NCBI GenBank assembly: GCA_902531245.1
Contig: CACADH010000003.1
Span: 15,394-79,393 of the forward strand
Source: an uncultured SAR86 cluster bacterium
Lineage (GTDB): Bacteria; Pseudomonadota; Gammaproteobacteria; Magnimaribacterales; D2472
Direction: 5' to 3'
Length of the DNA stretch: 64,000 bases
In this document: positions 1 to 64,000 of the stretch, in pieces
Position numbering within the stretch: position 1 is the stretch's first letter
Layout of the letters: each line of letters opens with the position of its first letter
Made by a program: the position numbers and the translations under genes
The notes under the pieces: generated by a model
The model's database searches: none
Told to the model about the DNA's origin: nothing
The model's input: only the letters and a program-made list of their open reading frames with translations

Positions 1-76
1 TGAAAAAATTGGTATTATTGGTGAAAACAAAGCAATAGCAGTCCAAAGCCTTGTAAATCTTAGAGAAAAAAAATGA
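1..76 (+). CDS. ispF: 3' end of 2-C-methyl-D-erythritol 2,4-cyclodiphosphate synthase (partial)
   Basis: Frame from base 2 reads EKIGIIGENKAIAVQSLVNLREKK*, resembling the IspF C-terminus (EKLGFTGRGEGIA). Its TGA overlaps the surE ATG, and ispF usually lies upstream of surE. Confidence 0.7.
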   Translation, partial: EKIGIIGENKAIAVQSLVNLREKK

Positions 77-825
77 AAATATTACTTACCAATGATGATG
101 GCTTTGATGCTGAAAATATAAAAATTCTTTATAAAGAATTATCCAAGAATCATGAGGTATGGATAGTTGCTCCTAAAAATAATTGTAGTGGAATGAGCGC
201 AGCAATATCATATTTAAATGAGATAGAGGTGACCAAGGTGGATGATAGAATTTATGCTGTTGATGGAACCCCTGCAGATTGTTCATACTTAGGTCTTTTA
301 AGTATTGTAGATTTTGAATTTGATATTGTTGTATCAGGTATCAATCACGGAGCGAACATTGGCAATGATGTCCTGTATTCAGGCACCGTAGGTGCAGCAG
401 TAGGTGGAAGAAATTTAAAATATCCACCAATTGCAATTTCTGTTGCATCATATGATGCAAAAGATATTGAATTTATTACAAAAAAATCAATTGAATTAAT
501 TGAAAAAATTGTTTCTTCCAATGAAATTTTTAATGGAAAAGTTATTAATATTAATTTTCCAGATATTAATGAGGAAGAGTTTAAGGGTGTTTTAGCAACA
601 GGATTATCAAAAAGAGGCATTCCTGCAAAACCAATCAGAATTGATAATCAAGATTCGAAAGATCTATATAAATACAGATATAATCTTTCTGGAGAACCCC
701 TTAAAGATAATTTCATGACTGATGCAGAGGCAATCAAGACTGGCTATGTTTCTGTTTCAGTTCTTGATTATAGTTTGAGCTCATCAAGTTTTATTAAAGA
801 TATTTCAAAGATGTTAGATGAGTAA
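73..825 (+). CDS. surE: 5'/3'-nucleotidase SurE
   Basis: ILLTNDDG, GTPADC, SGINHGAN and YSGTVGAA motifs. Confidence 0.97.
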   Translation: MKILLTNDDGFDAENIKILYKELSKNHEVWIVAPKNNCSGMSAAISYLNEIEVTKVDDRIYAVDGTPADCSYLGLLSIVDFEFDIVVSGINHGANIGNDVLYSGTVGAAVGGRNLKYPPIAISVASYDAKDIEFITKKSIELIEKIVSSNEIFNGKVININFPDINEEEFKGVLATGLSKRGIPAKPIRIDNQDSKDLYKYRYNLSGEPLKDNFMTDAEAIKTGYVSVSVLDYSLSSSSFIKDISKMLDE

Positions 826-1498
826 CTCTGGATTTACCTTCAGAAGAGTAAGAGAAGAGATGATAGAAACTCTTCTAGATCTTGGCATTAAGGATTTTAG
901 AGTTCTAGATGCAATTTCTCAAATCCCTCGTCACATATTTCTTGATGAGGCATTATGGTCAAGAGCTTATGAGAATAGATCGTTAACAATAGGGTACAAA
1001 CAAACAATTTCCCAACCATACATTGTTGCTCGAATGACAGAATTACTAATATCTCACACCAATAGCAGAGGTAAAGTCTTTGAAAATTTACTAGAACTTG
1101 GTTCTGGGTGTGGTTATCAGTCAGCAGTTTTATCATTTTTTAGTGAAAAGGTTGATGCCATTGAAAGAATTAAACCTTTAGTTCATAAATCTAGAGAGAA
1201 TCTATCAAATCTTAAAATCAATAATGTACTTTTTAGGCATGGAGACGGTTATGAAGATTGGGATAAGCAAAAAAAATATGATGGTATTTTATGTGCAGCC
1301 GCCCCAAGAGCATATCCAAATGATTTGGTTTCTATATTAAATGATGATGCTAAGTTGGTTATTCCTGTGGGAGGCTCATCACAAAAATTAAATGTAATAA
1401 CAAAAAACAAAGATGAAGAAATTAAAGAAGAACAATATGATGATGTGTCATTTGTTCCGATGTTGGCAGGAAAATCAGAAGATGGTAATGATGTATGA
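818..1498 (+). CDS. pcm: protein-L-isoaspartate O-methyltransferase
   Basis: QTISQPYIVARM, LELGSGCGYQSA SAM-binding motif, FVPM C-terminus; follows surE. Confidence 0.95.
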   Translation: MSNSGFTFRRVREEMIETLLDLGIKDFRVLDAISQIPRHIFLDEALWSRAYENRSLTIGYKQTISQPYIVARMTELLISHTNSRGKVFENLLELGSGCGYQSAVLSFFSEKVDAIERIKPLVHKSRENLSNLKINNVLFRHGDGYEDWDKQKKYDGILCAAAPRAYPNDLVSILNDDAKLVIPVGGSSQKLNVITKNKDEEIKEEQYDDVSFVPMLAGKSEDGNDV

Positions 1499-2247
1499 AT
1501 GAAAAAATTAGATATTTTATAGCAGGCATATTTATTGGATTATCAGAATTATTACCAGGAATATCGGGTGCGACTGTTGCATTAATGTTTGGTGTATATG
1601 AAAAATTATTAGATTTCTTAAGAAAATTTAAGAATTCGAATCTAATACTACCTCTTTTATTTGGCATGATTTTAAGTGTTTTTTTATTTTCTTCTTTAAT
1701 TGATTTTTTATATGAGAACTATACTAAGATATTTAATATTCTAATTGCCATTCTGATGGTGGGATATGGAATTTTTTTAGTCATAAATACATTCATAAAT
1801 GGAAATATAAATAAGGGTAAATCATTTTATGTTTGTATTATATTATCTATATTGATTGGGCTTTCATTAAGTGGATTTTATATGACTGGTGCATATACTC
1901 CTGATGGTCCTTTTGTACCATCTTCAGCTGTCTTAATTTTATTTGGTTTTTTTGCATGCTCATTTCTACTTTTTCCTGGAATTTCAGGAAGTGCTTTTTT
2001 ATTAGCTGTTGGTGTCTATCCATTAATAATCGGAAGTATTTCAGGTTTAAACTTTGAGATTTTATTACCCTTTTTTATTGGAATGACTATCTCATTAATT
2101 CTTATGCCAAGATTAATCAATAAAGCTTACATAAGATTTGGAAATATGATACTAGTCTTCTTTGGAGGATTAATCTTTGCAGCTGGCATAGATAGCCTAA
2201 TTTCAATCATAGTGCCTAATCCGGAAACCTATGAGATTACCTTTTAA
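1495..2247 (+). CDS. DUF368 family membrane protein (putative undecaprenyl-phosphate translocase)
   Basis: Two PGISG motifs (LPGISGATVAL...GVY; FPGISGSAFLL..GVY) in a multi-TM protein. Confidence 0.85.
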   Translation: MNEKIRYFIAGIFIGLSELLPGISGATVALMFGVYEKLLDFLRKFKNSNLILPLLFGMILSVFLFSSLIDFLYENYTKIFNILIAILMVGYGIFLVINTFINGNINKGKSFYVCIILSILIGLSLSGFYMTGAYTPDGPFVPSSAVLILFGFFACSFLLFPGISGSAFLLAVGVYPLIIGSISGLNFEILLPFFIGMTISLILMPRLINKAYIRFGNMILVFFGGLIFAAGIDSLISIIVPNPETYEITF

Positions 2248-2853
2248 TTATTTTAAGGTTTTGATTTGAACATCTAAGAATTTATTCTTTTGAAGAAATT
2301 CCATAATTTTCATCGCCCATTCATGATATGCCTTTCCCTCTACATTAAGATTGACGACATTATCTTTATTAAGATTATCTAAAAGAGTATTTTCAAAAAT
2401 TATGTTATCCATATTAGAAAGGTCATCAATTTTGAATTTTGAATTATTAATAACTATTTCTCCATTATCATAAAGCAATATCGTATTTGAATTTTCACTA
2501 GGTGATGTTTTTTCATTTTGATCATTTATGCCAATGTTTAAGAATTCTCTTTTATTCTCTAAATCTTTAAAATTATCAGCATCAGGAAGTGGTTCTTTAG
2601 CCTCGGTTATATTTTCATAAACATCAGCAAGTCTTGCATTTATTTCAACAAACTCAATTTGGTTTGCTGGTAATTCATCATCTGCATATATTGCTTCAAT
2701 AGGGCACTCTGGTTCACATAGACCACAATCAATACATTCATCTGGATGTATTACTAGAAACTCAGGACCTTCATAAAAACAATCGACAGGACAAACCTCA
2801 ACACAGTCTGTGTATTTACATTTTATACATGATTCTGTTACTACGTATGTCAT
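2248..2853 (-). CDS. fdxA: 7Fe ferredoxin FdxA with C-terminal ExbD/TolR-like extension
   Basis: aa 1-107 are a classic FdxA ([17 protein letters not shown]...[12 protein letters not shown]); about 94 extra residues follow. Confidence 0.9.
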
Positions 2854-2934
2854 AATTGCTAAAGAATGTACGATTTTAACCTACTGATATTTAAATTTAC
2901 ACAAAACTATTTAAAAATTATCAAATATGATTTA

Positions 2935-2954
2935 TACTGTATAAATATACAGTA
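2935..2954. promoter_or_regulatory. LexA SOS box upstream of recA
   Basis: TACTGTATAAATATACAGTA matches the gammaproteobacterial CTG-N10-CAG consensus, 18 bp before the recA ATG. Confidence 0.95.
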
Positions 2955-2972
2955 AATTAAGGAGTTAATTTT

Positions 2973-3980
2973 ATGCCTAAATCAAAAGACACTACTTCAA
3001 AATCACTAAAGGATACTATCGCTAGTATTGACGACCATTTTGGTAAAGGAACAGTAATGCGAATGGGTGATCGTGAAAATCTCGATATCCCTTCAATTTC
3101 TACAGGATCGCTTGGTCTTGACATAGCTCTTGGAATAGGCGGTATTCCAAGAGGAAGAGTTACAGAAATATATGGACCAGAATCTTCTGGTAAAACAACA
3201 TTAACACTTCAAATTATTGCTCAATGTCAAAAAGAAGGGGGTACATGTGCGTTTATTGATGCAGAACATGCATTAGATCCTCAATATGCTGAGAAACTAG
3301 GTGTTAATGTAGATGAACTTTTATTATCTCAACCTGATACTGGAGAACAAGCACTTGAAGTTGCTGATATGCTAGTTAAATCTAAGAGTGTAGATTTAGT
3401 TATTATTGATTCTGTTGCTGCACTAGTTCCAAGAGCTGAGATTGAAGGAGAGATGGGAGATCATCATGTTGGTCTTCAAGCTAGATTGATGTCACAAGCG
3501 CTTAGAAAAATTACAGGTAACATCCAAAGATCTGGAGCCACTGTCGTTTTTATCAATCAAATAAGAATGAAGATTGGAGTTATGTTTGGTAGTCCTGAAA
3601 CAACTACTGGAGGTAATGCTCTAAAGTTCTATTCTTCAGTAAGATTAGATATTAGAAGAATCGGATCTGTTAAAGAGGGAGATGAAGTGATGGGTAACGA
3701 AACACGAGTGAAAGTTGTTAAGAACAAAGTATCTCCTCCATTTAAACAAGCTGAGTTTCAGATCATGTATGGTCAAGGAATTAATCAGGAAGGTGAAATA
3801 CTAGACTTTGGTCATAAACTCGGGTTAGTGGAAAAATCAGGTGCTTTTTATAAATTGGATGGTGAAAGTATTGGGCAAGGCAAGGTGAAAGCTAGTATTT
3901 TCCTTAAAGAAAATGCAAAAGTTAGAGACAAACTTGTTAAAGAAATAAGATCATCCTATATTTCAAGTAAATCAAAATAG
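2973..3980 (+). CDS. recA: recombinase RecA
   Basis: GPESSGKTT Walker [35 protein letters not shown]. Confidence 0.99.
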
Positions 3981-3994
3981 TTTTTTGATACAAT

Positions 3995-4029
3995 AATCCC
4001 TATTAATTTAAATTAGTAGGGATTTTTTT
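3995..4029 (+). terminator. intrinsic terminator after recA
   Basis: Stem AATCCCTATTAAT / ATTAGTAGGGATT running into a T7 tract. Confidence 0.75.
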
Positions 4030-5208
4030 ATGGCAGAGAAAGCATATATTGTAGAGGCAGTGAGAACCGCTGGTGGTAAGAGAGACGGAAGGTTAAGTTT
4101 ATGGCATCCAGCAGATCTTGGAGCAAAGGTTTTAGATGAGCTAGTAACAAGATTAGATATCGATCCTGTTCTTGTAGATGATGTTATTTTTGGTTGTGTT
4201 GATCAGGTTGGAGCACAGTCAGGAAACGTAGCAAGAAATGCAGTTCTGTCATCGTCATTTCCTGAATCCGTTCCTGGAACTTCTGTTGATAGACAATGCG
4301 GTTCATCTCAACAAGCAATTCATTTCGCAATTCAAGCTGTAATGTCTGGTACTCAAGATATTGTTATTGGTGGAGGAGTAGAAGTCATGTCCATGGTACC
4401 TATCGGTGCAGCAGTTACAGATGGGTATAATGCAGGCCATGGGTTGCCATTTGATTCTGATGGTATGAAAGAAAGATATCCTAGTATATTCTTTTCACAA
4501 TTTACAGGTGCAGAACTAGTAGCAGATAAATGGAATCTTTCTCGTGAAGATTTAGATCAATTCGCTATGGAAAGTCATCAAAAAGCTGCTCATGCAACAG
4601 AATCAAAATACTTTGATAAAGAAATTTTACCTGTTGAAGGTAAAAATGCTGAGGGTATTAACGATTTAGTGATGGCAGATGAGGGTATTAGATTTGATGC
4701 TAGTCTTGATAAATTAGCAGGATTGAAGCCAGTAACTGAGGGTGGGGTTATAACTGCTGGAAATGCAAGCCAAATCACTGATGGTGCTGCTGCTGTTGTT
4801 ATATGCAATGATGCAGGATTGAAAAAGATTCAATCAAATCCAAGAGCTGAAATTGTATCAATTTCTGTTGTAGGAGATGATCCTGTCTTTATGTTAACCG
4901 GACCAATACCAGCATCAAAGAAAGCTCTAGAAACTGCCAACTTATCTATTGATGATATGGATTTGTATGAAGTAAACGAAGCTTTCGCTCCAGTCCCACT
5001 TGCTTGGGCTGATGATTTAAAAGCTGATAAATCAAAACTTAATGTAAATGGCGGTGCAATGGCTCTAGGACATCCGCTTGGAGCAACCGGAGCAAAGCTT
5101 ATGACAACCCTTTTACATGAAATGGAGAGAAGAGAATCCACATATGGTCTTCAGGCTATATGCGAGGGAGGCGGAACGGCAAATGCAACAATAATTAAGA
5201 GATTATAA
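4030..5208 (+). CDS. acetyl-CoA C-acyltransferase (thiolase)
   Basis: RQCGSS catalytic Cys, NEAFA, GHPLGATG and ICEGGG motifs. Confidence 0.95.
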   Translation: MAEKAYIVEAVRTAGGKRDGRLSLWHPADLGAKVLDELVTRLDIDPVLVDDVIFGCVDQVGAQSGNVARNAVLSSSFPESVPGTSVDRQCGSSQQAIHFAIQAVMSGTQDIVIGGGVEVMSMVPIGAAVTDGYNAGHGLPFDSDGMKERYPSIFFSQFTGAELVADKWNLSREDLDQFAMESHQKAAHATESKYFDKEILPVEGKNAEGINDLVMADEGIRFDASLDKLAGLKPVTEGGVITAGNASQITDGAAAVVICNDAGLKKIQSNPRAEIVSISVVGDDPVFMLTGPIPASKKALETANLSIDDMDLYEVNEAFAPVPLAWADDLKADKSKLNVNGGAMALGHPLGATGAKLMTTLLHEMERRESTYGLQAICEGGGTANATIIKRL

Positions 5209-5225
5209 AAAACTTTACTAAATTA

Positions 5226-5951
5226 TTAATCTTTTTCCCAATCAAATTTAGGCAATTCTTTAAAAAGATTTCTTAGCCCTTCAGACCACTTGCTAGATAA
5301 ATCTGAAAAAAATGGTGTTTTGAATTGAAGATGTTCTTCAAGAGAAATCTGGATAGAATCTTTTTTATAGACTATTAAATCTATTGGAGGACCAACAGTG
5401 AGATCACTCTTCATAGTTGAATCAAATGACACTAAAGCACATCGGGCTGCATCACCTAGAGAAGTTTCTTTTCTTATAAGTCTATCAAGAATTGGTTTTC
5501 CGTACTTAGTCTCACCAAGTTGGAAAAAGGGTTTTATCTCAGAGGCATGTATATAATTACCAACAGGATAAACCATCAATAGAGCAGGTTCTTGTCCACT
5601 AATTTGACCACCAATAAGAAAATTTGATCCAAGATGAGTATTAATTGAAATCCCATCTGTTTTTGAGTGATTTAATGAAATTTGTCCTACATACTCTGCA
5701 ATTTCATCAAAATTTTTGCATAAATTTAAGCTAGTTAAAGGATTAGATGAATCAATATCACTTTCTAAGGTCTTAAAAACATGTTGTGATGTTGATAGGT
5801 TTCCTGAAGTAACAATAATTATTGATCTATCCCCAACTGAATAAGTAAACATCTTTTTGTATGTGGAAACATTATCCAATCCAGCATTTGTTCTTGAATC
5901 AGACACCATAACAATGCCATCATTCATTTTCATTCCTACGCAGTAAGTCAT
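5226..5951 (-). CDS. Anbu proteasome-type (Ntn) protease
   Basis: MTYCVG with N-terminal catalytic Thr, SDSRTNAG.D, SGNLSTSQ, QLGETKYGKPILDR, STMKSDLTVGPP. Confidence 0.92.
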   Translation of the reverse strand: MTYCVGMKMNDGIVMVSDSRTNAGLDNVSTYKKMFTYSVGDRSIIIVTSGNLSTSQHVFKTLESDIDSSNPLTSLNLCKNFDEIAEYVGQISLNHSKTDGISINTHLGSNFLIGGQISGQEPALLMVYPVGNYIHASEIKPFFQLGETKYGKPILDRLIRKETSLGDAARCALVSFDSTMKSDLTVGPPIDLIVYKKDSIQISLEEHLQFKTPFFSDLSSKWSEGLRNLFKELPKFDWEKD

Positions 5952-6055
5952 ATTTAAATTTAATTTTTATGAATGCCTTATTCTATATTTATATAATAAA
6001 AAAAGACATAAAATCAATTATCTTTCTTGCTTCGATTTGCTAAAGTGAATTTAAA

Positions 6056-6104
6056 CGTTCATCTTTTGATAAAAGACGGAAGTAGGTGAGAACCGAAGGA
6101 ACGC
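6056..6104 (+). ncRNA. glutamine riboswitch (glnA RNA motif) aptamer
   Basis: CGTTC-A-TCTTTT(GAT)AAAAGA-CGGAAGTA-GGT(GAGA)ACC-GAAG-GAACG-C. P1, P2, the CGGAAGUA junction/E-loop and P3 match the glnA motif, with a compensatory P1 change (CGUUC/GAACG instead of CGUUG/CAACG). Confidence 0.85.
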
Positions 6105-6152
6105 ATTTCTTTATCTCATCTGTTTTTTATTAATTGATTATTACTAGCAATT

Positions 6153-7586
6153 ATGAAGACAAATAAATATAAGATAAATAATTTTTACGATGAATATCTA
6201 AATAATAAAAATAATCCCCGTAAGAGTTTTGAAGCCTCATTTAACTTTTTTGATCTTTTAAGTGCAAAAAAAAAGAAACTATTGTCAAAAGTTCGTGATT
6301 CAATAATACGTTCTATGGGAATTACATTTCGTGTTTATAACAATAATGAATTAATTGATAGAGAATGGCCACTAGATTTAATTCCAAGAATAATTAAAGA
6401 AAAAGAATGGAATAATGTTAAAGACGGATTAGTTCAAAGAATTAAGGCAATAAATTTATTTATACATGACGTATACCATAAACAAGAATTTTTAAATGAA
6501 AACCCAATTTTAAAATCATTAATTTTAGATTCCCCAAATTTCTTAGAAGAATGTAAAGGAATCACCCCTAAAAATAAGATATGGGCAAACATATCAGGCA
6601 CAGACCTAATTAAAGACCATCTTGGTAAGTTTTATGTTTTAGAAGATAATCTTAGAGTTCCTTCAGGTGTTGCATACATGCTTGAAAATAGGAATGTTAT
6701 GAAAAAAGTCGTAACGGATCTTTTTAGCAAATATCAAGTATCACCGATTGATGATTATACATTCCAATTATACAAATGCTTATCTAATGCTAGTTACTCA
6801 AAAGATAAGAAAAAAACAATTGTTATTCTAAGTCCAGGCGTATTTAATTCTGCATATTTTGAGCATGCATATCTGGCGCAACAAATGGGAATCGATCTTG
6901 TTGAATCATCAGATTTAATTTTGTCTAAAGATAATTATGTTTATATAAAAACAATATCAGGACGAAAAAAAGTTGATGTTATTTACAGAAGGGTAAATGA
7001 TGATTATCTTGATCCAACATTATGGATCAAAGACTCTTCATTAGGATTAGCAGGAGTCATAAACTCCTGGAAAGAAAAAAAAGTTGCTATTGTAAATGCT
7101 CCTGGATCAGGCGTTGCTGATGATAAAGCAGTGTATGCATTTGTTCCCAAGATGATAGAGTTCTTTTTAAATGAAAAACCAAAACTCAATCAAGTAAAAA
7201 CCTATTTATGCGCATTTGAAAAGGATAGGAAATTTGTTTTAGATAATATTAATAAGCTTGTTCTTAAGCCTGTAAATGAATCTGGAGGTTATGGAATTCT
7301 AATAGGACCAAATGCTACAAAAAAAGAATTAAATGATTACAAATTAAAAATTATCTCAAATCCAAGAAATTTTGTGGCACAGCCACTTATTAAGCTTTCT
7401 ACAAGTCCAACTCTAATTAAAACAAGCATACAGCCAAGACATATTGATTTAAGACCATTCATATTGTCTGGAAATGGTACTTTTGTAACGAATGGTGGAT
7501 TAACCAGAGTTGCACTTGAAAAAGGCTCTACTATTGTTAATTCCTCTCAAGGCGGCGGCAGTAAAGATACTTGGGTTGTTAACTAA
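6153..7586 (+). CDS. circularly permuted type 2 ATP-grasp protein
   Basis: GITF, WPLDLIPRII, VLEDNLRVPSGVAYMLENR, NSAYFEHAYLA, VDVIYRR, GGLTRVAL, VNSSQGGGSKDTWV. Confidence 0.93.
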   Translation: MKTNKYKINNFYDEYLNNKNNPRKSFEASFNFFDLLSAKKKKLLSKVRDSIIRSMGITFRVYNNNELIDREWPLDLIPRIIKEKEWNNVKDGLVQRIKAINLFIHDVYHKQEFLNENPILKSLILDSPNFLEECKGITPKNKIWANISGTDLIKDHLGKFYVLEDNLRVPSGVAYMLENRNVMKKVVTDLFSKYQVSPIDDYTFQLYKCLSNASYSKDKKKTIVILSPGVFNSAYFEHAYLAQQMGIDLVESSDLILSKDNYVYIKTISGRKKVDVIYRRVNDDYLDPTLWIKDSSLGLAGVINSWKEKKVAIVNAPGSGVADDKAVYAFVPKMIEFFLNEKPKLNQVKTYLCAFEKDRKFVLDNINKLVLKPVNESGGYGILIGPNATKKELNDYKLKIISNPRNFVAQPLIKLSTSPTLIKTSIQPRHIDLRPFILSGNGTFVTNGGLTRVALEKGSTIVNSSQGGGSKDTWVVN

Positions 7587-8471
7587 ATGCTTTCAAGTAC
7601 TGCTGAAAAAACTTATTGGCTTTCAAGATATATTGAGAGAATTGAAAATACATCAAGACTAATAATTGTTAATTCAGATTTGTTATTAGATATTCCTCAT
7701 GATGAATCAGATGACCTGAAACATTTAATTCAGATAACAGGACATCTAAGTGATTTTAAGAAAAAAAATACAAAAGAAAATGTTTTTTACTTTTTAATTC
7801 AAGATAAAAAAAATCCGTCTTCAATTAAATTTTCAATTGAAATGGCAAAAATGAATTCAAGATATCTTTTAACAATGTTGCCGAAATCTGCTTGGGAGCA
7901 ATTTAATAATCTTTATCTTGATTTTAATAGTAAAAATAAACCTTATAGCGAAGATCTTTATCAAATAATTAGAAATTCTCAAAGATTTTTTGCAATTATT
8001 TCTGATGGAATGCAAAGAAATGATGTATTTAATTTTATTAAGCTCGGTAGATTTATTGAAAGAGCTGATATGTTATCAAGAATAATTGAAGACCAGATTT
8101 TAAGAAAAGAGAACCATGTAAATAAATACTATCAAAACTTACAATGGAGTAGTGTTTTAAGATCTGTAAATGGATTCGAATCTTTCAAAACAATCAATAA
8201 AGATAATTTAAGTCAAGAAATTGTTCTTAAATTTTTGATTATGGAAAAATTATTTCCGAGATCTTTAAAATATTGTGTTGAAAAGCTATTAGAGGTGCAA
8301 AAATATTTACCAAAATCTTCGTTAGTAAAAAAAGATATTAGTATACTTTTAGATGGCTTTTCTAATGATGAATTATTTCGAAATGATAAAAAAATGTTAA
8401 AGCTGCTGGATAATTTTCAATTAGGTCTTATTAATGTGGATAAAGCAATAAATGATAGATTTTTTAATTAA
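7587..8471 (+). CDS. alpha-E domain protein
   Basis: MLSSTAEKTYWLSRYIERIENTSR, a second ER motif (LGRFIERAD) and FPRSL; starts immediately after the ATP-grasp stop. Confidence 0.9.
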   Translation: MLSSTAEKTYWLSRYIERIENTSRLIIVNSDLLLDIPHDESDDLKHLIQITGHLSDFKKKNTKENVFYFLIQDKKNPSSIKFSIEMAKMNSRYLLTMLPKSAWEQFNNLYLDFNSKNKPYSEDLYQIIRNSQRFFAIISDGMQRNDVFNFIKLGRFIERADMLSRIIEDQILRKENHVNKYYQNLQWSSVLRSVNGFESFKTINKDNLSQEIVLKFLIMEKLFPRSLKYCVEKLLEVQKYLPKSSLVKKDISILLDGFSNDELFRNDKKMLKLLDNFQLGLINVDKAINDRFFN

Positions 8472-9745
8472 TTTTTAAAAAAATCTAATATTGTTCTAAT
8501 GTCATCAATCGGGTTTATTGAACTATCTCCATTTCTACCAACTAATTCAATTTCTTTATTCTCAAGATATTTTTTACCAATAATTATATTTAAAGGAATT
8601 CCAATAAGCTCAGAATCGCTCATTTTTGCGCCATAGCCATCTTTTCTGTCATCCAAAAGGACATCGTAACCCATATTAGACAACTCATTGTATAGTTCCA
8701 AAGAAGCAGATGCTATCTTCTTATCTTTATCAAAGCCAATTGAGATGATATTTATATCAAAAGGAGCAATACTGTGTGGCCAAATTATTCCCTTATCATC
8801 AAAGTTTTGCTCTATCGCTGCTGCAACTAATCTTGATACACCAATACCATAGCAGCCCATATACAATGTGGAAGCTTTTCCTTCAGCATTTAAGACATTA
8901 GCTTTCATAGATTCTGCATAAAGTTTTCCAAGTTTAAAAATATGCCCAACCTCAATTCCTTTTTTAATTTGTATTGTTCCATTACCATCTGGCGAAGGTT
9001 TCCCCTCAAGTGAGCTAATATCCTCTCCATCTTTTAAAAGAAGTTCGGTATTTATTGCAAACTCTGATGAATCACTAATAGCAATTGTGTCTTCACCATT
9101 TTCAGCTAGAACATGAAATTCTTCAGAACTATCTCCACCAATTGAACCAGAATCTGCTGCAGATATTTTGTATTGGAGTCCAATTCTTTCTAAAACTTTT
9201 TTATAAGTTTCTCTCATTGCTAGGTATGTTTCTTGAAGAGATTCTTCATCAATATTAAAACTATATGAATCTTTCATTAAAAATTCTCTGCCTCTCATGA
9301 TTCCATATCTAGGCCGAACCTCATCTCTAAATTTTGTCTGAATTTGATAAATATTTAGAGGAAGTTCTTTATAACTTTTAACATTGTCTCTAATTATGTC
9401 TGTAATAACTTCTTCGTGAGTAGGACCAAGACAAAAATCTCTTTCATGTCTATCTTGAATTCTTAATAATTCTGGACCCATTTTTTCCCATCTTTTTGTT
9501 TCATCCCATAGTTCTTTAGGTTGAACCATTGGCATGAATACTTCTTGAGCACCAGAAGCATCCATTTCTTCTCTGACAATATTTTCTATCTTTTTGAGAA
9601 CTTTTAATCCTAAAGGCAACCATGTATAAATACCAGATGCTACTTTTCTTACCATTCCAGATCTAAGCATAAGTTTATGACTTATAACTTCGGCTTCTTG
9701 TGGGGCATCCTTTAAAGTTGGAACTAGTAGCTTTGAAAATAACAT
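8468..9745 (-). CDS. proS: proline--tRNA ligase (short, editing domain absent)
   Basis: LGPTHEE, QTKFRDEVRPRYG, REFLMKDSYSF, GIEVGHIF, MGCYGIGVSR; only 425 aa. Confidence 0.97.
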   Translation of the reverse strand: MLFSKLLVPTLKDAPQEAEVISHKLMLRSGMVRKVASGIYTWLPLGLKVLKKIENIVREEMDASGAQEVFMPMVQPKELWDETKRWEKMGPELLRIQDRHERDFCLGPTHEEVITDIIRDNVKSYKELPLNIYQIQTKFRDEVRPRYGIMRGREFLMKDSYSFNIDEESLQETYLAMRETYKKVLERIGLQYKISAADSGSIGGDSSEEFHVLAENGEDTIAISDSSEFAINTELLLKDGEDISSLEGKPSPDGNGTIQIKKGIEVGHIFKLGKLYAESMKANVLNAEGKASTLYMGCYGIGVSRLVAAAIEQNFDDKGIIWPHSIAPFDINIISIGFDKDKKIASASLELYNELSNMGYDVLLDDRKDGYGAKMSDSELIGIPLNIIIGKKYLENKEIELVGRNGDSSINPIDDIRTILDFFKN

Positions 9746-9776
9746 AGTTTATAATTTTATCTTTTTTTGAAGACTT

Positions 9777-10070
9777 ATGCCGATTTATGACTATAAATGT
9801 TCCAAATGTGGACATCAAATGGAAGTTATGCAGAAGATCAGTGATGATCCTAAAACAGTATGTCCAAAATGTGGTAATAAAAGTTTAAAGAAACTTATAT
9901 CAGCACCATCATTTAGATTAAAGGGAAGTGGTTGGTATGAAACTGACTTTAAAACAGGTAAAAAGAAGAATATTTCATCAAATGAATCGTCAAAAAGTGA
10001 TAAATCAATAGAAACTTCAAAAACAAACTCCAAGAAAGACTCTAAACAAGATAAAATTAAGGATAAATAG
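9777..10070 (+). CDS. FmdB family zinc-ribbon protein
   Basis: MPIYDYKC..C...CP.C...FRLKGSGWYETDF; usual position before aspS. Confidence 0.9.
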   Translation: MPIYDYKCSKCGHQMEVMQKISDDPKTVCPKCGNKSLKKLISAPSFRLKGSGWYETDFKTGKKKNISSNESSKSDKSIETSKTNSKKDSKQDKIKDK

Positions 10071-10079
10071 GGAATAATC

Positions 10080-11846
10080 ATGAAATCTCATTATTGTGGC
10101 GAAATAACATCCTCGAATCTTAAAGAAGAAGTAATGATTTGTGGCTGGGTTCATAGAAGAAGGGATCATGGAGGAGTAATATTTTTAGACATTAGAGACA
10201 TAAGAGGTATATGTCAGGCAGTCGTCAATCCAGATAATGCAAAATCATTTCAATTAGCAGAATCAATTAGGAATGAATATGTGGTGCAAATTAAAGGAAG
10301 TGTAAGAAAAAGATTAGAAGGAACTATTAATAAAAATATGCATACAGGCGAAATTGAGATTGAAGTAGGCGACTTAACAATTCTAAGCAAAGCCAAAACT
10401 CCAGTATTTCCAATTGATGAATACCAAGAGGTTAACGAAGATGTAAGACTTAAAAATCGAGTTTTAGATTTAAGAAGGCCTGAGATGAACGAAAGAATTA
10501 TAACCAGATCTAAAATAACTTCTTTAATAAGGAACTTTTTAGATAAAAATGATTTCCATGAAATTGAAACTCCTATATTAACCAAGGCAACACCAGAAGG
10601 AGCTAGGGATTATATTCTTCCAAGTAGAGTTCAACCAGGAAGCTTCTATGCTCTCCCACAGTCACCTCAACTATTTAAACAACTTCTTATGATAGGAGGT
10701 TTAGATAAATACTATCAAATAGCTAGATGTTTTAGGGATGAAGACTTAAGAGCAGACAGACAACCAGAGTTTACACAAATTGATATCGAAGCTTCTTTTA
10801 TAGATCAAGAAGAAATAATGAGTATTAGTGAAAAAATGATAAAAAATATCATTAAAGATTTTTGTGGAGATAAGCTAGAAAAATTTGAAGTTATCGATTG
10901 GCATGATGCAATGCGAGATTATGGATGTGATAAACCTGACTTAAGAATACCGTTAAGTTTGGTTGAAATTTCTGAGCAGGTAAAAGATGAAGAATTTAAA
11001 GTATTTTCTGAACCTGCATCTAAAAAAGGATCCAGAGTAGTTGCTTTAAAAGTACCTAATGGTAATTCATTATCAAGAGGACAAATAGATGATTACACTA
11101 AATTTGTATCCAAACTTGGAGCCAAAGGTTTGGCATATATAAAGATTAATGATGTAAAGGATTTAGAAAATGGCATCCAGTCTCCAATTCTTAAATTTTT
11201 AAAACCACAAACAGTAGAAAACATAATTAAGTCTTTAGATATTTCAACAGATGACTTAATTTTCTTTGGTGCAGGAAAAGAATCAGTTGTTAATTTATCA
11301 ATGAGTTCTTTGATTAAGAAACTTGGTGAAGACCTTGATTTATATTCTAAAAAATGGGCGCCTTGCTGGGTGGTTAACTTTCCGATGTTTGAAATTAATA
11401 ACGAAGGTAATCTAACACCTTTACATCACCCATTTACATTACCAAAATGTTCAATCAAAGGGATACAAGATAACCCTGATGAGGCAATCGCATACGCATA
11501 TGATGTTGTTTTAAACGGATATGAAATAGGGGGAGGGTCTTTAAGAATATTTGATACTTTAATGCAAAAAGCTATTTTTGATGTTTTAAATATCTCAAAA
11601 GATGAAGCAGAAAGTAAATTTGGATTTTTATTAAAAGCGCTTTCCTCAGGATGTCCACCTCATGGAGGTATAGCATTTGGTCTTGATAGAATTGTTATGC
11701 TTGTAACTGATACTTCAAATATAAGAGACGTCATTGCTTTTCCAAAAACACAAAGTGCGTCATGTTTGCTAACCGATGCGCCAAGTAAAGTAGATAAAGA
11801 TCAACTCGATGAGTTAAAAATAATAAGTACTCATAAGGAAGAATAA
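10080..11846 (+). CDS. aspS: aspartate--tRNA ligase
   Basis: RRRDHGGVIF, TPEGARDY, LPQSPQLFKQ, FRDEDLRADRQPEFTQID, PPHGGIAFGLDR. The HGG loop suggests the non-discriminating Asp/Asn type. Confidence 0.98.
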   Translation: MKSHYCGEITSSNLKEEVMICGWVHRRRDHGGVIFLDIRDIRGICQAVVNPDNAKSFQLAESIRNEYVVQIKGSVRKRLEGTINKNMHTGEIEIEVGDLTILSKAKTPVFPIDEYQEVNEDVRLKNRVLDLRRPEMNERIITRSKITSLIRNFLDKNDFHEIETPILTKATPEGARDYILPSRVQPGSFYALPQSPQLFKQLLMIGGLDKYYQIARCFRDEDLRADRQPEFTQIDIEASFIDQEEIMSISEKMIKNIIKDFCGDKLEKFEVIDWHDAMRDYGCDKPDLRIPLSLVEISEQVKDEEFKVFSEPASKKGSRVVALKVPNGNSLSRGQIDDYTKFVSKLGAKGLAYIKINDVKDLENGIQSPILKFLKPQTVENIIKSLDISTDDLIFFGAGKESVVNLSMSSLIKKLGEDLDLYSKKWAPCWVVNFPMFEINNEGNLTPLHHPFTLPKCSIKGIQDNPDEAIAYAYDVVLNGYEIGGGSLRIFDTLMQKAIFDVLNISKDEAESKFGFLLKALSSGCPPHGGIAFGLDRIVMLVTDTSNIRDVIAFPKTQSASCLLTDAPSKVDKDQLDELKIISTHKEE

Positions 11847-11849
11847 TTT

Positions 11850-12587
11850 ATGGCTGGTCATTCAAAGTGGGCAAACATAAAACACAGAAAAGCCAGACAG
11901 GATGCATCGAGAGGTAAGGTTTGGACAAAAGTTATTAGAGAAATAACTGTAGCCGCAAAAGATGGGCCTGACCCAAATGATAATCCTAGATTGAGATTAG
12001 CTCTTGAAAAAGCAAACGCGGCTAATATGCCAAAAGATACAATTAAAAGAGCTATTGAAAAGGGTTCAGGTACCGGCGAAACAGGTCAATTAGAAGAAAT
12101 TGTTTTTGAGGGCTATGGACCTGGTGGAGTAGCAATTTTGGTTGAAACTATGACTGACAATAGAAACAGAACTGTTTCAGATGTTAGACATGCTTTCTCA
12201 AAATTTGGAGGAAATCTTGGTACAGATGGATCAGTTTCATATTTATTTAAAAAGCTTGGTTTGATTCATATTAATAAAGAATTTTCTGAAGAAAAACTAA
12301 TGGAAGTAGTCATTGAGTCGGGTGCAATTGACATTACTAATGAAGAAGATTTTTTTGAAGTGACAACTGAGCCAAATGATTTTAATAAAATTATAGATAT
12401 TTTTAAGCAAAATGAGATTAAATATCTAAATGCAGAATTAACTTTACGAGCTGAGACCCTCGTAAGTTTAGATAATGAAATGTCAGAAAAAGTTTTAAAT
12501 ATAATGGAATTCATGGATGACCTTGATGATGTTCAAGAAGTTCATACCAACGCTGAATTCCCTGATAATTTTGAGGCTAAGGATTAA
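11850..12587 (+). CDS. yebC: YebC/PmpR family protein
   Basis: MAGHSKWANIKHRK, EGYGPGG, TDNRNRT, DDLDDVQEV. Confidence 0.97.
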   Translation: MAGHSKWANIKHRKARQDASRGKVWTKVIREITVAAKDGPDPNDNPRLRLALEKANAANMPKDTIKRAIEKGSGTGETGQLEEIVFEGYGPGGVAILVETMTDNRNRTVSDVRHAFSKFGGNLGTDGSVSYLFKKLGLIHINKEFSEEKLMEVVIESGAIDITNEEDFFEVTTEPNDFNKIIDIFKQNEIKYLNAELTLRAETLVSLDNEMSEKVLNIMEFMDDLDDVQEVHTNAEFPDNFEAKD

Positions 12588-12590
12588 ATT

Positions 12591-13016
12591 TTGTCTATAA
12601 ATTCAAGAAATAAAGGTGCTGCATTCGAAAGGCAAATAGCAAATGCACTTATAGATGATTTAAATCTAAAAAATCCTGTTAAAAGAATTCTTGAACAAAC
12701 TAGAACTAAAGAGCTGCCAGATCTTACACTTGGAAGATGGTGTATTGAATGTAAAGCCTATGGAACAGGTGCAGAGCCTAGACCTGATTGGTGGGAGCAA
12801 GTTCTTGCATCTTCAAGCGCAGAGGGATCAATGCCAGCGCTTGTCTACAAATTTAATAACAGACCAATAAAAGTTCGAATTCTTGCTAACTCAATTAATA
12901 AGAATATAAAAAATAATCTTGTGACAATCGATTTGTTATGGCCAGATTTTATTCAAATAATATTAGAACTATTTCAAGAGGACATAGAGCTTCATGAGCA
13001 AAATTATCAAGTGTGA
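12591..13016 (+). CDS. PD-(D/E)XK nuclease, putative Holliday junction resolvase (phage/Hjc-like)
   Basis: NSRNKGAAFERQIA helix, LPDL, CIECK catalytic motif, WWEQ...PALVYK; TTG start 3 bp after yebC. Confidence 0.75.
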   Translation: MSINSRNKGAAFERQIANALIDDLNLKNPVKRILEQTRTKELPDLTLGRWCIECKAYGTGAEPRPDWWEQVLASSSAEGSMPALVYKFNNRPIKVRILANSINKNIKNNLVTIDLLWPDFIQIILELFQEDIELHEQNYQV

Positions 13017-13404
13017 TGATCTAAATTATAAAGTCTATGTTGAAGATACCGATTTTCAAGGTTTTGTTTATCATGCAAATTATGTGAAATATTTTGAGAG
13101 ATCAAGGTCAGAATTTTTGTCAAAAAATGGAATACTACATAAAAAATTAATAAAGGCTGACACAGCCTTTGTTATAAAAAGAATCGAACTTTATTATAAA
13201 TCACCTGCTGAACTTGGAGATGAAATAATTGTCCAATCTAGTGTTGAAAAAAAGTCTGATGCAAGAATGATTTTTTATCAAAAAGTTATTAACAAAAAAA
13301 ATAATAAAGAGCATGTAAATGGAGAAGTAGAAGTGTGTTTTATTAATCTCATCACAAAAAAACCACAAAAGTTTCCGAATGATTTATTATTAATTTTTAA
13401 GTAG
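12994..13404 (+). CDS. ybgC: tol-pal associated acyl-CoA thioesterase YbgC
   Basis: VYVEDTDFQGFVYHANYVKYFERSRSE; first gene of the tol-pal cluster. Confidence 0.92.
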   Translation: MSKIIKCDDLNYKVYVEDTDFQGFVYHANYVKYFERSRSEFLSKNGILHKKLIKADTAFVIKRIELYYKSPAELGDEIIVQSSVEKKSDARMIFYQKVINKKNNKEHVNGEVEVCFINLITKKPQKFPNDLLLIFK

Positions 13405-13412
13405 GAAAAACT

Positions 13413-14084
13413 ATGGATGATATTTCAGTTTTAAATCTTTTTCTTGAAGCAGGAATGGTTGTAAAGATTGTCATGTTATTGCTTTTTATTGCTTCAATTT
13501 TATCTTGGATAGTTATTGTTGAAAGATATAATTTTTTTAGAAAGATAAAAAGTGATAATGATAATTTTCTAAAAACTTTTTGGAGTGGTAAAGATTTAGA
13601 TATTTTATATAAAGAAGTATCAAAAGAATCTTCACTTTATGGAGCTAAGAATCTTTTTAAGAATTCATTTGATGAGTTTTCTGCAATTAATTTAGAAGAT
13701 AATATTTCAGAATTTGATCTTGAGAGTATCAATAGATCAATGAGAGTCTCGATTGCTTCAGATGAAGAAGAGATGAATAAACATCTATCTTTTTTAGCCA
13801 ATGTTGGTTCAGTTAGTCCATATGTGGGATTATTAGGAACAGTTTGGGGTATCATGACATCTTTTCAAGGCTTATCTGACGCCACTCAGGCCACAATAAA
13901 TGCTGTTGCACCTGGTATCTCAGAAGCATTAATAGCAACTGGTATGGGATTATTTGCAGCAATTCCTGCTGTAGTAGCATTTAACAAATTTACTTCTGAA
14001 TCAGAGACAATTAGCCAGAGTACATTAATTTTTGCAGAGGAACTAGCAAGTATTTTTTATAAAAAATCAATTAATAAAAAATAA
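13413..14084 (+). CDS. tolQ: TolQ
   Basis: SPYVGLLGTVWGIM, VAPGISEALIATGMGLFAAIPAV. Confidence 0.96.
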   Translation: MDDISVLNLFLEAGMVVKIVMLLLFIASILSWIVIVERYNFFRKIKSDNDNFLKTFWSGKDLDILYKEVSKESSLYGAKNLFKNSFDEFSAINLEDNISEFDLESINRSMRVSIASDEEEMNKHLSFLANVGSVSPYVGLLGTVWGIMTSFQGLSDATQATINAVAPGISEALIATGMGLFAAIPAVVAFNKFTSESETISQSTLIFAEELASIFYKKSINKK

Positions 14085-14506
14085 TGATTTATAGACTGGC
14101 AAAGAAGAAGAACCTTAAAGCTGAAATTAATGTAGTTCCTTATATTGATGTAATGCTTGTTTTATTAATTATATTTATGGTTCTATCGCCACTTTTAATA
14201 CAAGGCATCGAAGTGAATTTACCTCAAACGGATACTACTAAAATGACAGTGCAAAATGAGCCACTTGTGATTTCAATTAACAAAGAAGGTAATTATTTTA
14301 TCAATGTTGGAGATGAATCTTTATCAATAAATCTAGAGGAACTAAAAAGAAAATCTAAAGTGATTTTTGATGCCAATCCTGATATTGAGGTGGTCTTTCA
14401 AAGCGACAAGGATGTTGCTTTTGATTTTGTAGCTAAAGGTATGGCTTCTGTTCAGAGTGTTGGAATATCTAAAATTGGTATCGTAACGTCAGGTTATGAG
14501 AATTAA
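14084..14506 (+). CDS. tolR: TolR
   Basis: AEINVVPYIDVMLVLLIIFM TM segment plus periplasmic domain. Confidence 0.95.
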   Translation: MIYRLAKKKNLKAEINVVPYIDVMLVLLIIFMVLSPLLIQGIEVNLPQTDTTKMTVQNEPLVISINKEGNYFINVGDESLSINLEELKRKSKVIFDANPDIEVVFQSDKDVAFDFVAKGMASVQSVGISKIGIVTSGYEN

Positions 14507-15122
14507 TAAAATATATTTAGAGGCATCTTTTATTTCATTTTTGATTCACGCATCAATCATTTTATATCTTCTCGGATATTTATATTTTGAAGCTAAAGAA
14601 AGATCTATCTTAAGCAGACCAATAGAAGTTAATTTAGTATTTAAAGATGAAGTTCTGATCAAAAGTAATGCAATTCAGATACAAGAAATTAAGATTGAGG
14701 ACTTAAAAGAGAGTACTCAGATCTCTCAAGATATAGTCACTGAAAAATCTATTTCATTCGATTCTCTTATTCCATCAACAAGTTTTGAAGATCTACTAAG
14801 AGAAGACAGTCTTATATCTCAAGAGTCTGAACAAAGCCAAGTAGAATTATTTAGTTCTTTAATCATTCAAAGTTTACAGTCAGCATGGCGAAAGCCTATC
14901 AATATTCAGGATGGGCTTATATGCGACTTGAGGATAACGATTAATAAAAACGGGAGAATTATAAATGTTAATCTTATCAAAAGTAGTGGAAATATAAGAT
15001 TTGATAACTCGGCTTTAATGGCAGTGCAAAGAATTGAAACTTTTAATTTTTTTAATAGCATTCCTTACAACATATATTTATCTAATTTTAAAAATATTGT
15101 TATAACATTTAACCCATCATGA
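14496..15122 (+). CDS. tolA: TolA (short)
   Basis: TM with SxxxH (SFLIH) and C-terminal domain (W..P...KSSGNIRFDNSAL.AV); lies between tolR and tolB. Confidence 0.8.
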   Translation: MRINKIYLEASFISFLIHASIILYLLGYLYFEAKERSILSRPIEVNLVFKDEVLIKSNAIQIQEIKIEDLKESTQISQDIVTEKSISFDSLIPSTSFEDLLREDSLISQESEQSQVELFSSLIIQSLQSAWRKPINIQDGLICDLRITINKNGRIINVNLIKSSGNIRFDNSALMAVQRIETFNFFNSIPYNIYLSNFKNIVITFNPS

Positions 15123-16375
15123 AAAAGACATTTTTAATATTGATATTTTCTAATTTTTTATTATCTGAGCTTGTTCTAGAGATCACTCAAGGAACAGAAG
15201 ATCCTTATAGAGTTGCATTAGTCCCATTTAAAGGAGATAAAGAAATTAGCGACACTTTGAACGATGTTATTCAAAACAATCTAATTAGATCTGGTGAATT
15301 TAAAATATTCGAAAGTGAAAAATTACTTTCTTTACCAAATAATGAAGAAGAAATTGTTTTTAATGACTTTAAAATTTTAAATATTGACTATTTGGTTATG
15401 GGAGAAATTCTTACTGAAGGATCAAATATCTCAGCTGAATATCAGGTTATTGACATTAAAAAAGGTTCAAAAGTTAGAACGTCAACAGTTTATGGCATTC
15501 CTAACAAGAATAGACAGCTTGGTCATTATATAAGTGATGGTATCTATGAAGAGATTACTGGAATTAAGGGTATAGCTGCTACAAAGATTCTCTATGTTAC
15601 ACAAAAAGAGGATTTTAATTTAGTTATTGCTGATGCTGATGGGGCTAATGAACAAATCCTACTTAAAAGCACAGAGCCAATTATTTCTCCTGTATGGTCT
15701 CCAGACTCAAAAAAAGTTGCATATGTTTCGTTCGAAACCGGAATGGCAAAAGTTTTTATTCAAGAAATAGCTTCAGGAAAAAGAGAAATTGTAATTGAAA
15801 ATTCATTTCAAATAAGTTCACCATCATTTTCACCAGATGGAAAATTTTTATCTTTAACAATGTATCAAGACGGTAATGCAGAAATTTATATTCTTAATTT
15901 AAAAAATAAAAACCTTACAAGATTAACAAATCATTATTCTATTGATACTGAGTCCTCGTGGTCACCAAGAGGCTCAAAAATCTTATTTACTTCTGGTCGG
16001 TCTGGATCTCCACAACTTTACGAATTAGAATTAAGAAGATTCAATTCAAGACCTAAAAGGTTAACTTTTGATGGTAATTACAATGCTAAAGGAGCCTATT
16101 TACCAAATAATGAAGGAATTGTATTTGTTCACAGAGCAAATACGAATTTTCAAATAGCAATTAAATATTTTGATGAAAATTTTATCAGGCCTCTTACTGA
16201 GGCTCAAATGGATGAATCTCCTAGCATTTCACCTAATGGAAATGTTATAGTCTACTCTATAACAGACGAGGGCATGGGATTGCTTTCTGGGGTGACTTTA
16301 AGTGGCGCTAAGTTTAGATTACCTGCTAAAAAAGGAGCTGTAAGGGAACCATCCTGGTCAGGATTTTTAAGATAA
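15119..16375 (+). CDS. tolB: Tol-Pal beta-propeller protein TolB
   Basis: Signal peptide, repeated SPxWSPD/PSFSPDG propeller motifs, AYVSFE. Confidence 0.95.
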   Translation: MKKTFLILIFSNFLLSELVLEITQGTEDPYRVALVPFKGDKEISDTLNDVIQNNLIRSGEFKIFESEKLLSLPNNEEEIVFNDFKILNIDYLVMGEILTEGSNISAEYQVIDIKKGSKVRTSTVYGIPNKNRQLGHYISDGIYEEITGIKGIAATKILYVTQKEDFNLVIADADGANEQILLKSTEPIISPVWSPDSKKVAYVSFETGMAKVFIQEIASGKREIVIENSFQISSPSFSPDGKFLSLTMYQDGNAEIYILNLKNKNLTRLTNHYSIDTESSWSPRGSKILFTSGRSGSPQLYELELRRFNSRPKRLTFDGNYNAKGAYLPNNEGIVFVHRANTNFQIAIKYFDENFIRPLTEAQMDESPSISPNGNVIVYSITDEGMGLLSGVTLSGAKFRLPAKKGAVREPSWSGFLR

Positions 16376-16391
16376 TATTAATGGAGTAAAT

Positions 16392-16880
16392 ATGTTTATT
16401 TTTAGAAATAAATTAAATTTTTTAATTGTTATAATTTTTTTGTCATCTTGTTCAAGCATGAACGTAACTCAAGAAAAAGTTAATTCTGGGGGAGTAAAAA
16501 CAGTAGAAGCAACATCTATAAATAATGAAAATATAAGATATGACAGCATGGCAGTTTTTGCTAATGCAACTATATATTTTGAATTTGATAAATCAAATTT
16601 AACAAGCAAATCAATTCAAACACTAAAAAGTACTGTTAATGCTTTAAATGATAATTCTTCTATTCAAATCACACTTTCTGGTCATGCTGATGAAAGAGGA
16701 ACAAGAGAATATAACCTGGCATTGGGTCAGAGAAGAGCTGAAACAGTAAGTGATTACCTTGTTCTTAATGGAATTAGTAAAAACAGAATTACTGTAAAAA
16801 GTTATGGTGAAGAAAGACCTGCGGTGTTAGGCCAAGATGAAAAAAGCTATTCAAAAAATAGAAGAGTTGAAATCAATTAA
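16392..16880 (+). CDS. pal: peptidoglycan-associated lipoprotein Pal
   Basis: Lipobox LSSC; GHADERGTREYNLALGQRRA; SYGEERP; NRRVE. Confidence 0.96.
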   Translation: MFIFRNKLNFLIVIIFLSSCSSMNVTQEKVNSGGVKTVEATSINNENIRYDSMAVFANATIYFEFDKSNLTSKSIQTLKSTVNALNDNSSIQITLSGHADERGTREYNLALGQRRAETVSDYLVLNGISKNRITVKSYGEERPAVLGQDEKSYSKNRRVEIN

Positions 16881-17539
16881 TGAATTGCAAAATTTGTTTA
16901 TTTAAATATTTCTATTTTTGTTTGTTTCTGATTCCCTTAGTAACTGCTAATGAGAATGAAGAAGCCAAAACAGATATCCTTTTCTTAAAGATTCAAGAGC
17001 TAGAATCTGAAATTGCAGACTTAAGAAACAAAATTGAATCTCAAAACTATCTGATCGAGAAATTAATAAAAGAATCTATAAATACCGATGAAAAAGAGAC
17101 TTTAAGTAATTTAGAGGATTTAACCTTAAATGCAGATATTAGATTTGAAGGTGTTGAAGATCTTGAAAGCAAAGATCAAGTTTATTCAGCTGCCATTAAT
17201 GCACTAGAAAATCAAAGTTTTGAAGAGTCACTAAATTTATTTAAGTATTTTGTTGAAAGCTTTAATGATGAAGAAAAAACACCTCTTTCTTATTTTTGGC
17301 TAGGAGAGATTTGTTTAATAAATAACGATTTAGAGAAATCTAATGACTATTTTATGGAACTAATAAGTTCTTATCCAAATCATTACAGAGTTCCATTAGC
17401 TCATAAAAAAATAGGAGATATTTTTCTTAGATCAAATGAAATTGAAAATGCAAAAGATAAATATAATTTTGTTGTAAGGGAATTCCCAAATAATACTGCC
17501 TCATCCTTAGCCTTGCAGTTATTGAAAAATATGGAATAA
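16880..17539 (+). CDS. cpoB: tol-pal TPR protein CpoB/YbgF
   Basis: Signal peptide, coiled coil, TPR repeats (YFWLGE); follows pal. Confidence 0.85.
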   Translation: MNCKICLFKYFYFCLFLIPLVTANENEEAKTDILFLKIQELESEIADLRNKIESQNYLIEKLIKESINTDEKETLSNLEDLTLNADIRFEGVEDLESKDQVYSAAINALENQSFEESLNLFKYFVESFNDEEKTPLSYFWLGEICLINNDLEKSNDYFMELISSYPNHYRVPLAHKKIGDIFLRSNEIENAKDKYNFVVREFPNNTASSLALQLLKNME

Positions 17540-17562
17540 TCACCATCTTTATGTATTACTGT

Positions 17563-17638
17563 GGGTCGCTAGCTCAGCTGGTAGAGCAGTTGGCTTTTAA
17601 CCAATTGGTCACAGGTTCGAATCCTGTGCGACCCACCA
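17563..17638 (+). tRNA. tRNA-Lys(UUU)
   Basis: 76 nt: GGGTCGC acceptor stem, D arm AGCTCAGCTGGTAGAGC, anticodon arm GTTGG-CTTTTAA-CCAAT, T arm GGTTCGAATCC, encoded CCA. Confidence 0.98.
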
Positions 17639-17653
17639 CTTTAGGAGATATTT

Positions 17654-18892
17654 TTGTTTAATCTCATAAAGAGCCCATTCTCAAAAGATTCATTTCTTGG
17701 TTCTTTGCTGTTCTTTTTTGTGCTTTCTTCTTGGTATGTTTTAAGACCAGTAAGGAACGAAATGGCAGTCACAAATGTTGACGAACTTCCTTTCCTTTTA
17801 GCTGCTGGAGCAATGGCGATGTTGTTAGTTAATCCTATTTATTCTTGGTTAGCTTCAAAATCAAATTTAAAGAAAATAATTTTATTTTGTTATTCATTTT
17901 TAATAATGAACTTAATCCTATTTCTTTTTGCATGGAAAGTCTTAGGCCTTGGTGAGTCAATATGGCTTGGACGAATTTTTTATGTTTGGTGCAATATATA
18001 TTCTTTTTTTGTAGTTTCAATCTTCTGGGTACTTGTAATAAATTTATTTAGAGACTCAAATAAAAGATCTTTTTATGGGGTAATTATGGCAGGTGGTTCC
18101 ATAGGAGCGATGTTTGGATCAGAAATTTCAAAACGTTTCTCAAGTTCTTTTAATGAACTTGGTTTGGAATTATTTACTTTATCTGCCGCATTACTTCTTT
18201 TTTTTGCAATGCTACTTGCATTATATATGCTCTCAAAATTTCAAAAGGATATAAATTTAAAATTAAGTGATGTTGGTGGCGGCAGCTTTGATGCTATTAA
18301 AAACTCTCTAAAGGTTCATGAAATTAGAAATATAGCTACTTACGTTTGGATATGGACTGCACTAATGACAATCCAATGGATAACAGCTATAAACATTGTA
18401 GAAGAATGGTCACAAAACCCTGAGCAAAGACTAAGATTCTTTGCAATAATTGAACAAGTAACTTCACCATTAACGCTTGTTGTCCAACTTTTTTTAACAA
18501 ATATTATTATTAAAAAATTTGGTATTAGAAATATTATGTTTTTATATGGAATATTATTTTTCTTTGCTTATTTAGCCTATGGATTGGCTCCTTCAATAAT
18601 ATCAGTAGGTGTTGTTACAGTTTTACTAAGAATTTTTGAATACGGTGTAAACAAACCCACCAGAGAAACTATTTTTACAACCTTTAAGAAGAATGATAGA
18701 TACAAATCAACTGTATTCATAGATACCTTTATTACAAGGTTTGGAGATCTGTCAGGTAGTGGTTTTATTGCTCTTGGTAAATTAACTAGCGTTGCAGCTA
18801 ATTCTTTTCCTTTAATTGCAATCCCTATTGCGGGTTACTTATCATTTTTAGGTATCAAGATTTCTAAAAGAGTTGAGATTAAAGGCCTCTAG
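17654..18892 (+). CDS. NTT/TLC (ATP/ADP translocase-like) MFS nucleotide transporter
   Basis: WYVLRPVRNEM, VVSIFW, YGVNKPTRE, RYKSTVFIDTFITRFGD motifs typical of the NTT family; AGGAG RBS before TTG start. Confidence 0.75.
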   Translation: MFNLIKSPFSKDSFLGSLLFFFVLSSWYVLRPVRNEMAVTNVDELPFLLAAGAMAMLLVNPIYSWLASKSNLKKIILFCYSFLIMNLILFLFAWKVLGLGESIWLGRIFYVWCNIYSFFVVSIFWVLVINLFRDSNKRSFYGVIMAGGSIGAMFGSEISKRFSSSFNELGLELFTLSAALLLFFAMLLALYMLSKFQKDINLKLSDVGGGSFDAIKNSLKVHEIRNIATYVWIWTALMTIQWITAINIVEEWSQNPEQRLRFFAIIEQVTSPLTLVVQLFLTNIIIKKFGIRNIMFLYGILFFFAYLAYGLAPSIISVGVVTVLLRIFEYGVNKPTRETIFTTFKKNDRYKSTVFIDTFITRFGDLSGSGFIALGKLTSVAANSFPLIAIPIAGYLSFLGIKISKRVEIKGL

Positions 18893-20315
18893 ACTGATTA
18901 ATATCTTCTTTGATTTCAATTATTTTTGTCATTATTCTTTCAGAAACTTGAAAATTGTTCTTAGTTAACTTCAATGCAAATTCTAATTGATTTAATGCTC
19001 TTTCATTTTGACCCAAAAGAAGGAAATATTCAGCTCTACTTTGATGATAACCAATGATATCTTTACTACTTCTTTGAATCTCAGATAATAGAAACCAAAG
19101 CTCAGGATTGCTATTTTTTCTTAGTAGTTGATCTCTAACAATTTCTTCTGATTCAAAATATCTATTCATTGATAATAAAATTTTTGACTTAGAAATTGAT
19201 AGAGGATAATTCCGAGGCGAGATATCTAGAAATTTGTTCACCAGGTTTAGGGCTTTTTTATACTCTCCAGACTCCAATAAAATGTCAATTTTTGTATTGT
19301 TGAGAACTAAGTTTTTTGGGTAAGAGTCAATAAGACCATCGATTAATTGTATGCTTTCTTTATATTTATTATTTTTCTTATAAGCCAAAGCTAATCCATA
19401 TATATTTTTGTCTGCTGGATCTTTTTCAACTCTTGTTTTAAATTTTCTGAGTGAATTTGAGGGGATGCTTTCATAGTAAACCTCTAACCTTGTTTTCATT
19501 AAAGAGAATTCTAGAGAATCTTTTTTTGTACCTTCTTTTGATAAATTTTCAGATGCATTAAACGCATCACTTATTCTAGAAGAAGACAACGGATGAGTGA
19601 GTAAAAACTCAGGAGGTAAATCACCAGATAATCGTCTCAGTTCATTCATATTTTCAAACATTTCCCCCATTGAATCAGGGTCATATCCAGCATTAACTAA
19701 GTTTGCAAAACCAACTCTATCAGCCTCTTTTTCAAAAAGCCTGCTATATCTAAGACTTTGAGACTGAAGAAATGCTGGACCCAAAGCCATAGCATTAGGA
19801 TTATTACTAATGAGGGCAATAGCGATAGATGAAACCATTACTAAAGCAGATGCAAGATTACTTTCTTGTGATTTAAGAACATTTCTAGCAAAATGCCTTT
19901 GACTTAAATGAGCTAATTCATGAGCAAGCACAGATGCAAACTGTCCTTCATTATCTGAATGTAAAAAAAGACCACCATTAATTCCAATAATTCCTCCGGG
20001 AGCGGCAAAAGCATTTAATGAATCATCATCAATTAATAGAATAGTAAAATATCTATCATTAACTTGACTGAATTCGGATAATCTATAGATAAGGTGCTCC
20101 GTGTATTCAAAAAGCAGAGGATCAGTAATTAATGGAGCTTGAGAGTAAACTTGTTTTAAAAACATTTCTCCAATAGCTTTTTCTTCAGAGGATGAAACCG
20201 CTCCAGAAACTCTATCACCTAGCTCAGGGAGAGTTAATTCATTTATTTCATCATCCAATGAAAACAAATTCATTATGAAAAATAATGTCAATATGTATAA
20301 AAAAACAATCTTCAT
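18879..20315 (-). CDS. bepA: M48 family metalloprotease BepA/YfgC
   Basis: NAFAAPGG, LAHELAH zinc motif, EKEADRVG, FLLTHP, C-terminal TPRs. Confidence 0.9.
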   Translation of the reverse strand: MKIVFLYILTLFFIMNLFSLDDEINELTLPELGDRVSGAVSSSEEKAIGEMFLKQVYSQAPLITDPLLFEYTEHLIYRLSEFSQVNDRYFTILLIDDDSLNAFAAPGGIIGINGGLFLHSDNEGQFASVLAHELAHLSQRHFARNVLKSQESNLASALVMVSSIAIALISNNPNAMALGPAFLQSQSLRYSRLFEKEADRVGFANLVNAGYDPDSMGEMFENMNELRRLSGDLPPEFLLTHPLSSSRISDAFNASENLSKEGTKKDSLEFSLMKTRLEVYYESIPSNSLRKFKTRVEKDPADKNIYGLALAYKKNNKYKESIQLIDGLIDSYPKNLVLNNTKIDILLESGEYKKALNLVNKFLDISPRNYPLSISKSKILLSMNRYFESEEIVRDQLLRKNSNPELWFLLSEIQRSSKDIIGYHQSRAEYFLLLGQNERALNQLEFALKLTKNNFQVSERIMTKIIEIKEDINQSRGL

Positions 20316-20415
20316 TAGAAAAATAATAACTAAAATTTATATTTAGAACATCAAAACAAAGAAAAAGTTTAATATTTTTTACCTAAATCTTATATATAAT
20401 GTCTTTTAAGATTAT

Positions 20416-21465
20416 ATGTTTAACCATTTAACAAATATATTTAAACGCATTTTTAGCAATGAAGAGACAATTGTGTTCTCTTTAATAATATTGCTTACCT
20501 TAATTATTTTTAGTTTATTTATTGGAGTTTTAACTCCATTTATCATTAGCATTATAGTTGCATATCTTTTAGTAGGATTACAAAAAAAAATAGCAACGTA
20601 TAACGTACCAGATAATCTTGCAACAATTTTAGCTTTTTCAATATTTATCATAATTGGTGCAGCTATGTTTGTATGGCTTATTCCCTTACTTTATGTTCAA
20701 TTGCAATCTTTTGTTCTTGATATTCCAAGACTATTCAATGAATTTTTAAACTTTGTATCTTCAATACCTGCAACATTTCCAGATTTGGTTAATTCAGACC
20801 AAATTTCGGTATTTTTTCAAGCCGTATCATCAGAACTTACTTCAATAACTCAAAATATAGTTAAATCCTCAATTTCAGGAATACAAAGCACTATAACGGT
20901 TCTTTTATATGTAATTTTATTTCCAATACTAGTTTACTTTTTCTTATTTGATAGAAGAAATATTATAGAAGGTGTTTTAAAAATCATTCCTGGGGATAGG
21001 GCGATGTTATCTCAAGTATGGTCTGAAATGGACGTTCAATTAAGCAATTATGTGAGAGGTAAAGTTCTTGAAATATTTATTGTAGGCATAGCTGCTGCAA
21101 TTTTATTTGCATCATTTGGGCTTAATTATGGAGCGCTATTGGCAGTGTTAGTAGGCTTATCAGTATTGATACCTTATGTTGGCGCATTTTCAATCACGAT
21201 TCCAATAGTGATAATTGGGTTGTTGCAATTTGGTTTAGGGTCTCAATTTTATTTATTAATTGGTCTCTACCTATTGCTTCAATTTCTAGATGGAAACCTT
21301 TTGGTTCCAATTATATTTTCGGAAGCAGTCAAATTACATCCCATTATAATAATTCTTGCAGTATTTATATTTGGAAGCATGTTTGGTTTTTGGGGAGTTT
21401 TCTTTTCAATTCCATTAGCAACTTTTATTAAAGCGGTTTGGAATGCTTGGCCTGGTTTATCTTAA
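20416..21465 (+). CDS. AI-2E family (PerM) transporter
   Basis: Multi-TM; LIPYVG, QFLDGNLLVP, LHP...GSMFGFWGVFFSIPLA. Confidence 0.9.
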   Translation: MFNHLTNIFKRIFSNEETIVFSLIILLTLIIFSLFIGVLTPFIISIIVAYLLVGLQKKIATYNVPDNLATILAFSIFIIIGAAMFVWLIPLLYVQLQSFVLDIPRLFNEFLNFVSSIPATFPDLVNSDQISVFFQAVSSELTSITQNIVKSSISGIQSTITVLLYVILFPILVYFFLFDRRNIIEGVLKIIPGDRAMLSQVWSEMDVQLSNYVRGKVLEIFIVGIAAAILFASFGLNYGALLAVLVGLSVLIPYVGAFSITIPIVIIGLLQFGLGSQFYLLIGLYLLLQFLDGNLLVPIIFSEAVKLHPIIIILAVFIFGSMFGFWGVFFSIPLATFIKAVWNAWPGLS

Positions 21466-21929
21466 AGTTTTTTAACTTCATCAAGAACTTCATCGACATG
21501 ACCTTTAACTTTAACTGATCTCCATTCTTTAATTATCTTACCTTCAGAGGAAATCAAGAATGTTGATCTATCAACTCCAATATATTCTTTTCCATACATT
21601 GATTTAAGCTTCATCACATCAAAAGCTTTACACATTATTTCTTCAGGATCTGACAATAGCTCAAATGGGAAAGATTGTTTTTGTTTAAAATTTTCATGAG
21701 ATTTAACGCTATCGCGAGATACCCCAAGTATATCTGTATTTAACTTTTTAAAAGTTTTGTAATTATCTCTAAAATCTTGCCCTTCAGTTGTACACCCAGG
21801 AGTACTATCTTTTGGATAAAAATATATAACTAAATTTTTACCTAAAAAATCTTTATTAGAAATAGTTTTATTGCTTGTAGAATCTCCCTTGAATATAGGA
21901 CATTTTTTTCCTTCGAGTTTTTTTTCCAT
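21462..21929 (-). CDS. bcp: peroxiredoxin Bcp
   Basis: YFYPKDSTPGCTTE active-site motif. Confidence 0.93.
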   Translation of the reverse strand: MEKKLEGKKCPIFKGDSTSNKTISNKDFLGKNLVIYFYPKDSTPGCTTEGQDFRDNYKTFKKLNTDILGVSRDSVKSHENFKQKQSFPFELLSDPEEIMCKAFDVMKLKSMYGKEYIGVDRSTFLISSEGKIIKEWRSVKVKGHVDEVLDEVKKL

Positions 21930-21991
21930 ACTTTCCTTTTAATAAATTTAAAATAAAATAGTGTATAGTCATATTTTTACTTATTTTTGAA

Positions 21992-22882
21992 ATGATGCAA
22001 GCCTTAAAAGGAAGTTTAGTTGCTTTAGTTACTCCAATGGAAGAGGGTGGAGATGTTGACTATAACTCACTAAAAAAATTAGTTGATTGGCATATTCAAG
22101 AAGGTACTAATGGTATTGTATCAGTAGGAACTACTGGCGAATCAGCCACGCTCGATGTTGAAGAGCATTTAAATGTAATAAAACATACCGTGGAATATGT
22201 TAATTCAAGAATACCTGTAATCGCTGGTACGGGTGCAAACTCAACTTCAGAAGCAATTGAATTAACAGAAGAATCAAAAAAGCTTGGAGCTGATTATGCT
22301 TTGCTTGTGACGCCATATTACAATAAGCCAAATCAAAATGGTCTTATAAATCACTATTCAAAACTTGCTGATGAGGTCGATATCCCACAAATTTTATACA
22401 ATGTCCCATCTAGGACTGCATGTGATTTATTACCATCTTCAGTTAAAGTTCTATCAGAACATAACAATATAATAGGAATCAAAGAAGCTATTGGCAGCGA
22501 AGAAAGAATAAATGAATTAATTGAAATATCATCTGGAAACAAAAATTTTTTATTATTTTCAGGAGATGATCCAACATTTCTTTCTTTACTAGAAAAAGGT
22601 GGAAATGGCGTTATTTCAGTTGCTTCAAATGTTGTTCCTAAAGATATATCAAGAATATGCTCTTTTGTAGTGGAAGGTAGAAATAATGAAGCAATCATAT
22701 TAGATAAAAAACTTTCAAATTTATACGAACTTTTATTTATAGAATCAAATCCAATTCCTGTTAAATGGATGTTATATAAAATGGGATTAATCAAAAATTC
22801 AATAAGATCACCTTTATTCGAGCTTGATACAAAATATCAAGAAAATACTATTAATGAAATGTTAAAATTAGAACTGCTATGA
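21992..22882 (+). CDS. dapA: 4-hydroxy-tetrahydrodipicolinate synthase
   Basis: GTTGESATL, VTPYYNKP, LYNVPSRT, GIKEA, NPIPVK. Confidence 0.97.
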   Translation: MMQALKGSLVALVTPMEEGGDVDYNSLKKLVDWHIQEGTNGIVSVGTTGESATLDVEEHLNVIKHTVEYVNSRIPVIAGTGANSTSEAIELTEESKKLGADYALLVTPYYNKPNQNGLINHYSKLADEVDIPQILYNVPSRTACDLLPSSVKVLSEHNNIIGIKEAIGSEERINELIEISSGNKNFLLFSGDDPTFLSLLEKGGNGVISVASNVVPKDISRICSFVVEGRNNEAIILDKKLSNLYELLFIESNPIPVKWMLYKMGLIKNSIRSPLFELDTKYQENTINEMLKLELL

Positions 22883-23865
22883 TAAAAATATACTCTTACT
22901 TTTTAATACTATTTATAATTTCATCATGCTCTGTTCTTGGGGGAAAAGAAGGTTACTTTCCAGAAAAAAAATATGACTTTTTAGAAGAAGAAGTTGCAGA
23001 AAATATCTCTATACCGAATGAATTAGATTCTCCAGTTAATGAGAATCATTATCCAGTTAATGATTTAAAAGATATTGATAATTTACTAGAAGTTCCAAAA
23101 CCAAGACAAATTTTTGCCTCTTCAGGAGATAGTTCGGTTCAATTAAGAAGGCTTGGAGAGCTGATGTGGATTTACATAGAAACTTTACCATCTACTTCTT
23201 GGCCAATATCAAAAAACTACTGGGATACATCGACATACGATGTAATTAATGCTAACCCAGTTACTGGAGAAATAGATATCGACTTTGATCAAAATTCAAA
23301 ATTGCAAATGAGAGTTGAGCACGGAATTAAAGAAGCTTCAACAGAAATATTTTTATATAAAATTAATAATTCTTCTGGTGATATTGAAAGCGACCCAGAA
23401 TTTATTCAAAATGAAATGGAAAAAATGATTGATTATTATGCCGATTCTTTAAGTAACTTTTCAGGAACTTCATTAGCCGCCCAAAACCTTAATGAAATGA
23501 AAAAAGCTAATATTTTTTCTGAGAATGGAATGACAGTTATAGCACTAGACTTAAATTTTGACCGTGCTTGGTCTTCAGTGAGTAAAGCATTAAGTGCAGC
23601 AGAAATAGTAACTAATGATAGAGATCGAAGTAAAGGTATATTTTTTGTGAGTTATGCAAAAGAACAAGATAGAAGACTATTTAGACTTTTTGGTGGCAGA
23701 AGTGCTGATGACAATTCATTAAATGTAGACTTTGGTGAAGGATCAGAATTTGAAATCACAATAACACAAAAAGATAATAAAACATTTGTAAGAGCAATAT
23801 CAAAAGATGGTAATATTGAGGAATCAGAAAAGTTATTGTCAAAAATTAATGAATCACTAAGCTAA
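22879..23865 (+). CDS. bamC: outer membrane assembly lipoprotein BamC/NlpB
   Basis: Lipobox ISSC, FDRAWS motif, dapA-bamC-purC synteny. Confidence 0.8.
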   Translation: MIKIYSYFLILFIISSCSVLGGKEGYFPEKKYDFLEEEVAENISIPNELDSPVNENHYPVNDLKDIDNLLEVPKPRQIFASSGDSSVQLRRLGELMWIYIETLPSTSWPISKNYWDTSTYDVINANPVTGEIDIDFDQNSKLQMRVEHGIKEASTEIFLYKINNSSGDIESDPEFIQNEMEKMIDYYADSLSNFSGTSLAAQNLNEMKKANIFSENGMTVIALDLNFDRAWSSVSKALSAAEIVTNDRDRSKGIFFVSYAKEQDRRLFRLFGGRSADDNSLNVDFGEGSEFEITITQKDNKTFVRAISKDGNIEESEKLLSKINESLS

Positions 23866-24581
23866 TGAAAAAAATAAATGAAATAACTAAAGGTAAAGCC
23901 AAATCAATGTTTACCACAGATAATGATGATTATTTAGTAATGCATTTTAGCGACGATACTTCTGCTTTTGATGGTAAAAAGAAAGAAGCTCTTCTTGGTA
24001 AAGGAGCAGTAAACAATCAATTCAATGCTTTTATAATGGATCATTTAAAGAGTAATGGCGTTGAGACTCATTTAATAGAAGTAATAGATAGCACTGATTC
24101 TTTAGTATATAAATTAGATATGTTTCCCATCGAGTGTGTTATTAGAAATAGAGCATCTGGATCAATATGCAAAAGACTGGGCACCGAAGATGGCTTAATA
24201 CTTGAAAATCCATTATTTGAGTTCTTTTTAAAAGACGATGATCTTGGTGACCCACTTATCAATGACGAGCATATAATTTCATTTGGTTGGGCTAATAATG
24301 AGCAAATACAAGAAATGAAAGAGCAAACTTATAAAGTTAATGAAATATTATCTAAATTATTTATAGACTCAGACTTAATCTTAGTAGACTTTAAAGTTGA
24401 ATATGGTATGCATAAAGACAAAATCTTACTTGCTGATGAATTTACTCCGGATGGATGTAGATTATGGGATTCTAAAACAATGAAAAAAATGGACAAGGAT
24501 CGATTTAGGCAAGGGCTTGGAGATGTTGTTGAATCCTACCACCAAGTAGCAGATAGATTAGGTATGAATATAGAAACTTGA
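23865..24581 (+). CDS. purC: phosphoribosylaminoimidazole-succinocarboxamide synthase
   Basis: GKAK, PIECVIRN, LVDFKVEYG, LADEFTPDGCRLWD, DKDRFR. Confidence 0.97.
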   Translation: MKKINEITKGKAKSMFTTDNDDYLVMHFSDDTSAFDGKKKEALLGKGAVNNQFNAFIMDHLKSNGVETHLIEVIDSTDSLVYKLDMFPIECVIRNRASGSICKRLGTEDGLILENPLFEFFLKDDDLGDPLINDEHIISFGWANNEQIQEMKEQTYKVNEILSKLFIDSDLILVDFKVEYGMHKDKILLADEFTPDGCRLWDSKTMKKMDKDRFRQGLGDVVESYHQVADRLGMNIET

Positions 24582-24605
24582 CTAAATTAGTCAGGTATTT
24601 ATAAT
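24574..24605 (+). promoter_or_regulatory. IscR type-1 operator overlapping a sigma70 promoter of the isc operon
   Basis: AAACTTGACTAAATTAGTCAGGTAT matches 24/25 positions of the ATASYYGACTRWWWYAGTCRRSTAT consensus as I recall it. TTGACT-16 nt-TATAAT (24600-24605) overlaps it. Confidence 0.85.
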
Positions 24606-24611
24606 TCGACC

Positions 24612-25046
24612 GTGAAATTAACTACTAAAAGCAGATATGCAGTAAGTGCGCTTATTGAATTAAGTATTTTAGAATCATCTGGACCTGTTTCTTTGAGTGA
24701 CATAGCTACTAATCAAAATATTGAATTGAACTATCTTGAACAGCTTTTTAGAAAGCTAAGAATTGCAGGTATTGTAAGGAGTATTAGAGGCAGAAATGGC
24801 GGTTATATATATGCCAAAAATCCTTCTAACATTTCTATTAAAGAAGTAATGCATGCTGTTGACGAAGTTCTTGATGCAACTAAATGCAATGGTACTTCAA
24901 CATGTAATAATGGAAAGAAATGTAGTACCCATGATCTCTGGCATGATTTGAACATTTTAGTTGAAGATTATTTAGAAAAAATAACGATTAATAACCTTGT
25001 AGAATCAACCGACAGCCCATATATTAGTTACAGAGAGTTAAATTAG
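24612..25046 (+). CDS. iscR: Fe-S cluster regulator IscR
   Basis: Rrf2 HTH ([24 protein letters not shown]) with C-x5-C-x5-C-x2-H ligands; GTG start. Confidence 0.93.
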
Positions 25047-26267
25047 ATGAGCACACAATCTACAATTTACTTAGATTACGCATCGACCACACCGGTTGAC
25101 CCCAGAGTTGCGACCAAAATGATGGAATTTTTAACTCCTGAAGGTGAATTTGGTAACCCAGCATCAAGATCTCATAGGTTTGGATGGAAAGCTGATGAGG
25201 CAGTTGAAGAGGCAAGATCCCATGTTGCAAACTTAGTAAATTGTGATCCAAGAGAAATTGTTTGGACTTCCGGTGCAACTGAAGCAGACAATTTAGCTAT
25301 AAAAGGTGTTGCTAGATTTTATAAGTCCAAAGGTAATCATATTATAACTTCAAAAATTGAGCATAAAGCTGTATTAGATCCTTGCAGACAATTGGAAAGG
25401 GAAGGTTTTGAAGTTACATACCTAGATCCAGATGAAAAAGGAGTTGTAAGTCCTAGCGCTATTAAGTCTGCAATAAAGGATTCGACAGTCCTTGTTTCAA
25501 TCATGCACATAAATAATGAACTCGGAACATTGAATGATATTGCAAAAATAGGTGAAATTACTAGAGAATATGGTGCATTCTTTCATGTTGATGCTGCTCA
25601 AAGTACTGGTAAAGTTGAAATTGATTTAGAAAAAATGCCAATAGACTTAATGTCTTTTTCAGCCCATAAAACATATGGACCAAAAGGCATCGGAGCTCTT
25701 TATGTTAGAAGAAAACCTAGGGTTAGATTAGAGGCCTTAATTCATGGCGGAGGCCATGAAAGAGGAATGAGATCTGGCACACTTGCAACACATCAGATTG
25801 TAGGTATGGGAGAAGCTTTTAGGATAGCTAATAAAGAAATGAAAAAGGATCACAAAAAAATATCTAAATATCACGAAAAGTTTTTAGAAAAAGTTAAAGA
25901 AATAGACCATGTTTATATTAATGGTGACCTTAAAAATAAAGTACCAAATATTTTAAATGTTAGCTTTAATTTTGTAGAAGGTGAATCATTAATTATGGGA
26001 TTAAAAGATATAGCGGTATCTTCAGGATCAGCATGCACATCTGCAAGTCTTGAGCCATCTTATGTTTTGAGAGCACTTGGAAGAAAAGATGAATTAGCTC
26101 ATAGTTCTATTAGGTTTTCCTTCGGAAGATTTACCAATGATGATGATGTTGAGAATACATTAGATATTTTAGGTAATGTTGTTCACAGATTAAGAGAACT
26201 ATCACCATTATGGGAAATGCACCTCGATGGAATTGATCTTGACACAGTTAAGTGGAATGCACACTAG
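25047..26267 (+). CDS. iscS: cysteine desulfurase IscS
   Basis: [22 protein letters not shown] lysine, SSGSACTS. Confidence 0.98.
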
Positions 26268-26276
26268 GAGATTGAA

Positions 26277-26681
26277 ATGGCATACAGTAAAAAAGTAGTT
26301 GATAAATTTGAAAATACACTAAATAACCCCGAAGCTTTTAAAGTTGGGCGTTTTGATCCTAAAGATTCAAATGTTGGTACAGGAATGGTTGGAGCACCTG
26401 CTTGTGGAGATGTAATGAAGCTTCAAATTAAGTGTGAACCTAAAGGAAACACGCATGTTATAAAAGATGTTAAATTTAAAACTTACGGATGCGGTTCTGC
26501 AATTGCTTCATCAAGTGAATTGGTTGAGATGTTAATTGGTAAAACACTTGAAGAAGCTAAAGCAATTAAAAATATTGAAATTGTGGAGGCGCTGGAATTA
26601 CCGCCTATTAAGATTCATTGTTCAGTACTTGCTGAGGACTCAATAAAACAAGCAATAGAAGATTACGAAACAAAACAATAA
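26277..26681 (+). CDS. iscU: Fe-S scaffold IscU
   Basis: GAPACGDVM, FKTYGCGSAIASSS, LPPIKIHCS. Confidence 0.97.
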   Translation: MAYSKKVVDKFENTLNNPEAFKVGRFDPKDSNVGTGMVGAPACGDVMKLQIKCEPKGNTHVIKDVKFKTYGCGSAIASSSELVEMLIGKTLEEAKAIKNIEIVEALELPPIKIHCSVLAEDSIKQAIEDYETKQ

Positions 26682-26683
26682 TT

Positions 26684-27025
26684 ATGGAAACTTTTAATTC
26701 TTCAGATTTAAATTTTTCAAATAGTGCTATCTCACATTTTAAAAATGTCTTAAAACAAAGGGGAAAAGGCAAAGGTATCAAATTAGGTATTAAAGAGGCT
26801 GGCTGTTCCGGTTATGAATATACTTTTGATTTTGTTGATGAAGTTATTGATGATTATAAAATCTTTGAAGTTAGTGGATGCAAGGTCTTTGTTGACTCCA
26901 ATAGTTTTTCTTTTTTAAAAGGTAGCTTAATTGATTATACTGATGATGGTCTAAATAAAGGGATTAAATTTGTAAATCCTAATGCCAAAGCTGTATGTGG
27001 CTGTGGCGAAAGTTTCACTCTTTAA
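26684..27025 (+). CDS. iscA: A-type Fe-S carrier IscA
   Basis: GCSGYEY and CGCGESF motifs. Confidence 0.93.
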   Translation: METFNSSDLNFSNSAISHFKNVLKQRGKGKGIKLGIKEAGCSGYEYTFDFVDEVIDDYKIFEVSGCKVFVDSNSFSFLKGSLIDYTDDGLNKGIKFVNPNAKAVCGCGESFTL

Positions 27026-27028
27026 ATC

Positions 27029-27370
27029 ATGGCTAATATAAAAATATGGCCTCACGAGGAAATATGTCCCAATGGCGCTGAAATAGAATCTTTACCGGAA
27101 GAAACTATTTGTGAAGCTGCTTTAAGAAACAATATTAAGATCGAACATGCATGTGAAATGTCTGCTGCGTGTACCACCTGTCATTGCATTGTAAGAAAGG
27201 GTTTTGAGACCTTGGAAGAAGCAAGCGATATTGAGGAGGATTTACTTGATAAGGCATGGGGGCTTGAACAAACATCAAGATTAAGCTGTCAAGCAATTCC
27301 CCCAGAAGATGAAGAAATTGAAATTGAATTACCTAAATATAATATAAATATGGTTTCGGAAGATCACTAA
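27029..27370 (+). CDS. fdx: ISC 2Fe-2S ferredoxin
   Basis: HACEMSAACTTCHC, LDKAWGLE, SRLSCQA. Confidence 0.95.
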   Translation: MANIKIWPHEEICPNGAEIESLPEETICEAALRNNIKIEHACEMSAACTTCHCIVRKGFETLEEASDIEEDLLDKAWGLEQTSRLSCQAIPPEDEEIEIELPKYNINMVSEDH

Positions 27371-27573
27371 TGAATAATCTTGATTGGCTGGACGTATTAG
27401 AAATAGCTATTGAGCTCAACGATAAATTTCCAGAAATTGATCCTCAATGGATTAGTTTCCCAGATTTACATAAAAAAGTATGTGAATTGAGCGATTTTAG
27501 TGGAGATCCTTCTAAATCTAATGAAAAAATACTTGAAGCTATTCAGATGCATTGGATAGAAGAATACCAATAA
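27370..27573 (+). CDS. iscX: Fe-S assembly protein IscX
   Basis: W.D..EIAIEL...P..DP....F.DL...NEKILEAIQ..W. Confidence 0.92.
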   Translation: MNNLDWLDVLEIAIELNDKFPEIDPQWISFPDLHKKVCELSDFSGDPSKSNEKILEAIQMHWIEEYQ

Positions 27574-27610
27574 CTCTAATATAATAGCGGCTAAATTTTG
27601 AGATAATACT

Positions 27611-28036
27611 ATGGCTATTGAACGAACACTATCTATTATTAAACCTGATGCAGTTGGTAAAAATGTTATTGGTAAAATAATTTCAAGATTTGAAGATAAT
27701 AATCTTAATTTAGTTGCTGGTAAATTAATTCATTTAACCGATGAATTGGCATCTGGCTTTTATGCTGAGCATGATGGTAAACCATTCTTTAAAGATTTAA
27801 AAAAATTTATGACCTCTGGACCTGTATTTGTTCAAGTTCTTGAGGGAGAAAATGCAGTCCAGAAAAATAGGGATCTCATGGGCAGTACAAATCCACAAGA
27901 TGCTGATCAAGGAACAATAAGAGCAGATTTTGCAAAAAGTATTGATGCTAATGCAGTTCATGGATCTGATTCAATAGAGAGTGCTAAAAGGGAGATTGAA
28001 TATTTCTTCTCATCTGAAGAAATATTGAATAAGTAA
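27611..28036 (+). CDS. ndk: nucleoside diphosphate kinase
   Basis: [26 protein letters not shown]. Confidence 0.98.
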
Positions 28037-28037
28037 G

Positions 28038-29117
28038 TTGTCTAAAAAAAGAAATCTTTTAGGTTGCTCATTAGAGTCACTCGAAGGTTTTTTTATCAAC
28101 CTACAAGAACCAAAATTTAGAGCAAAACAATTATTAAAATGGATACATCAAAAAGGCGTATTGGATTTTAATTTAATGACAGATTTCAATAAAGACTTAA
28201 GAAAAAAATTATTATCCGTTGCATTAATAGAACCACCAAAAATTTATCAAGAATATATATCAGAAGAGGGTACAATTAAATATCTTATTCAACTTACATC
28301 TGGATCAATGGTAGAGATGGTTATGATTCCAGAAAAAAATAGAAGAACATTATGTGTATCATCTCAGGCAGGTTGTGCACTTCAATGTACTTTCTGCGCT
28401 ACTGGAGCACAAGGATTTGATCAAAATCTTGGAAGTCATGAGATTATTGGACAGCTTTGGCTGGCTAATTTTTATAAAAACAATTCAAAACCTATTACCA
28501 ATGTAGTTTTTATGGGTATGGGAGAGCCTTTATTGAATTATGATGCTGTTATTGAATCAGCTAAGATAATGAAAGACCAACTATCGTATGGATTATCAAG
28601 AAAAAGAATAACAATCAGTACTTCAGGTATAGTCCCTAATATAAATAAATTACCTAAGGATATAGATGTTTCTTTAGCTATTTCCCTCCATGCTGCAGAA
28701 GACAAACTAAGAAACGAAATAGTTCCAATAAATAATAAATATCCTATTAAATCTTTAATCCAATCATGCAAAGACTATTTAGATTACTTTCAAAATAAAA
28801 GAAACATAACGATTGAATATATATTAATCGATGGAGTAAATGATTCGATTGAACATGCTACAAAACTTACGAAACTTTTATCAGATATCTCTTGCAAGAT
28901 AAATCTTATACCTTTCAACAGCTTTCCAGGATCAAATTATAAAAGGCCGAGCAATAATAAGATTGTAGCATTTAAAAAATATCTGATGAGCAAAGGATTA
29001 ATTACAACATTAAGAGTCACTAGAGGTGATGGTGTAGATGCAGCTTGTGGTCAACTAGTGGGAAATCTTTCAAGCTCTATAAAAGGAAAAAATTTAATTA
29101 CTCATAAATTAATATAA
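28038..29117 (+). CDS. rlmN: 23S rRNA/tRNA m2A methyltransferase RlmN
   Basis: CVSSQAGCALQCTFC radical SAM motif, MGMGEPL, DAACGQL. Confidence 0.96.
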   Translation: MSKKRNLLGCSLESLEGFFINLQEPKFRAKQLLKWIHQKGVLDFNLMTDFNKDLRKKLLSVALIEPPKIYQEYISEEGTIKYLIQLTSGSMVEMVMIPEKNRRTLCVSSQAGCALQCTFCATGAQGFDQNLGSHEIIGQLWLANFYKNNSKPITNVVFMGMGEPLLNYDAVIESAKIMKDQLSYGLSRKRITISTSGIVPNINKLPKDIDVSLAISLHAAEDKLRNEIVPINNKYPIKSLIQSCKDYLDYFQNKRNITIEYILIDGVNDSIEHATKLTKLLSDISCKINLIPFNSFPGSNYKRPSNNKIVAFKKYLMSKGLITTLRVTRGDGVDAACGQLVGNLSSSIKGKNLITHKLI

Positions 29118-29881
29118 TGAATAAAGAATTTAAATCAGCTAGCTCTGTAAAGATAGGTAAAAAATTTAAAGAAAGAAGGATTGAATTGGGGCATTCAATT
29201 GAAGAGGTTTCAAAGATATTATTTGTTAATAAGACTCATTTGACTGCAATTGAGGAAGGAAATTATGCCATCTTTCCAAGTGAAGCATTTGCAAAAGCTT
29301 ATTTCAATAAGTATTTAAATTTTCTAGAAATACATTGTGAATTCCCAGGTGTTTTCGAACAAAAAACAGAAAAAAAACATAAAAGAATATTTAAAGAATT
29401 CTCCTTTGATGACTCATTCGATAATAATATTAAGTATTATTTATCTATATTTCTTGTATTTTCTGCAATTTTACTAGGAATATATTTCTTTTCTAATGAA
29501 GAAGTTGTCTCTAAAAATGAAATAAATAATATTGAAGAGATCAAGAAGGAAGAAATTAAATTAGATGACATATTTAAAAGTGTAGAAGATGCTAATCAGA
29601 CAGAAGATAAATCAAACTTAATAACGAAAGGTATACAAGATAATAATTTATTATTAGAGTTTTATGGTGAATGCTGGTTAGAGTTATATGTTAATGATGA
29701 GCTCATAGAAGCAAAACTGTTTTTTGATAACGAAAAATATCTAAGAAATATCAAGATGCCATTTAAAATTATTATAGGAAATGCCGATTTTGTTAAAGGG
29801 TCATATAATAATACTGAGATTGATTTTATTACCAATGCGAATAGACTAACTAAAGTAAATATTATTGTTTTTAATGAGTAA
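29117..29881 (+). CDS. rodZ: RodZ-like HTH/TM protein
   Basis: N-terminal HTH, single TM, C-terminal CWLE..D domain; lies between rlmN and ispG. Confidence 0.8.
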
Positions 29882-30977
29882 CTGGATTAAAAGAAAAAAA
29901 ACTAAAACTATTAAAGTCGGCGATGTTTCTGTTGGTGGGGGTAACCCAATATCAGTCCAATCTATGACCAATACCGATACTTGCGATGTTTTATCAACTG
30001 TCAAGCAAATAAATGATCTGGAATTTGCTGGCGCTGATATTGTAAGAGTTTCTGTTCCAGGCTTTGACGAGGCTAAAGCTTTTAAAGAAATTAAAAGTGC
30101 AGTAAATATTCCATTAGTAGCCGATATTCATTTTGATTACAAAATTGCTCTAGAAGTTGCTGATACAGCAGATTGTTTAAGAATAAATCCAGGAAATATT
30201 GGTAAAGAAAAAAAAGTTAAAGAAGTTATAAATGCGGCAAAAGATAATAATGTACCTATAAGGGTTGGTGTAAATGCAGGTTCTTTAGAAAAAGATCTCC
30301 AGAAGAAATACGGGGAACCAAATGCTGACGCCTTAGTTGAATCGGCATTAAGACATGTAGAAATTCTAGATAAATTTAATTTTGATAACTATAAAATGAG
30401 TTTAAAAGCATCAAATATAGAAATGACAGTTGATGCATATCGAAAAATATCAAAAATAATTAATCAACCTCTTCATCTTGGTATCACTGAAGCGGGTAGT
30501 TATAGAGCTGGAACTGTGAAATCTTCTATTGGTGTAGGTATGTTGTTATCTGAGGGGATAGGTGACACCATTAGAATATCTTTAGCATCTGATCCAGTAG
30601 ATGAGATTAAGATTGGATGGGATATTCTTAAAAGTTTAAACATACGAAGTAGAGGAGTTAAGATAATTGCTTGTCCAAGTTGTTCTCGTCAAAATTTTAA
30701 TGTGATAAAAGTTGTTAATGAGCTTGAGCAAAGACTTGAAGATGTTTCTGATGACATAGAAGTAGCAATCATAGGTTGCTATGTTAATGGCCCTGGTGAA
30801 AGTAAAGCTGCAAATATTGGATTAACTGGAGCAAGTCCAAATAATTTGTTATATGTTGATGGTTCACCTAATAAGAAAGTCTCAAATGAAGATTTAGTAA
30901 ATGAATTAGAGGAACAAGTAAGACATAAGATTATTAAAAATAAAACTGAATCGGAAAAGATTATTTTAAGGAGTTAA
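29874..30977 (+). CDS. ispG: HMBPP synthase IspG
   Basis: [37 protein letters not shown]; start placed at ATG 29874. Confidence 0.97.
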
Positions 30978-30981
30978 TGAA

Positions 30982-32250
30982 GTGGATAAAATTAACTCTT
31001 TAACAGGCATGATGGATTTATTAGCTAGTAAAACCAGTACAGAAGAGCTAGCTAATAAAATTTTTTATACTGAAAAAGTACTCCAAGAAATTTTTGATAA
31101 TTTCAAAATATCTCAAATAAGAACTCCATCTCTTGAGCATACAAATCTTTTCAGGAGATCTGTTGGAGACTTATCAGATATTGTAAATAAGGAGCTATAT
31201 ACATTTTCTGATAAGAATGATAGAAGCATTACCCTTAGACCTGAGGGTACAGCAAGTGTTATTCGATCTTTAATTGAAAAAAAATTAGATGGTGATTTTC
31301 ATAAACTATGGTATCTAGGACCAATGTGGAGGTATGAAAGACCTCAAAAGGGAAGATATAGGCAATTTAATCAAGCTGGTGTTGAAATTCTTGGATATAA
31401 AGAAGGAATGGCAGAATTTGAAATGATTTCAATGGTATGTTCAATAAACCATAGATTAAAAATTGAGAAACCAAAAATCAAGATAAACCATCTTGGGGAT
31501 AACGAAACAAAAAAGAATTTTTGTGATGCCTTGATTAAATATTTGAAACCTATCAAATCTCAATTAGATGAAAAAGATTTGTCCAGATTGGAAAAAAATC
31601 CATTAAGAATCCTTGATTCTAAAAGTACAAAGACCATAGAACTTCTAAAGGATGGACCAAAAATATCTGAATTTCTTCAAGAAAGTTCTCTAAAAATTAT
31701 GGATTTGATTGTAGATACATTTTCAGATGAATGTGAAATACAAATAGATCATAATCTAGTAAGAGGTTTGGATTATTACACTGGCTTTGTTTTTGAAGCT
31801 ATTTCTTCAAATTTAGGTGCTCAAGACGCTTATTTAGGTGGAGGAAGGTATGATAATCTCTGCAAACAGCTTGGCGGCAAAGATCTACCTGCAATAGGTA
31901 TGGCTATTGGAATTGAAAGACTATCTCTTTTATCAAACGTATTAGAAGAATATAAAACATCTATATCCTTAATAATTATTTCTAGCAATATGGAACCAAA
32001 AGCATATAAAATAGCGCACAACATAAGATCATTAAATAATAATATCAATGTTGATGTTCAGCTTTCAGATGGAAGTTTGAAATCAAAATTAAGAAGAGCA
32101 AATAAAGATAATTCTTCTTACGCAATTATTATTGGAGATGAAGAATTGGGTTCAGATTCTGTAATAGTTAAATCATTGTCTGACGATGATTCTGAGCAAA
32201 TTATTATGAAAATGAATGACTTTAATAATTTTATTAAGAATTTGAAATAG
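30982..32250 (+). CDS. hisS: histidine--tRNA ligase
   Basis: LRPEGTA, RYERPQKGRYRQF, LVRGLDYY, GGGRYD. Confidence 0.97.
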   Translation: MDKINSLTGMMDLLASKTSTEELANKIFYTEKVLQEIFDNFKISQIRTPSLEHTNLFRRSVGDLSDIVNKELYTFSDKNDRSITLRPEGTASVIRSLIEKKLDGDFHKLWYLGPMWRYERPQKGRYRQFNQAGVEILGYKEGMAEFEMISMVCSINHRLKIEKPKIKINHLGDNETKKNFCDALIKYLKPIKSQLDEKDLSRLEKNPLRILDSKSTKTIELLKDGPKISEFLQESSLKIMDLIVDTFSDECEIQIDHNLVRGLDYYTGFVFEAISSNLGAQDAYLGGGRYDNLCKQLGGKDLPAIGMAIGIERLSLLSNVLEEYKTSISLIIISSNMEPKAYKIAHNIRSLNNNINVDVQLSDGSLKSKLRRANKDNSSYAIIIGDEELGSDSVIVKSLSDDDSEQIIMKMNDFNNFIKNLK

Positions 32251-32259
32251 GATCCTATT

Positions 32260-32904
32260 ATGAATAATGTTTACGAAAATAATATGAGATTTGTTCCTTT
32301 TTTAAAATTTTTAGATAAGTACAAAAAAATTATTGTAGCCATTTTTATTTTAGTCATATCAGCCATCGCTTTTTTTATTATTTCTAATCAAATTGAAAAA
32401 CAAAATAATGAAGAGGCATCTGTTTTATATAGTGAATGGCTTGAAGAACTTTCTAATGAAAATCCTAATTTGGATAATTTAAATACTATTCTAAATCAAC
32501 TTTTAGAAGATTATAAAAATACTGGATACACTAAACTTGCGCTTCTCAGCAAAGCAAATATGGATGCTAAATCAAATAAATTTAATCAAGCATTAGAGAA
32601 TTTCAATATTCTTATTGATCTAACAAATGGATTTGGAGGTAATAAAATTTTTAATAAAATGGCAAGAGTTAGTGCTGCTCGAATATTGCTTGCACTAGAT
32701 CGTTATGAAGAAGCTCTTAAAATGGTTGACACTTATTCTTCCTCTGGCACTAATGGTTATATCCATGAATTAACTGGCGATATTTTGGTTAAACAGAATA
32801 AGAACAATCTAGCTATTACACAATATGAATTAGCAGCTGCTAAATATTCTGATGAAACATCAAAGTCAATTATATCAATGAAGATTGCAAATATTGGGAC
32901 TTAA
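32260..32904 (+). CDS. yfgM: YfgM family TPR membrane protein
   Basis: Single TM plus TPR-like helices (ELTGDIL); hisS-yfgM-bamB-der synteny. Confidence 0.8.
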   Translation: MNNVYENNMRFVPFLKFLDKYKKIIVAIFILVISAIAFFIISNQIEKQNNEEASVLYSEWLEELSNENPNLDNLNTILNQLLEDYKNTGYTKLALLSKANMDAKSNKFNQALENFNILIDLTNGFGGNKIFNKMARVSAARILLALDRYEEALKMVDTYSSSGTNGYIHELTGDILVKQNKNNLAITQYELAAAKYSDETSKSIISMKIANIGT

Positions 32905-32905
32905 G

Positions 32906-34069
32906 ATGAGATCATTAAGAATCAATTTTTTTGTTCTTCCAATGTTAATTGTTATTAGTTCATGCTCATCTTTAGATGGTTTAAGATTTTGGCAAAGTGA
33001 TGAAATTGATCCTGATGAACCCAAAGAACTTATTGCTTTAAATAATCAAGATAATATAAATATTTCAATTATGTGGAAGAAATCCAATAAAGGCGATAAT
33101 CAAATGGGTAATTTTCTTCCTGACTTTAGCGCTCAGAATTTATTTTTTAGCAATCCATCAGGTAATGTTTATTCCGTTAATGCAAATAATGGGAATCAGA
33201 ACTGGGCTACTGAATTAAATTTTTTAGCTTCTGGAACTGCAGCAGGTTTTGGTATTGTTGTTGTATCAGATATTGAAGGAAACGTAATTGCTCTTGATCA
33301 AAATGATGGTTCTGAATTATGGTCATCAAATGTAAAGGGCGAGGTTTTAAGTAAAGCTGCAATAGACGCTAAATTAGTTATTATTAAAACAGGGTCTGGT
33401 GAATTATTAGGTTTAAATAAAGAAACTGGTTCAATCCAGTGGTCCTATAGATCTAAATTACCATTATTAACGGTTAGGGGAAGTAGTAGCCCAGTAATTG
33501 TAGATGACAAAATTTATGCTTCTTTTGATAATGGCAGGCTTGGAGTATTTGAATTAAATACTGGATTCCAAGTTTGGGATGGTGCTATATCTTATGTAAG
33601 AGGTGTCTCAGAACTCGAAAATCTTATTGATTCAGATTCTGATCCAGTTGTTGATGGCCCTTTAATTTATACTACTAATTATCAAGGAAATTTAAATATT
33701 TTTGATACTACACAAAAAAGGTCAGTATGGTCTTATGAAACATCATCTTTTTATTCCCCGATTATTACAAGAGGAATGCTTATGGTTATTGAGGCTAACT
33801 CTGGAATAAGATCCTTCGCAATAAAAACTTTACAAGAATCTTGGATAAATGAGGATTATCTTAATAGAGATTTATCAAATGCTGTTAGTTTCAAAGGAAA
33901 CTTAATTGTTGGCGATTTTGAAGGATATCTCCATATTGTAGATCCACTTAATGGAAAAACAATTGCCAGACAAAAAATCTCTAGAAAGCCTATTAAAACA
34001 GTTTTGAGTAGAAGTAATAGTTTATATGTTATCGATGAAGCATTTAATCTATTTTCAATAAACATATAA
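32906..34069 (+). CDS. bamB: outer membrane assembly lipoprotein BamB
   Basis: Lipobox ISSC after the ATG at 32906, PQQ-type propeller repeats, LTVRGSSSP, GDFEGYLH. Confidence 0.9.
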   Translation: MRSLRINFFVLPMLIVISSCSSLDGLRFWQSDEIDPDEPKELIALNNQDNINISIMWKKSNKGDNQMGNFLPDFSAQNLFFSNPSGNVYSVNANNGNQNWATELNFLASGTAAGFGIVVVSDIEGNVIALDQNDGSELWSSNVKGEVLSKAAIDAKLVIIKTGSGELLGLNKETGSIQWSYRSKLPLLTVRGSSSPVIVDDKIYASFDNGRLGVFELNTGFQVWDGAISYVRGVSELENLIDSDSDPVVDGPLIYTTNYQGNLNIFDTTQKRSVWSYETSSFYSPIITRGMLMVIEANSGIRSFAIKTLQESWINEDYLNRDLSNAVSFKGNLIVGDFEGYLHIVDPLNGKTIARQKISRKPIKTVLSRSNSLYVIDEAFNLFSINI

Positions 34070-34083
34070 AATGAATTTTAGAT

Positions 34084-35469
34084 ATGTTCACTTCAATAGC
34101 AATAATAGGGCGACCCAACGTAGGTAAATCAACCTTATTTAATAAACTAACTAATTCGAGAGATGCAATAGTCTCTGATTTTCCTGGGCTTACAAAAGAT
34201 AGAAATCATGGTTTTATCAATTTAAAAAATAAAAAAGCATTTTTAATTGATACAGGAGGCATAGTTAACGATAAAGAAGAAATTAAAGAAGCTATTTCTA
34301 AGCAAGCGTGGAATGCTGTTATGGAATCAAATCTGACAATTCTTTTATTTGATGGTTCCGAAGAATTAAATAATGAAGATTTAAATATAATTTCTAGACT
34401 TAGGAAGCTAAGCAAAGAGTTCGTAACAGTAATTAATAAGATTGATAAAAAATCCACATCCTCAATTAAAGAGGATCTGCATAAGAATGGAATTATAAAT
34501 ATGATTGAAATTAGTGCGGAACACTCATCTAATTTAAATATTTTAAAATCTGAATTAGAGAAAGGATTGTCAGAAACATCTATTGATGTACCCGATGGTA
34601 AAAAAGTTGCAATACTTGGAAGACCAAATGCAGGAAAATCTACTTTTATAAATAAATTAATAAATGAAGAAAGATTGATAGTAAGTGAGATTGCTGGGAC
34701 AACTATAGATGCTATAAGTATTCCATTTGAATTTAATGATGAAAATTTTATTTTAATTGATACTGCCGGCATTAGGAAAGGATATAAATATAATCATAAA
34801 GTAGAATATTTTTCATTTGTTAGAAGCATGTACGCTATTGATCAAAGCGATATTGTTATATTAATGTGCGATATTAATGAAGGTCTTGTAGATCAAGATA
34901 TGAAAATATTAAACATGATTATTGAAAATGGAAAGCCAGTACTTTTAGCATTTAACAAAATTGACTTAGTTTCAAAATCTGAATTAGAAAAAAAATATAA
35001 TTCTAAAAAAATGCAATCCGAATTCATGAAAAATATAGAACAAGTTGAAATATCTGCTATTAAAAAGAAAGGATTTAAAAAAATATTCAATCTGACAGAT
35101 AAACTAATCAAGAAATCCCAAACAAAATTTTCTACATCAATGCTAAATAAGTTGTTAGAAAAATTTGTAAATGCTAGCGCACCTCCAGCAATTTCTGGAA
35201 GACAACTTAAATTTAAGCATGTACATTTTGGTGGAACTCATCCAACAACCTTAATAATTAACTCTAACCAAGACAAGAAGATACCAAAAAACTATAAAAA
35301 ATATTTAGAAAATAGTTTTCGTTCAGAATTAGGTCTTAAAAGCATTCAATTAAAAATTATTTTCAGAAAATCTTTGAATCCATATGAGGGGAAAAAAAAT
35401 AAGCTCTCAGAAAGGCAATTGAAAAAAAGACAGCGTCTTATTAAGCACACAAAGAAATCAAAAAAGTGA
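34084..35469 (+). CDS. der: ribosome biogenesis GTPase Der
   Basis: Two G domains (GRPNVGKS/DTGG/NKID and GRPNAGKS/DTAG/NKID). Confidence 0.97.
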   Translation: MFTSIAIIGRPNVGKSTLFNKLTNSRDAIVSDFPGLTKDRNHGFINLKNKKAFLIDTGGIVNDKEEIKEAISKQAWNAVMESNLTILLFDGSEELNNEDLNIISRLRKLSKEFVTVINKIDKKSTSSIKEDLHKNGIINMIEISAEHSSNLNILKSELEKGLSETSIDVPDGKKVAILGRPNAGKSTFINKLINEERLIVSEIAGTTIDAISIPFEFNDENFILIDTAGIRKGYKYNHKVEYFSFVRSMYAIDQSDIVILMCDINEGLVDQDMKILNMIIENGKPVLLAFNKIDLVSKSELEKKYNSKKMQSEFMKNIEQVEISAIKKKGFKKIFNLTDKLIKKSQTKFSTSMLNKLLEKFVNASAPPAISGRQLKFKHVHFGGTHPTTLIINSNQDKKIPKNYKKYLENSFRSELGLKSIQLKIIFRKSLNPYEGKKNKLSERQLKKRQRLIKHTKKSKK

Positions 35470-35564
35470 TGTTTATTAAGAGATATACACTAATTTGAAT
35501 AACAAATCTGCTGTATAATCTCCACTGATAACAATAAATTATTGATATTAATAATAAGCACACA

Positions 35565-35948
35565 ATGCAAGAAAGGCCAGTATATCTTGATCTGACAAAA
35601 ATCAGACTTCCTATGTCTGCATTTTCTTCAATTACTCATCGTTTGTCTGGTATGTATGTGTTTTTTATTACATTACCATTAATGCTATATATCCTTAATC
35701 AATCCACATCTTCTAAATCGAGTTACGAAAAATTATTAATTGATATATCTACAATATCATTTTTTTCTATTATTGTTTTTATAAGTATTGCAATATTTTG
35801 GTATCACATACTAACTGGGATAAGACACTTAATAATGGACTTTTTTCATATTGGAGAGTCACTTAACGGTTCTCATTATTCTTCTATTTTTACAGCAATT
35901 TTTTGGATTTTGAGTTCTATAATTTTATTTGGGTATTTATTCCTATGA
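35565..35948 (+). CDS. sdhC: succinate dehydrogenase cytochrome b556 subunit
   Basis: RPVYLDL, SITHRLSG, HILTGIRHLIMD. Confidence 0.93.
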   Translation: MQERPVYLDLTKIRLPMSAFSSITHRLSGMYVFFITLPLMLYILNQSTSSKSSYEKLLIDISTISFFSIIVFISIAIFWYHILTGIRHLIMDFFHIGESLNGSHYSSIFTAIFWILSSIILFGYLFL

Positions 35949-36304
35949 AAGGTTCAATTATATGGAATGCCCAACGTTATAGCTCGGTTCTAATTCTAGC
36001 TTACTTGATTTATATTTTAAGCTTCATATTCTCTAATGATGAGATTAATTTCTTTTCTTGGTCTAATTTTTTCCTTTCTTTTGAAGTTAGGCTTTTAACA
36101 TCGATTGTTTTTATAATGATAGTTATGCATGCTTTTATTGGACTATGGACAGTAGGAACAGACTATCTAACTGTCAGAACTCTAGGATTTCTTAATAAAT
36201 CAATATCGAAAAGGGCAAATTTACTTAGAAACACATATTTCTTTATTTTTGGATTGCTTGGACTGGTTTATTTAATAAGTATTTTGTATATAATATGGTT
36301 ATAA
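35945..36304 (+). CDS. sdhD: succinate dehydrogenase membrane anchor
   Basis: W..QR.S, HAFIGLWTVGTDY; ATGA overlap with sdhC places the start at 35945. Confidence 0.9.
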   Translation: MKGSIIWNAQRYSSVLILAYLIYILSFIFSNDEINFFSWSNFFLSFEVRLLTSIVFIMIVMHAFIGLWTVGTDYLTVRTLGFLNKSISKRANLLRNTYFFIFGLLGLVYLISILYIIWL

Positions 36305-36332
36305 ACATTAATGATATATAATTATAAATATT

Positions 36333-38117
36333 ATGAATAATATATTTACTAACAATATAAAAACTATTGAGTTTGATTCCTTAATTATTGGTGGCGGCGG
36401 CTCTGGCATGAGAGCATCTCTTGAGCTAGCTAAATCTGGATTAAATACTGCTGTTGTTTCTAAGGTTTTTCCTACTAGATCACATACAGTTTCTGCCCAA
36501 GGTGGCATAACATGCGCTATTGCGAGCGCTGATCCTAACGATGATTGGAGATGGCATATGTATGATACTGTTAAAGGCGCAGATTTTATTGGTGATCAAG
36601 ATGCAATAGAATATTTATGTTCTGAAGGGCCAAAAGCTGTCTTTGAACTAGAGCATATGGGATTACCCTTTTCAAGATTTGAAAATGGAAGAATATATCA
36701 AAGGCCTTTTGGTGGGCAATCAAAAGATTTTGGTAAGGGAGGGCAAGCTGCTAGAACATGTGCGGCTGCTGATAGAACTGGACATGCTCTTCTTCACACT
36801 CTTTATCAGAATAATGTTAAGGAAGGTACAAATTTTTTAAATGAATGGTTCGCAGTTGATTTAGTAAAAAATTCAAAAGACGAAGTGACTGGAGTTATAG
36901 CCTTCTCAATAGAGAGTGGCGAAGTTGCATATTTAAAAGCTCAGGCCACTGTTCTAGCCACAGGAGGCGCTGGAAGAATTTATGCATCAACAACTAATGC
37001 ACTTATTAATACTGGTGATGGACTAGCTATGGCTTTAAGAGCTGGTTTTCCTGCACAAGACATGGAAATGTGGCAGTTTCATCCTACAGGAATATATGGT
37101 GCGGGCTCGCTTGTCACAGAAGGTTGTAGAGGTGAAGGCGGTTATTTAATCAATAAAGATGGCGAACGATTTATGGAAAGGTATGCTCCAAATGTTAAAG
37201 ACTTAGCAGGAAGAGATGTTGTTGCAAGATCTATGGTTCTTGAGATTCTTGAAGGAAGGGGATGTGGCGAAAATAACGATCATATTTTTTTGAAGCTTGA
37301 TCATTTAGGGTCTGAAGTTTTAAACTCAAAATTGCCTGGAATTTGTGAACTCTCTAGAACATTTGCCCATGTAGATCCTGTGTATGAGCCTATTCCTGTA
37401 GTACCAACTTGTCATTATATGATGGGAGGAACACCAACTAATGTTTCAGGCCAAGCTTTCACTAGAACAAACAATCAAGACCATTTAATAAATGGTTTAT
37501 TTTCTGCAGGTGAGGCAGCATGCGTATCAGTTCATGGAGCAAACAGGTTAGGTGGAAACTCATTACTTGATTTAGTTGTGTTTGGAAGAGCAACAGGCAT
37601 GCATATTCAAAGCGAATTAAAATCTGGTGGTGGAGTTAGCTCTGCTTCAAAGAGTGATATCGATCAGTCACTAGAAAGATTAAATAAACTAAATGAATCT
37701 ACTAATGGCTTTGATACAGCTGAAGTAAAAAAAGAACTTCAAGAATGCATGCAAAATTATTTTGGTGTTTTTAGAAGAGGAGACTTTATGAAAAAAGGTT
37801 TAGATCAACTAAGCGCTTTAAAGGAAAAAGTTTATAACCTTCATCTCAAAGATAAAAGTGATGCCTTTAATACTAGCAGAGTAGAAGCAATTGAACTTCA
37901 AAATCTTTTTGAGGTTGCTGAATCTACTGCAATTTCTGCATATGAAAGAACAGAAAGCAGAGGCGCTCATGCTAGAGATGATTATCCAGATAGAGATGAT
38001 GAAAACTGGCTGTGCCATACCATTTACGAACCTCAAAATAAAATTGTCAGCAAACGAGAGGTAAATTTTAATCCAGAAAAAGTTAAAGCTTTCCCTCCAA
38101 TGGTAAGGACATATTAA
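36333..38117 (+). CDS. sdhA: succinate dehydrogenase flavoprotein
   Basis: [13 protein letters not shown]-His motif, [17 protein letters not shown]. Confidence 0.98.
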
Positions 38118-38857
38118 TGATTGGCAATCAACTTCATATTAGCTTATATAGATACAATCCTGAAGAGGATAAGTTCCCATATATGAAAAAGTATAAAATT
38201 GATAAACCAAAAAAAGACATAATGGTTTTAGATTTACTTAATCTTCTTAAAGAAGAAGATCAATCGATTTCTTACAGAAGGTCTTGCAGAGAGGGCGTAT
38301 GTGGCTCCGATGGAATGAATATTAATGGTAAGAATGGTTTAGCATGTATAACTCCAATATCATCTGTAATTAAAAAAAATAAGATAGAATTAAGACCACT
38401 TCCAGGTTTGCCTGTTATTAGAGATTTGGTTGTAGATATGACTGAGTTTTATAACCAATATGAAAAAATAAAACCATTTTTACAAAATGAAACAACTGCT
38501 CCAGAACAAGAAAGACTTCAGTCTCCTGAAGAAAGAGATAAGTTAGATGGTTTATACGAATGTATTCTGTGTGCATGTTGTTCGACAAGCTGTCCATCAT
38601 TTTGGTGGAATCCTGATAAATTTGTTGGCCCAGCTGCCTTACTTCAAGCCTACAGATTTCTTGCAGACTCTAGAGATTTAAAGACTCAAGAAAGACTTGA
38701 ATCTTTATCTGATCCTTTCAGCGTTTATAGATGTCATGGAATCATGAATTGCGTAAATGTTTGTCCAAAAGGCCTTAATCCAAATAAAGCAATTGGTGAG
38801 ATAAAATCAATGTTACATAAAAATAAAAAGGATATAATTGTTTCCGACGGGGTATAA
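38117..38857 (+). CDS. sdhB: succinate dehydrogenase iron-sulfur subunit
   Basis: SCREGVCGSDG, CILCACCSTSCP, CHGIMNCVNVCP. Confidence 0.98.
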   Translation: MIGNQLHISLYRYNPEEDKFPYMKKYKIDKPKKDIMVLDLLNLLKEEDQSISYRRSCREGVCGSDGMNINGKNGLACITPISSVIKKNKIELRPLPGLPVIRDLVVDMTEFYNQYEKIKPFLQNETTAPEQERLQSPEERDKLDGLYECILCACCSTSCPSFWWNPDKFVGPAALLQAYRFLADSRDLKTQERLESLSDPFSVYRCHGIMNCVNVCPKGLNPNKAIGEIKSMLHKNKKDIIVSDGV

Positions 38858-38872
38858 AATACAGGCAAAAAA

Positions 38873-41674
38873 ATGAGTTTATCTATGAAGGAGCTTTGGG
38901 GTAGCTCGCATATTTCAGCAGGACATGCAGCCTACTTAGAAGATCTTTATGAAACTTTTATAAATAATCCAGAAGATCTATCAAAAGAATGGTTAGATTT
39001 CTTTACTAATCTACCTAAGCATCCAAATTCAAATGGGGAAATATCTCATAAAGACATTATTAATGAGTTTAAAAATTTATCTAGAAGCAAGTCTGTTAAA
39101 AAAATATCTATAGATGAAAGACAAGGAAAAGTTATTAGACTTATCAAGTCTTATAGAAACAGAGGTCACCTTCAAGCAACTTTAGATCCTCTTGGGATGA
39201 TGGAGCACAAGAGTGTTGAAGATCTTAGTATTGAATTTCATGGTTTGTCACAAGATGATCTCGATGAAGAGTTTTATACAGATACTTTTACTGATAAAGA
39301 TAAATTAACTCTTAGAGAGATTGTTGATCAATTAAAAGCTAGTTATTGTGGCAACATTGGCGTTGAGTGCAATCATATTTTTGATTCAAAGGAAAGAAGA
39401 TGGTTCCAAAGAAAATTTGAATCAAGATTAAAGGAATATAGTTTCAACAAAGAAGAAAAAATTAATATATATGAAAGGTTAAATTCAGCAGAAGGATTGG
39501 CAAAGTATTTATCTGCTAAATATCCTGGAATGAAGAGATTTGGAATTGATGGAGCCGAATCACTAGTTCCATTGGTTGAAAGTGTAATTCAAAACTGTGG
39601 ATCCTTAGGCGCAAACCAAATTTGTTTTGGCATGGCGCACAGAGGTAGGTTAAATTTATTAGTAAATGTTTTAGGAAAACTTCCATCTGAATTATTTTCA
39701 GCTTTTGATGAAGAGGAAAAATTAGACGGAGCAAATACTGGTGATGTTAAATATCACTTAGGTTTCTCCTCAAATTTTAATACCCCTGGTGGAGAGGTGC
39801 ATGTATCTTTGTTTAATAATCCATCACATTTGGAGATAGTTGATCCTGTTGTACTTGGTTCTGTAAGAGCTAGACAGGATAGAATTAAAGATGAAGACAG
39901 ATCGCAGGTTGTACCTGTTTTACTTCATGGCGATGCTTCTTTTTCTGGTCAAGGTGTTGTAATGGAATCGCTACAAATGTCTCAAACAAGAGGCTTTGGA
40001 GTTGGTGGAACAATTCACATTATTGTTAATAATCAAATTGGCTTTACAACAAGCAATATAGATGACTCAAGATCAACCGATTACTCTTCAGACGTTGCTA
40101 AAATAATTCAGGCTCCAGTTATACATGTCAATGGAGATGATCCTGAGATGGTTCTTAATGCATCTAAAATAGCATGCAAATATCGTAATAAATTTAAAAA
40201 AGATATTGTTATTGATCTTTTTTGTTATAGAAGAAGGGGACACAACGAAGCTGATGATCCCTCAGCGACACAACCTTTAATGTATCAAAAAATTTCAGAA
40301 CATCCATCAGTTTTAACTCAATATGAAAGTTATTTGAAGGATGAAGAAATAATATCTGATGAAAAAGCCAAAAAGATTAAAAAAAATTATAGAAATTCGT
40401 TAGAAGGCGGAAAAAGCGTTGCAAAAAATTTAGCAGATAAGCCAAATGATTCCATGTGGTTTGATTGGGATCCATATCTGGATATCAAATGGTGGCCAAA
40501 AGTTCAAACGAATTTTAATAAAGATAAACTTAAAGAGATTGGAAATTCCATCAACATTGTTCCAAAAACATTTAATTTAGGTACACAAGCCTCAAAGATT
40601 TTTGAAGACAGAATAAAAATGAACAATGAGGATATTTTGCTAAATTGGGGATATGCAGAAAACATGGCTTATGGATCGCTTCTAAGTGAAGGATATCCAA
40701 TTAGAATTACTGGACAAGATGTAAGAAGAGGAACTTTTTCTCATAGACATGCGTGTGTTTTTGATACAAAAACAGGTATGGGTTTTATTCCCTTATCAGA
40801 AATAGCTAAAACTTATGATACAAGATTTGATATATACGATTCATTATTATCTGAAGAAGCAGTTTTAGGGTTTGAATATGGATATTCTGCAACATGGCCA
40901 TCTGGTCTGACAATTTGGGAGGCGCAGTTTGGAGATTTTGCTAATGGAGCTCAAGTAGTTATTGATCAATTTATAGTCTCTGCACAACATAAATGGGAAA
41001 GACTATCTGGATTAGTAATGCTCTTACCTCACGGATATGAGGGACAAGGTCCTGAACATAGTAGCGCTAGAATAGAGAGATTTTTACAATTATGTGCATC
41101 AGAAAATATTCAGGTTTGCGTTCCAAGTTCACCAAAGCAAATATTTCATCTTTTAAGAAGACAAGCAATTAGAAAAATGAGAACACCATTAATAGTCATT
41201 TCACCAAAAAGTCTTCTAAGAAATCCTGAAGCAGTTTCAAGTTTCAAAGAATTAACAGATGGTCAATTTGAATGTGTAATTGATGATGAAATTAAAGATT
41301 CTAAAAAAGTTTCAAAAATAATAATGTGTTCTGGAAAGGTGTTTTATGATTTAGTTAAAAAAAGAAATGATAAAAAGCTTAAAAATATTGCGATAATAAG
41401 AATAGAACAATTGTATCCTTTTCCTTATGATGACCTTGAAGAAATCTTAACAAAGTATCAAAATGTAGAAGAATTTATTTGGTGCCAAGAAGAACCTTTA
41501 AATCAAGGAGCTTGGTTTAGTCATAGGCATAGGATTCAAAGAGTTTTAGATAGGCTTAGTGAGGGACATGAAGTACATCTAGTCAGCAGGCCAGCAGCAG
41601 CTGCGCCCGCTGTAGGATTAATGAAACTTCATCTTCAGCAGCAAGAAGATTTAATTAACGAGGCAATTTTTTAA
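38873..41674 (+). CDS. sucA: 2-oxoglutarate dehydrogenase E1
   Basis: [43 protein letters not shown]. Confidence 0.98.
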
Positions 41675-42888
41675 TGGGTATTAAGATAAAAGCACCTACA
41701 TTTCCAGAATCGGTCGCCGACGGGACTATTGCTAATTGGGTAAAAAAAGAAGGCGAAGATATAAATCAGGATGAAGTAATAGCCGAAATCGAAACTGACA
41801 AAGTTGTTCTTGAGGTTTTAGCTCAATCAGATGGAGTAATTTCTAAAATTCTTAAAACAGAAGGTGAGACTGTTGAAAGTTCTGAAATTATAGGCGAGTT
41901 TGAAGAATCTAATGAACCTTCTGAAATTAAAAATACAGATACTCAAAAAAAATCTAAACCAAAGAAAGAAGAAAAAATAACAGAAGAGCCTCAAAGCAAA
42001 AAAGCAAATATTGAAAATAAAAAGATAGCACCAGCAGCTAAAAAAATGATACTAGAAGAAAATTTAGATACTAACGACATAAATCCTACAGGAAAAGACA
42101 ACAGAATTACAAAAGCTGATGTTATAAAACATTTAAGTCCTGATGAAGAAGAAATTAGCTCTTCAGAAAGCTCAGTTTCTAATGGTGGTAGGCCTGAAAA
42201 GCGCGTCCCAATGTCTAGACTTAGATCTACAATTGCTAAACGACTAGTATCTGTAAAACAAGAAACAGCAATGTTAACAACCTTCAATGAAGTCGACATG
42301 TTGCCTATTAAAGATTTAAGAAAAAAGTATGGAGCTGAATTTGAAAATGAACATGAAGTAAAACTAGGTTTTATGGGATTTTTTGTAATGGCTGCAGTTC
42401 AAGCTCTTAAGAAATTCCCAGTTGTTAATGCATCTATTGACGGAAATGATGTTGTATATCATGGTTTTCAAGATATTGGTGTTGCGGTATCGACTGAAAG
42501 AGGATTGGTTGTACCAGTAATCAAAGATGCTGATACAAAATCATTACCTGAAATTGAGAAATCTATTATAGAATATTCTGATAAAGCAAGAAATGGAAAA
42601 TTATCTATCGAAGAGATGCAAGGGGGAACTTTTACAATATCAAATGGTGGTATTTTTGGATCTTTACTCTCTACTCCCATACTAAATGCACCTCAAACTG
42701 CAATATTGGGTATGCATGCAATTCAAGACAGGCCTGTTGCTATTAATGGAAATATTACTATCAGGCCTATGATGTATCTTGCCATGAGTTATGATCATAG
42801 ATTACTTGACGGCAAGGAGGCTGTTACTTTTTTAGTTTCAATTAAAGAACAACTTGAATCACCTGAGAGATTATTACTAAATTTATAA
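41674..42888 (+). CDS. sucB: dihydrolipoamide succinyltransferase E2
   Basis: Lipoyl ETDKV motif, [16 protein letters not shown]. Confidence 0.97.
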
Positions 42889-42901
42889 TATTTTAATAAA
42901 G

Positions 42902-44320
42902 ATGTTTGATGTAGTCGTTATAGGAAGTGGACCAGCTGGATATGTTTCAGCTATTAGAGCTTCACAATTGGGTTTAAAAACCTTGTGTGTAGAACAATCA
43001 ATAGATGAAAAAGGAAAACTAAACCTCGGCGGAACATGTTTAAATGTTGGATGCATCCCATCTAAAGCACTTTTAGATTCATCACAGAGATACTATGAAG
43101 CTAATAAAAATCTTGCCGATCACGGTATCGTGGTTGGAGACTTAAAATTAGATCTTAAATCAATGATGAAGCGTAAAGATGACATAGTTTCTAAGCTAAC
43201 TGGCGGAATTAATGGTCTATTTGCTGCAAACAAGGTTCAATCAATTTCTGGAAAAGGTAAGGTAGTATCAAATAATATCGTTGAAGTTACAAAAACGGAT
43301 GGGTCAATTGAAAATATAGAGACAAAAAACATTATTTTAGCTACTGGTTCTAAACCAATAGAAATACCTTCAGCAAGTTTTAGCGAAAATATTGTTGATA
43401 GCACAGGAGCGTTATCATTTAAGAAGTTACCAAAGACTGTTGGCATAGTTGGTGCTGGAATAATAGGATTAGAGTTAGGTAGTGTATGGTCAAGACTTGG
43501 ATCAGAAGTAACTCTTCTAGAGGCATTAGATGATTTTCTGCCTATGGCAGATCCAGATATATCAAAGGAATCATATAGAGAATATAAAAATCAAGGTCTA
43601 GATATTAAATTAAGCTCAAAAGTCATAGATACAGAAGAACTCAAAAATTCTGTAAAAGTAACTTATGAACAAAAAGGCAAGAAGCATGAAATGGAGTTTG
43701 AAAAGTTAATTGTAGCTGTTGGAAGGATTCCAAATTCTGAAGAAATTTTGTCTGAAGATGTAAATATCAAAATTGATAAAGGATTTATTGAGGTAAATGA
43801 ATTTTGCCAAACTAGTATTCAGAATATTTGGGCTATAGGAGATCTAGTAAGAGGACCGATGTTGGCACATAAAGGAAGTGAAGAAGGAATTATGGTTGCT
43901 GAAAAAATTGCTAATAATCATGTGCAAGTTAACTATGATCTAGTTCCATCTGTAATATATACCCATCCTGAGATTGCCTGGGTTGGTATGAATGAAAATG
44001 AATTAAAATCAAAAGGCATTAATTTTAAAATAGGTAAGTTTCCTTTTGCTGCAAGCGGAAGAGCGTTAGCAGTTGACCAGTCTGAGGGTTTTGTAAAAGT
44101 TCTAACAGATATTAAAACTGATACAATTCTCGGCGTTCATGTCTTTGGCCCAGCTGCTGCAGAAATAGTTCAACAGGCATTAATTTCAATGGAATTTGGT
44201 TCAAGTGCTGAAGATATTGGCCTTACAATGTTTAGTCATCCAACAGTATCCGAAGCATTTCATGAAGCCGCTTTAGCTTCAAACAATCAAGCCATTCATA
44301 TTGTTAATAAAAGAAAATGA
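42902..44320 (+). CDS. lpdA: dihydrolipoyl dehydrogenase
   Basis: [13 protein letters not shown] redox-active disulfide, HPTVSE. Confidence 0.97.
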
Positions 44321-45477
44321 ATTTACATGAGTATCAGGGTAAAGCTCTCTTTGCTGAATACAATTTACCTGTCTCAAAAGGTAAGATCATTTTTAAAGCA
44401 GAAGATGTAATAGAAGCTTGTAATGAGATAGGTGGATCAAAATGGGTTGTAAAAGCTCAAGTTCATGCTGGTGGAAGAGGAAAGGCAGGTGGAGTTGAAT
44501 TAATAGATGACCCCAATGAGGGAGTTAAATTTGCTAATAAATGGCTTGGCAAAAATTTAATCACATATCAAACTGATAAATACGGACAACCAGTGAACTC
44601 AATTCTCATAGAAGAGTGTACTGAAATTGTAAAAGAACTATATCTAAGTGCAGTCATTGATAGAGAATCGCAAAAAATAGTTTTTATTGGCTCTTGTGAG
44701 GGTGGAGTAAATATTGAAGAAGTAGCTAAGAATGCACCAGAAAAAATTATTTATCAGGGCGTAACTTATGGAGATAAATCATTACCTGAAGATGCTACCA
44801 ATATTGCAAAAGTCTTAAAACTAGATGAAAAACAAACCGATCAATTTTTACCGATAATAGAGAATCTCTTAAGGCTTTTTATTGAAAAAGATCTCAGTTT
44901 GTTAGAAATAAACCCATTAGTAATTAATGAGAAAGGAGATTTGCATTGTTTAGATGCAAAAATAAACATAGACTCAAATGCTTTATATAGACAACCTGAA
45001 CTTCAAGATATGTATGACGAGTCTCAAGAAGATCCTCAAGAGGCAGAAGCTGCAAAAAGTGATTTAAGTTATGTGTCTCTTGATGGAAATATTGGATGCA
45101 TGGTAAATGGAGCTGGATTAGCTATGGGCACAATGGATACTATTAAATTTTTTGGTGGTAATCCGGCTAACTTCCTAGATGTTGGTGGTACAGCAACTCA
45201 AGAGAGAGTTGCAAATGCTTTTAAAATAATTTTAAAAGATCCCGAAGTAAAAGTAGTTTTAGTAAATATTTTTGGAGGCATTGTTAGATGTGATTTGATT
45301 GCAGAGGGAATAATTGCTGCAATAAAAGAGGTGGATATAAATATACCTGTTGTCGTTAGGCTTGAAGGAAATAATGCTGAAAAAGGGTCTAAGATTTTAT
45401 CTAAAGCTAATATAAAAATTGAAAGTATAAATAATTTATCTCATGCAGCTAAAAAAGCAGTTGAGCTAGCGAAATGA
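44317..45477 (+). CDS. sucC: succinyl-CoA ligase beta subunit
   Basis: [40 protein letters not shown]. Confidence 0.98.
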
Positions 45478-46346
45478 GTATTTTAGTAAATAAAGATACA
45501 AGATTAATAGTTCAGGGTTTTACTGGATCGCAAGGAACTCTTCATTCAGAGCAATCAATAGAGTATGGAACCAATATAGTGGGTGGCGTTACACCTGGTA
45601 AAGGTGGCCAAATACATTTACAAAAACCAGTTTTTAATTCAGTTGAAGAAGCTATAAAAGAAGTTGAACCAAATGCATCTATTATTTTTGTTCCAGCAAA
45701 ATTCTGTAAAAGCTCAATTATTGAAGCTGCACAAGCTGGTATTAAATTAATAATCTGTATTACAGAAGGTATTCCAACCTTAGATATGCTTGATATAAAA
45801 AAACAAATAGATGAATTGGGAGTAAGATTGATAGGACCAAATTGTCCTGGAGTGATTACACCTGGAGAAGCTAAGCTAGGAATAATGCCAGGTAATATTC
45901 ATAAACCTGGATCTATTGGAATTATATCTAGATCGGGAACTCTTACCTATGAAGCAGTAAAACAAACTACTGATTTAGGATTTGGACAAAGTAGTTGTGT
46001 TGGCATAGGTGGAGATCCTATTCCAGGTTCCTCTTTTATAGATATGCTTAAATTATTTGAAGAAGATGATCAAACTGAAGCTATTGTAATGGTTGGCGAA
46101 ATTGGTGGTAATGCTGAGGAATCTGCTGCTGAATTTATTAAAAGTAATATAACAAAACCAGTAATATCATATATTGCAGGTAAAACCGCACCAGCAGGAA
46201 AGCGAATGGGTCATGCTGGAGCTATTATTGCTGGTGGCAAGGGTACTGCAGAAGATAAAATAAAAAAATTAAAAGAGTGCGGCGTTCACATAGCAGATAA
46301 TTTAGTTTCTATTGGTTCAAAAGTTGATGAGATTCTGAAATCTTAA
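45474..46346 (+). CDS. sucD: succinyl-CoA ligase alpha subunit
   Basis: [21 protein letters not shown]. Confidence 0.98.
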
Positions 46347-47691
46347 ACTTTAGAGTTTTTTTTATAATCCACCTAAGTCTGGATATAACTAAGATAGAAA
46401 AAATGGTTAAACCTATAATCATTCCATACCACATTCCTTTTGCTTCGAGAGGGTCATTAAAACCATAATTTGTTAGAAAGTATCCAATTGGCATAGCAAA
46501 AATCCAGAAAGATATGAATAATAATACCATTGGTGCAAATGTATCTTTGTAACCTCTAAGGCTGCCTAAAGCACCCATTTGAACTCCATCAGGTAATTGA
46601 AAAATTGCTGCAAATAAAGTTAAAGCTATAGCAAGCTCTTTTACAGGAATCTCTGTTGTATACAGGCTAACAATATATGAACCAAATACTAATATTATTA
46701 TGCTGTTTATTAATGCTGTAAAAGAACATAGATATATCGCAGAATATGCAGCAAATTGAGCTTGAAATGGATTTTCTTCACCTATAAGGTTCCCAACTCT
46801 TGTTGCGGCAGCTAATCCAATTGAAAGAGGAACCATAAAAAATAAACTTGCAATATTAATTGCAACGGTATGTCCAGCTACAACTATCTCACCAAAAACA
46901 CTCAAAATTATTGCAGCTCCTGAAAACATACTTAGTTCAAAAAATATTCCCATGCCAATTGGTAAACCTAGTTTAAAAACTTCTTTAGTTGTTTCAAATG
47001 AAAATGGGGTGAACTCTGAAAATGGTTTAGTGTGCTTATAATTTTTAGAAAAATTAATATAAATAATCAAAACGACCATCATCAAAAAACCAATAATTGA
47101 AGTAGCTATTCCGCAACCAACACCACCAAGCTCAGGCATTCCAAAGAGCCCATATACAAAAATTATGTCTAATGGAATATTTAATATCATTCCAAAAAAG
47201 GCAATTACAAATATTGGCCTCGTAAGCGTCATTCCTTCGCTATAACATCTCAAGCATGTATAAATAGTAAAGCAGGCTGTTCCAATTGAAACTGCTTTAA
47301 GATAGTCACCTGATATTTTTGTGATTCCTTTGTTGGTAGGTAGTTGGTCTAATATCAAATCTAGATTTGTAAATATTAAGACAATTACAATACACAAGAA
47401 AAGAGCAATCCATAGTATTTCTCTTAATTTTTTACCTATTTCTATAAACTTTTTAGCACCATATAACTGTGCAATTATGGGCGTTACAGAAAAAATGACT
47501 CCTGAAATAAAAAACCAAATAGCATTACCAAATGCGGTGCCTAATGCTAAACCTGCTAGATCATTTGCACTGGCTCTTCCAGCAACAATAACATCTGTTG
47601 CTCCCATAAGCATATACGACATTTGAGAACCAAAAATTGGTACACCTATCTTTATAAGTTGTTTAAATTCTATAATATATTTGTTATTCAA
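46309..47691 (-). CDS. MATE family efflux transporter (NorM-like)
   Basis: Multi-TM; [32 protein letters not shown]. Confidence 0.9.
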
Positions 47692-47754
47692 TTTTAATTA
47701 GAAATATTTTTTTGCTACTTTATCATAGTAAAAAAATTAATTTGGAGAATTTTT

Positions 47755-48474
47755 ATTAGAAAAGATAATCGACCATATTGGCTTAAGAAATATGCTACTA
47801 AATTAAATAGATTGTATGTTAGGCACTTCCTAAAACCTCAGTTTAAGTATTTAGGTAAGGGTGGCGCATACTTTAAACCAAGATATATAAAAGTTTTTGG
47901 TTATAACGTAAGTATAGGTGACTACCCAACTATTATTGGAGCAAGAGATGCTGAGGTTAAATTAACTTCATGGAATATTGGTGACCATAAAGGAGAAATA
48001 ATTATTGGAAAATATTCTTTAATTACTCCTGGTGTAAGAATCATGGCCGCAGAGAAAATTAAAATTGGTGATGCTTGCATGATTGCCCATGGTGTATATA
48101 TTTCTGATGCAGATTGGCATGGAATCTATGATAGAGCAGAGCCAGTTGGTCAAACAAAACCAGTAATTCTTGAAGACAATGTTTGGGTAGGTGACAGTGC
48201 AATAATATGTAAGGGCGTAACTATTGGTAAAAATAGTATTATTGGCGCCGGAGCCATAGTCACAAAAGATGTGCCACAGAACTCAATCTTTGCTGGAAAT
48301 CCAGCTAAACTTGTTAAAGAACTTAATGATGAAAAATTTAATACAAGAAAAGATTTTTTTAAAGACCCAAAAAAATTAGCACATGATTTTGATATGCTAG
48401 ATAAATACACCTTAAAAGATAATACATTTTTAAATTGGCTAAAAAGTATTATTTATCCTGATGATTCACAATAA
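47755..48474 (+). CDS. hexapeptide-repeat (LbH) acyltransferase
   Basis: ISDADWH, VWVGDSAIICKGVTIGKNSIIGAGAIVTKDVP...AGNPA. Start extended from TTG 47812 to a probable ATT at 47755 behind a GGAG RBS. Confidence 0.8.
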   Translation: MRKDNRPYWLKKYATKLNRLYVRHFLKPQFKYLGKGGAYFKPRYIKVFGYNVSIGDYPTIIGARDAEVKLTSWNIGDHKGEIIIGKYSLITPGVRIMAAEKIKIGDACMIAHGVYISDADWHGIYDRAEPVGQTKPVILEDNVWVGDSAIICKGVTIGKNSIIGAGAIVTKDVPQNSIFAGNPAKLVKELNDEKFNTRKDFFKDPKKLAHDFDMLDKYTLKDNTFLNWLKSIIYPDDSQ

Positions 48475-48556
48475 TTAACTATAAGTTAACTAGAATGAAA
48501 CAATAATATGTATTAATATTTCAAATATAAATTATGTATTTAATATTTACTTAATT

Positions 48557-48572
48557 TGGCACACAGATTGCA
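48557..48572 (+). promoter_or_regulatory. sigma54-type -24/-12 promoter
   Basis: TGGCAC-ACAGA-TTGCA, an exact TGGCAC-N5-TTGC match 39 bp upstream of the TTG at 48612. Confidence 0.7.
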
Positions 48573-48611
48573 TGTATTAAATAAAGATAACTACTAAACT
48601 GTGAGGAAATT

Positions 48612-49004
48612 TTGAGTACTACTGAAATACAATCAATATCTAATGCTAGAAGCGTTATACAGACTATTTTGAAACAAACATTAGATAACCCAAACAATCC
48701 AGAGTCATTAAACTTCTTTCAGGCAGACACCTATAGATTTTATTTTTTAATGAGTTTTATGTGGGAGCATTTAGAAGAAAATGAAATGTCGCAAGAATAT
48801 GCCATCTCGCTTGTTCCAAAAAAGTATGCATCTAGAATCAAGCGTTTGCAAATATTAAAACAGGCTGTTGCTCTTGGATATATTGACGAAAAAGCATCCT
48901 CTACTGATAAAAGAAGAAGAATTTATAAACCTACTGAAAGGCTTATCCAAGATTTTTTAAAATATACCAATTCTTTATATAATCAAAATATATCTTCTGC
49001 TTAA
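48612..49004 (+). CDS. hypothetical winged-helix (MarR-like) DNA-binding protein
   Basis: GAGGA RBS; helix SRIKRLQILKQAVALGYI followed by wing S.TDKRRRIY.PT. Confidence 0.6.
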   Translation: MSTTEIQSISNARSVIQTILKQTLDNPNNPESLNFFQADTYRFYFLMSFMWEHLEENEMSQEYAISLVPKKYASRIKRLQILKQAVALGYIDEKASSTDKRRRIYKPTERLIQDFLKYTNSLYNQNISSA

Positions 49005-49059
49005 CATCAATACATATTCATTTCCTACCTAATTAGTATCTTTTTAATTACAATTAGGT

Positions 49060-49452
49060 ATGTCAGATCATATTAAAAGTGATAAAGAATGGAAAAAGCT
49101 CTTAGATCATGAAAGTTATAGAGTTACTAGACAATCAGGAACTGAGAGACCATTTAGTGGTAAATATTGGAATTTCAATAAAGATGGGATTTATAAATGT
49201 GTTTGCTGTGGTCAAACTCTTTTTGAATCTGATACTAAATTCGACGCTGGTTGTGGCTGGCCTAGTTTCTTCGTGCCTTTTAATTCTAATTCTATAAATG
49301 AACTTGAAGATAAATCATTTGGGATGAATAGAACCGAGGTTAAATGCTCAAACTGTGATGCACACCTCGGACACGTTTTTAATGATGGGCCTCAACCAAC
49401 TGGTTTAAGATATTGTATTAATTCTGTTTCCTTAGATTTTGAACAAAAATAA
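49060..49452 (+). CDS. msrB: methionine-R-sulfoxide reductase MsrB
   Basis: GTERPF, GCGWPSF, RTEV.C..C.AHLGHVF.DGP, RYCINS. Confidence 0.97.
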
Positions 49453-51007
49453 TAAATTAATTTCAGAATCCTCTGAGGGATTATTTTCTAGCCTTAGAAA
49501 GGTTATTTCTGGAACAGGACTATCTAGATTTTTTGGTTTAATAAGAGATATATCAACAACAAATCTTCTTGGAGCAACAATATTTCATGATATTTTTGTA
49601 ATTTGTTTGAAGATACCAAATTTATTTAGAAGATTTTTTGCAGAAGGAGCTTTCAATCAGGCATTTATACCAATATACAGTGATTATGAAAATGAAAATA
49701 ATTCAGATAATACGTTTGAGTTTTTAAATTCCCTTGCTGGAATTCTAATTACAACTTTATTTATCTTTACTTTAATCGTATTAATTTTTGCACCAATATT
49801 TATTTTTATTTTTGCTCCTGGTTTCTACTTTGATCCTGTAAAAAAAGATTTGGCAATTAATGTTTTAAGAATAATGTTTCCATACCTTGCTTTAATTTCA
49901 CTGGTAGCCTTTGCAGGTGGGATTCAAAATACTCATAAAAGATTTTCAGTTCCAGCTTACACACCTGTTTTTTTTAATTTATCCCTAATTATTGCTGCAG
50001 TGGCAATTGCGCCACAGTACGAAATGCCTATTTATGTTCTTGCATGGGGAGTATTCTTAGCAGGCATAGTTCAGCTGCTAATTCAAATTTTACCTTTATG
50101 GAGAATAAATAGATTACCAATTCCAAGGCTTAATTTTAATAACCCAGGCATAAAAAAGTTTTTTAGACTAATTTTTCCTGCAGTTTTAGCTGGTGGAATC
50201 ATTCAAATTAATTTGCTGATAGACACAATTTTTGCATCTTTACTTGCAACAGGTAGCCCAACTTGGCTGTATGTTTCTGACAGATTAATTCAGTTTCCAA
50301 TGGGAATTTTTGCAATTGCAATAGGCACAGTTTTACTGCCAACGCTATCAAAATTTGATCTTAATAATGAAAAAGATAAATTTATTTCTGGAATCCAAAA
50401 GGGTCAAAAATTTGTCTTATATATTGGATTACCATCTTTAATAGGTTTGTTTTTCTGTGCAGAAGACTTGATAAGTACAATTTTTTATAGAGGTGCTTTT
50501 ACATCAGTGGATGTTATTAATTCATCTTATAGTCTGATGGCATTTTCATTTGGATTGCCCTTTTTTATGCTCATGAAAGTTTTAACTCCAGCATTCTTTG
50601 CAAGAAAAGATACTAAAACACCAATGTACGTTGCTTTAGCATCTTTATTTTTAAATGTTGTATTTAATTATTATCTAGCATTTGTTTTAGATTATGGACA
50701 CGTAGGCATTGCAATTGGCAGTTCTTTAGCAGCTATAATTAGCGTATTAACTTTAGAAATTGTTTTGTATAGAGATGGGTTTATTAAATCAAAGAGTATT
50801 GTAACTAAATTTAGTTTTAACGTATTTATTTCGAGCTTATTTTTAATGATTTTTTTATATTTTTATACTTCAGAGATAGATTTTATTAAATTAAGCCAAG
50901 TTGAAAGGATATTTTATTTATCAATTGAAGTTTTGGCTTCTGTAATTATTTATTTTTCAATTTCAAGATTAATGTTAAAAAAGCCACTCAGATTTTTATT
51001 TGATTAA
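49439..51007 (+). CDS. murJ: lipid II flippase MurJ
   Basis: [42 protein letters not shown]. Confidence 0.96.
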
Positions 51008-51008
51008 A

Positions 51009-51960
51009 ATGTACTTAATAAGAGGACAACACAACTTAAAGTTATTTAAATCAAGATATCCCAATGTTCTTTTGTCAGGAACAATAGGGAATTTTGACGG
51101 ATTGCACCTAGGACATCAGGCAATTTTAGAAAAAATAAAAAATAATGCAGAAAAATATAACGCAAAAACAATAGTTTTTTTTACAGAGCCTCATGCTGCA
51201 GAGTATTTCTCTAAAGTAAGAGATAAGAATCAAATCCCACCTCCAAGAATATGTCCATGGAGAGAAAAAGTTCAACTTCTAAAAAAAAGTAAAATAGATT
51301 TTGCTTGTTTTTTAAAATTTAATAACAAACTTAGAACAATGTCACCCGATGACTTTATTTCTCAAATTTTAGATTCAATAAATTTAGTAAGCTTTACGGT
51401 AGGGGATGATTTTCGATTTGGAGCAGGCAGAAAAGGGGATACTGATTTATTAAAAAATTGGGGAGAGAAAAAAGGAATTTTGGTAGAAAATACCGAAACA
51501 ATAACTTTAGACGGCCAAAGAGTAAGTAGTACAAGAATAAGAGAGGAACTCTTAAATAATAATTTTAATAATGCTGAAAAATTACTTGGAAGACCATATA
51601 CATTTTCTGGAAAAATAGTTCATGGTCAACATTTAGGAAGAACGATTAACATTCCAACTGCAAATATATGGCTACCTAATCAAAGATTGCCAATTAAGGG
51701 AGTTTATGCAGTTAAATGTAAATTAAATAATCTAAGTTTAAATGGAATAGCTAATATGGGTGTTAGACCAACTGTTGGTGGTGAAAAACCAGTATTAGAA
51801 GTTCACTTATTTGAATTTAATGAGAACATTTATTCCCAGAGAATACGTGTCAAATTTGTAGAAAAAATAAGAGATGAAAAGAAATTTGATAATTTAGACA
51901 TGTTAAAATTACAAATCCAAGAGGATATATCGATAGCAAAAAATATTTTACAAAATTCCA

Positions 51961-51971
<11 letters not shown>
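51009..51971 (+). CDS. ribF: riboflavin kinase/FAD synthetase
   Basis: GNFDGLHLGHQ, GDDFRFG, SSTRIR, PTAN, GVRPT. Confidence 0.96.
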
Positions 51972-54703
<2,732 letters not shown>

Positions 54704-54732
<29 letters not shown>

Positions 54733-55189
54733 CTATAGATTTATATTAATTATTTTATTCCTCGTATTAATAGATATATCCTCAAAAGTTTTTGCAAATA
54801 GTAATTTGTTATTTGGAGAATCAATAAAAACTTTTTTTCCTTTCATTGATCTGCTTCTTATTTACAATTCAGGAATTGCCTTTGGAATTTTTGATAATAA
54901 AGGTGATTTGGCTTCAAATTTATTGTTGATACTAACTATCATAATCACTCTTTATCTTTTATGGATGATTGTTAATGAAACTAAAGTTAGAAATAAAATT
55001 GCTTTGTCATTTATAACTGGCGGCGCGATTGGTAATGTCCTAGATAGAATTAATGATGGGAGCGTAACAGACTTTCTTCATCTGAAAATATATAATTACT
55101 CACTTTTTGTATTTAATTTAGCCGATGCATTTATAACGATAGGGGCAATATTAATTATATACTTTGAATTTAAAGATTATTTGAAATGA
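54704..55189 (+). CDS. lspA: lipoprotein signal peptidase
   Basis: NSGIAFG, GAIGNVLDR, VTDF, FNLAD. Confidence 0.95.
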
Positions 55190-56124
55190 CTAAAGAAATA
55201 AAATTAGCCAATCCTCGAGGCTTTTGTGCTGGTGTAGACAGAGCTATAGACATTGTAAATAAAGCTCTTGATATATATGGAGCTCCTGTGTATGTGAAAC
55301 ATGAAGTTGTTCATAATAAAGTAGTTGTGAATGATTTAAGAAATAGGGGCGCAGTATTTGTAGAGGAAATTGATGAGATTCCTGATGATTCATTGGTAAT
55401 TTTTAGTGCTCATGGAGTATCTAGTGAGGTAGAGGAGACTACCAAGGCAAGAAATCTTAATTTTTTTGATGCCACATGTCCTTTAGTTACCAAAGTTCAT
55501 ATGGAAGTAAGAAAACACGCAAAAGCAAATAGAGATATTATTTTAATTGGTCATGAGGGACATCCTGAAGTAGAAGGTACTATGGGTCGTCATATAAATT
55601 CTGAAAATAGTTCAATCTATTTAGTTCAAGATGAGAATGATGCATTAAGTATTAATGTAAACAATAGTGAAAGTCTTGCTCTTGTTACTCAGACAACACT
55701 TAGTGTTGATGAAACAATATCGATAATAGATATATTAAGAAATAGATTTCCAAATATCGAAGTTCCTAAAAAAGATGATATTTGTTATGCAACACAAAAC
55801 AGGCAGGATGCTGTAAAACAACTTGCCCTTGAATCAGATTACATTATTGTAGTTGGATCAAAAAATAGCTCAAACTCGAATAGACTGAAAGAGCTTGCTG
55901 AAAAATGTGGTTGCAAATCAACTTTAATAGATGAATTTTCAGACTTAGATCTTGAGGATATTAAAAAATTCAAAAATATTGCTATTACAGCCGGAGCATC
56001 TGCTCCAGAATCAAGAGTTATGGAAATCGCAAAATCTCTTGAAGATTATTTTGGAGCGAAGCTTATTGAGGATGGTGAAGATACTGAGAATGTCTATTTT
56101 AAAATGCCTCCTGGATTGAGATAA
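55186..56124 (+). CDS. ispH: HMBPP reductase IspH
   Basis: PRGFCAGV, SAHG, DATCPLV, ICYATQNRQ, SSNS, TAGASAP. Confidence 0.97.
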   Translation: MTKEIKLANPRGFCAGVDRAIDIVNKALDIYGAPVYVKHEVVHNKVVVNDLRNRGAVFVEEIDEIPDDSLVIFSAHGVSSEVEETTKARNLNFFDATCPLVTKVHMEVRKHAKANRDIILIGHEGHPEVEGTMGRHINSENSSIYLVQDENDALSINVNNSESLALVTQTTLSVDETISIIDILRNRFPNIEVPKKDDICYATQNRQDAVKQLALESDYIIVVGSKNSSNSNRLKELAEKCGCKSTLIDEFSDLDLEDIKKFKNIAITAGASAPESRVMEIAKSLEDYFGAKLIEDGEDTENVYFKMPPGLR

Positions 56125-56664
56125 ATGGAAATTGAAAACCATATTTTTAAAAATATAAAATTCGTCAATTCTCCAAATTTTAATGAAAGACCTGAAAACT
56201 CTAAAATAAGCTTAATAGTAATTCACTCAATTAGCCTTCCTCCAAATGTTTATGGAAACAATTATGTAGAAGATTTTTTTATGAATAAACTCATCATATC
56301 TGATCATGATTATTTTCAAGAGATTCAAGATATGAAAGTATCATCTCACCTTTATATAAAGAGAACCGGCGAAACTATTCAATTTGTACCATTAAACATG
56401 AGAGCATGGCATGCTGGCGAATCATCCTATAAAGGTATTAAAGATTGTAATAACTATTCAATTGGAATTGAGCTCGAAGGAACAGACTGTGATGTTTACT
56501 CAAATGAACAATACGAATCATTGATTCAAGTTTCAAGATTGATTATTAAAAATTATCCAGAAATAAATAAGGATAGCATTACAGGCCACTCCGATATTTC
56601 ACCTGGAAGAAAAACAGATCCTGGTAATAAGTTTGAATGGAGAAGGTATTTAGATGCACTATGA
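56125..56664 (+). CDS. ampD: 1,6-anhydro-N-acetylmuramyl-L-alanine amidase AmpD
   Basis: HSISLPP, VSSH, RAWHAGES, SIGIELEG, GHSDISPGRKTDPG. Confidence 0.96.
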   Translation: MEIENHIFKNIKFVNSPNFNERPENSKISLIVIHSISLPPNVYGNNYVEDFFMNKLIISDHDYFQEIQDMKVSSHLYIKRTGETIQFVPLNMRAWHAGESSYKGIKDCNNYSIGIELEGTDCDVYSNEQYESLIQVSRLIIKNYPEINKDSITGHSDISPGRKTDPGNKFEWRRYLDAL

Positions 56665-57917
56665 TTAAGAATGACTATTTAAAAATAATCTCATTCACAG
56701 GCTTTGGATTTGCTTCTGGTTTGCCTTATGTATTAATTTTAATAACGCTCACTGCATGGTTAAGGGATGTAGGCATAGATTTGAGTCTTATTGGTTTTAT
56801 AAGTTGGATTAGCCTAGCGTATTCAATTAAATTTCTTTGGGCACCATTTATCGATAGATTCTCGATACCTTTTTTAAATATTTTTGGTTCACGAAGAAGT
56901 TGGATTATTTTGATGCAAATCGTAATAATTATTTCTATATACATACTCTCAACTATAAATCCAATAACAAATCTTTCTTTTTTTGCATTTATTGCTCTAA
57001 TTATTGCCTTGGCTGGTTCAATACAAGATATTGCAATAGATGCTTATAGAATTGAAAGTGCTAAGCTCGAAGATCAAGGAAATTTAGCAGCTGGTTATCA
57101 GTTCGGATACAGAATCGCAATTTTAGTAGGGTCCTCTTTAGCATTAATAATTGCAGCTAATTTCTCTTGGTCATTTGCTTATCAATTGATGGCTTTAATA
57201 TTTATTGTGAACATAGTCTTATCAATGCTCATTTCAAGTGAATCACAAAATCATGATCTACAGAAGTTAAATCATATCAATTCAATAATTGAACCATTAA
57301 AGGATTTCTTTTCTAGATTTGGTATTAAGATGGCTTCAATTCTTCTCTTAATTGTAGCCACATACAGATTAACTGACATTGTAATGGGCCCAATGGCAAA
57401 CCCTTTTTATATTGATATGGGTTATACACTTGAGGAAATTGGTTATATTGTGAAAGTAGTTGCATTAATTGCAACAATTTTTGGAGTTTTTCTTGGCGGC
57501 ATATTAATAAAAAGAATTGGTTTGTATAAATCGTTAATAATTGGTGGAATTTTAGTAATGTTTACTAATTTATTTTTTTCTTATGCAGCTTTAAGTGAAA
57601 AGAATTTGACTCTTTTAGCTTCAATAGTAGCTTCTGATAGCATTGCAGCAGGAATTGTTGGTACTGTAAATATAACTTTTTTAACTAGCTTAGTTTCCCA
57701 AAAATATACAGGATTTCAGTATGCATTATTAACCTCATTAATGGCATTTTTAGGAAAAATATTTGCCGGATTTTCGGGTTTGATAGTTGAAAATTTTCAA
57801 AGTTTATATGGTTTTTCCATCGGATGGATGTCTTTTTATATATTTACATCGATCTTGGCTTTACCAGCAATACTTATGATCTATCAAAACAGAAGCTTTT
57901 TTACATTAATTAAATAG
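56661..57917 (+). CDS. ampG: muropeptide MFS permease AmpG
   Basis: GFASGLP, KFLWAP..D, RRSW, QDIAIDAYRIE; ATG at 56661 overlaps the ampD stop. Confidence 0.93.
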   Translation: MIKNDYLKIISFTGFGFASGLPYVLILITLTAWLRDVGIDLSLIGFISWISLAYSIKFLWAPFIDRFSIPFLNIFGSRRSWIILMQIVIIISIYILSTINPITNLSFFAFIALIIALAGSIQDIAIDAYRIESAKLEDQGNLAAGYQFGYRIAILVGSSLALIIAANFSWSFAYQLMALIFIVNIVLSMLISSESQNHDLQKLNHINSIIEPLKDFFSRFGIKMASILLLIVATYRLTDIVMGPMANPFYIDMGYTLEEIGYIVKVVALIATIFGVFLGGILIKRIGLYKSLIIGGILVMFTNLFFSYAALSEKNLTLLASIVASDSIAAGIVGTVNITFLTSLVSQKYTGFQYALLTSLMAFLGKIFAGFSGLIVENFQSLYGFSIGWMSFYIFTSILALPAILMIYQNRSFFTLIK

Positions 57918-58261
57918 TGCAACTCAGTAGATTAATATTTTTTTCTTCACTTCTTGTGGTATTTATATTAAGCACTATAAATGCGAGCGAGATTCCAAGA
58001 TTTAATTCATTATCTATGTTGTCTGATAAATTAGTACATATATTAATTTATGCATACTTAAGCTATGTTGGATCTATATGTAAGTTTAAGATTTCTAATC
58101 TGACTTTAGTTTTTTACATTTTTTTATTTGGAGCATTTATTGAATTGATACATTATTATCATCCATATAGATATTTTGAGTATTTTGACTTACTTGCAAA
58201 CCTAATTGGGGTTACAATTGCGCTGCTAATAATTAGGTTAAAAAATAATTTAATCTATTGA
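57917..58261 (+). CDS. VanZ family membrane protein
   Basis: DKLVH..IY, IELIH...P.R.FE..DLLAN..G. Confidence 0.85.
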   Translation: MQLSRLIFFSSLLVVFILSTINASEIPRFNSLSMLSDKLVHILIYAYLSYVGSICKFKISNLTLVFYIFLFGAFIELIHYYHPYRYFEYFDLLANLIGVTIALLIIRLKNNLIY

Positions 58262-58282
58262 TTTATAATTTTTAGCCCATAA
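58257..58282 (+). promoter_or_regulatory. possible sigma32 promoter for groESL
   Basis: ATTGAT...GCCCATAA loosely resembles CTTGAA-N13/15-CCCCAT; the spacer is slightly short. Confidence 0.3.
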
Positions 58283-58325
58283 CTACTGTCTAAGATAGAT
58301 TTTAGTTATTTATATGGAGAGATAA

Positions 58326-58613
58326 ATGAAGTTAAGACCTTTACATGACAATGTTCTTGTTAAAAGAACAGAAGAAGAGGAAACATCTACTGGTGGCATT
58401 ATTCTTTCTGGTTCTGCAAAAGAAAAGCCATCTCAAGGTGAGGTAGTTGCAGTCGGACCTGGAAAAGTTTCTGAATCAGGCAACTCAGTTTCTATGAATG
58501 TTTCAGTTGGAGATACAGTTATTTTTGGCCAATACGGCGGCAATGAAATCAAATTAGACGGTGAAGATTATCTTATTCTAAGTGAAAGAGATATTTTTGG
58601 TGTCGTAGAATAA
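58326..58613 (+). CDS. groES: co-chaperonin GroES
   Basis: LRPLHD.V, GGIIL..SAKEKP, AVGPG. Confidence 0.98.
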   Translation: MKLRPLHDNVLVKRTEEEETSTGGIILSGSAKEKPSQGEVVAVGPGKVSESGNSVSMNVSVGDTVIFGQYGGNEIKLDGEDYLILSERDIFGVVE

Positions 58614-58632
58614 ATTTTTAATAGGGAGATAA

Positions 58633-60279
<1,647 letters not shown>

Positions 60280-60303
60280 ATCTTTAATACTATTTAAAAA
60301 ATT

Positions 60304-60328
60304 TGGGGCATTTTGCCCCATTTTTTTT
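60304..60328 (+). terminator. intrinsic terminator after groEL
   Basis: TGGGGCA-TTT-TGCCCCA followed by T8. Confidence 0.9.
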
Positions 60329-60372
60329 GTATAATTAACTCAATTAATAATAATATTTTTGGAGCTCCTTAA

Positions 60373-60549
60373 ATGAAAGCCATATACTTTTTACCAATTT
60401 TTTCAATAAATTTATTTGCTCATATAAACAATACTATTCATTCTCATATGATTGAATTTTTTGTTAATTCGATTATTTTATTTGCTTATGTTTCTTTAGG
60501 TTTAACAATTGCCCTAATTATTAGAGCAATTTATAGGAGGTCTGTATGA
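60373..60549 (+). CDS. small His-containing membrane protein (58 aa), not in the ORF track
   Basis: GGAG upstream; MKAIYFLPIFSINLFAHINNTIHSHMIEFFVNSIILFAYVSLGLTIALIIRAIYRRSV*; ATGA overlap with sodN. Confidence 0.7.
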   Translation: MKAIYFLPIFSINLFAHINNTIHSHMIEFFVNSIILFAYVSLGLTIALIIRAIYRRSV

Positions 60550-61010
60550 AAATTAGAAATGCAAGTGCTCATTGTGATATACCATGTGCTGTTTATGATC
60601 CAGGAGTAGCTCAATATGCTGCATTAAGCGTAGTTAGATTCTTGGATTTAATTGGTGAGATGCCTGAAAAAATAGAATCTAAGAAAGATCTAGCTCATTT
60701 ATCTAGACTAGTTCAACAAAAAGAGGAACATGCCGTTGAAGTTAAGGATGCTGTAAAAACTATATGGGGTGATTATTTTAAAGAGCCCCAAATGGAAAAA
60801 TTTCCAGAAATTCATGATCTAACACACTCAATCATGATGACAGCTTCTAAGTGTAAGCAAGACATTGATCGCCAAAATGGTGTAGATTTGATTGAAAAAG
60901 TTAACAGGTTTGCTGAGATATTTTGGGCAACAAAAGATGTTAAAACAGTAACTAAAAAATCTTTAAATCCACCACATATGGATATTATCGTTCCAGTTTT
61001 AAGTGATTAA
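60546..61010 (+). CDS. sodN: nickel superoxide dismutase
   Basis: Ni-hook HCDIPCAVYDP after an 8-aa leader; KEEHA, IWGDYFK, FAEIFWATK. Confidence 0.96.
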   Translation: MKIRNASAHCDIPCAVYDPGVAQYAALSVVRFLDLIGEMPEKIESKKDLAHLSRLVQQKEEHAVEVKDAVKTIWGDYFKEPQMEKFPEIHDLTHSIMMTASKCKQDIDRQNGVDLIEKVNRFAEIFWATKDVKTVTKKSLNPPHMDIIVPVLSD

Positions 61011-61275
61011 TCTTCATAGAGTTAGGGGCCAAAGTATGACCCCTAATTTTAACGAAAATGATTTAGTTCTTAGCTTAAAGTATTTTCGCTCTTTAAGAGT
61101 CGATGATGTGATATTGCTTGATATCCCAAAGATTGGAACAGTATTAAAAAGAATTAAATCAATTAATGGAATAGATATAATTATCGATGGTGATAATAAA
61201 GAGTACCCATCAGAAATTTATAATAAAAAATATAAAACTAATGATGTTATTGGTAAAGTCTTTTTTAAATTTTAA
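61003..61275 (+). CDS. sodX: NiSOD maturation protease (S26-like)
   Basis: RV.GQSM.P, LKRI (Ser/Lys dyad), GDN, IGKV; directly after sodN. Confidence 0.85.
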   Translation: MINLHRVRGQSMTPNFNENDLVLSLKYFRSLRVDDVILLDIPKIGTVLKRIKSINGIDIIIDGDNKEYPSEIYNKKYKTNDVIGKVFFKF

Positions 61276-62521
61276 CGATTTTAATTTTTGATATTAAATT
61301 CTCATCTAATTCCAAAACCTCAAACCTATAATTCTCTATTTGGATACACAAGTTAGCTTGAGGAATTTGATCAAGATATTCAGTAATTAATCCATTAATA
61401 GTTTTGGCATTATCTTCAGGAATTGCCCAGCTTAAATAATTATTAAGTTCTCTAATTTTTGAATTACCATCAGTTAATATTGATCCATCTTTTAATTTAA
61501 TAAATTCTTTTTCTAACTCATCACTATCCCCACCAAATGTTCCAGTTATTTCCTTAAAAATATCCTCAACAGATATCAAACCCTCTATTTCTCCATATTC
61601 ATCTACAACCAAACCTAAACTTTGATTACTTGAGAGAAACTCTCTAAGTTGCTTCATTAGAAGGGTAGATTGAGATACAAAATATGTTTTTTGGAGTATT
61701 TTTTTATAATCTTGATTTTTTTTACTAAAATTTTCTAAGAATGAATGAGAATCTTTTAAATGAAGAACACCAATCATATTATCAATTGTATCTTCATAAA
61801 CTGGTAGTCTAGTATATTCAGTAGATTCAATAATTTTTGTAGCATTTTGATAATTTTTATTAATGTTTATACCAATTATTTCAGAAGTAGGAATCATAAT
61901 ATCTTCAACAACAAGCTCTTCCATACCTAGAACGGAAGATAGCATTTTTCTATATTGCTTTGGAATAAGATCTCCCGACTCTTCAAGTAATGTTTTAAGC
62001 TCTTCAGTATTAAGACTATCGTTTAACGTTGCATCTTTAGCATCTAATTTAAATATTTTAAGAATTAATCTACTTAAGAAATTAGTAAAAAATATTATTG
62101 GTTTAAATACATAGATTAGAATATTAAGTATAAAAGATGATCTTGTAGCAAAACTTTCAGGCTTTATAGCAGCCATGGTTTTTGGAGTAATTTCTGAGAA
62201 AATTAGAATTACTATGGTTAATATAATTGAACCAACCAAAACATTACCTCCAAAATAATTAATCATAATTATCGTTACAATTGCCGAAGCTAAAATATTA
62301 GCAAAATTATTTCCTACCAATATTGCAGATAATAATTGGTCTGGTCTTTTTAAAAGATTTAGAGCTCTTTTAGCGCTTGTTTTTGATTTTTTTGATAAAT
62401 TCCTGAGCTTAATTTTATTGGCGGCCATCATCCCTGTTTCAGAACCAGAAAAGAAACCACTAACAATTAATAAAGATATCAGTATTGAAAGTAAAAATAT
62501 CAAAGAGGGATCTTCTATCAT
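61265..62521 (-). CDS. CNNM/CorC (HlyC) family CBS-domain protein, YfjD-like
   Basis: FFSGSETGMM, ILVGNNFAN, FSEITPKT, CBS pair, VVDEYGEIEG; start placed at the ATG (MIEDPS) overlapping the upstream stop. Confidence 0.9.
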   Translation of the reverse strand: MIEDPSLIFLLSILISLLIVSGFFSGSETGMMAANKIKLRNLSKKSKTSAKRALNLLKRPDQLLSAILVGNNFANILASAIVTIIMINYFGGNVLVGSIILTIVILIFSEITPKTMAAIKPESFATRSSFILNILIYVFKPIIFFTNFLSRLILKIFKLDAKDATLNDSLNTEELKTLLEESGDLIPKQYRKMLSSVLGMEELVVEDIMIPTSEIIGININKNYQNATKIIESTEYTRLPVYEDTIDNMIGVLHLKDSHSFLENFSKKNQDYKKILQKTYFVSQSTLLMKQLREFLSSNQSLGLVVDEYGEIEGLISVEDIFKEITGTFGGDSDELEKEFIKLKDGSILTDGNSKIRELNNYLSWAIPEDNAKTINGLITEYLDQIPQANLCIQIENYRFEVLELDENLISKIKIVKI

Positions 62522-63087
62522 TACGATCCAATTATGTAAGAATTCATAAAATAAGCACCCAATACAGCCCACATTGCTATAAAAAGACTCCTCGTGCCAT
62601 ATTTAATTGGAAAATTAAAATATTTCACACCAAGAACTGTTACAACAAATATTAACCAAGCTATAAAAGTAAAAATCGCTTTGAATATTAAATTTGCTGT
62701 AAAAATAGACTGCATACTAAGACCTGAAATTAAAGCTAGAGATAAAAACAAAAGTCCCACGCCCAATAGTTTGAATACTATTTTATAATTACTTTCAATT
62801 GAAAATGGCTCAATACTTGCTAAATCGCCAAGCTTAATTTTTCTAACTTTTCTTTCAAGGATTAGAATTTCATTATATGCAATAAATATGAACAATAAGC
62901 TCAATCCAGTCACCATAAAATGAATTGTTGGCAATATAGTGATAACCTCATAAGTTAATAAATAAATTAAAATATATGAAAAAGCCGAGACATATATAGA
63001 AACATAAAGTGATCTTTCTTTTTGGTAGAAGAATCTAATAATAAAATAAATAACTATACTTATAGTTACATGGCTAATAAAACTCAT
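62521..63087 (-). CDS. cytochrome c assembly family membrane protein (YpjD-like, shortened)
   Basis: Multi-TM protein; K.IF...AW motif; LAS.EP.SIE loop; ypjD-yfjD synteny next to rpsP. Confidence 0.6.
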   Translation of the reverse strand: MSFISHVTISIVIYFIIRFFYQKERSLYVSIYVSAFSYILIYLLTYEVITILPTIHFMVTGLSLLFIFIAYNEILILERKVRKIKLGDLASIEPFSIESNYKIVFKLLGVGLLFLSLALISGLSMQSIFTANLIFKAIFTFIAWLIFVVTVLGVKYFNFPIKYGTRSLFIAMWAVLGAYFMNSYIIGS

Positions 63088-63189
63088 TAAATATAAAGAT
63101 TAATTAAAACTTTGCATAATAATACTATCAATATTAGCAAGGTTACCCTAAAATACACATCTTTTTAAACAAATTTAAATATTTTTACT

Positions 63190-63825
63190 ATGGTAATTAT
63201 TAGATTGGCTAGAAGTGGTTCAAAAAAGAATCCATATTATTTTATAACTGTTGCAGATGAAAGACGTCCAAGAGACGGCTCATTTATTGAGAGACTTGGT
63301 TTTTTTAATCCTTCAGCTAAAGGTCAAGAAGAAAGATTAAGAATAGATTTAAATAAGATAGAAGAGTGGAAATCAAAAGGAGCTCAGGTTAGTGATAGAG
63401 TGGGTGCTTTAGTAAAAGAGGCTAATTTAACACCAGAAGAGTTTGCAGCAAAGGTTGAAGCAAAAAAAGCAAAAGCTAATGCAAAAAAAGCTGCTTTAGC
63501 AGAAAAATTAGCAAAAGAAGCTGAGGAGCAAGCTGCTAGTGAGGCTCCAGCAGAAGAAGCACCTGCAGAAGAAGAAGCTCCAGCAGAAGAAGCACCTGCA
63601 GAAGAAGAAGCTCCAGCAGAAGAAGCACCAGCAGAAGAAGAAGCGCCTGCAGAAGAAGCGCCTGCAGAAGAAGAAGCACCTATAGAAGAAGCTCCAGCAG
63701 AAGAAGAAGCACCTGTAGAAGAAGCACCTGCAGAAGAAGAAGCTCCAGCAGAAGAAGCGCCTGCAGAAGAAGCGCCTGCAGAAGAAGAGTCTGAAGAAAA
63801 AGATTCTTCAGAAGATGAAAAATAG
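63190..63825 (+). CDS. rpsP: 30S ribosomal protein S16 with long acidic tail
   Basis: [39 protein letters not shown]. Confidence 0.97.
63541..63789 (+). repeat. in-frame tandem repeat encoding (E)EEAPA units
   Basis: 15/18-bp units GAAGAA(GAA)GC[TAG]CC[AT]GCA repeated through the rpsP 3' region. Confidence 0.95.
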
Positions 63826-64000
63826 TAAACTTGTTTGCATTGGAACCATTGGAAAACCTAGAGGTTTAAAAGGAGAGTTTTTTCTAAATTCTTTTTGTAA
63901 TCCTAGAGAAAATATTCTTAAATACATTAATAATATCCAGACTACGGATATAAAGCTTAGCTTTGAGTATATTAAAAAAAGCAACACTAAATTTCATGCA
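63815..64000 (+). CDS. rimM: ribosome maturation factor RimM (5' part, runs off window)
   Basis: [21 protein letters not shown] matches the RimM G.I...G.KG motif; follows rpsP. Confidence 0.88.

Follow-up and report, generated by a model that had tools for sequence, protein, structure and literature searches.

Here, we report a glutamine riboswitch aptamer (glnA RNA motif, type 1) in the 5' leader of two ligase genes, encoding a circularly permuted ATP-grasp amidoligase and an alpha-E protein, that stand next to a divergent gene for the protease Anbu in an uncultured SAR86 cluster bacterium. The analysed stretch of DNA (hereafter the window) comprises 64,000 nt. The aptamer lies directly upstream of the ATP-grasp gene and is conserved upstream of its orthologues, and we propose, with a probability of roughly 0.5, that it works as a type-1 glutamine riboswitch, placed at the start of the ATP-grasp/alpha-E mRNA, through which glutamine would turn translation off. 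The riboswitch class is known, and the target, an Anbu-linked ligase pair, is new and informative. To our knowledge, the Anbu/ATP-grasp/alpha-E module is widespread and Anbu has been studied structurally, the substrate and the product of the module have not been established, and the sole physiological clue in print is an induction by nitrogen starvation in Pseudomonas. In this regard, an RNA that senses a metabolite and sits ahead of the ligase genes points straight to glutamine as the signal, and it does so in two unrelated and very abundant groups of marine bacteria. The original prediction held a riboswitch upstream of this module to be undescribed, and our text searches, combining riboswitch with these genes or using the Rfam number, likewise found no pairing of a glutamine riboswitch with ATP-grasp and alpha-E.

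The gene for Anbu, a proteasome-family Ntn hydrolase of 241 aa, is located on the minus strand (5226..5951), and the gap between its start (5951) and the ATP-grasp start (6153) spans 5952-6152, exactly the 201 bp given in the original prediction, whose three protein identities also hold. The Anbu translation begins with MTYC, placing a threonine directly after the initiator methionine (the Anbu criterion), and is much closer to the solved Anbu proteins (PDB chains 5loy, 5lox, 5nyj, 5nyf and 5nyw, E 6.6e-69 to 6.2e-53) than to archaeal beta subunits, which match at 3e-5 only; PF00227 scores 40.6 bits. The ATP-grasp amidoligase (6153..7586, plus strand, 477 aa) matches PF14403 with 485.6 bits over profile positions 1-374 of 374, PF04174 with 408.5 bits and PDB 3n6x with an E-value of 9.7e-140. 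The alpha-E protein (7587..8471, plus strand, 294 aa) matches PF04168 with 216.7 bits over 1-294 of 294, and a sequence search gave no solved relative for it. Both ligase genes are full-length Pfam matches above cut-off, and as the alpha-E start directly follows the ATP-grasp stop at 7586, they are likely co-translated. Anbu, riboswitch, ATP-grasp and alpha-E form an accessory cassette of 3.26 kb (5209..8467) between a thiolase gene and proS. The transglutaminase that had been counted as part of the module is absent from the cassette, since the gene after alpha-E is proS, and PF01841 was not found in any of the five genomes of the window's order that were searched, four of which are 93-95% complete.

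In a cmscan of the whole window, the aptamer was recovered as RF01739 at 6054..6107 with 65.2 bits (E 3.4e-12, gathering score 35 bits) and a match over model positions 1-53 of 53. Its prediction at 6056-6104, oriented toward the ATP-grasp gene, is thereby confirmed: the element lies on the plus (sense) strand of the 5' leader, with its 3' end 45 nt before the ATG at 6153, and is the single RF01739 match in a search of the window's genome. All helices (P1 6056-6060/6099-6103, P1a 6062-6066/6072-6076, P2 6085-6087/6092-6094) are intact in the window copy, as is the entire conserved core of the model. Across 16 distinct orthologous leaders the aptamer helices are 99.5% paired. In an alignment of leaders from three genera, with a mean column identity of 78%, the aptamer columns are near-invariant while the flanks vary, and 47 of the 51 invariant columns fall in the aptamer or in a U-rich tract. 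As to the survey that had been suggested, for the same motif upstream of orthologues with covariation, the motif recurs in three genera and in a Pelagibacteraceae-like family, but the aptamer helices contain no double changes within the clade of the 16 leaders.

Within the window's genus (g1), the ATP-grasp gene is present in 13 of 41 genomes, and in all 13 carriers 193-205 nt separate Anbu from ATP-grasp, with the aptamer or what is left of it in between. The aptamer is intact in nine of them (eight at 62.6-66.6 bits and G062 at 66.0 bits) and decayed in four (G010 with 37.3 bits, G011 and G006 with 26.4 bits, and G061 with no RF01739 match at E-values up to 1), so the control is dispensable. 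No riboswitch match over the cut-off was found in 25 congeneric genomes without the ATP-grasp gene, and thiolase and proS adjoin in five of five congeners without the module. The cassette occupies the same thiolase/proS site in the genera g17 and g18, and these two account for the Rfam riboswitches among 20 further loci of the order (2/20; the loci represent 20 of the 53 non-g1 genomes of the order carrying the ATP-grasp gene). Three related genera thus share the arrangement of a riboswitch upstream of ATP-grasp, and nine metagenome loci carry the aptamer at 52-69 bits. Anbu is divergent from the ligase genes in all 20 further loci and in 13/13 g1 loci. Relatives of the window genome carry the motif ahead of glnA, a short GS-like gene, a Gcw_chp gene and gltB.

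The aptamer could also be an evolutionary leftover that regulates nothing in the window genome, with promoters alone setting expression. The decay in four congeners, as well as in the metagenome loci L168, L170 and L171, is in line with this, as is the dispensability of the whole cassette, which is missing from 28 of the 41 congeners. We nevertheless consider a leftover very unlikely, given a window copy of 65.2 bits with all helices and conserved core positions in place, aptamer columns that stay near-invariant over three genera while their flanks vary, and a leader partner strand that co-varies with the aptamer.

Further, the riboswitch occurs in at least 49 of 58 PF14403-bearing genomes of an alphaproteobacterial Pelagibacteraceae-like family, where it lies 300-520 nt upstream of ATP-grasp on the same strand. 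This family has tandem aptamers and an operon of ATP-grasp, alpha-E and transglutaminase without Anbu, and the motif also precedes glnA and two amt genes. The riboswitch-ligase arrangement in this family stands independently of that in the window's order.

Sister lineages within the window's order carry a different candidate regulator in the same intergenic region. The pattern TGGC-N7-TTGCW has 13 matches in 102,608 nt of 20 loci, all 13 inside the Anbu/ATP-grasp intergenic region: before ATP-grasp in 3/3 g14 loci and 6/6 f2 loci, and towards Anbu in four of the six f2 loci. In all six f2 loci, a GCAC-N7-GTGC palindrome lies between these positions. We take TGGC-N7-TTGCA and the spacing of GCAC-N7-GTGC to be the enterobacterial Ntr sigma-54/NtrC consensus, and the palindromes to be putative NtrC sites. 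The metagenome locus L174, from one close relative, holds the cassette at the thiolase/proS site with an 85% identical ATP-grasp and a sigma-54 promoter pattern, which is the single hit across 33 loci (108,096 nt), and no riboswitch was found in it. The window's gap contains neither the sigma-54 pattern nor the palindrome. The only strong sigma-54 activator encoded by genome G000 is NtrC (629.7 bits, cut-off 558.6), adjoining NtrB. Since sigma-54 replaces the riboswitch and NtrC is the only strong activator, nitrogen control appears to be exerted via two interchangeable devices, both of which would ultimately report glutamine. NtrBC gives induction when glutamine is low, and the natural swap of riboswitch and sigma-54 promoter therefore predicts the direction of the switch. 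Moreover, the divergent f2 genes with putative sigma-54 promoters in both directions around one NtrC-like site point to co-regulation, and not to opposite regulation, of protease and ligase.

With regard to transcription, an AT-rich block (ATTCTATATTTATATAA..AAAAAAA.ACATAA, 5980..6011) is near-invariant in all 13 congeneric intergenic regions and also kept in the sigma-54 variant L174. This block probably serves as a promoter region of Anbu, of the ligase operon or of both, and it does not recur elsewhere in the genome (21 near-matches vs 36 for a reversed control). A candidate sigma-70 promoter on the plus strand (6018..6046) consists of a -35 element TTATCT (6018-6023), a 17-nt spacer and a -10 element TAAAGT (6041-6046). 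Its spacer ends in TG (6038-6039), which is kept in 13 intergenic regions while the next base varies. This promoter, not called by a consensus promoter scan, would start the RNA at approximately 6052-6055, the 5' edge of the aptamer. Contigs from RNA libraries of two studies (6081-6236 and 6078-6360) run from within the aptamer into the ORF, and are uninformative on transcription start, RNA ends and expression level, with DNA carry-over possible. The leader is only about 45 nt long. The translation initiation region of ATP-grasp (6139..6166, plus strand, AUG at 6153) is without a Shine-Dalgarno sequence, and an SD-like motif, even a weak one, precedes only 16 of the 53 window ORFs.

The leader has a second predicted fold. 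According to the minimum-free-energy fold, the strand 6066..6076 (UUGAUAAAAGA, plus strand, comprising the loop and the P1a 3' strand) can pair, in place of P1a, with the U-rich tract UUUUUUAUUAA at 6123..6133 (plus strand), forming a switch helix. In the same unliganded state, UUUCUUU at 6108..6114 (plus strand) is the predicted partner of GAAGGAA (6096-6102) on the aptamer 3' side. Seven positions of the U tract (in UU.UAUUA) are invariant in alignment A1, and 92.0% of the switch helix cells are paired in the 16 leaders, vs 44-74% with slid partners; one pair changes from A-U to G-C in three related sequences, representing one evolutionary event. When the aptamer is forced, the U tract is predicted to pair with the start-codon region in 16/16 leaders, and start-region accessibility is lowered in every one of these. 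For the initiation region at 6139..6166, the mean unpaired probability over -14..+5 is 0.65 in the free and 0.34 in the forced fold. By the nearest-neighbour model, the unliganded fold is the more stable one by 2.4-10.7 kcal/mol, and ligand control would therefore have to be kinetic or act via tertiary contacts.

Based on these folding predictions and on the evolutionary argument, we lean slightly towards glutamine turning the ligase genes off, because the U tract is predicted to pair either with part of the aptamer or, once the aptamer is folded, with the start-codon region. Translation would be controlled without a Shine-Dalgarno sequence, by means of a U-rich tract that can pair in two ways. 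At low glutamine, the aptamer would be unlocked, the A-rich P1a strand (6066-6076) would pair with the U tract and the start region would be open. With glutamine bound, P1a would be held in the aptamer, the freed U tract would pair with the A-rich start region, and ATP-grasp translation would fall, together with that of alpha-E through coupling. The riboswitch would thereby do the job of the NtrC/sigma-54 promoter in sister lineages, with the ligase pair made at low glutamine.

The leader architecture is no less compatible with such an OFF switch than with an ON switch. In the latter, the unliganded hairpin would hide the U tract as a landing site of the ribosome (protein S1) and glutamine would free it; alternatively, the alternative hairpin would be a weak terminator, and the ligase would be made in nitrogen-replete cells, for example for a nitrogen-rich peptide or tag. 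We regard these two ON versions, taken jointly, as possible but doubtful. An ON design needs the very same conserved switch helix, and the window does contain an unliganded hairpin followed by U-rich sequence. Sequestration of the start region is without statistical support in the window lineage, where 27 of 53 control start regions are as complementary to the U tract as its own start; the same applies in L018, L011, L032, L166, L167 and L172, and the own start beats the controls only in 4 of about 8 lineage groups. Hairpins in the range of -3.8 to -10.9 kcal/mol are likewise nothing unusual in this AT-rich genome. Additionally, gifB of Synechocystis, described as the only glutamine riboswitch characterised in vivo, activates translation (PMC6212724), and a Pelagibacter nitrogen-limitation study reports one Amt protein only in replete cells with unchanged mRNA and proposes its glutamine-activated translation (PMC3870248).

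The evidence on the other side is both regulatory and evolutionary. In sister lineages and one close relative, the operon appears to be driven by sigma-54 promoters, for which NtrC is the only strong activator, and Anbu is reported to be induced upon nitrogen starvation in P. putida (PMC5666114, PMC6376114, both citing Hervas 2008). Under ON control, loss of a functional aptamer with the sequestering helix still in place would shut the genes down, but the ORFs of decayed-aptamer lineages are intact and under purifying selection (dN/dS 0.08 at dS 0.057), and the L022, L170 and L171 leaders keep the switch helix with the start region open (0.60-0.63 unpaired). A terminator is further disfavoured by a leader scan in which no terminator-like site was found and by a U run that sits inside the helix and is broken by a compensating C in L017-type leaders. 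The putative sigma-54/NtrC sites in relatives, the P. putida induction and the leader folds thus lean against the original prediction that the ligase is made in nitrogen-replete cells.

That the switch acts chiefly at the level of transcription or through the stability of the mRNA (Rho- or RNase-dependent), in either direction, is unlikely. The shortness of the leader would suit such an action, a 5'-terminal alternative hairpin could either shield the mRNA or leave it exposed, and even lineages whose aptamer has decayed still form a long hairpin at the 5' end with newly compensating pairs (L031 fold), whereas the negative terminator scan speaks against it.

Returning to the glutamine-OFF reading, its wider meaning can be given only tentatively. 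The ligase pair may be a core, glutamine-reported component of the nitrogen-starvation response in the most abundant streamlined heterotrophs of the ocean, within a tiny regulon (glnA, amt and the operon in the Pelagibacteraceae-like family, the operon alone in the window's genus) and with free swapping between the RNA sensor and NtrC/sigma-54. In one of the two groups, the riboswitch would control almost only glutamine synthetase, ammonium transporters and the ligase operon, and the swap at one chromosomal site suggests that RNA-based and protein-based regulators are interchangeable. If this holds, the product would be made at low glutamine, as a peptide or protein tag that, with Anbu or transglutaminase, remobilises protein nitrogen. 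For riboswitch research, the locus offers a new regulon member and an expression platform suited to mRNAs that have no Shine-Dalgarno sequence; the leader would be the first candidate for a natural glutamine-OFF platform masking a start site that lacks one.

Among known systems, the closest regulatory parallel is the glutamine riboswitch of gifB in Synechocystis and other cyanobacteria, an ON switch (Klahn et al. 2018, PMC6212724) in which glutamine releases a sequence pairing with part of the aptamer. Both share the RF01739 aptamer with a full-length model match in a sense-strand 5' leader, and control here, as in gifB, is probably translational, by way of a leader stretch that is predicted to pair with part of the unliganded aptamer. 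They differ in the downstream genes, which are ATP-grasp and alpha-E here and a DUF4278 glutamine-synthetase inactivating factor in gifB (PMC6212724), in the host, here a small AT-rich heterotroph and not a cyanobacterium, and in that there is no Shine-Dalgarno sequence to mask here and the predicted direction leans OFF. According to Weinberg et al. 2010 (PMC2864571), the glnA motifs of marine metagenomes, some in tandem, precede genes for glutamine synthetase, glutamate synthase, PII and ammonium transporters. Motif and marine setting are the same, but the ATP-grasp/alpha-E operon is not among the targets that the main text of that paper names, and in the window genome the motif precedes this operon only and no assimilation gene.

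Pseudomonas, Yersinia and others have an Anbu operon in which the genes for ATP-grasp, alpha-E, transglutaminase and Anbu are co-directional (PMC5666114, PMC6376114). The same ATP-grasp, alpha-E and Anbu families stand side by side here, with a link to nitrogen status; in contrast, the present cassette is without transglutaminase, has Anbu on the opposite strand and not last in the operon, and uses an RNA sensor in place of a protein regulator. With the enterobacterial Ntr regulon, the operon of the sister lineages appears to share TGGC-N7-TTGCA, to which f2 adds a putative NtrC-spaced GCAC-N7-GTGC, whereas the window's gap, unlike Ntr promoters, relies on a cis-acting RNA.

The cassette between the thiolase gene and proS comprises a minus-strand Anbu gene (5226-5951; its product starts MT and matches Anbu proteins of known structure at E 6.6e-69 to 6.2e-53) and, on the plus strand, a circularly permuted ATP-grasp gene (6153-7586; PDB 3n6x match at E 9.7e-140) followed by the alpha-E gene (7587-8471), for which a solved relative was not found by sequence. 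The 201-nt gap between Anbu and ATP-grasp holds a type-1 glutamine riboswitch (Rfam RF01739) at 6054-6107 on the plus strand, which matches the full model at 65.2 bits, above the gathering score of 35 (E 3.4e-12), and includes the aptamer core with its CGGAAGUA segment. The original prediction had placed such an aptamer upstream of ATP-grasp, beside the divergent Anbu, and had proposed scoring it with the glnA model; the score bears this out, and the position was right within three bases. Across the whole window, only one further Rfam match exceeded its threshold, a tRNA gene (17563-17635, plus strand, 74.2 bits), and a second RF01739 copy was not found in the whole assembly (1.11 Mb, 75% complete). 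The finding is real, and the riboswitch is of a known class. The transglutaminase that had been named as part of the module is absent from the cassette, as proS directly succeeds alpha-E, and PF01841 was not found in any of the five genomes of the order that were searched.

Among the relatives drawn, 22 of 61 have RF01739 above the cut-off. The ATP-grasp gene is present in 13 of the 41 genomes of the window's genus, and all 13 have a divergent Anbu and a gap of 193-205 nt with the aptamer or its remnant. The aptamer is intact in nine of these (eight at 62.6-66.6 bits, G062 at 66.0 bits) and decayed in four, with 37.3 bits in G010, 26.4 bits in G011 and G006, and no RF01739 match at E up to 1 in G061. 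Congeners without ATP-grasp gave no match over the cut-off in the 25 drawn, and one 32-bit match elsewhere. In all five module-less congeners examined thiolase adjoins proS, so the 3.26-kb cassette is cleanly present in some genomes and cleanly absent from others. RF01739 is also mentioned within deletions of SAR86 genomes in the accessible part of a 2025 paper (PMC12379486).

The cassette also occupies the thiolase/proS site in two further genera, g17 and g18. Of the 266 genomes of the order, 66 contain PF14403. Outside the genus 53 do, and 20 of these were sampled: all six in the family's other genera, 8 of 34 in family f3 and 6 of 13 in family f2. The divergent trio of Anbu, ATP-grasp and alpha-E was the same in 20 of 20 sampled loci, and the Rfam riboswitch was present in only two of them, those of g17 and g18. 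Elsewhere in the order, the riboswitch lies upstream of glnA (as tandem aptamers), a 326-aa glutamine synthetase-like (GS-like) gene, a Gcw_chp gene and gltB. The 326-aa protein, with partial GS domains (PF03951 and part of PF00120), is encoded directly behind the riboswitch at four loci of family f4 (L003, L006, L007 and L012), and the Gcw_chp (PF09694) genes of about 200 aa follow glutamine riboswitches at three others (L002, L010 and L029). In G385, a Porticoccaceae bacterium, a glutamine riboswitch and a CP-ATP-grasp gene (G385:C18:4418-5548) occur in the same genome; the latter was not found inside the 8-kb stretch holding the riboswitch (L138).

The pairing also occurs, independently, in a Pelagibacteraceae-like family. 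A scan with an aptamer-core pattern over one genome per species returned at least 113 stretches and, among the matches listed, ATP-grasp and alpha-E lie downstream in 6 of 113, all from alphaproteobacterial single-cell genomes. These loci have tandem aptamers and an operon of ATP-grasp, alpha-E and transglutaminase. The sole proteasome-family gene in five such genomes is HslV-sized, at 182-190 aa (one a 64-aa fragment). Within the family, RF01739 was detected in 113 of 116 genomes and PF14403 in 58 of 116, and at least 49 of these 58 have the riboswitch 300-520 nt upstream of the PF14403 match on the same contig and strand (48 among the matches listed plus locus L106); three others of the 58 lie at contig ends. 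Upstream of ATP-grasp, where the original prediction had suggested looking, the riboswitch recurs in congeners, g17, g18 and this family. Every aptamer in five family genomes belongs to a tandem pair, the other pairs lying upstream of glnA and two amt genes. After the second aptamer, the amt leaders (L205, L212) and the ATP-grasp leaders (L193, L194, L192) have about 35 nt in common, reading GGAUCUUAUUAUU.AAUUUCCAUAGCUA.GCAUGAA, with a related CAUAACUAGAGCAUGA in the glnA leader; an AUG inside this stretch opens a tiny reading frame. The common stretch may serve these leaders as an expression platform, or it may be another conserved RNA element.

Other lineages carry a different type of signal at the equivalent place. 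The pattern TGGC-N7-TTGCW, which has the spacing of sigma-54 promoters, gave 13 matches in 102,608 nt (20 loci, both strands), and all 13 are in the Anbu/ATP-grasp gap. TGGC-N7-TTGCA lies 37-48 nt upstream of the aligned ATP-grasp start in three of three loci of genus g14 (L033-L035) and in six of six f2 loci (L047-L052). Four of the six f2 loci have another sigma-54-type match on the opposite strand, facing Anbu, and a GCAC-N7-GTGC palindrome lies between two f2 sigma-54-type sites in all six. At the metagenome locus L174 the cassette occupies the same thiolase/proS site (Anbu 88% and ATP-grasp 85% identical) and the riboswitch was not found there; TGGCATAGTAATTGCA, just upstream of the start codon (L174:918-933), is the sole sigma-54-type match in 108,096 nt (33 loci). 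Judging from sequence, L174 has a putative sigma-54-type promoter at this chromosomal site in place of the riboswitch.

NtrC, NtrB and PII are present in the window's genome; NCBIfam identifies its single strong sigma-54 activator, which adjoins NtrB, as NtrC (629.7 bits against a cut-off of 558.6). A riboswitch that took over after loss of NtrC/sigma-54 in the genus is ruled out, rpoN being present in this genome and in 38 of 40 congeners. NtrBC reports glutamine via PII. With sigma-54 sites and riboswitch at equivalent places, one operon appears to be under either NtrC/sigma-54 or a glutamine riboswitch. The same genome also encodes a 323-aa GlnII-like protein upstream of ntrB-ntrC (L221:1023-1994). 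The window itself contains an intergenic near-consensus sigma-54-type promoter, TGGCACACAGATTGCA (48557-48572, plus strand), and 40 nt 3' of this promoter-like site is a 130-aa ORF (48612-49004), which had no Pfam match and is followed by msrB (49060-49452).

The public RNA libraries offer contigs only, which give neither starts nor levels, are uninformative where parts are uncovered and may reflect DNA carry-over. Contigs from two studies cover part of the aptamer and continue into the ORF (6081-6236 and 6078-6360), and one contig of a relative starts 7 nt upstream of position 6056; they hint that the aptamer belongs to the mRNA and that the start is not downstream of 6107. In the RNA libraries X1 and X2, the summed contig depth over 5992-6115 was 215 and 501, respectively, vs 0-75 elsewhere. 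Since the loose ends of these contigs carry other aptamer sequences, we read the spike as highly expressed glutamine riboswitch leaders of other organisms matching the conserved core. No sigma-70 promoter was found by scan on the plus strand of the gap, so an extended -10 promoter can only be inferred. A role of the conserved AT-rich block 5980-6011 as a repeated regulator site found no support, with 21 near-matches in the genome vs 36 for the reversed control.

An alignment of 16 distinct leaders from three genera and metagenomes shows a U-rich tract (6123-6133) as the most conserved piece outside the aptamer. It is complementary to the P1a loop and 3' strand (6066-6076), with 92.0% of cells paired vs 44-74% with a slid partner. 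At one pair, three related sequences have G-C in place of A-U, a change that counts as a single event. This switch helix and the aptamer are mutually exclusive. With the aptamer forced, the best predicted fold pairs the U tract with the AUG region in 16 of 16 leaders, and the predicted mean unpaired probability over -14 to +5 falls in all 16, from 0.65 to 0.34 in the window leader and by a small amount in many others. The ATP-grasp gene lacks a Shine-Dalgarno sequence, as is usual here, where even a weak one precedes only 16 of 53 ORFs. Three strands would thus take part, an anti-sequestor in the aptamer, the U tract as sequestor and the start region, an arrangement that would make a glutamine-OFF design, in which glutamine lowers ligase expression. 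Compared with 53 control start regions, the U tract paired better with its own start in only four of about eight lineage groups, for which 2-8 of 53 controls did equally well. In the window's lineage, start sequestration does not stand out statistically, with 27 of 53 controls doing equally well. Leader hairpins are of ordinary stability, and a scan of the leader found no terminator.

On balance, we consider it somewhat better than an even bet (roughly 0.55) that glutamine would switch the ligase genes OFF. The sigma-54/NtrC variants favour this by implying expression at low glutamine, as does the induction of Anbu on nitrogen limitation in Pseudomonas putida, reported in the accessible passages of two papers that cite Hervas 2008 (PMC5666114, PMC6376114). 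Against it, the sole glutamine riboswitch tested in vivo, according to the part of PMC6212724 available to us, is an ON switch, and an ON switch here, with glutamine raising ligase expression, is conceivable if rather doubtful; folding the leaders found in relatives ahead of glnA, GS-like, Gcw_chp and gltB genes gave no clear usual direction. The OFF direction is further favoured by the lineages with decayed aptamers. Their genes are intact and under purifying selection (dN/dS 0.08 at dS 0.057), and the type represented by loci L022, L170 and L171 keeps the switch helix, with the start region predicted open (0.60-0.63 unpaired), as predicted for a switch that permits expression when the aptamer is unfolded. 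The decayed-aptamer lineage of L024, L026, L031 and L168 has a mutated aptamer core and no longer has the U tract; pairing between the 5' half and the leader nevertheless persists through new complementary changes (AAGACAGAAG with CUUUGUCUU, and UUGAUA with UAUCAA), so the long 5' hairpin seems to be retained for its own sake. The original prediction had the ligase made in nitrogen-replete cells, as part of a storage cycle in which the protease is under separate control; the comparative evidence does not support this model and leans the other way.

The literature text available to us yielded no pairing of a glutamine riboswitch with ATP-grasp, transglutaminase, Anbu or alpha-E; supplementary tables could list it. 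The ATP-grasp/alpha-E target is new in print, save for a possible tabulated mention in supplements, and it is recurrent and informative. In the accessible parts of the published descriptions, the motif is associated with genes for PII, glutamine synthetase, glutamate synthase, ammonium transporters and PMT1479 (Weinberg 2010, PMC2864571) and is tied to DUF4278/gifB by Klahn 2018 (PMC6212724), who noted the control direction upstream of glnA in marine sequences as unknown. To these the present loci add the ATP-grasp/alpha-E ligase of the Anbu module, which in two abundant marine lineages belongs to the nitrogen regulon reported by glutamine.

Follow-up and report, generated by a model that had tools for sequence, protein, structure and literature searches.

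A glutamine-I aptamer lies in the 5' leader of an ATP-grasp/Alpha-E gene pair in the 64-kb stretch of DNA analyzed here (the window), and its 3' half can fold with the sequence immediately downstream into a terminator-like hairpin that is incompatible with the folded aptamer. We read this leader as a kinetically controlled glutamine-ON antitermination switch, a reading to which we would assign a probability of roughly 0.58. Because the hairpin carrying the putative stop signal forms only when the sensor is unfolded, glutamine probably turns the genes on. This expression platform is a variant undescribed for the glutamine-I family within the literature that we searched. No terminator-type glutamine riboswitch is described in that literature, and earlier papers on the class may mention one.

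The identity of the aptamer is clear from the Rfam covariance model RF01739 (glutamine-I, glnA RNA), which matched 6054-6107 over the full model (1-53) with 65.2 bits (gathering score 35) and an E value of 3.4e-12. The aptamer assumed in an earlier note on this DNA is therefore a bona fide glutamine-I element. In the Rfam alignment all of the highly conserved (upper-case) consensus positions are matched, no non-standard pairs are flagged, and the three-stem junction is present with its conserved junction sequences. Folding of 6054-6107 with ViennaRNA gave P1, P3 and a variant of P2. This aptamer is the single riboswitch match to Rfam within the 64-kb window, and a blastn search of 6050-6135 against phage records returned chance-level matches only (E 0.7 or worse). 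Its 3' end stands 46 nt before the ATP-grasp start codon (6153) on the same strand, as expected for a 5' leader. A possible extended -10 element was read by eye just upstream of it and would put the start of transcription near 6053, just 5' of the aptamer; a promoter scan of 5000-11000 listed no promoter for the riboswitch leader. The positions of these and the other features are collected in Table 1.

Table 1. Features of the leader, its hairpin and its surroundings, in window coordinates
Feature	Position	Strand	Basis
Terminator-like site after recA	3997-4022	+	Hairpin of -11.8 to -12.4, T7
Anbu (proteasome beta-like) gene	5226-5951	-	PDB Anbu chains 6.6e-69 to 6.2e-53; Pfam Proteasome 2.9e-10
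Possible extended -10 promoter element (TG-n-TAAAGT)	6038-6046	+	Sequence read by eye
Glutamine-I (glnA RNA, RF01739) aptamer	6054-6107	+	Rfam covariance model
P1	6056-6060/6099-6103	+	Rfam alignment
P2	6062-6066/6072-6076; with a possible extra pair, 6062-6067/6071-6076	+	Rfam alignment
P3	6085-6087/6092-6094	+	Rfam alignment
Terminator-like (anti-aptamer) hairpin	6083-6122	+	ViennaRNA folding, shuffle controls
Hairpin, lower stem	6083-6091/6114-6122	+	Part of the hairpin
Hairpin, upper stem	6095-6101/6106-6112	+	Part of the hairpin
Hairpin, internal loop	6092-6094 and 6113	+	Part of the hairpin
Hairpin, terminal loop (CGCA)	6102-6105	+	Part of the hairpin
U6 tract	6123-6128	+	Directly 3' of the hairpin stem
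Circularly permuted ATP-grasp protein, 477 aa, first downstream gene	6153-7586	+	Pfam CP_ATPgrasp_2 1.2e-145
Alpha-E domain protein, second gene	7587-8471	+	Pfam Alpha-E 7.3e-64
Bidirectional terminator-like site after groEL	60303-60321	Both	Scan for hairpins with a T run

The hairpin had been proposed in the earlier note from two stretches of complementarity, and a base-by-base check found both of them. AGGTGAGA (6084-6091) and TCTCATCT (6114-6121) form 8 pairs, 1 of them G-U, and GAAGGAA (6095-6101) and TTTCTTT (6106-6112) form 7 pairs, 2 of them G-U; the CGCA loop, G6122 and the T6 run stand exactly where they had been placed, and U6083-G6122 adds a pair to the original list. When 6083-6128 was folded with ViennaRNA, precisely this hairpin was obtained at -13.9 kcal/mol (z -3.17), an energy matched by 1 of 200 shuffles. 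Estimates for 6083-6122 range from -13.3 to -13.9 kcal/mol, and the originally listed pairs evaluated alone give -13.1 kcal/mol, to which the upper stem adds only -2.8. The stem is rich in A-U and G-U pairs, as the note had cautioned, with 4 G-C, 3 G-U and 8 A-U pairs. A stable stem-loop followed immediately by a U tract, the criterion for an intrinsic terminator, is found at 6083-6128, and T runs of six or more start at 0.21% of the positions in the 64-kb window. A simple consensus terminator scan of 5000-11000 did not list the hairpin; compared with that simple consensus, its stem has 4 G-C among 15-16 pairs and is interrupted by an internal loop. In the MFE structure of the whole leader the base of the stem shifts register and 6066-6080 pairs with 6119-6133, which brings the U tract into pairing with P2's A-rich 3' strand. 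Complementarity to this strand is a possible second reason for the existence of the U tract.

Hairpin and aptamer compete for the same nucleotides. They share 6085-6087 (P3) and 6099-6101 (P1), and since the hairpin takes P3 and three of the five P1 pairs, the aptamer is excluded when the hairpin forms, which bears out the mutual exclusion that the note had claimed. The hairpin is also the more stable of the two, the aptamer helices amounting to -8.0 kcal/mol versus -14.5 kcal/mol for P2 plus the hairpin. We then have the order in which they appear: in a cotranscriptional type of folding, with transcripts growing from 6054, the MFE structure is the aptamer as far as 6110 and changes to the hairpin between 6112 and 6122, the hairpin's upper stem being first seen at 6112 and the full hairpin by 6120-6122. 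Over 6054-6200 the free MFE is -27.5 kcal/mol versus -18.0 kcal/mol with the aptamer locked. This gap of about 9.5 kcal/mol is too big for an equilibrium switch and would fit a kinetic decision taken co-transcriptionally.

The mechanism that we propose would run as follows. Transcription would start near 6053, and the aptamer would be complete when about 6105 has been transcribed. The next 17 nt (6106-6122), predicted to be complementary to the aptamer's own 3' half, would, without glutamine, invade P1 and P3 and produce a 16-pair hairpin ending at the U6 tract; RNA polymerase would then stop near 6126-6130, releasing a short transcript of about 75 nt. Binding of glutamine would keep the junction, P1 and P3 locked through a decision window of about 20 nt, and the locked aptamer would block nucleation of the hairpin and allow read-through into the ATP-grasp/Alpha-E pair. 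By analogy, this ON polarity agrees with the known behavior of the class: according to the available text of Klahn et al. 2018 (PMC6212724), the glutamine-I element of Synechocystis gifB works as an ON switch, and glnA-RNA elements appear to down-regulate genes upon nitrogen depletion in that of Weinberg et al. 2010 (PMC2864571).

The first downstream gene encodes an ATP-grasp protein, as the earlier note had stated, and its product also matches PDB 3n6x ('putative glutathionylspermidine synthase') at 9.7e-140; the Alpha-E start (7587) directly abuts its stop codon. On the other side of the leader, the divergent Anbu gene is a functional neighbour that lies outside the control of the riboswitch and shares no operon with the ATP-grasp/Alpha-E pair. 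Because the leader is located between divergent genes, a terminator-like site on its + strand cannot serve to end an upstream gene. An Anbu/ATP-grasp/Alpha-E/transglutaminase operon has been described, and its function called open, in the portion of Fuchs et al. 2017 (PMC5666114) available to us. In the window, the transglutaminase gene is absent after Alpha-E, and the next gene is proS, on the opposite strand. The G+C content of the window is 30-33%, and its other genes include ybgC-tolQRAB-pal-ybgF, iscR-iscS, rlmN, ispG, hisS, bamB, der, sdhAB-sucAB-lpd-sucCD and groEL. Between 28038 and 35466, rlmN, ispG, hisS, bamB and der follow one another in this order, with unannotated ORFs at 29117-29878 and 32260-32901. 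We take this to be the gene order of E. coli, and it is the sole basis on which we speak of gammaproteobacterial-type gene content.

A pattern scan of a genome collection yielded at least 108 glutamine-I loci. The 80 titled loci listed comprise 33 from cyanobacteria and 47 from Alpha-, Gamma- or unclassified Proteobacteria (MAGs and single-cell genomes), from which it follows that the class is widespread among genomes of marine Proteobacteria. The 2018 statement that it is exclusive to cyanobacteria (PMC6212724) stands in contrast to this; the available parts of that paper place glutamine-I in cyanobacterial genomes and other gene associations only in environmental sequence. Elsewhere, RF01739 is mentioned for SAR86 and for phages that infect SAR11 and OM43 (PMC12379486 and PMC9004378, in the portions available). 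No close relative of the window was found among the matches listed, tblastx and blastn gave nothing closer, and the comparative leaders that were fetched contained one analogue of its design, locus L079.

The ATP-grasp/Alpha-E pair recurs directly downstream of the aptamer in at least 10 loci (10 of the 108 listed), with 44-47% identity, the best among the matches listed. It stands behind tandem aptamers at L006, L037, L059, L060, L065 and L072 and behind single aptamers at L009, L018, L021 and L067, and no Anbu gene was found in the 2-kb flanks of these 10 loci. The literature searched describes no association of ATP-grasp/Alpha-E with glutamine-I, and earlier gene lists may mention one; the genes named in the available text of Weinberg et al. 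2010 (PMC2864571) are those for PII, GS, GOGAT and amt. In a Pfam scan of 24 downstream proteins, chosen from 49 long ORFs of proteobacterial loci, 7 were ammonium transporters, 9 glutamine synthetase or GS-like, 3 Gcw_chp, 1 the large subunit of glutamate synthase, 2 gltD-like and 2 ATP-grasp proteins. The Gcw_chp (PF09694) proteins are of outer-membrane type, and glutamine-I lies upstream of them at L003, L007 and L029, the last with three aptamers.

A hairpin of -8 or better that overlaps the aptamer and precedes a U-rich run is present in six of the 110 leaders listed, and among these 110 only L079 (-13.6) and the window (-13.3) fall below -11; the remaining four, at -8.0 to -10.9, have irregular folds. 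L079 comes from an alphaproteobacterial single-cell genome contig and is a singlet, Rfam-confirmed aptamer (64 bits) upstream of amt. Like the window, it folds back over the whole 3' half of the aptamer with the loop at the conserved GCA after P1, and its hairpin (-13.6 to -13.7) is followed by a U-rich run. It differs in its downstream gene, in a U run interrupted by C, and in having 55 nt more and an SD before the start codon. The significance of its fold-back is weak (20 of 500 shuffles were as good, about 0.04), since the aptamer core is purine-rich and readily finds pairing partners in a pyrimidine-rich tail.

Three other leaders of the same gene pair, those of L009, L018 and L021, likewise fold back onto the aptamer core (duplex energies of -13.4 to -16.7), here without a U tract; for L018 the MFE favours another fold. 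About 70 nt after the aptamer, on the minus strand of these loci, the tail of these three leaders can pair with a purine-rich stretch abutting the start codon, a pairing that is not individually significant (p 0.07-0.24). Judged by the predicted folds, the arrangement looks like a translational design with three states in which glutamine would turn the genes OFF. When the five leaders that fold back (window, L079, L009, L018 and L021) were aligned and run through RNAalifold, the consensus was weak, at -2.04 kcal/mol with 2 of 13 pairs compensatory, and since the fold-back registers differ among the five this consensus is unusable as proof. At L067 (1999-2060) the ATP-grasp start codon, with an N-terminus that aligns with that of L009, lies 3 nt past the P1 3' strand, so that the sole SD-like purine run is the conserved GAAGGAA of the aptamer itself; the sequence suggests that the folded aptamer may occlude the ribosome site.

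Tandem leaders are organized in another manner. SAR11-like tandem leaders have a conserved linker and trailer in common, as seen for example in L064, L027, L057, L070, L098, L106 and L046 (glnA) and in L041, L074 and L101 (amt). The SAR11-like tandem glnA leaders carry a separate small hairpin with a U run 40-65 nt after aptamer 2; this hairpin is kept while its sequence varies, and these hairpins with U runs may possibly be terminators too. In tandem leaders of the Gammaproteobacteria/Porticoccaceae type (L015, L035, L044 and L056), the short linker behind aptamer 1 and the P3 stem-loop of aptamer 2 are complementary, and their predicted pairing suggests that the two aptamers might cross-talk. 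The SAR11-like tandem arrangements in the available portions of Weinberg et al. 2010 (PMC2864571) and Sherlock et al. 2022 (PMC9481103) have the aptamer class in common with the window, and share the ATP-grasp/Alpha-E operon. Such arrangements contain two aptamers with a conserved linker and trailer, and any hairpin with a U run is set apart from the aptamers, whereas the window has a single aptamer and an overlapping hairpin.

How often such a hairpin arises by chance was assessed in several ways. With the aptamer held fixed and 6106-6152 dinucleotide-shuffled, none of 1000 shuffles reached the native -13.3 for an aptamer-overlapping hairpin followed by a T run, and under a looser rule for the U tail 2 of 500 shuffles equalled it. 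Each of the 495 natural T-run segments that the two strands of the window contain was also grafted at the native offset; 2 of them reached the native energy, one being the native segment itself, which leaves 1 of the 494 others. When the window was searched on both strands for hairpins of -9 or better with a T-rich run behind them, 16 sites came up, 7 of them intergenic. The hairpin at 6083-6122 is the strongest of these 7, equalling or exceeding the energy of each of the other 6. With the sites after recA and groEL serving as the genome's own terminator yardstick, the hairpin and its T6 run are of the same strength and geometry as terminator-like sites of this genome. Furthermore, of the 102 distinct leaders listed, the window has the strongest complementarity between the aptamer core and the 40 nt that follow (-17.3), with a z of -2.29 and a p of 0.025 for this duplex in mononucleotide shuffles. 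By these computational controls the complementarity is not random.

These figures bear on the possibility that the aptamer is functional and the hairpin with its T6 run incidental, the read-out lying elsewhere, in Rho, in RNase access or in some uncaptured structure. A purine-rich conserved core in a genome of 31% G+C readily meets U/C-rich partners, as seen in the composition-preserving shuffles that equal the analogous L079 leader; the core-to-tail z of the window is itself modest, the consensus terminator scan missed the site, and the mode of action of glutamine-I is described as unclear in the available text of PMC6212724. Such a chance origin is nevertheless hard to reconcile with the rarity of the hairpin and T6 foot among shuffles and natural segments, with its rank as the strongest intergenic terminator-like site of the window, and with its location, a 5' leader flanked by divergent genes, in which a constitutive terminator would serve no purpose. 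We regard it as unlikely. We hold it very improbable that the leader is a constitutive attenuator or a decaying relic, with an unresponsive aptamer and a hairpin that merely dampens expression or ends a short ncRNA. The alternative fold is indeed far more stable than the aptamer helices, but every highly conserved Rfam position is matched, and the recurrence of the same gene pair behind glutamine-I aptamers in at least 10 loci of other genomes argues for maintained regulation.

The remaining alternative reverses the sign of the switch. The hairpin would be an anti-aptamer, or anti-sequestrator, rather than a terminator: glutamine would lock the aptamer, and the freed pyrimidine/U tail would pair with the A-rich start region and block initiation, while without glutamine the aptamer core would hold the tail and leave the start site open. 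In the aptamer-locked fold the U tract does pair with the first codons, and the start region (6138-6165) is less open, with a mean unpaired probability of 0.38 locked versus 0.59 free. L009, L018 and L021, in front of the same operon, share the fold-back hairpin, lack the U tract, and also have a second hairpin that adjoins the start codon and reuses the tail. Anbu is reported to be induced in nitrogen-limited Pseudomonas putida in the available part of Fuchs et al. 2017 (PMC5666114), and this induction, together with the OFF-looking alphaproteobacterial leaders, hints by analogy at a polarity opposite to the one that we propose. However, the complementarity of the tail to the start region in the window (6131-6180) is no better than chance (-6.1 kcal/mol, equalled by 60% of shuffles), the energy between the two states is too large for equilibrium switching, and a stable hairpin followed by U6 should terminate in the very state that would have to be ON. 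We consider an OFF switch of this kind quite unlikely. Related read-outs were rejected on the same folds: translational sequestration by the freed tail, given that chance-level complementarity; a translational read-out by aptamer locking, which leaves the start region unopened; and an OFF design with a second downstream terminator, since 6054-6200 with the aptamer locked shows weak, branched A-U pairing only and no compact second hairpin with a U run. Nor is there an SD-like motif in the 20 nt before 6153; an SD-like 4-mer precedes only 19 of the 69 ORFs in the window.

Set beside known systems, the antitermination switch that we propose combines a familiar sensor with another output. With the cyanobacterial gifB leader it has in common the aptamer family, the three-stem junction and all of the conserved junction nucleotides, and its predicted polarity would likewise be ON with glutamine. 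Cyanobacterial leaders among the listed loci carry a short helix directly behind P1 in which the SD region just upstream of the start codon is paired. The window leader has neither an SD nor this P1-adjacent anti-SD helix, and has the fold-back hairpin and U6 tract instead; moreover, its host has gammaproteobacterial-type gene content, and its targets are ATP-grasp and Alpha-E rather than gifB. Its logic is closer to that of the pbuE (ydhL) adenine riboswitch of B. subtilis, a transcriptional ON switch in which the 3' part of the aptamer is the 5' strand of the terminator. In both, antitermination is, or in the window would be, the work of the aptamer itself, which when free is less stable than the terminator, and the decision falls within a short co-transcriptional window. 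The leader described here differs in aptamer class and ligand, and its stem, which is predicted, is long, interrupted and rich in A-U and G-U pairs. As to glutamine riboswitches and nitrogen-responsive genes at large, unmasking of the SD in cyanobacteria, a translational mechanism, is the only one so far postulated for glutamine-I in the accessible text of PMC6212724. Glutamine-II is treated as a translational ON switch in that of Huang et al. 2019 (PMC6698751). A Pelagibacter Amt protein was found in nitrogen-replete cells only, with unchanged mRNA, in the available part of Smith et al. 2013 (PMC3870248).

A terminator-coupled glutamine riboswitch would be directly assayable by single-round transcription, without genetics in the uncultured host, and such an assay would bear on the polarity, on the effective glutamine concentration and on how a low-affinity aptamer behaves under kinetic control. 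It appears that this operon has been joined to the one aptamer class through read-outs that differ between lineages, possibly with opposite signs: the window would have a terminator, L009-like leaders a hairpin at the start site, and L067 a start codon that abuts the aptamer. We tentatively suggest, at somewhat less than even odds, that the window holds the first glutamine-I riboswitch to use kinetic transcription antitermination, in an AT-rich marine non-cyanobacterium with gammaproteobacterial-type gene content, and that, together with the loci of at least 10 other leaders, it places the Anbu-associated ATP-grasp/Alpha-E amidoligase system in a glutamine-sensing regulon of marine proteobacteria. 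The presence of ATP-grasp/Alpha-E behind glutamine-I aptamers ties this Anbu-type amidoligase system to glutamine and nitrogen status. Nitrogen status would thereby offer a physiological handle on the circularly permuted ATP-grasp/Alpha-E/Anbu system, the role and substrates of which are called open in the available portion of PMC5666114.

Follow-up and report, generated by a model that had tools for sequence, protein, structure and literature searches.

Which enzyme resolves Holliday junctions in a bacterium whose ruv locus holds a single, unrelated gene? The question is raised by a 64,000-nucleotide stretch of genomic DNA (hereafter the window) from an uncultured member of SAR86, a lineage of small genomes that ranks among the most abundant free-living bacterial groups of the surface ocean. 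RuvC possesses an RNase H fold, cleaves in a sequence-dependent manner and works with the RuvAB motor, which to our knowledge nearly all bacteria possess. A first-pass annotation of the window proposed that a 141-aa ORF between yebC and ybgC had displaced RuvABC in situ and non-orthologously. Our analysis supports this proposal, as the slot, the absence of RuvABC, the Hjc-like fold and the phage family all held. With a probability of roughly 70%, we read the gene as encoding an Hjc-like Holliday junction resolvase, domesticated from phage, that took the place of RuvABC in situ.

We examined the locus itself by comparing its ORFs with Pfam and NCBIfam models. The gene order aspS-yebC-[141-aa ORF]-ybgC-tolQRAB-pal given by the annotation was recovered from the ORFs and their NCBIfam neighbours (Table 1), with tolQRAB-pal-ybgF (13413..17539, plus strand) forming the downstream anchor of the block. 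The ybgC product scores above the TIGR00051 cut-off (88.8 bits against 68.7) and below that of TIGR02799 (121.7 bits against 141). As annotated, the nuclease gene lies 3 bp after yebC and overlaps ybgC: the yebC stop codon (TAA, 12585-12587) is followed by three nucleotides (ATT) and the TTG codon at 12591, and the end of the gene shares 23 nt with the ybgC ORF, which opens with ATG at 12994. A recent insertion of the gene was rejected because its surroundings hold only AT-rich chance repeats, its GC content (0.347, versus 0.26-0.38 in neighbouring bins) shows no anomaly, and no plus-strand terminator-like site was found between yebC and ybgC. The same survey of repeats, GC content and terminators agrees with the annotation in detecting no flanking mobile-element remnants.

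Table 1. Features of the locus and of the upstream recA gene, in window positions
Feature	Position	Strand	Evidence and remarks
recA	2973..3980	+	PF00154, 473 bits at window 3000-3785; 8.6 kb upstream, outside the operon
aspS (aspartate--tRNA ligase)	10080..11846	+	NF001750, 828 bits; upstream anchor of the conserved block
yebC (YebC/PmpR)	11850..12587	+	Pfam; NF001030, 341.8 bits; precedes ruvC in canonical genomes
AAGGA, Shine-Dalgarno-like, putative role	12579..12583	+	7 nt 5' of the TTG, within the end of yebC
PDDEXK_15 (PF24608) nuclease gene	12591..13016	+	141 aa, TTG start; putative Hjc-like Holliday junction resolvase
Proposed catalytic residues of the 141-aa protein	E13, D44, E53, K55		
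ybgC-type acyl-CoA thioesterase	12994..13404	+	Pfam 4HBT_2; first gene of the tol-pal cluster
tolQ	13413-14084	+	NCBIfam, 252.7 bits, over cut-off
tolR	14084-14506	+	123.7 bits, just under the 127.3 cut-off
tolA	14496-15122	+	C-terminal part only, 45.6 bits, under cut-off
tolB	15119-16375	+	383 bits, over cut-off
pal	16392-16880	+	136 bits, over cut-off
ybgF/cpoB	16880-17539	+	74.9 bits, under the 90.1 cut-off

Next, we asked to which family the 141-aa protein belongs. Its translation contains K8-G9, F12-E13-R14, P43-D44 and I52-E53-C54-K55, confirming the KG..FER, PD and IECK motifs of the annotation and matching the E...(P)D...(D/E)XK pattern of the PD-(D/E)XK superfamily. The four proposed catalytic residues are invariant in 12 SAR86-order sequences and, together with G9 and R32, across 46 diverse family sequences. 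The protein matches PF24608 ('Phage putative PDDEXK endonuclease') with 39.4 bits (E 7.2e-10; gathering cut-off 27), residues 4-109 aligning with profile positions 1-124 of 164, and this domain is present in 120/120 close homologues among the matches listed. It also matches phrog_244 (7.5e-14), a junction resolvase family labelled 'RusA-like', a label that probably denotes function, not structure. Models of RuvC (PF02075), RecU (PF03838) and RusA (PF05866) did not match the protein, nor did any in NCBIfam or PADLOC. PF01870 (Hjc) gave no match to it at E<=1, and a genome scan with that model returned nothing at the locus. Searches of PDB sequences with the single protein or a narrower profile yielded chance matches only; a broader profile from the 46 sequences placed Hjc of S. 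solfataricus first, at a non-significant E of 0.39, with the KG..ER, D and ExK motifs lined up. Our literature search returned no paper naming PDDEXK_15 or PF24608.

To place the fold, two AlphaFold models of the nuclease (pLDDT 84.5 and 93.0) were compared with solved structures. Both adopt a restriction-endonuclease-like alpha/beta fold, and nearly all structural matches with Z>=5 are PD-(D/E)XK nucleases. Only 3 of 48,161 PDB chains reach Z>=8, all of them archaeal Hjc or Hje (Z 8.9-10.1): Hje 1ob8 (Z 10.1 and 10.0 for the two models, rmsd 2.7-2.8, 101 aa), P. furiosus Hjc 1gef (9.3 and 9.9) and A. fulgidus Hjc 2wcw (8.9 and 9.9). A further Hjc, 1hh1, follows at 7.1 and 7.6; the next unrelated chains stand at Z <=7.0, with restriction enzymes, NucC and homing endonucleases at Z 6-7. 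Foldseek against the PDB gave archaeal junction resolvases (Hjc, Hje or ST1444) at all of ranks 1-10. The Hjc likeness claimed by the annotation is thus borne out by the models, whose predicted fold is Hjc-like, with Hjc and Hje closest among solved structures. Fold alone proves no junction specificity; junction-specific and branch-specific nucleases are inseparable by fold match.

The resemblance to archaeal Hjc/Hje (1gef, 2wcw, 1hh1, 1ob8; PF01870) extends to size (120-140 aa), to the alpha/beta PD-(D/E)XK fold (Z 7.1-10.1 over 101-106 residues) and to the order of an N-terminal KG..ER, then D, then ExK. Archaeal Hjc/Hje are the only resolvase in cells of a lineage without RuvC, and the same role is predicted for the SAR86 protein. 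Passages of PMC10956419 give the Hjc motif as E..PD..EXK, describe Hjc as lacking sequence specificity and report that an archaeal Hjc restored DNA repair in RuvC-less E. coli. The two groups differ in that sequence similarity is not significant (E 0.39; no PF01870 match), the motif spacing is not the same (D44 to E53 is 9 residues in the SAR86 protein), and the SAR86 models contain an extra C-terminal helix pair, predicted at residues 117-138. In addition, the SAR86 protein is bacterial and the remainder of its family phage-borne. Archaeal partners, among them PCNA and Hel308, have no bearing on it.

We then compared the slot with its counterpart in RuvC-bearing genomes. One such gammaproteobacterium (locus L090) shows aspS-yebC-ruvC-ruvA-ruvB-ybgC-tolQ, and in 7/10 RuvC-bearing loci yebC is followed by a gap of 2.3-2.6 kb and then ybgC-tolQ, in accord with the canonical yebC-ruvC-ruvA-ruvB-ybgC order on which the annotation relied. 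The yebC-ybgC gap in the window is 0.4 kb and holds only the nuclease ORF. Among relatives, the order aspS-yebC-PDDEXK_15-tolQ was seen in 14/14 loci examined (4 families), with a ybgC match between PDDEXK_15 and tolQ in 13/14 (none at L020), and the yebC-to-tolQ locus was contiguous and free of ruv genes in all 14. The nuclease therefore shares with the RuvABC resolvasome its chromosomal slot, its neighbours (yebC upstream, ybgC-tol-pal downstream) and, presumably, its cellular task, whereas it is one 141-aa protein of unrelated fold with no motor.

Counts across the order, made on 104 SAR86-order genomes at least 85% complete (19 genera, 57 high quality), are consistent with a replacement. 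RuvC was found in 0/104 of them (0/57 high quality; 19 genera), and PDDEXK_15 in 101/104 (55/57 high quality, 19/19 genera), indicating a single-copy core gene of the order. Together with the PF24608 cut-off passed and a pN/pS of 0.143 (versus 0.179-0.372 in four neighbouring genes), this distribution establishes that the ORF is more than chance; pN/pS was the measure of selection, dS between the window and its relatives being saturated (about 2). RuvA_N and RuvB_C were each found in 0/41 relatives, a smaller sample than the 104 searched for RuvC. The window's own genome, 74.9% complete, contains no RuvC, RuvA_N or true RuvB; RuvB_N matches in it were rejected as RuvB, the best being ClpX and the others lying in ORFs of 528, 799 and 641 aa. 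Thus no intact ruvABC was found in this genome or its relatives, as the displacement proposed by the annotation predicts. On a wider scale the pattern is reversed: RuvC was detected in 296/301 genomes of a class-wide sample and PDDEXK_15 in 5/300. In a phylum sample PDDEXK_15 occurred in 9/401 genomes, the window's own included, and the 8 outsiders all kept RuvC (8/8) and showed yebC/tol synteny in none.

Could RuvABC instead be present and merely missed, through MAG assembly gaps or extreme divergence, leaving the nuclease as an accessory? The incompleteness of the window's genome and the draft MAG or SAG status of most relatives would favor this, but the absence of RuvC extends to single-contig assemblies (G026, G030, G031, G033, G034, G379, G382, G391) within the set at least 85% complete, the Ruv models match in 8-10 of 10 bacterial control genomes and find RuvC throughout nearly the whole class sample, and the ancestral locus is unbroken and ruv-free wherever we examined it. 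We consider such an oversight hardly credible.

Outside SAR86, the PDDEXK_15 family is phage-borne. A profile built from a 10-sequence subset of the 46-sequence alignment retrieved at least 551 viral contigs which, with PF24608 and phrog_244, uphold the viral-type assignment of the annotation. In the viral loci, an exonuclease VIII-like gene lies within two genes downstream in 22/28 and a Gp2.5-like annealing protein gene in 10/28, and one homologue neighbours NinB/Orf in the nin-like region of a prophage. Parsimony, applied to an unrooted tree, favours transfer from phage to cell without demonstrating it. Hjc-type resolvases do circulate in bacterial viruses, as Hjc_15-6 of Thermus phage Tth15-6 illustrates (7bgs; PMC8805305); this protein is likewise of the archaeal-like PD-(D/E)XK junction-resolving type and bacteriophage-encoded. 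It is, however, a distant structural match to the SAR86 protein (Z 5.5, 84 residues) from a different sequence family, and its gene belongs to a phage, whereas the SAR86 gene is read as a domesticated core gene of the host.

Other recombination genes were surveyed in a panel of five genomes, of which four are 95-97% complete. RecA and RecO were each found in 5/5, implying that junctions should form. RusA (PF05866), RecU (PF03838) and Pfam Hjc over cut-off were each found in 0/5, and RadA and RecQ were not found in the five. RuvX/YqgF, which might be put forward as another resolvase, occurs in 4/5. RecG is kept in most SAR86 families and absent from the window's own subclade (five genera).

From these observations we propose the following course of events. 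The common ancestor of the SAR86 order would have acquired a PDDEXK_15 gene, which would have replaced ruvC-ruvA-ruvB between yebC and ybgC, reducing about 2.4 kb to 0.43 kb in a manner that may reflect genome streamlining. With the short gap after yebC and the overlap with ybgC, the newcomer would have kept the ancestral transcriptional context of ruvC. In the cell, RecA, loaded by RecO(R), would make four-way junctions where gaps or stalled forks occur. By analogy with Hjc, the nuclease would bind a junction through recognition of its structure, most likely as a homodimer. With E13, D44, E53 and K55 holding Mg2+, it would place one nick in each of two strands of the same polarity, close to the crossover, after which ligase would seal the nicked duplexes. 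As RuvC needs RuvAB to bring the junction to a cleavable sequence and Hjc-type enzymes cut irrespective of sequence, a single sequence-independent resolvase may have made RuvAB dispensable. RecG could serve as a junction motor in most SAR86 families; in the window's subclade, which is without it, the enzyme would cut junctions wherever they are located. More tentatively, and at somewhat less than even odds, SAR86 recombination may rely on no more than RecA, RecO(R) and a single Hjc-like resolvase of phage origin that cuts irrespective of sequence, and the window's subclade, lacking RuvAB, RecG, RadA and RecQ, may have no dedicated motor for branch migration.

A different function for the nuclease was also weighed. 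It might be a broad debranching enzyme acting on forks, flaps and D-loops rather than a dedicated resolvase, with junctions avoided or removed otherwise. The exonuclease and annealing-protein genes that adjoin its phage relatives are consistent with this, as is the statement in PMC3864405 that the resolvases of viruses tend to be more promiscuous than those of bacteria and are often debranching enzymes; given such promiscuity, a domesticated SAR86 copy may act on forks or flaps and not strictly on junctions, and the fold matches do not separate the two. We nevertheless judge this unlikely, since the best matches are cellular Hjc/Hje (Z 8.9-10.1) and not phage debranching enzymes of the T7 endonuclease I type, the genomes searched yielded no further resolvase, and the gene fills the ruvC slot exactly. 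Less probable still is a nuclease unrelated to recombination (restriction-like, defence, homing or RNA-processing) that came to its position by accident, junctions being handled by RuvX/YqgF, topoisomerases or Xer, or left unresolved. PD-(D/E)XK domains are multifunctional, with NucC, restriction enzymes and a homing endonuclease at Z 6-7 to the models, and the presence of RuvX in most of the panel would supply a substitute. Against it stand the lack of any PADLOC match, an operon without a partner methylase or sensor gene, phage homologues situated in recombination modules, strong conservation by pN/pS, and single-copy core status with fixed synteny in every genus, defence genes being usually patchy. 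The domesticated junction resolvase accordingly remains our preferred reading.

Set beside the resolvases known to substitute for RuvC, the proposed SAR86 system shows both likeness and difference. RecU of Firmicutes and Mollicutes provides, according to passages of PMC3403352, the known bacterial case of a PD-(D/E)XK resolvase in place of RuvC, in lineages that keep RuvAB and carry recU away from ruvAB; a survey in the same source reports RuvAB in all RuvC-bearing bacteria. The SAR86 protein, its activity being predicted, would likewise be a PD-(D/E)XK resolvase replacing RuvC in a bacterium. Unlike the RecU lineages, SAR86 is also without RuvA and RuvB and has its new gene inside the ruv locus, and the RecU structure (1y1o) gives a lower match (Z 5.8-6.2), with PF03838 missing from the panel. 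RusA and the lambdoid prophage resolvases (PF05866) are similarly phage-derived and able to take over cellular junction resolution; the 'RusA-like' label and the homologue beside NinB/Orf recall them. They differ in fold and family, as the structural matches are to Hjc and not RusA and PF05866 was not found. According to passages of PMC3403352, RusA favours particular sequences for cleavage and presumably depends on RecG.

If the more tentative reading of a minimal recombination toolkit is true, no bacterial lineage before SAR86 would have been known to replace the whole RuvABC resolvasome in situ by a virus-supplied enzyme. The displacement itself would provide a clean case of a core DNA-repair machine displaced in situ, non-orthologously, by a viral gene during genome streamlining, and a candidate function is predicted for an uncharacterised Pfam family widespread in marine phages. 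Our literature search returned nothing joining SAR86 with RuvC or with Holliday junctions, and its matches for SAR86 with resolvase were irrelevant. On the more tentative reading, the replacement would amount to a natural experiment in which a resolvase free of sequence preference spares the cell a junction motor. The system raises the question whether bacterial junction resolution always needs a branch-migration motor or does so only with a sequence-selective resolvase. The RecG-plus and RecG-minus SAR86 clades make this long-standing motor question testable. A resolvase of this kind would also bear on the interpretation of recombination rates in SAR86 populations. With patchy coverage, possible DNA carry-over and no weight placed on uncovered stretches, a weak hint of expression comes from four seawater RNA libraries (2 studies), whose contigs overlap parts of the nuclease gene and span both of its gene junctions, examples being 12503-12616, 12414-12616 and 12851-13066.

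The nuclease gene lies in a run of genes identified with NCBIfam and Pfam models as aspS, yebC, a YbgC-type thioesterase, tolQ, tolR, tolA, tolB, pal and ybgF, with TolR, TolA, YbgF and the YbgC equivalog model falling slightly below the curated NCBIfam cut-offs. Reading of the sequence places AAGGA 7 nt 5' of the TTG start. A scan of the window sequence revealed no repeats of note flanking the gene, and we found neither a compositional anomaly at the gene nor a terminator-like site on the + strand between it and its neighbours. The gene order and spacing described in the first-pass annotation are thus confirmed, as is its claim that flanking mobile-element remnants are absent. The TolA of the window matches the TolA model through its C-terminal domain alone (45.6 bits, below cut-off); it looks shortened, which fits a small genome.

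Coordinates of the nuclease gene, its surroundings and related loci in other genomes
Sequence	Feature	Position	Strand	Remark
Window	recA	2973-3980	+	same strand as nuclease gene, 8.6 kb upstream
Window	yebC stop codon	12585-12587	+	followed by 3 bases, then the nuclease TTG
Window	nuclease ORF	12591..13016	+	141 aa, TTG start
Window	ATG of next ORF (ybgC-type)	12994		23-nt overlap with nuclease ORF end
Window	tolA	14496-15122	+	208 aa
L020 (G027, family f4)	tolQ directly after nuclease gene	1492-2525		ybgC match absent between
G389, C4	PDDEXK_15 copy	52025-52354		
G389, C1	PDDEXK_15 copy	343377-343700		
G198, L021	111-aa ORF	1483-1818	+	weak PDDEXK_15-like match, 22.7 bits, below cut-off

The protein matches PF24608 (PDDEXK_15, 'Phage putative PDDEXK endonuclease') of Pfam with 39.4 bits against a gathering cut-off of 27, and phrog_244, labelled 'RusA-like Holliday junction resolvase', at 7.5e-14; no NCBIfam or PADLOC model matched it. 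Searching a collection of 5.8 billion proteins gave 590 relatives at E<=1e-3, and PF24608 is carried by 120 of the 120 relatives among the matches listed, which their source annotates only as 'hypothetical protein'. A profile built from 12 order-wide nuclease sequences gave 877 cluster representatives at E<=1e-3. All motifs claimed earlier are present (K8-G9, F12-E13-R14, P43-D44 and I52-E53-C54-K55), and an alignment of 46 diverse family members reveals G9, E13, R32, D44, E53 and K55 to be invariant. Judged from this alignment, the invariant residues are the E...PD...EXK signature of PD-(D/E)XK nucleases. Passages of a 2024 review give the Hjc motif as E(X)nPD(X)mEXK and the essential residues of P. 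furiosus Hjc as E9, R10, D33, E46 and K48 (PMC10956419). A sequence search of the PDB with the nuclease returned no significant match; with a broader profile, the best of 177,635 PDB sequences was S. solfataricus Hjc at a non-significant E of 0.39, in an alignment superposing KG..ER, D and ExK on the nuclease. Literature searches, which covered few subscription journals, found no paper that names PF24608 or connects SAR86 with RuvC, resolvases or Holliday junctions.

Two AlphaFold models of the nuclease, from alignments of 12 sequences (pLDDT 84.5, pTM 0.81) and 46 sequences (pLDDT 93.0, pTM 0.88), were compared exhaustively with 48,161 PDB chains and gave the same picture. Only three chains reached Z>=8, all of them archaeal junction resolvases: Hje 1ob8 (Z 10.1 and 10.0 for the two models; rmsd 2.7-2.8 over 101 residues), P. 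furiosus Hjc 1gef (9.3 and 9.9) and A. fulgidus Hjc 2wcw (8.9 and 9.9). S. solfataricus Hjc 1hh1 scored 7.1 and 7.6, and the best unrelated nucleases (NucC, I-Ssp6803I and restriction enzymes) at most 7.0; RecU and Hjc_15-6 of a Thermus phage matched with only Z 5.8-6.2 and Z 5.5, respectively. In Foldseek searches of the PDB, ranks 1-10 were Hjc, Hje or ST1444 (best E 5.8e-4), and among 28 matches at E<=1e-3 to predicted viral structures, those with a name are annotated as Hjc or Holliday junction resolvase. The Hjc likeness first proposed from motifs therefore extends to the predicted fold.

The order aspS-yebC-PDDEXK-(ybgC)-tolQ was found in 14/14 loci of relatives from all four families of the order. 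For comparison of the slot, ten RuvC-bearing gammaproteobacterial loci were used. Seven have yebC, an interval of 2.3-2.6 kb and then ybgC-tolQ; one has tolQ without a ybgC match, and in the remaining two the stretch contains neither. In one RuvC-bearing locus (L090), the yebC-ybgC interval holds exactly three genes, RuvC (214.7 bits), RuvA (RuvA_N, 92.5 bits) and RuvB (RuvB_N, 266.9 bits), so that the canonical yebC-ruvC-ruvA-ruvB-ybgC arrangement is upheld. According to sections of a 2012 survey, roughly half of RuvC-bearing bacteria have yebC and ruvC in a common operon, and YbgC and Tol proteins number among RuvABC's strongest genomic neighbours (PMC3403352). Cumulatively, L090, the other RuvC-bearing loci and these neighbour data indicate that the nuclease gene sits at the ancestral ruvC-ruvA-ruvB position.

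RuvC and RuvA_N were not found in the window's genome (1.11 Mb, 22 contigs, 74.9% complete), and its RuvB_N matches are weak AAA+ ones, the best being ClpX and hence not RuvB. As this genome is incomplete, its relatives carry the argument for the absence of RuvABC. Among 41 relatives (4 families, 9 genera), none has RuvC, RuvA_N or RuvB_C, and PDDEXK_15 is present in 36, including 22/22 of high quality. Across 104 order genomes at least 85% complete (19 genera, 57 genomes of high quality), RuvC is found in 0/104 and 0/57, and PDDEXK_15 in 101/104 and 55/57, with all 19 genera represented. The proposed absence of RuvABC thus held beyond the window. In class-wide genomes at least 90% complete, RuvC occurs in 296/301 (292/297 without 4 unpublished genomes) and PDDEXK_15 in 5/300; the phylum sample has PDDEXK_15 in 9/401, the window's genome among the nine. 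The five RuvC-less class genomes comprise three of the SAR86 order plus G150 and G263; the five PDDEXK_15-positive ones comprise three of the order, one prophage copy and one match below cut-off. All eight phylum outsiders with PDDEXK_15 keep RuvC (genomes of 2.9-4.9 Mb), and their PDDEXK_15 genes lack aspS, yebC, ybgC and tolQ as neighbours.

Some genomes stand apart. Two gammaproteobacteria outside SAR86, G150 (99% complete, 2.4 Mb) and G263 (93%, 2.1 Mb), have neither a RuvC nor a PDDEXK_15 match. The streamlined gammaproteobacterium G198 (1.1 Mb, 99% complete) retains RuvC, and its 111-aa ORF lies in a context that is neither phage nor yebC. PDDEXK_15 is single-copy in order genomes except in G389, whose two copies could have arisen by duplication or by a second acquisition, or could come from mixed bins.

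Scanning one genome per species gave 64 loci with the nuclease gene, including the single-cell genomes SCGC AAA076-P13 (83% identical protein) and SCGC AAA168-P09 (86%) and MAG TMED112; AAA076-P13 and D2472 are listed as genera of the gammaproteobacterial SAR86 cluster in a section of PMC9771814, and on that basis the order is named SAR86 here. SAR86-type genes on four contigs binned as Rhodospirillaceae (L026, 98% identity), Thaumarchaeota (L073, 58%), Halobacteriovoraceae (L082, 50%) and a euryarchaeote (L089, 52%) are probably binning contamination rather than transfer. Outside SAR86, six cultured marine phages (five Roseobacter phages and Phage C72C1) encode family members at 30-42% identity, and relatives are also encoded on at least 551 viral contigs of IMG/VR. 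A maximum-likelihood tree was built from 148 sequences of 100-200 aa clustered at 70% identity, which left 32 (10 SAR86, 21 IMG/VR and 1 cultured phage; L017 and L101 were not among the kept rows). One branch with 100/100 support separates all SAR86 sequences from the rest. Because the tree is unrooted, a single phage-derived acquisition by the ancestor of the order would be the parsimonious reading, not proof.

We consider it likely (probability about 0.7) that the nuclease serves SAR86 cells as their Holliday junction resolvase, an Hjc-like, phage-derived enzyme that displaced RuvABC in situ and whose activity we infer. A debranching nuclease of broader range is an improbable alternative, and a role unrelated to recombination is less probable still. 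The viral relatives bear on function through their neighbours. In two of the six cultured phages, the PDDEXK_15 gene belongs to a replication and recombination module, with a PD-(D/E)XK exonuclease-like gene, SSB and primase/helicase a few genes downstream. We scanned 28 IMG/VR contigs of at least 7 kb for the two adjacent same-strand ORFs to either side of the gene. In 22 of them an exonuclease VIII-like gene (phrog_412) follows no more than two genes downstream, and 10 have a Gp2.5-like single-strand annealing protein (phrog_112) within that downstream distance; as the phages are mutually related, the counts are not independent. A recurring marine-phage module (IMG/VR L106-L173; L100, L101) starts with PDDEXK_15, sometimes followed by a small ORF, and continues with exonuclease VIII-like, Gp2.5-like annealing/SSB and primase-helicase genes. 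In G222, the sole large-genome gammaproteobacterium with a good PDDEXK_15 match, the gene lies in a nin-like region of a prophage, with NinB/Orf and an HNH gene as its neighbours. That ruvABC is present and was missed is very hard to credit; control genomes matched as expected in each RuvC, RuvA, RuvB and PDDEXK_15 search, and several order assemblies are recorded as one contig.

RuvC cleaves at preferred sequences, and RuvAB brings those to the crossover. For the same reason RusA is thought to need RecG, as worded in part of PMC3403352. Portions of PMC10956419 describe Hjc as free of sequence specificity and state that E. coli without RuvC regains repair when given an archaeal Hjc. A sequence-independent resolvase of this kind would make a branch-migration motor no longer necessary. 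Five genomes were surveyed for the remaining kit: the window's own (G000), two of its genus that are 96-97% complete and two of other families at 95-97% (G002, G019, G026 and G031). RecA and RecO were found in 5/5 and RuvX/YqgF in 4/5. RusA, RecU and Pfam Hjc over cut-off were found in none of the five, nor were RadA/Sms over cut-off (best 42 bits, in ~800-aa ORFs), RecQ (best 31 bits) or RecB (best 79 bits, in a 724-733-aa helicase ORF). The recombination kit of these five genomes looks extremely reduced. Full-length RecG (at least 530 bits) occurs in 53/55 genomes belonging to families f2-f4 and in 16/17 genomes of four f1 genera; it is absent from the window's genome and from all 31 genomes (at least 85% complete) of the five other f1 genera (g1, g272, g273, g277 and g278). 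The best RecG match in RecG-less genomes is the helicase part of a ~1,100-aa ORF, taken to be a putative Mfd. The absence of RecG in this f1 subclade is a second, later loss after that of RuvABC, and the window's subclade appears to be without a known branch-migration motor.

Comparing the window with 24 same-family loci gave a median pN/pS of 0.143 for the nuclease, 0.179 for yebC, 0.198 for aspS, 0.207 for tolQ and 0.372 for ybgC, with dS saturated and dN/dS unreliable. Four seawater RNA libraries (two studies) contain contigs that partially cover the nuclease gene and bridge both gene junctions, a weak hint that yebC, the nuclease gene and ybgC are co-transcribed.
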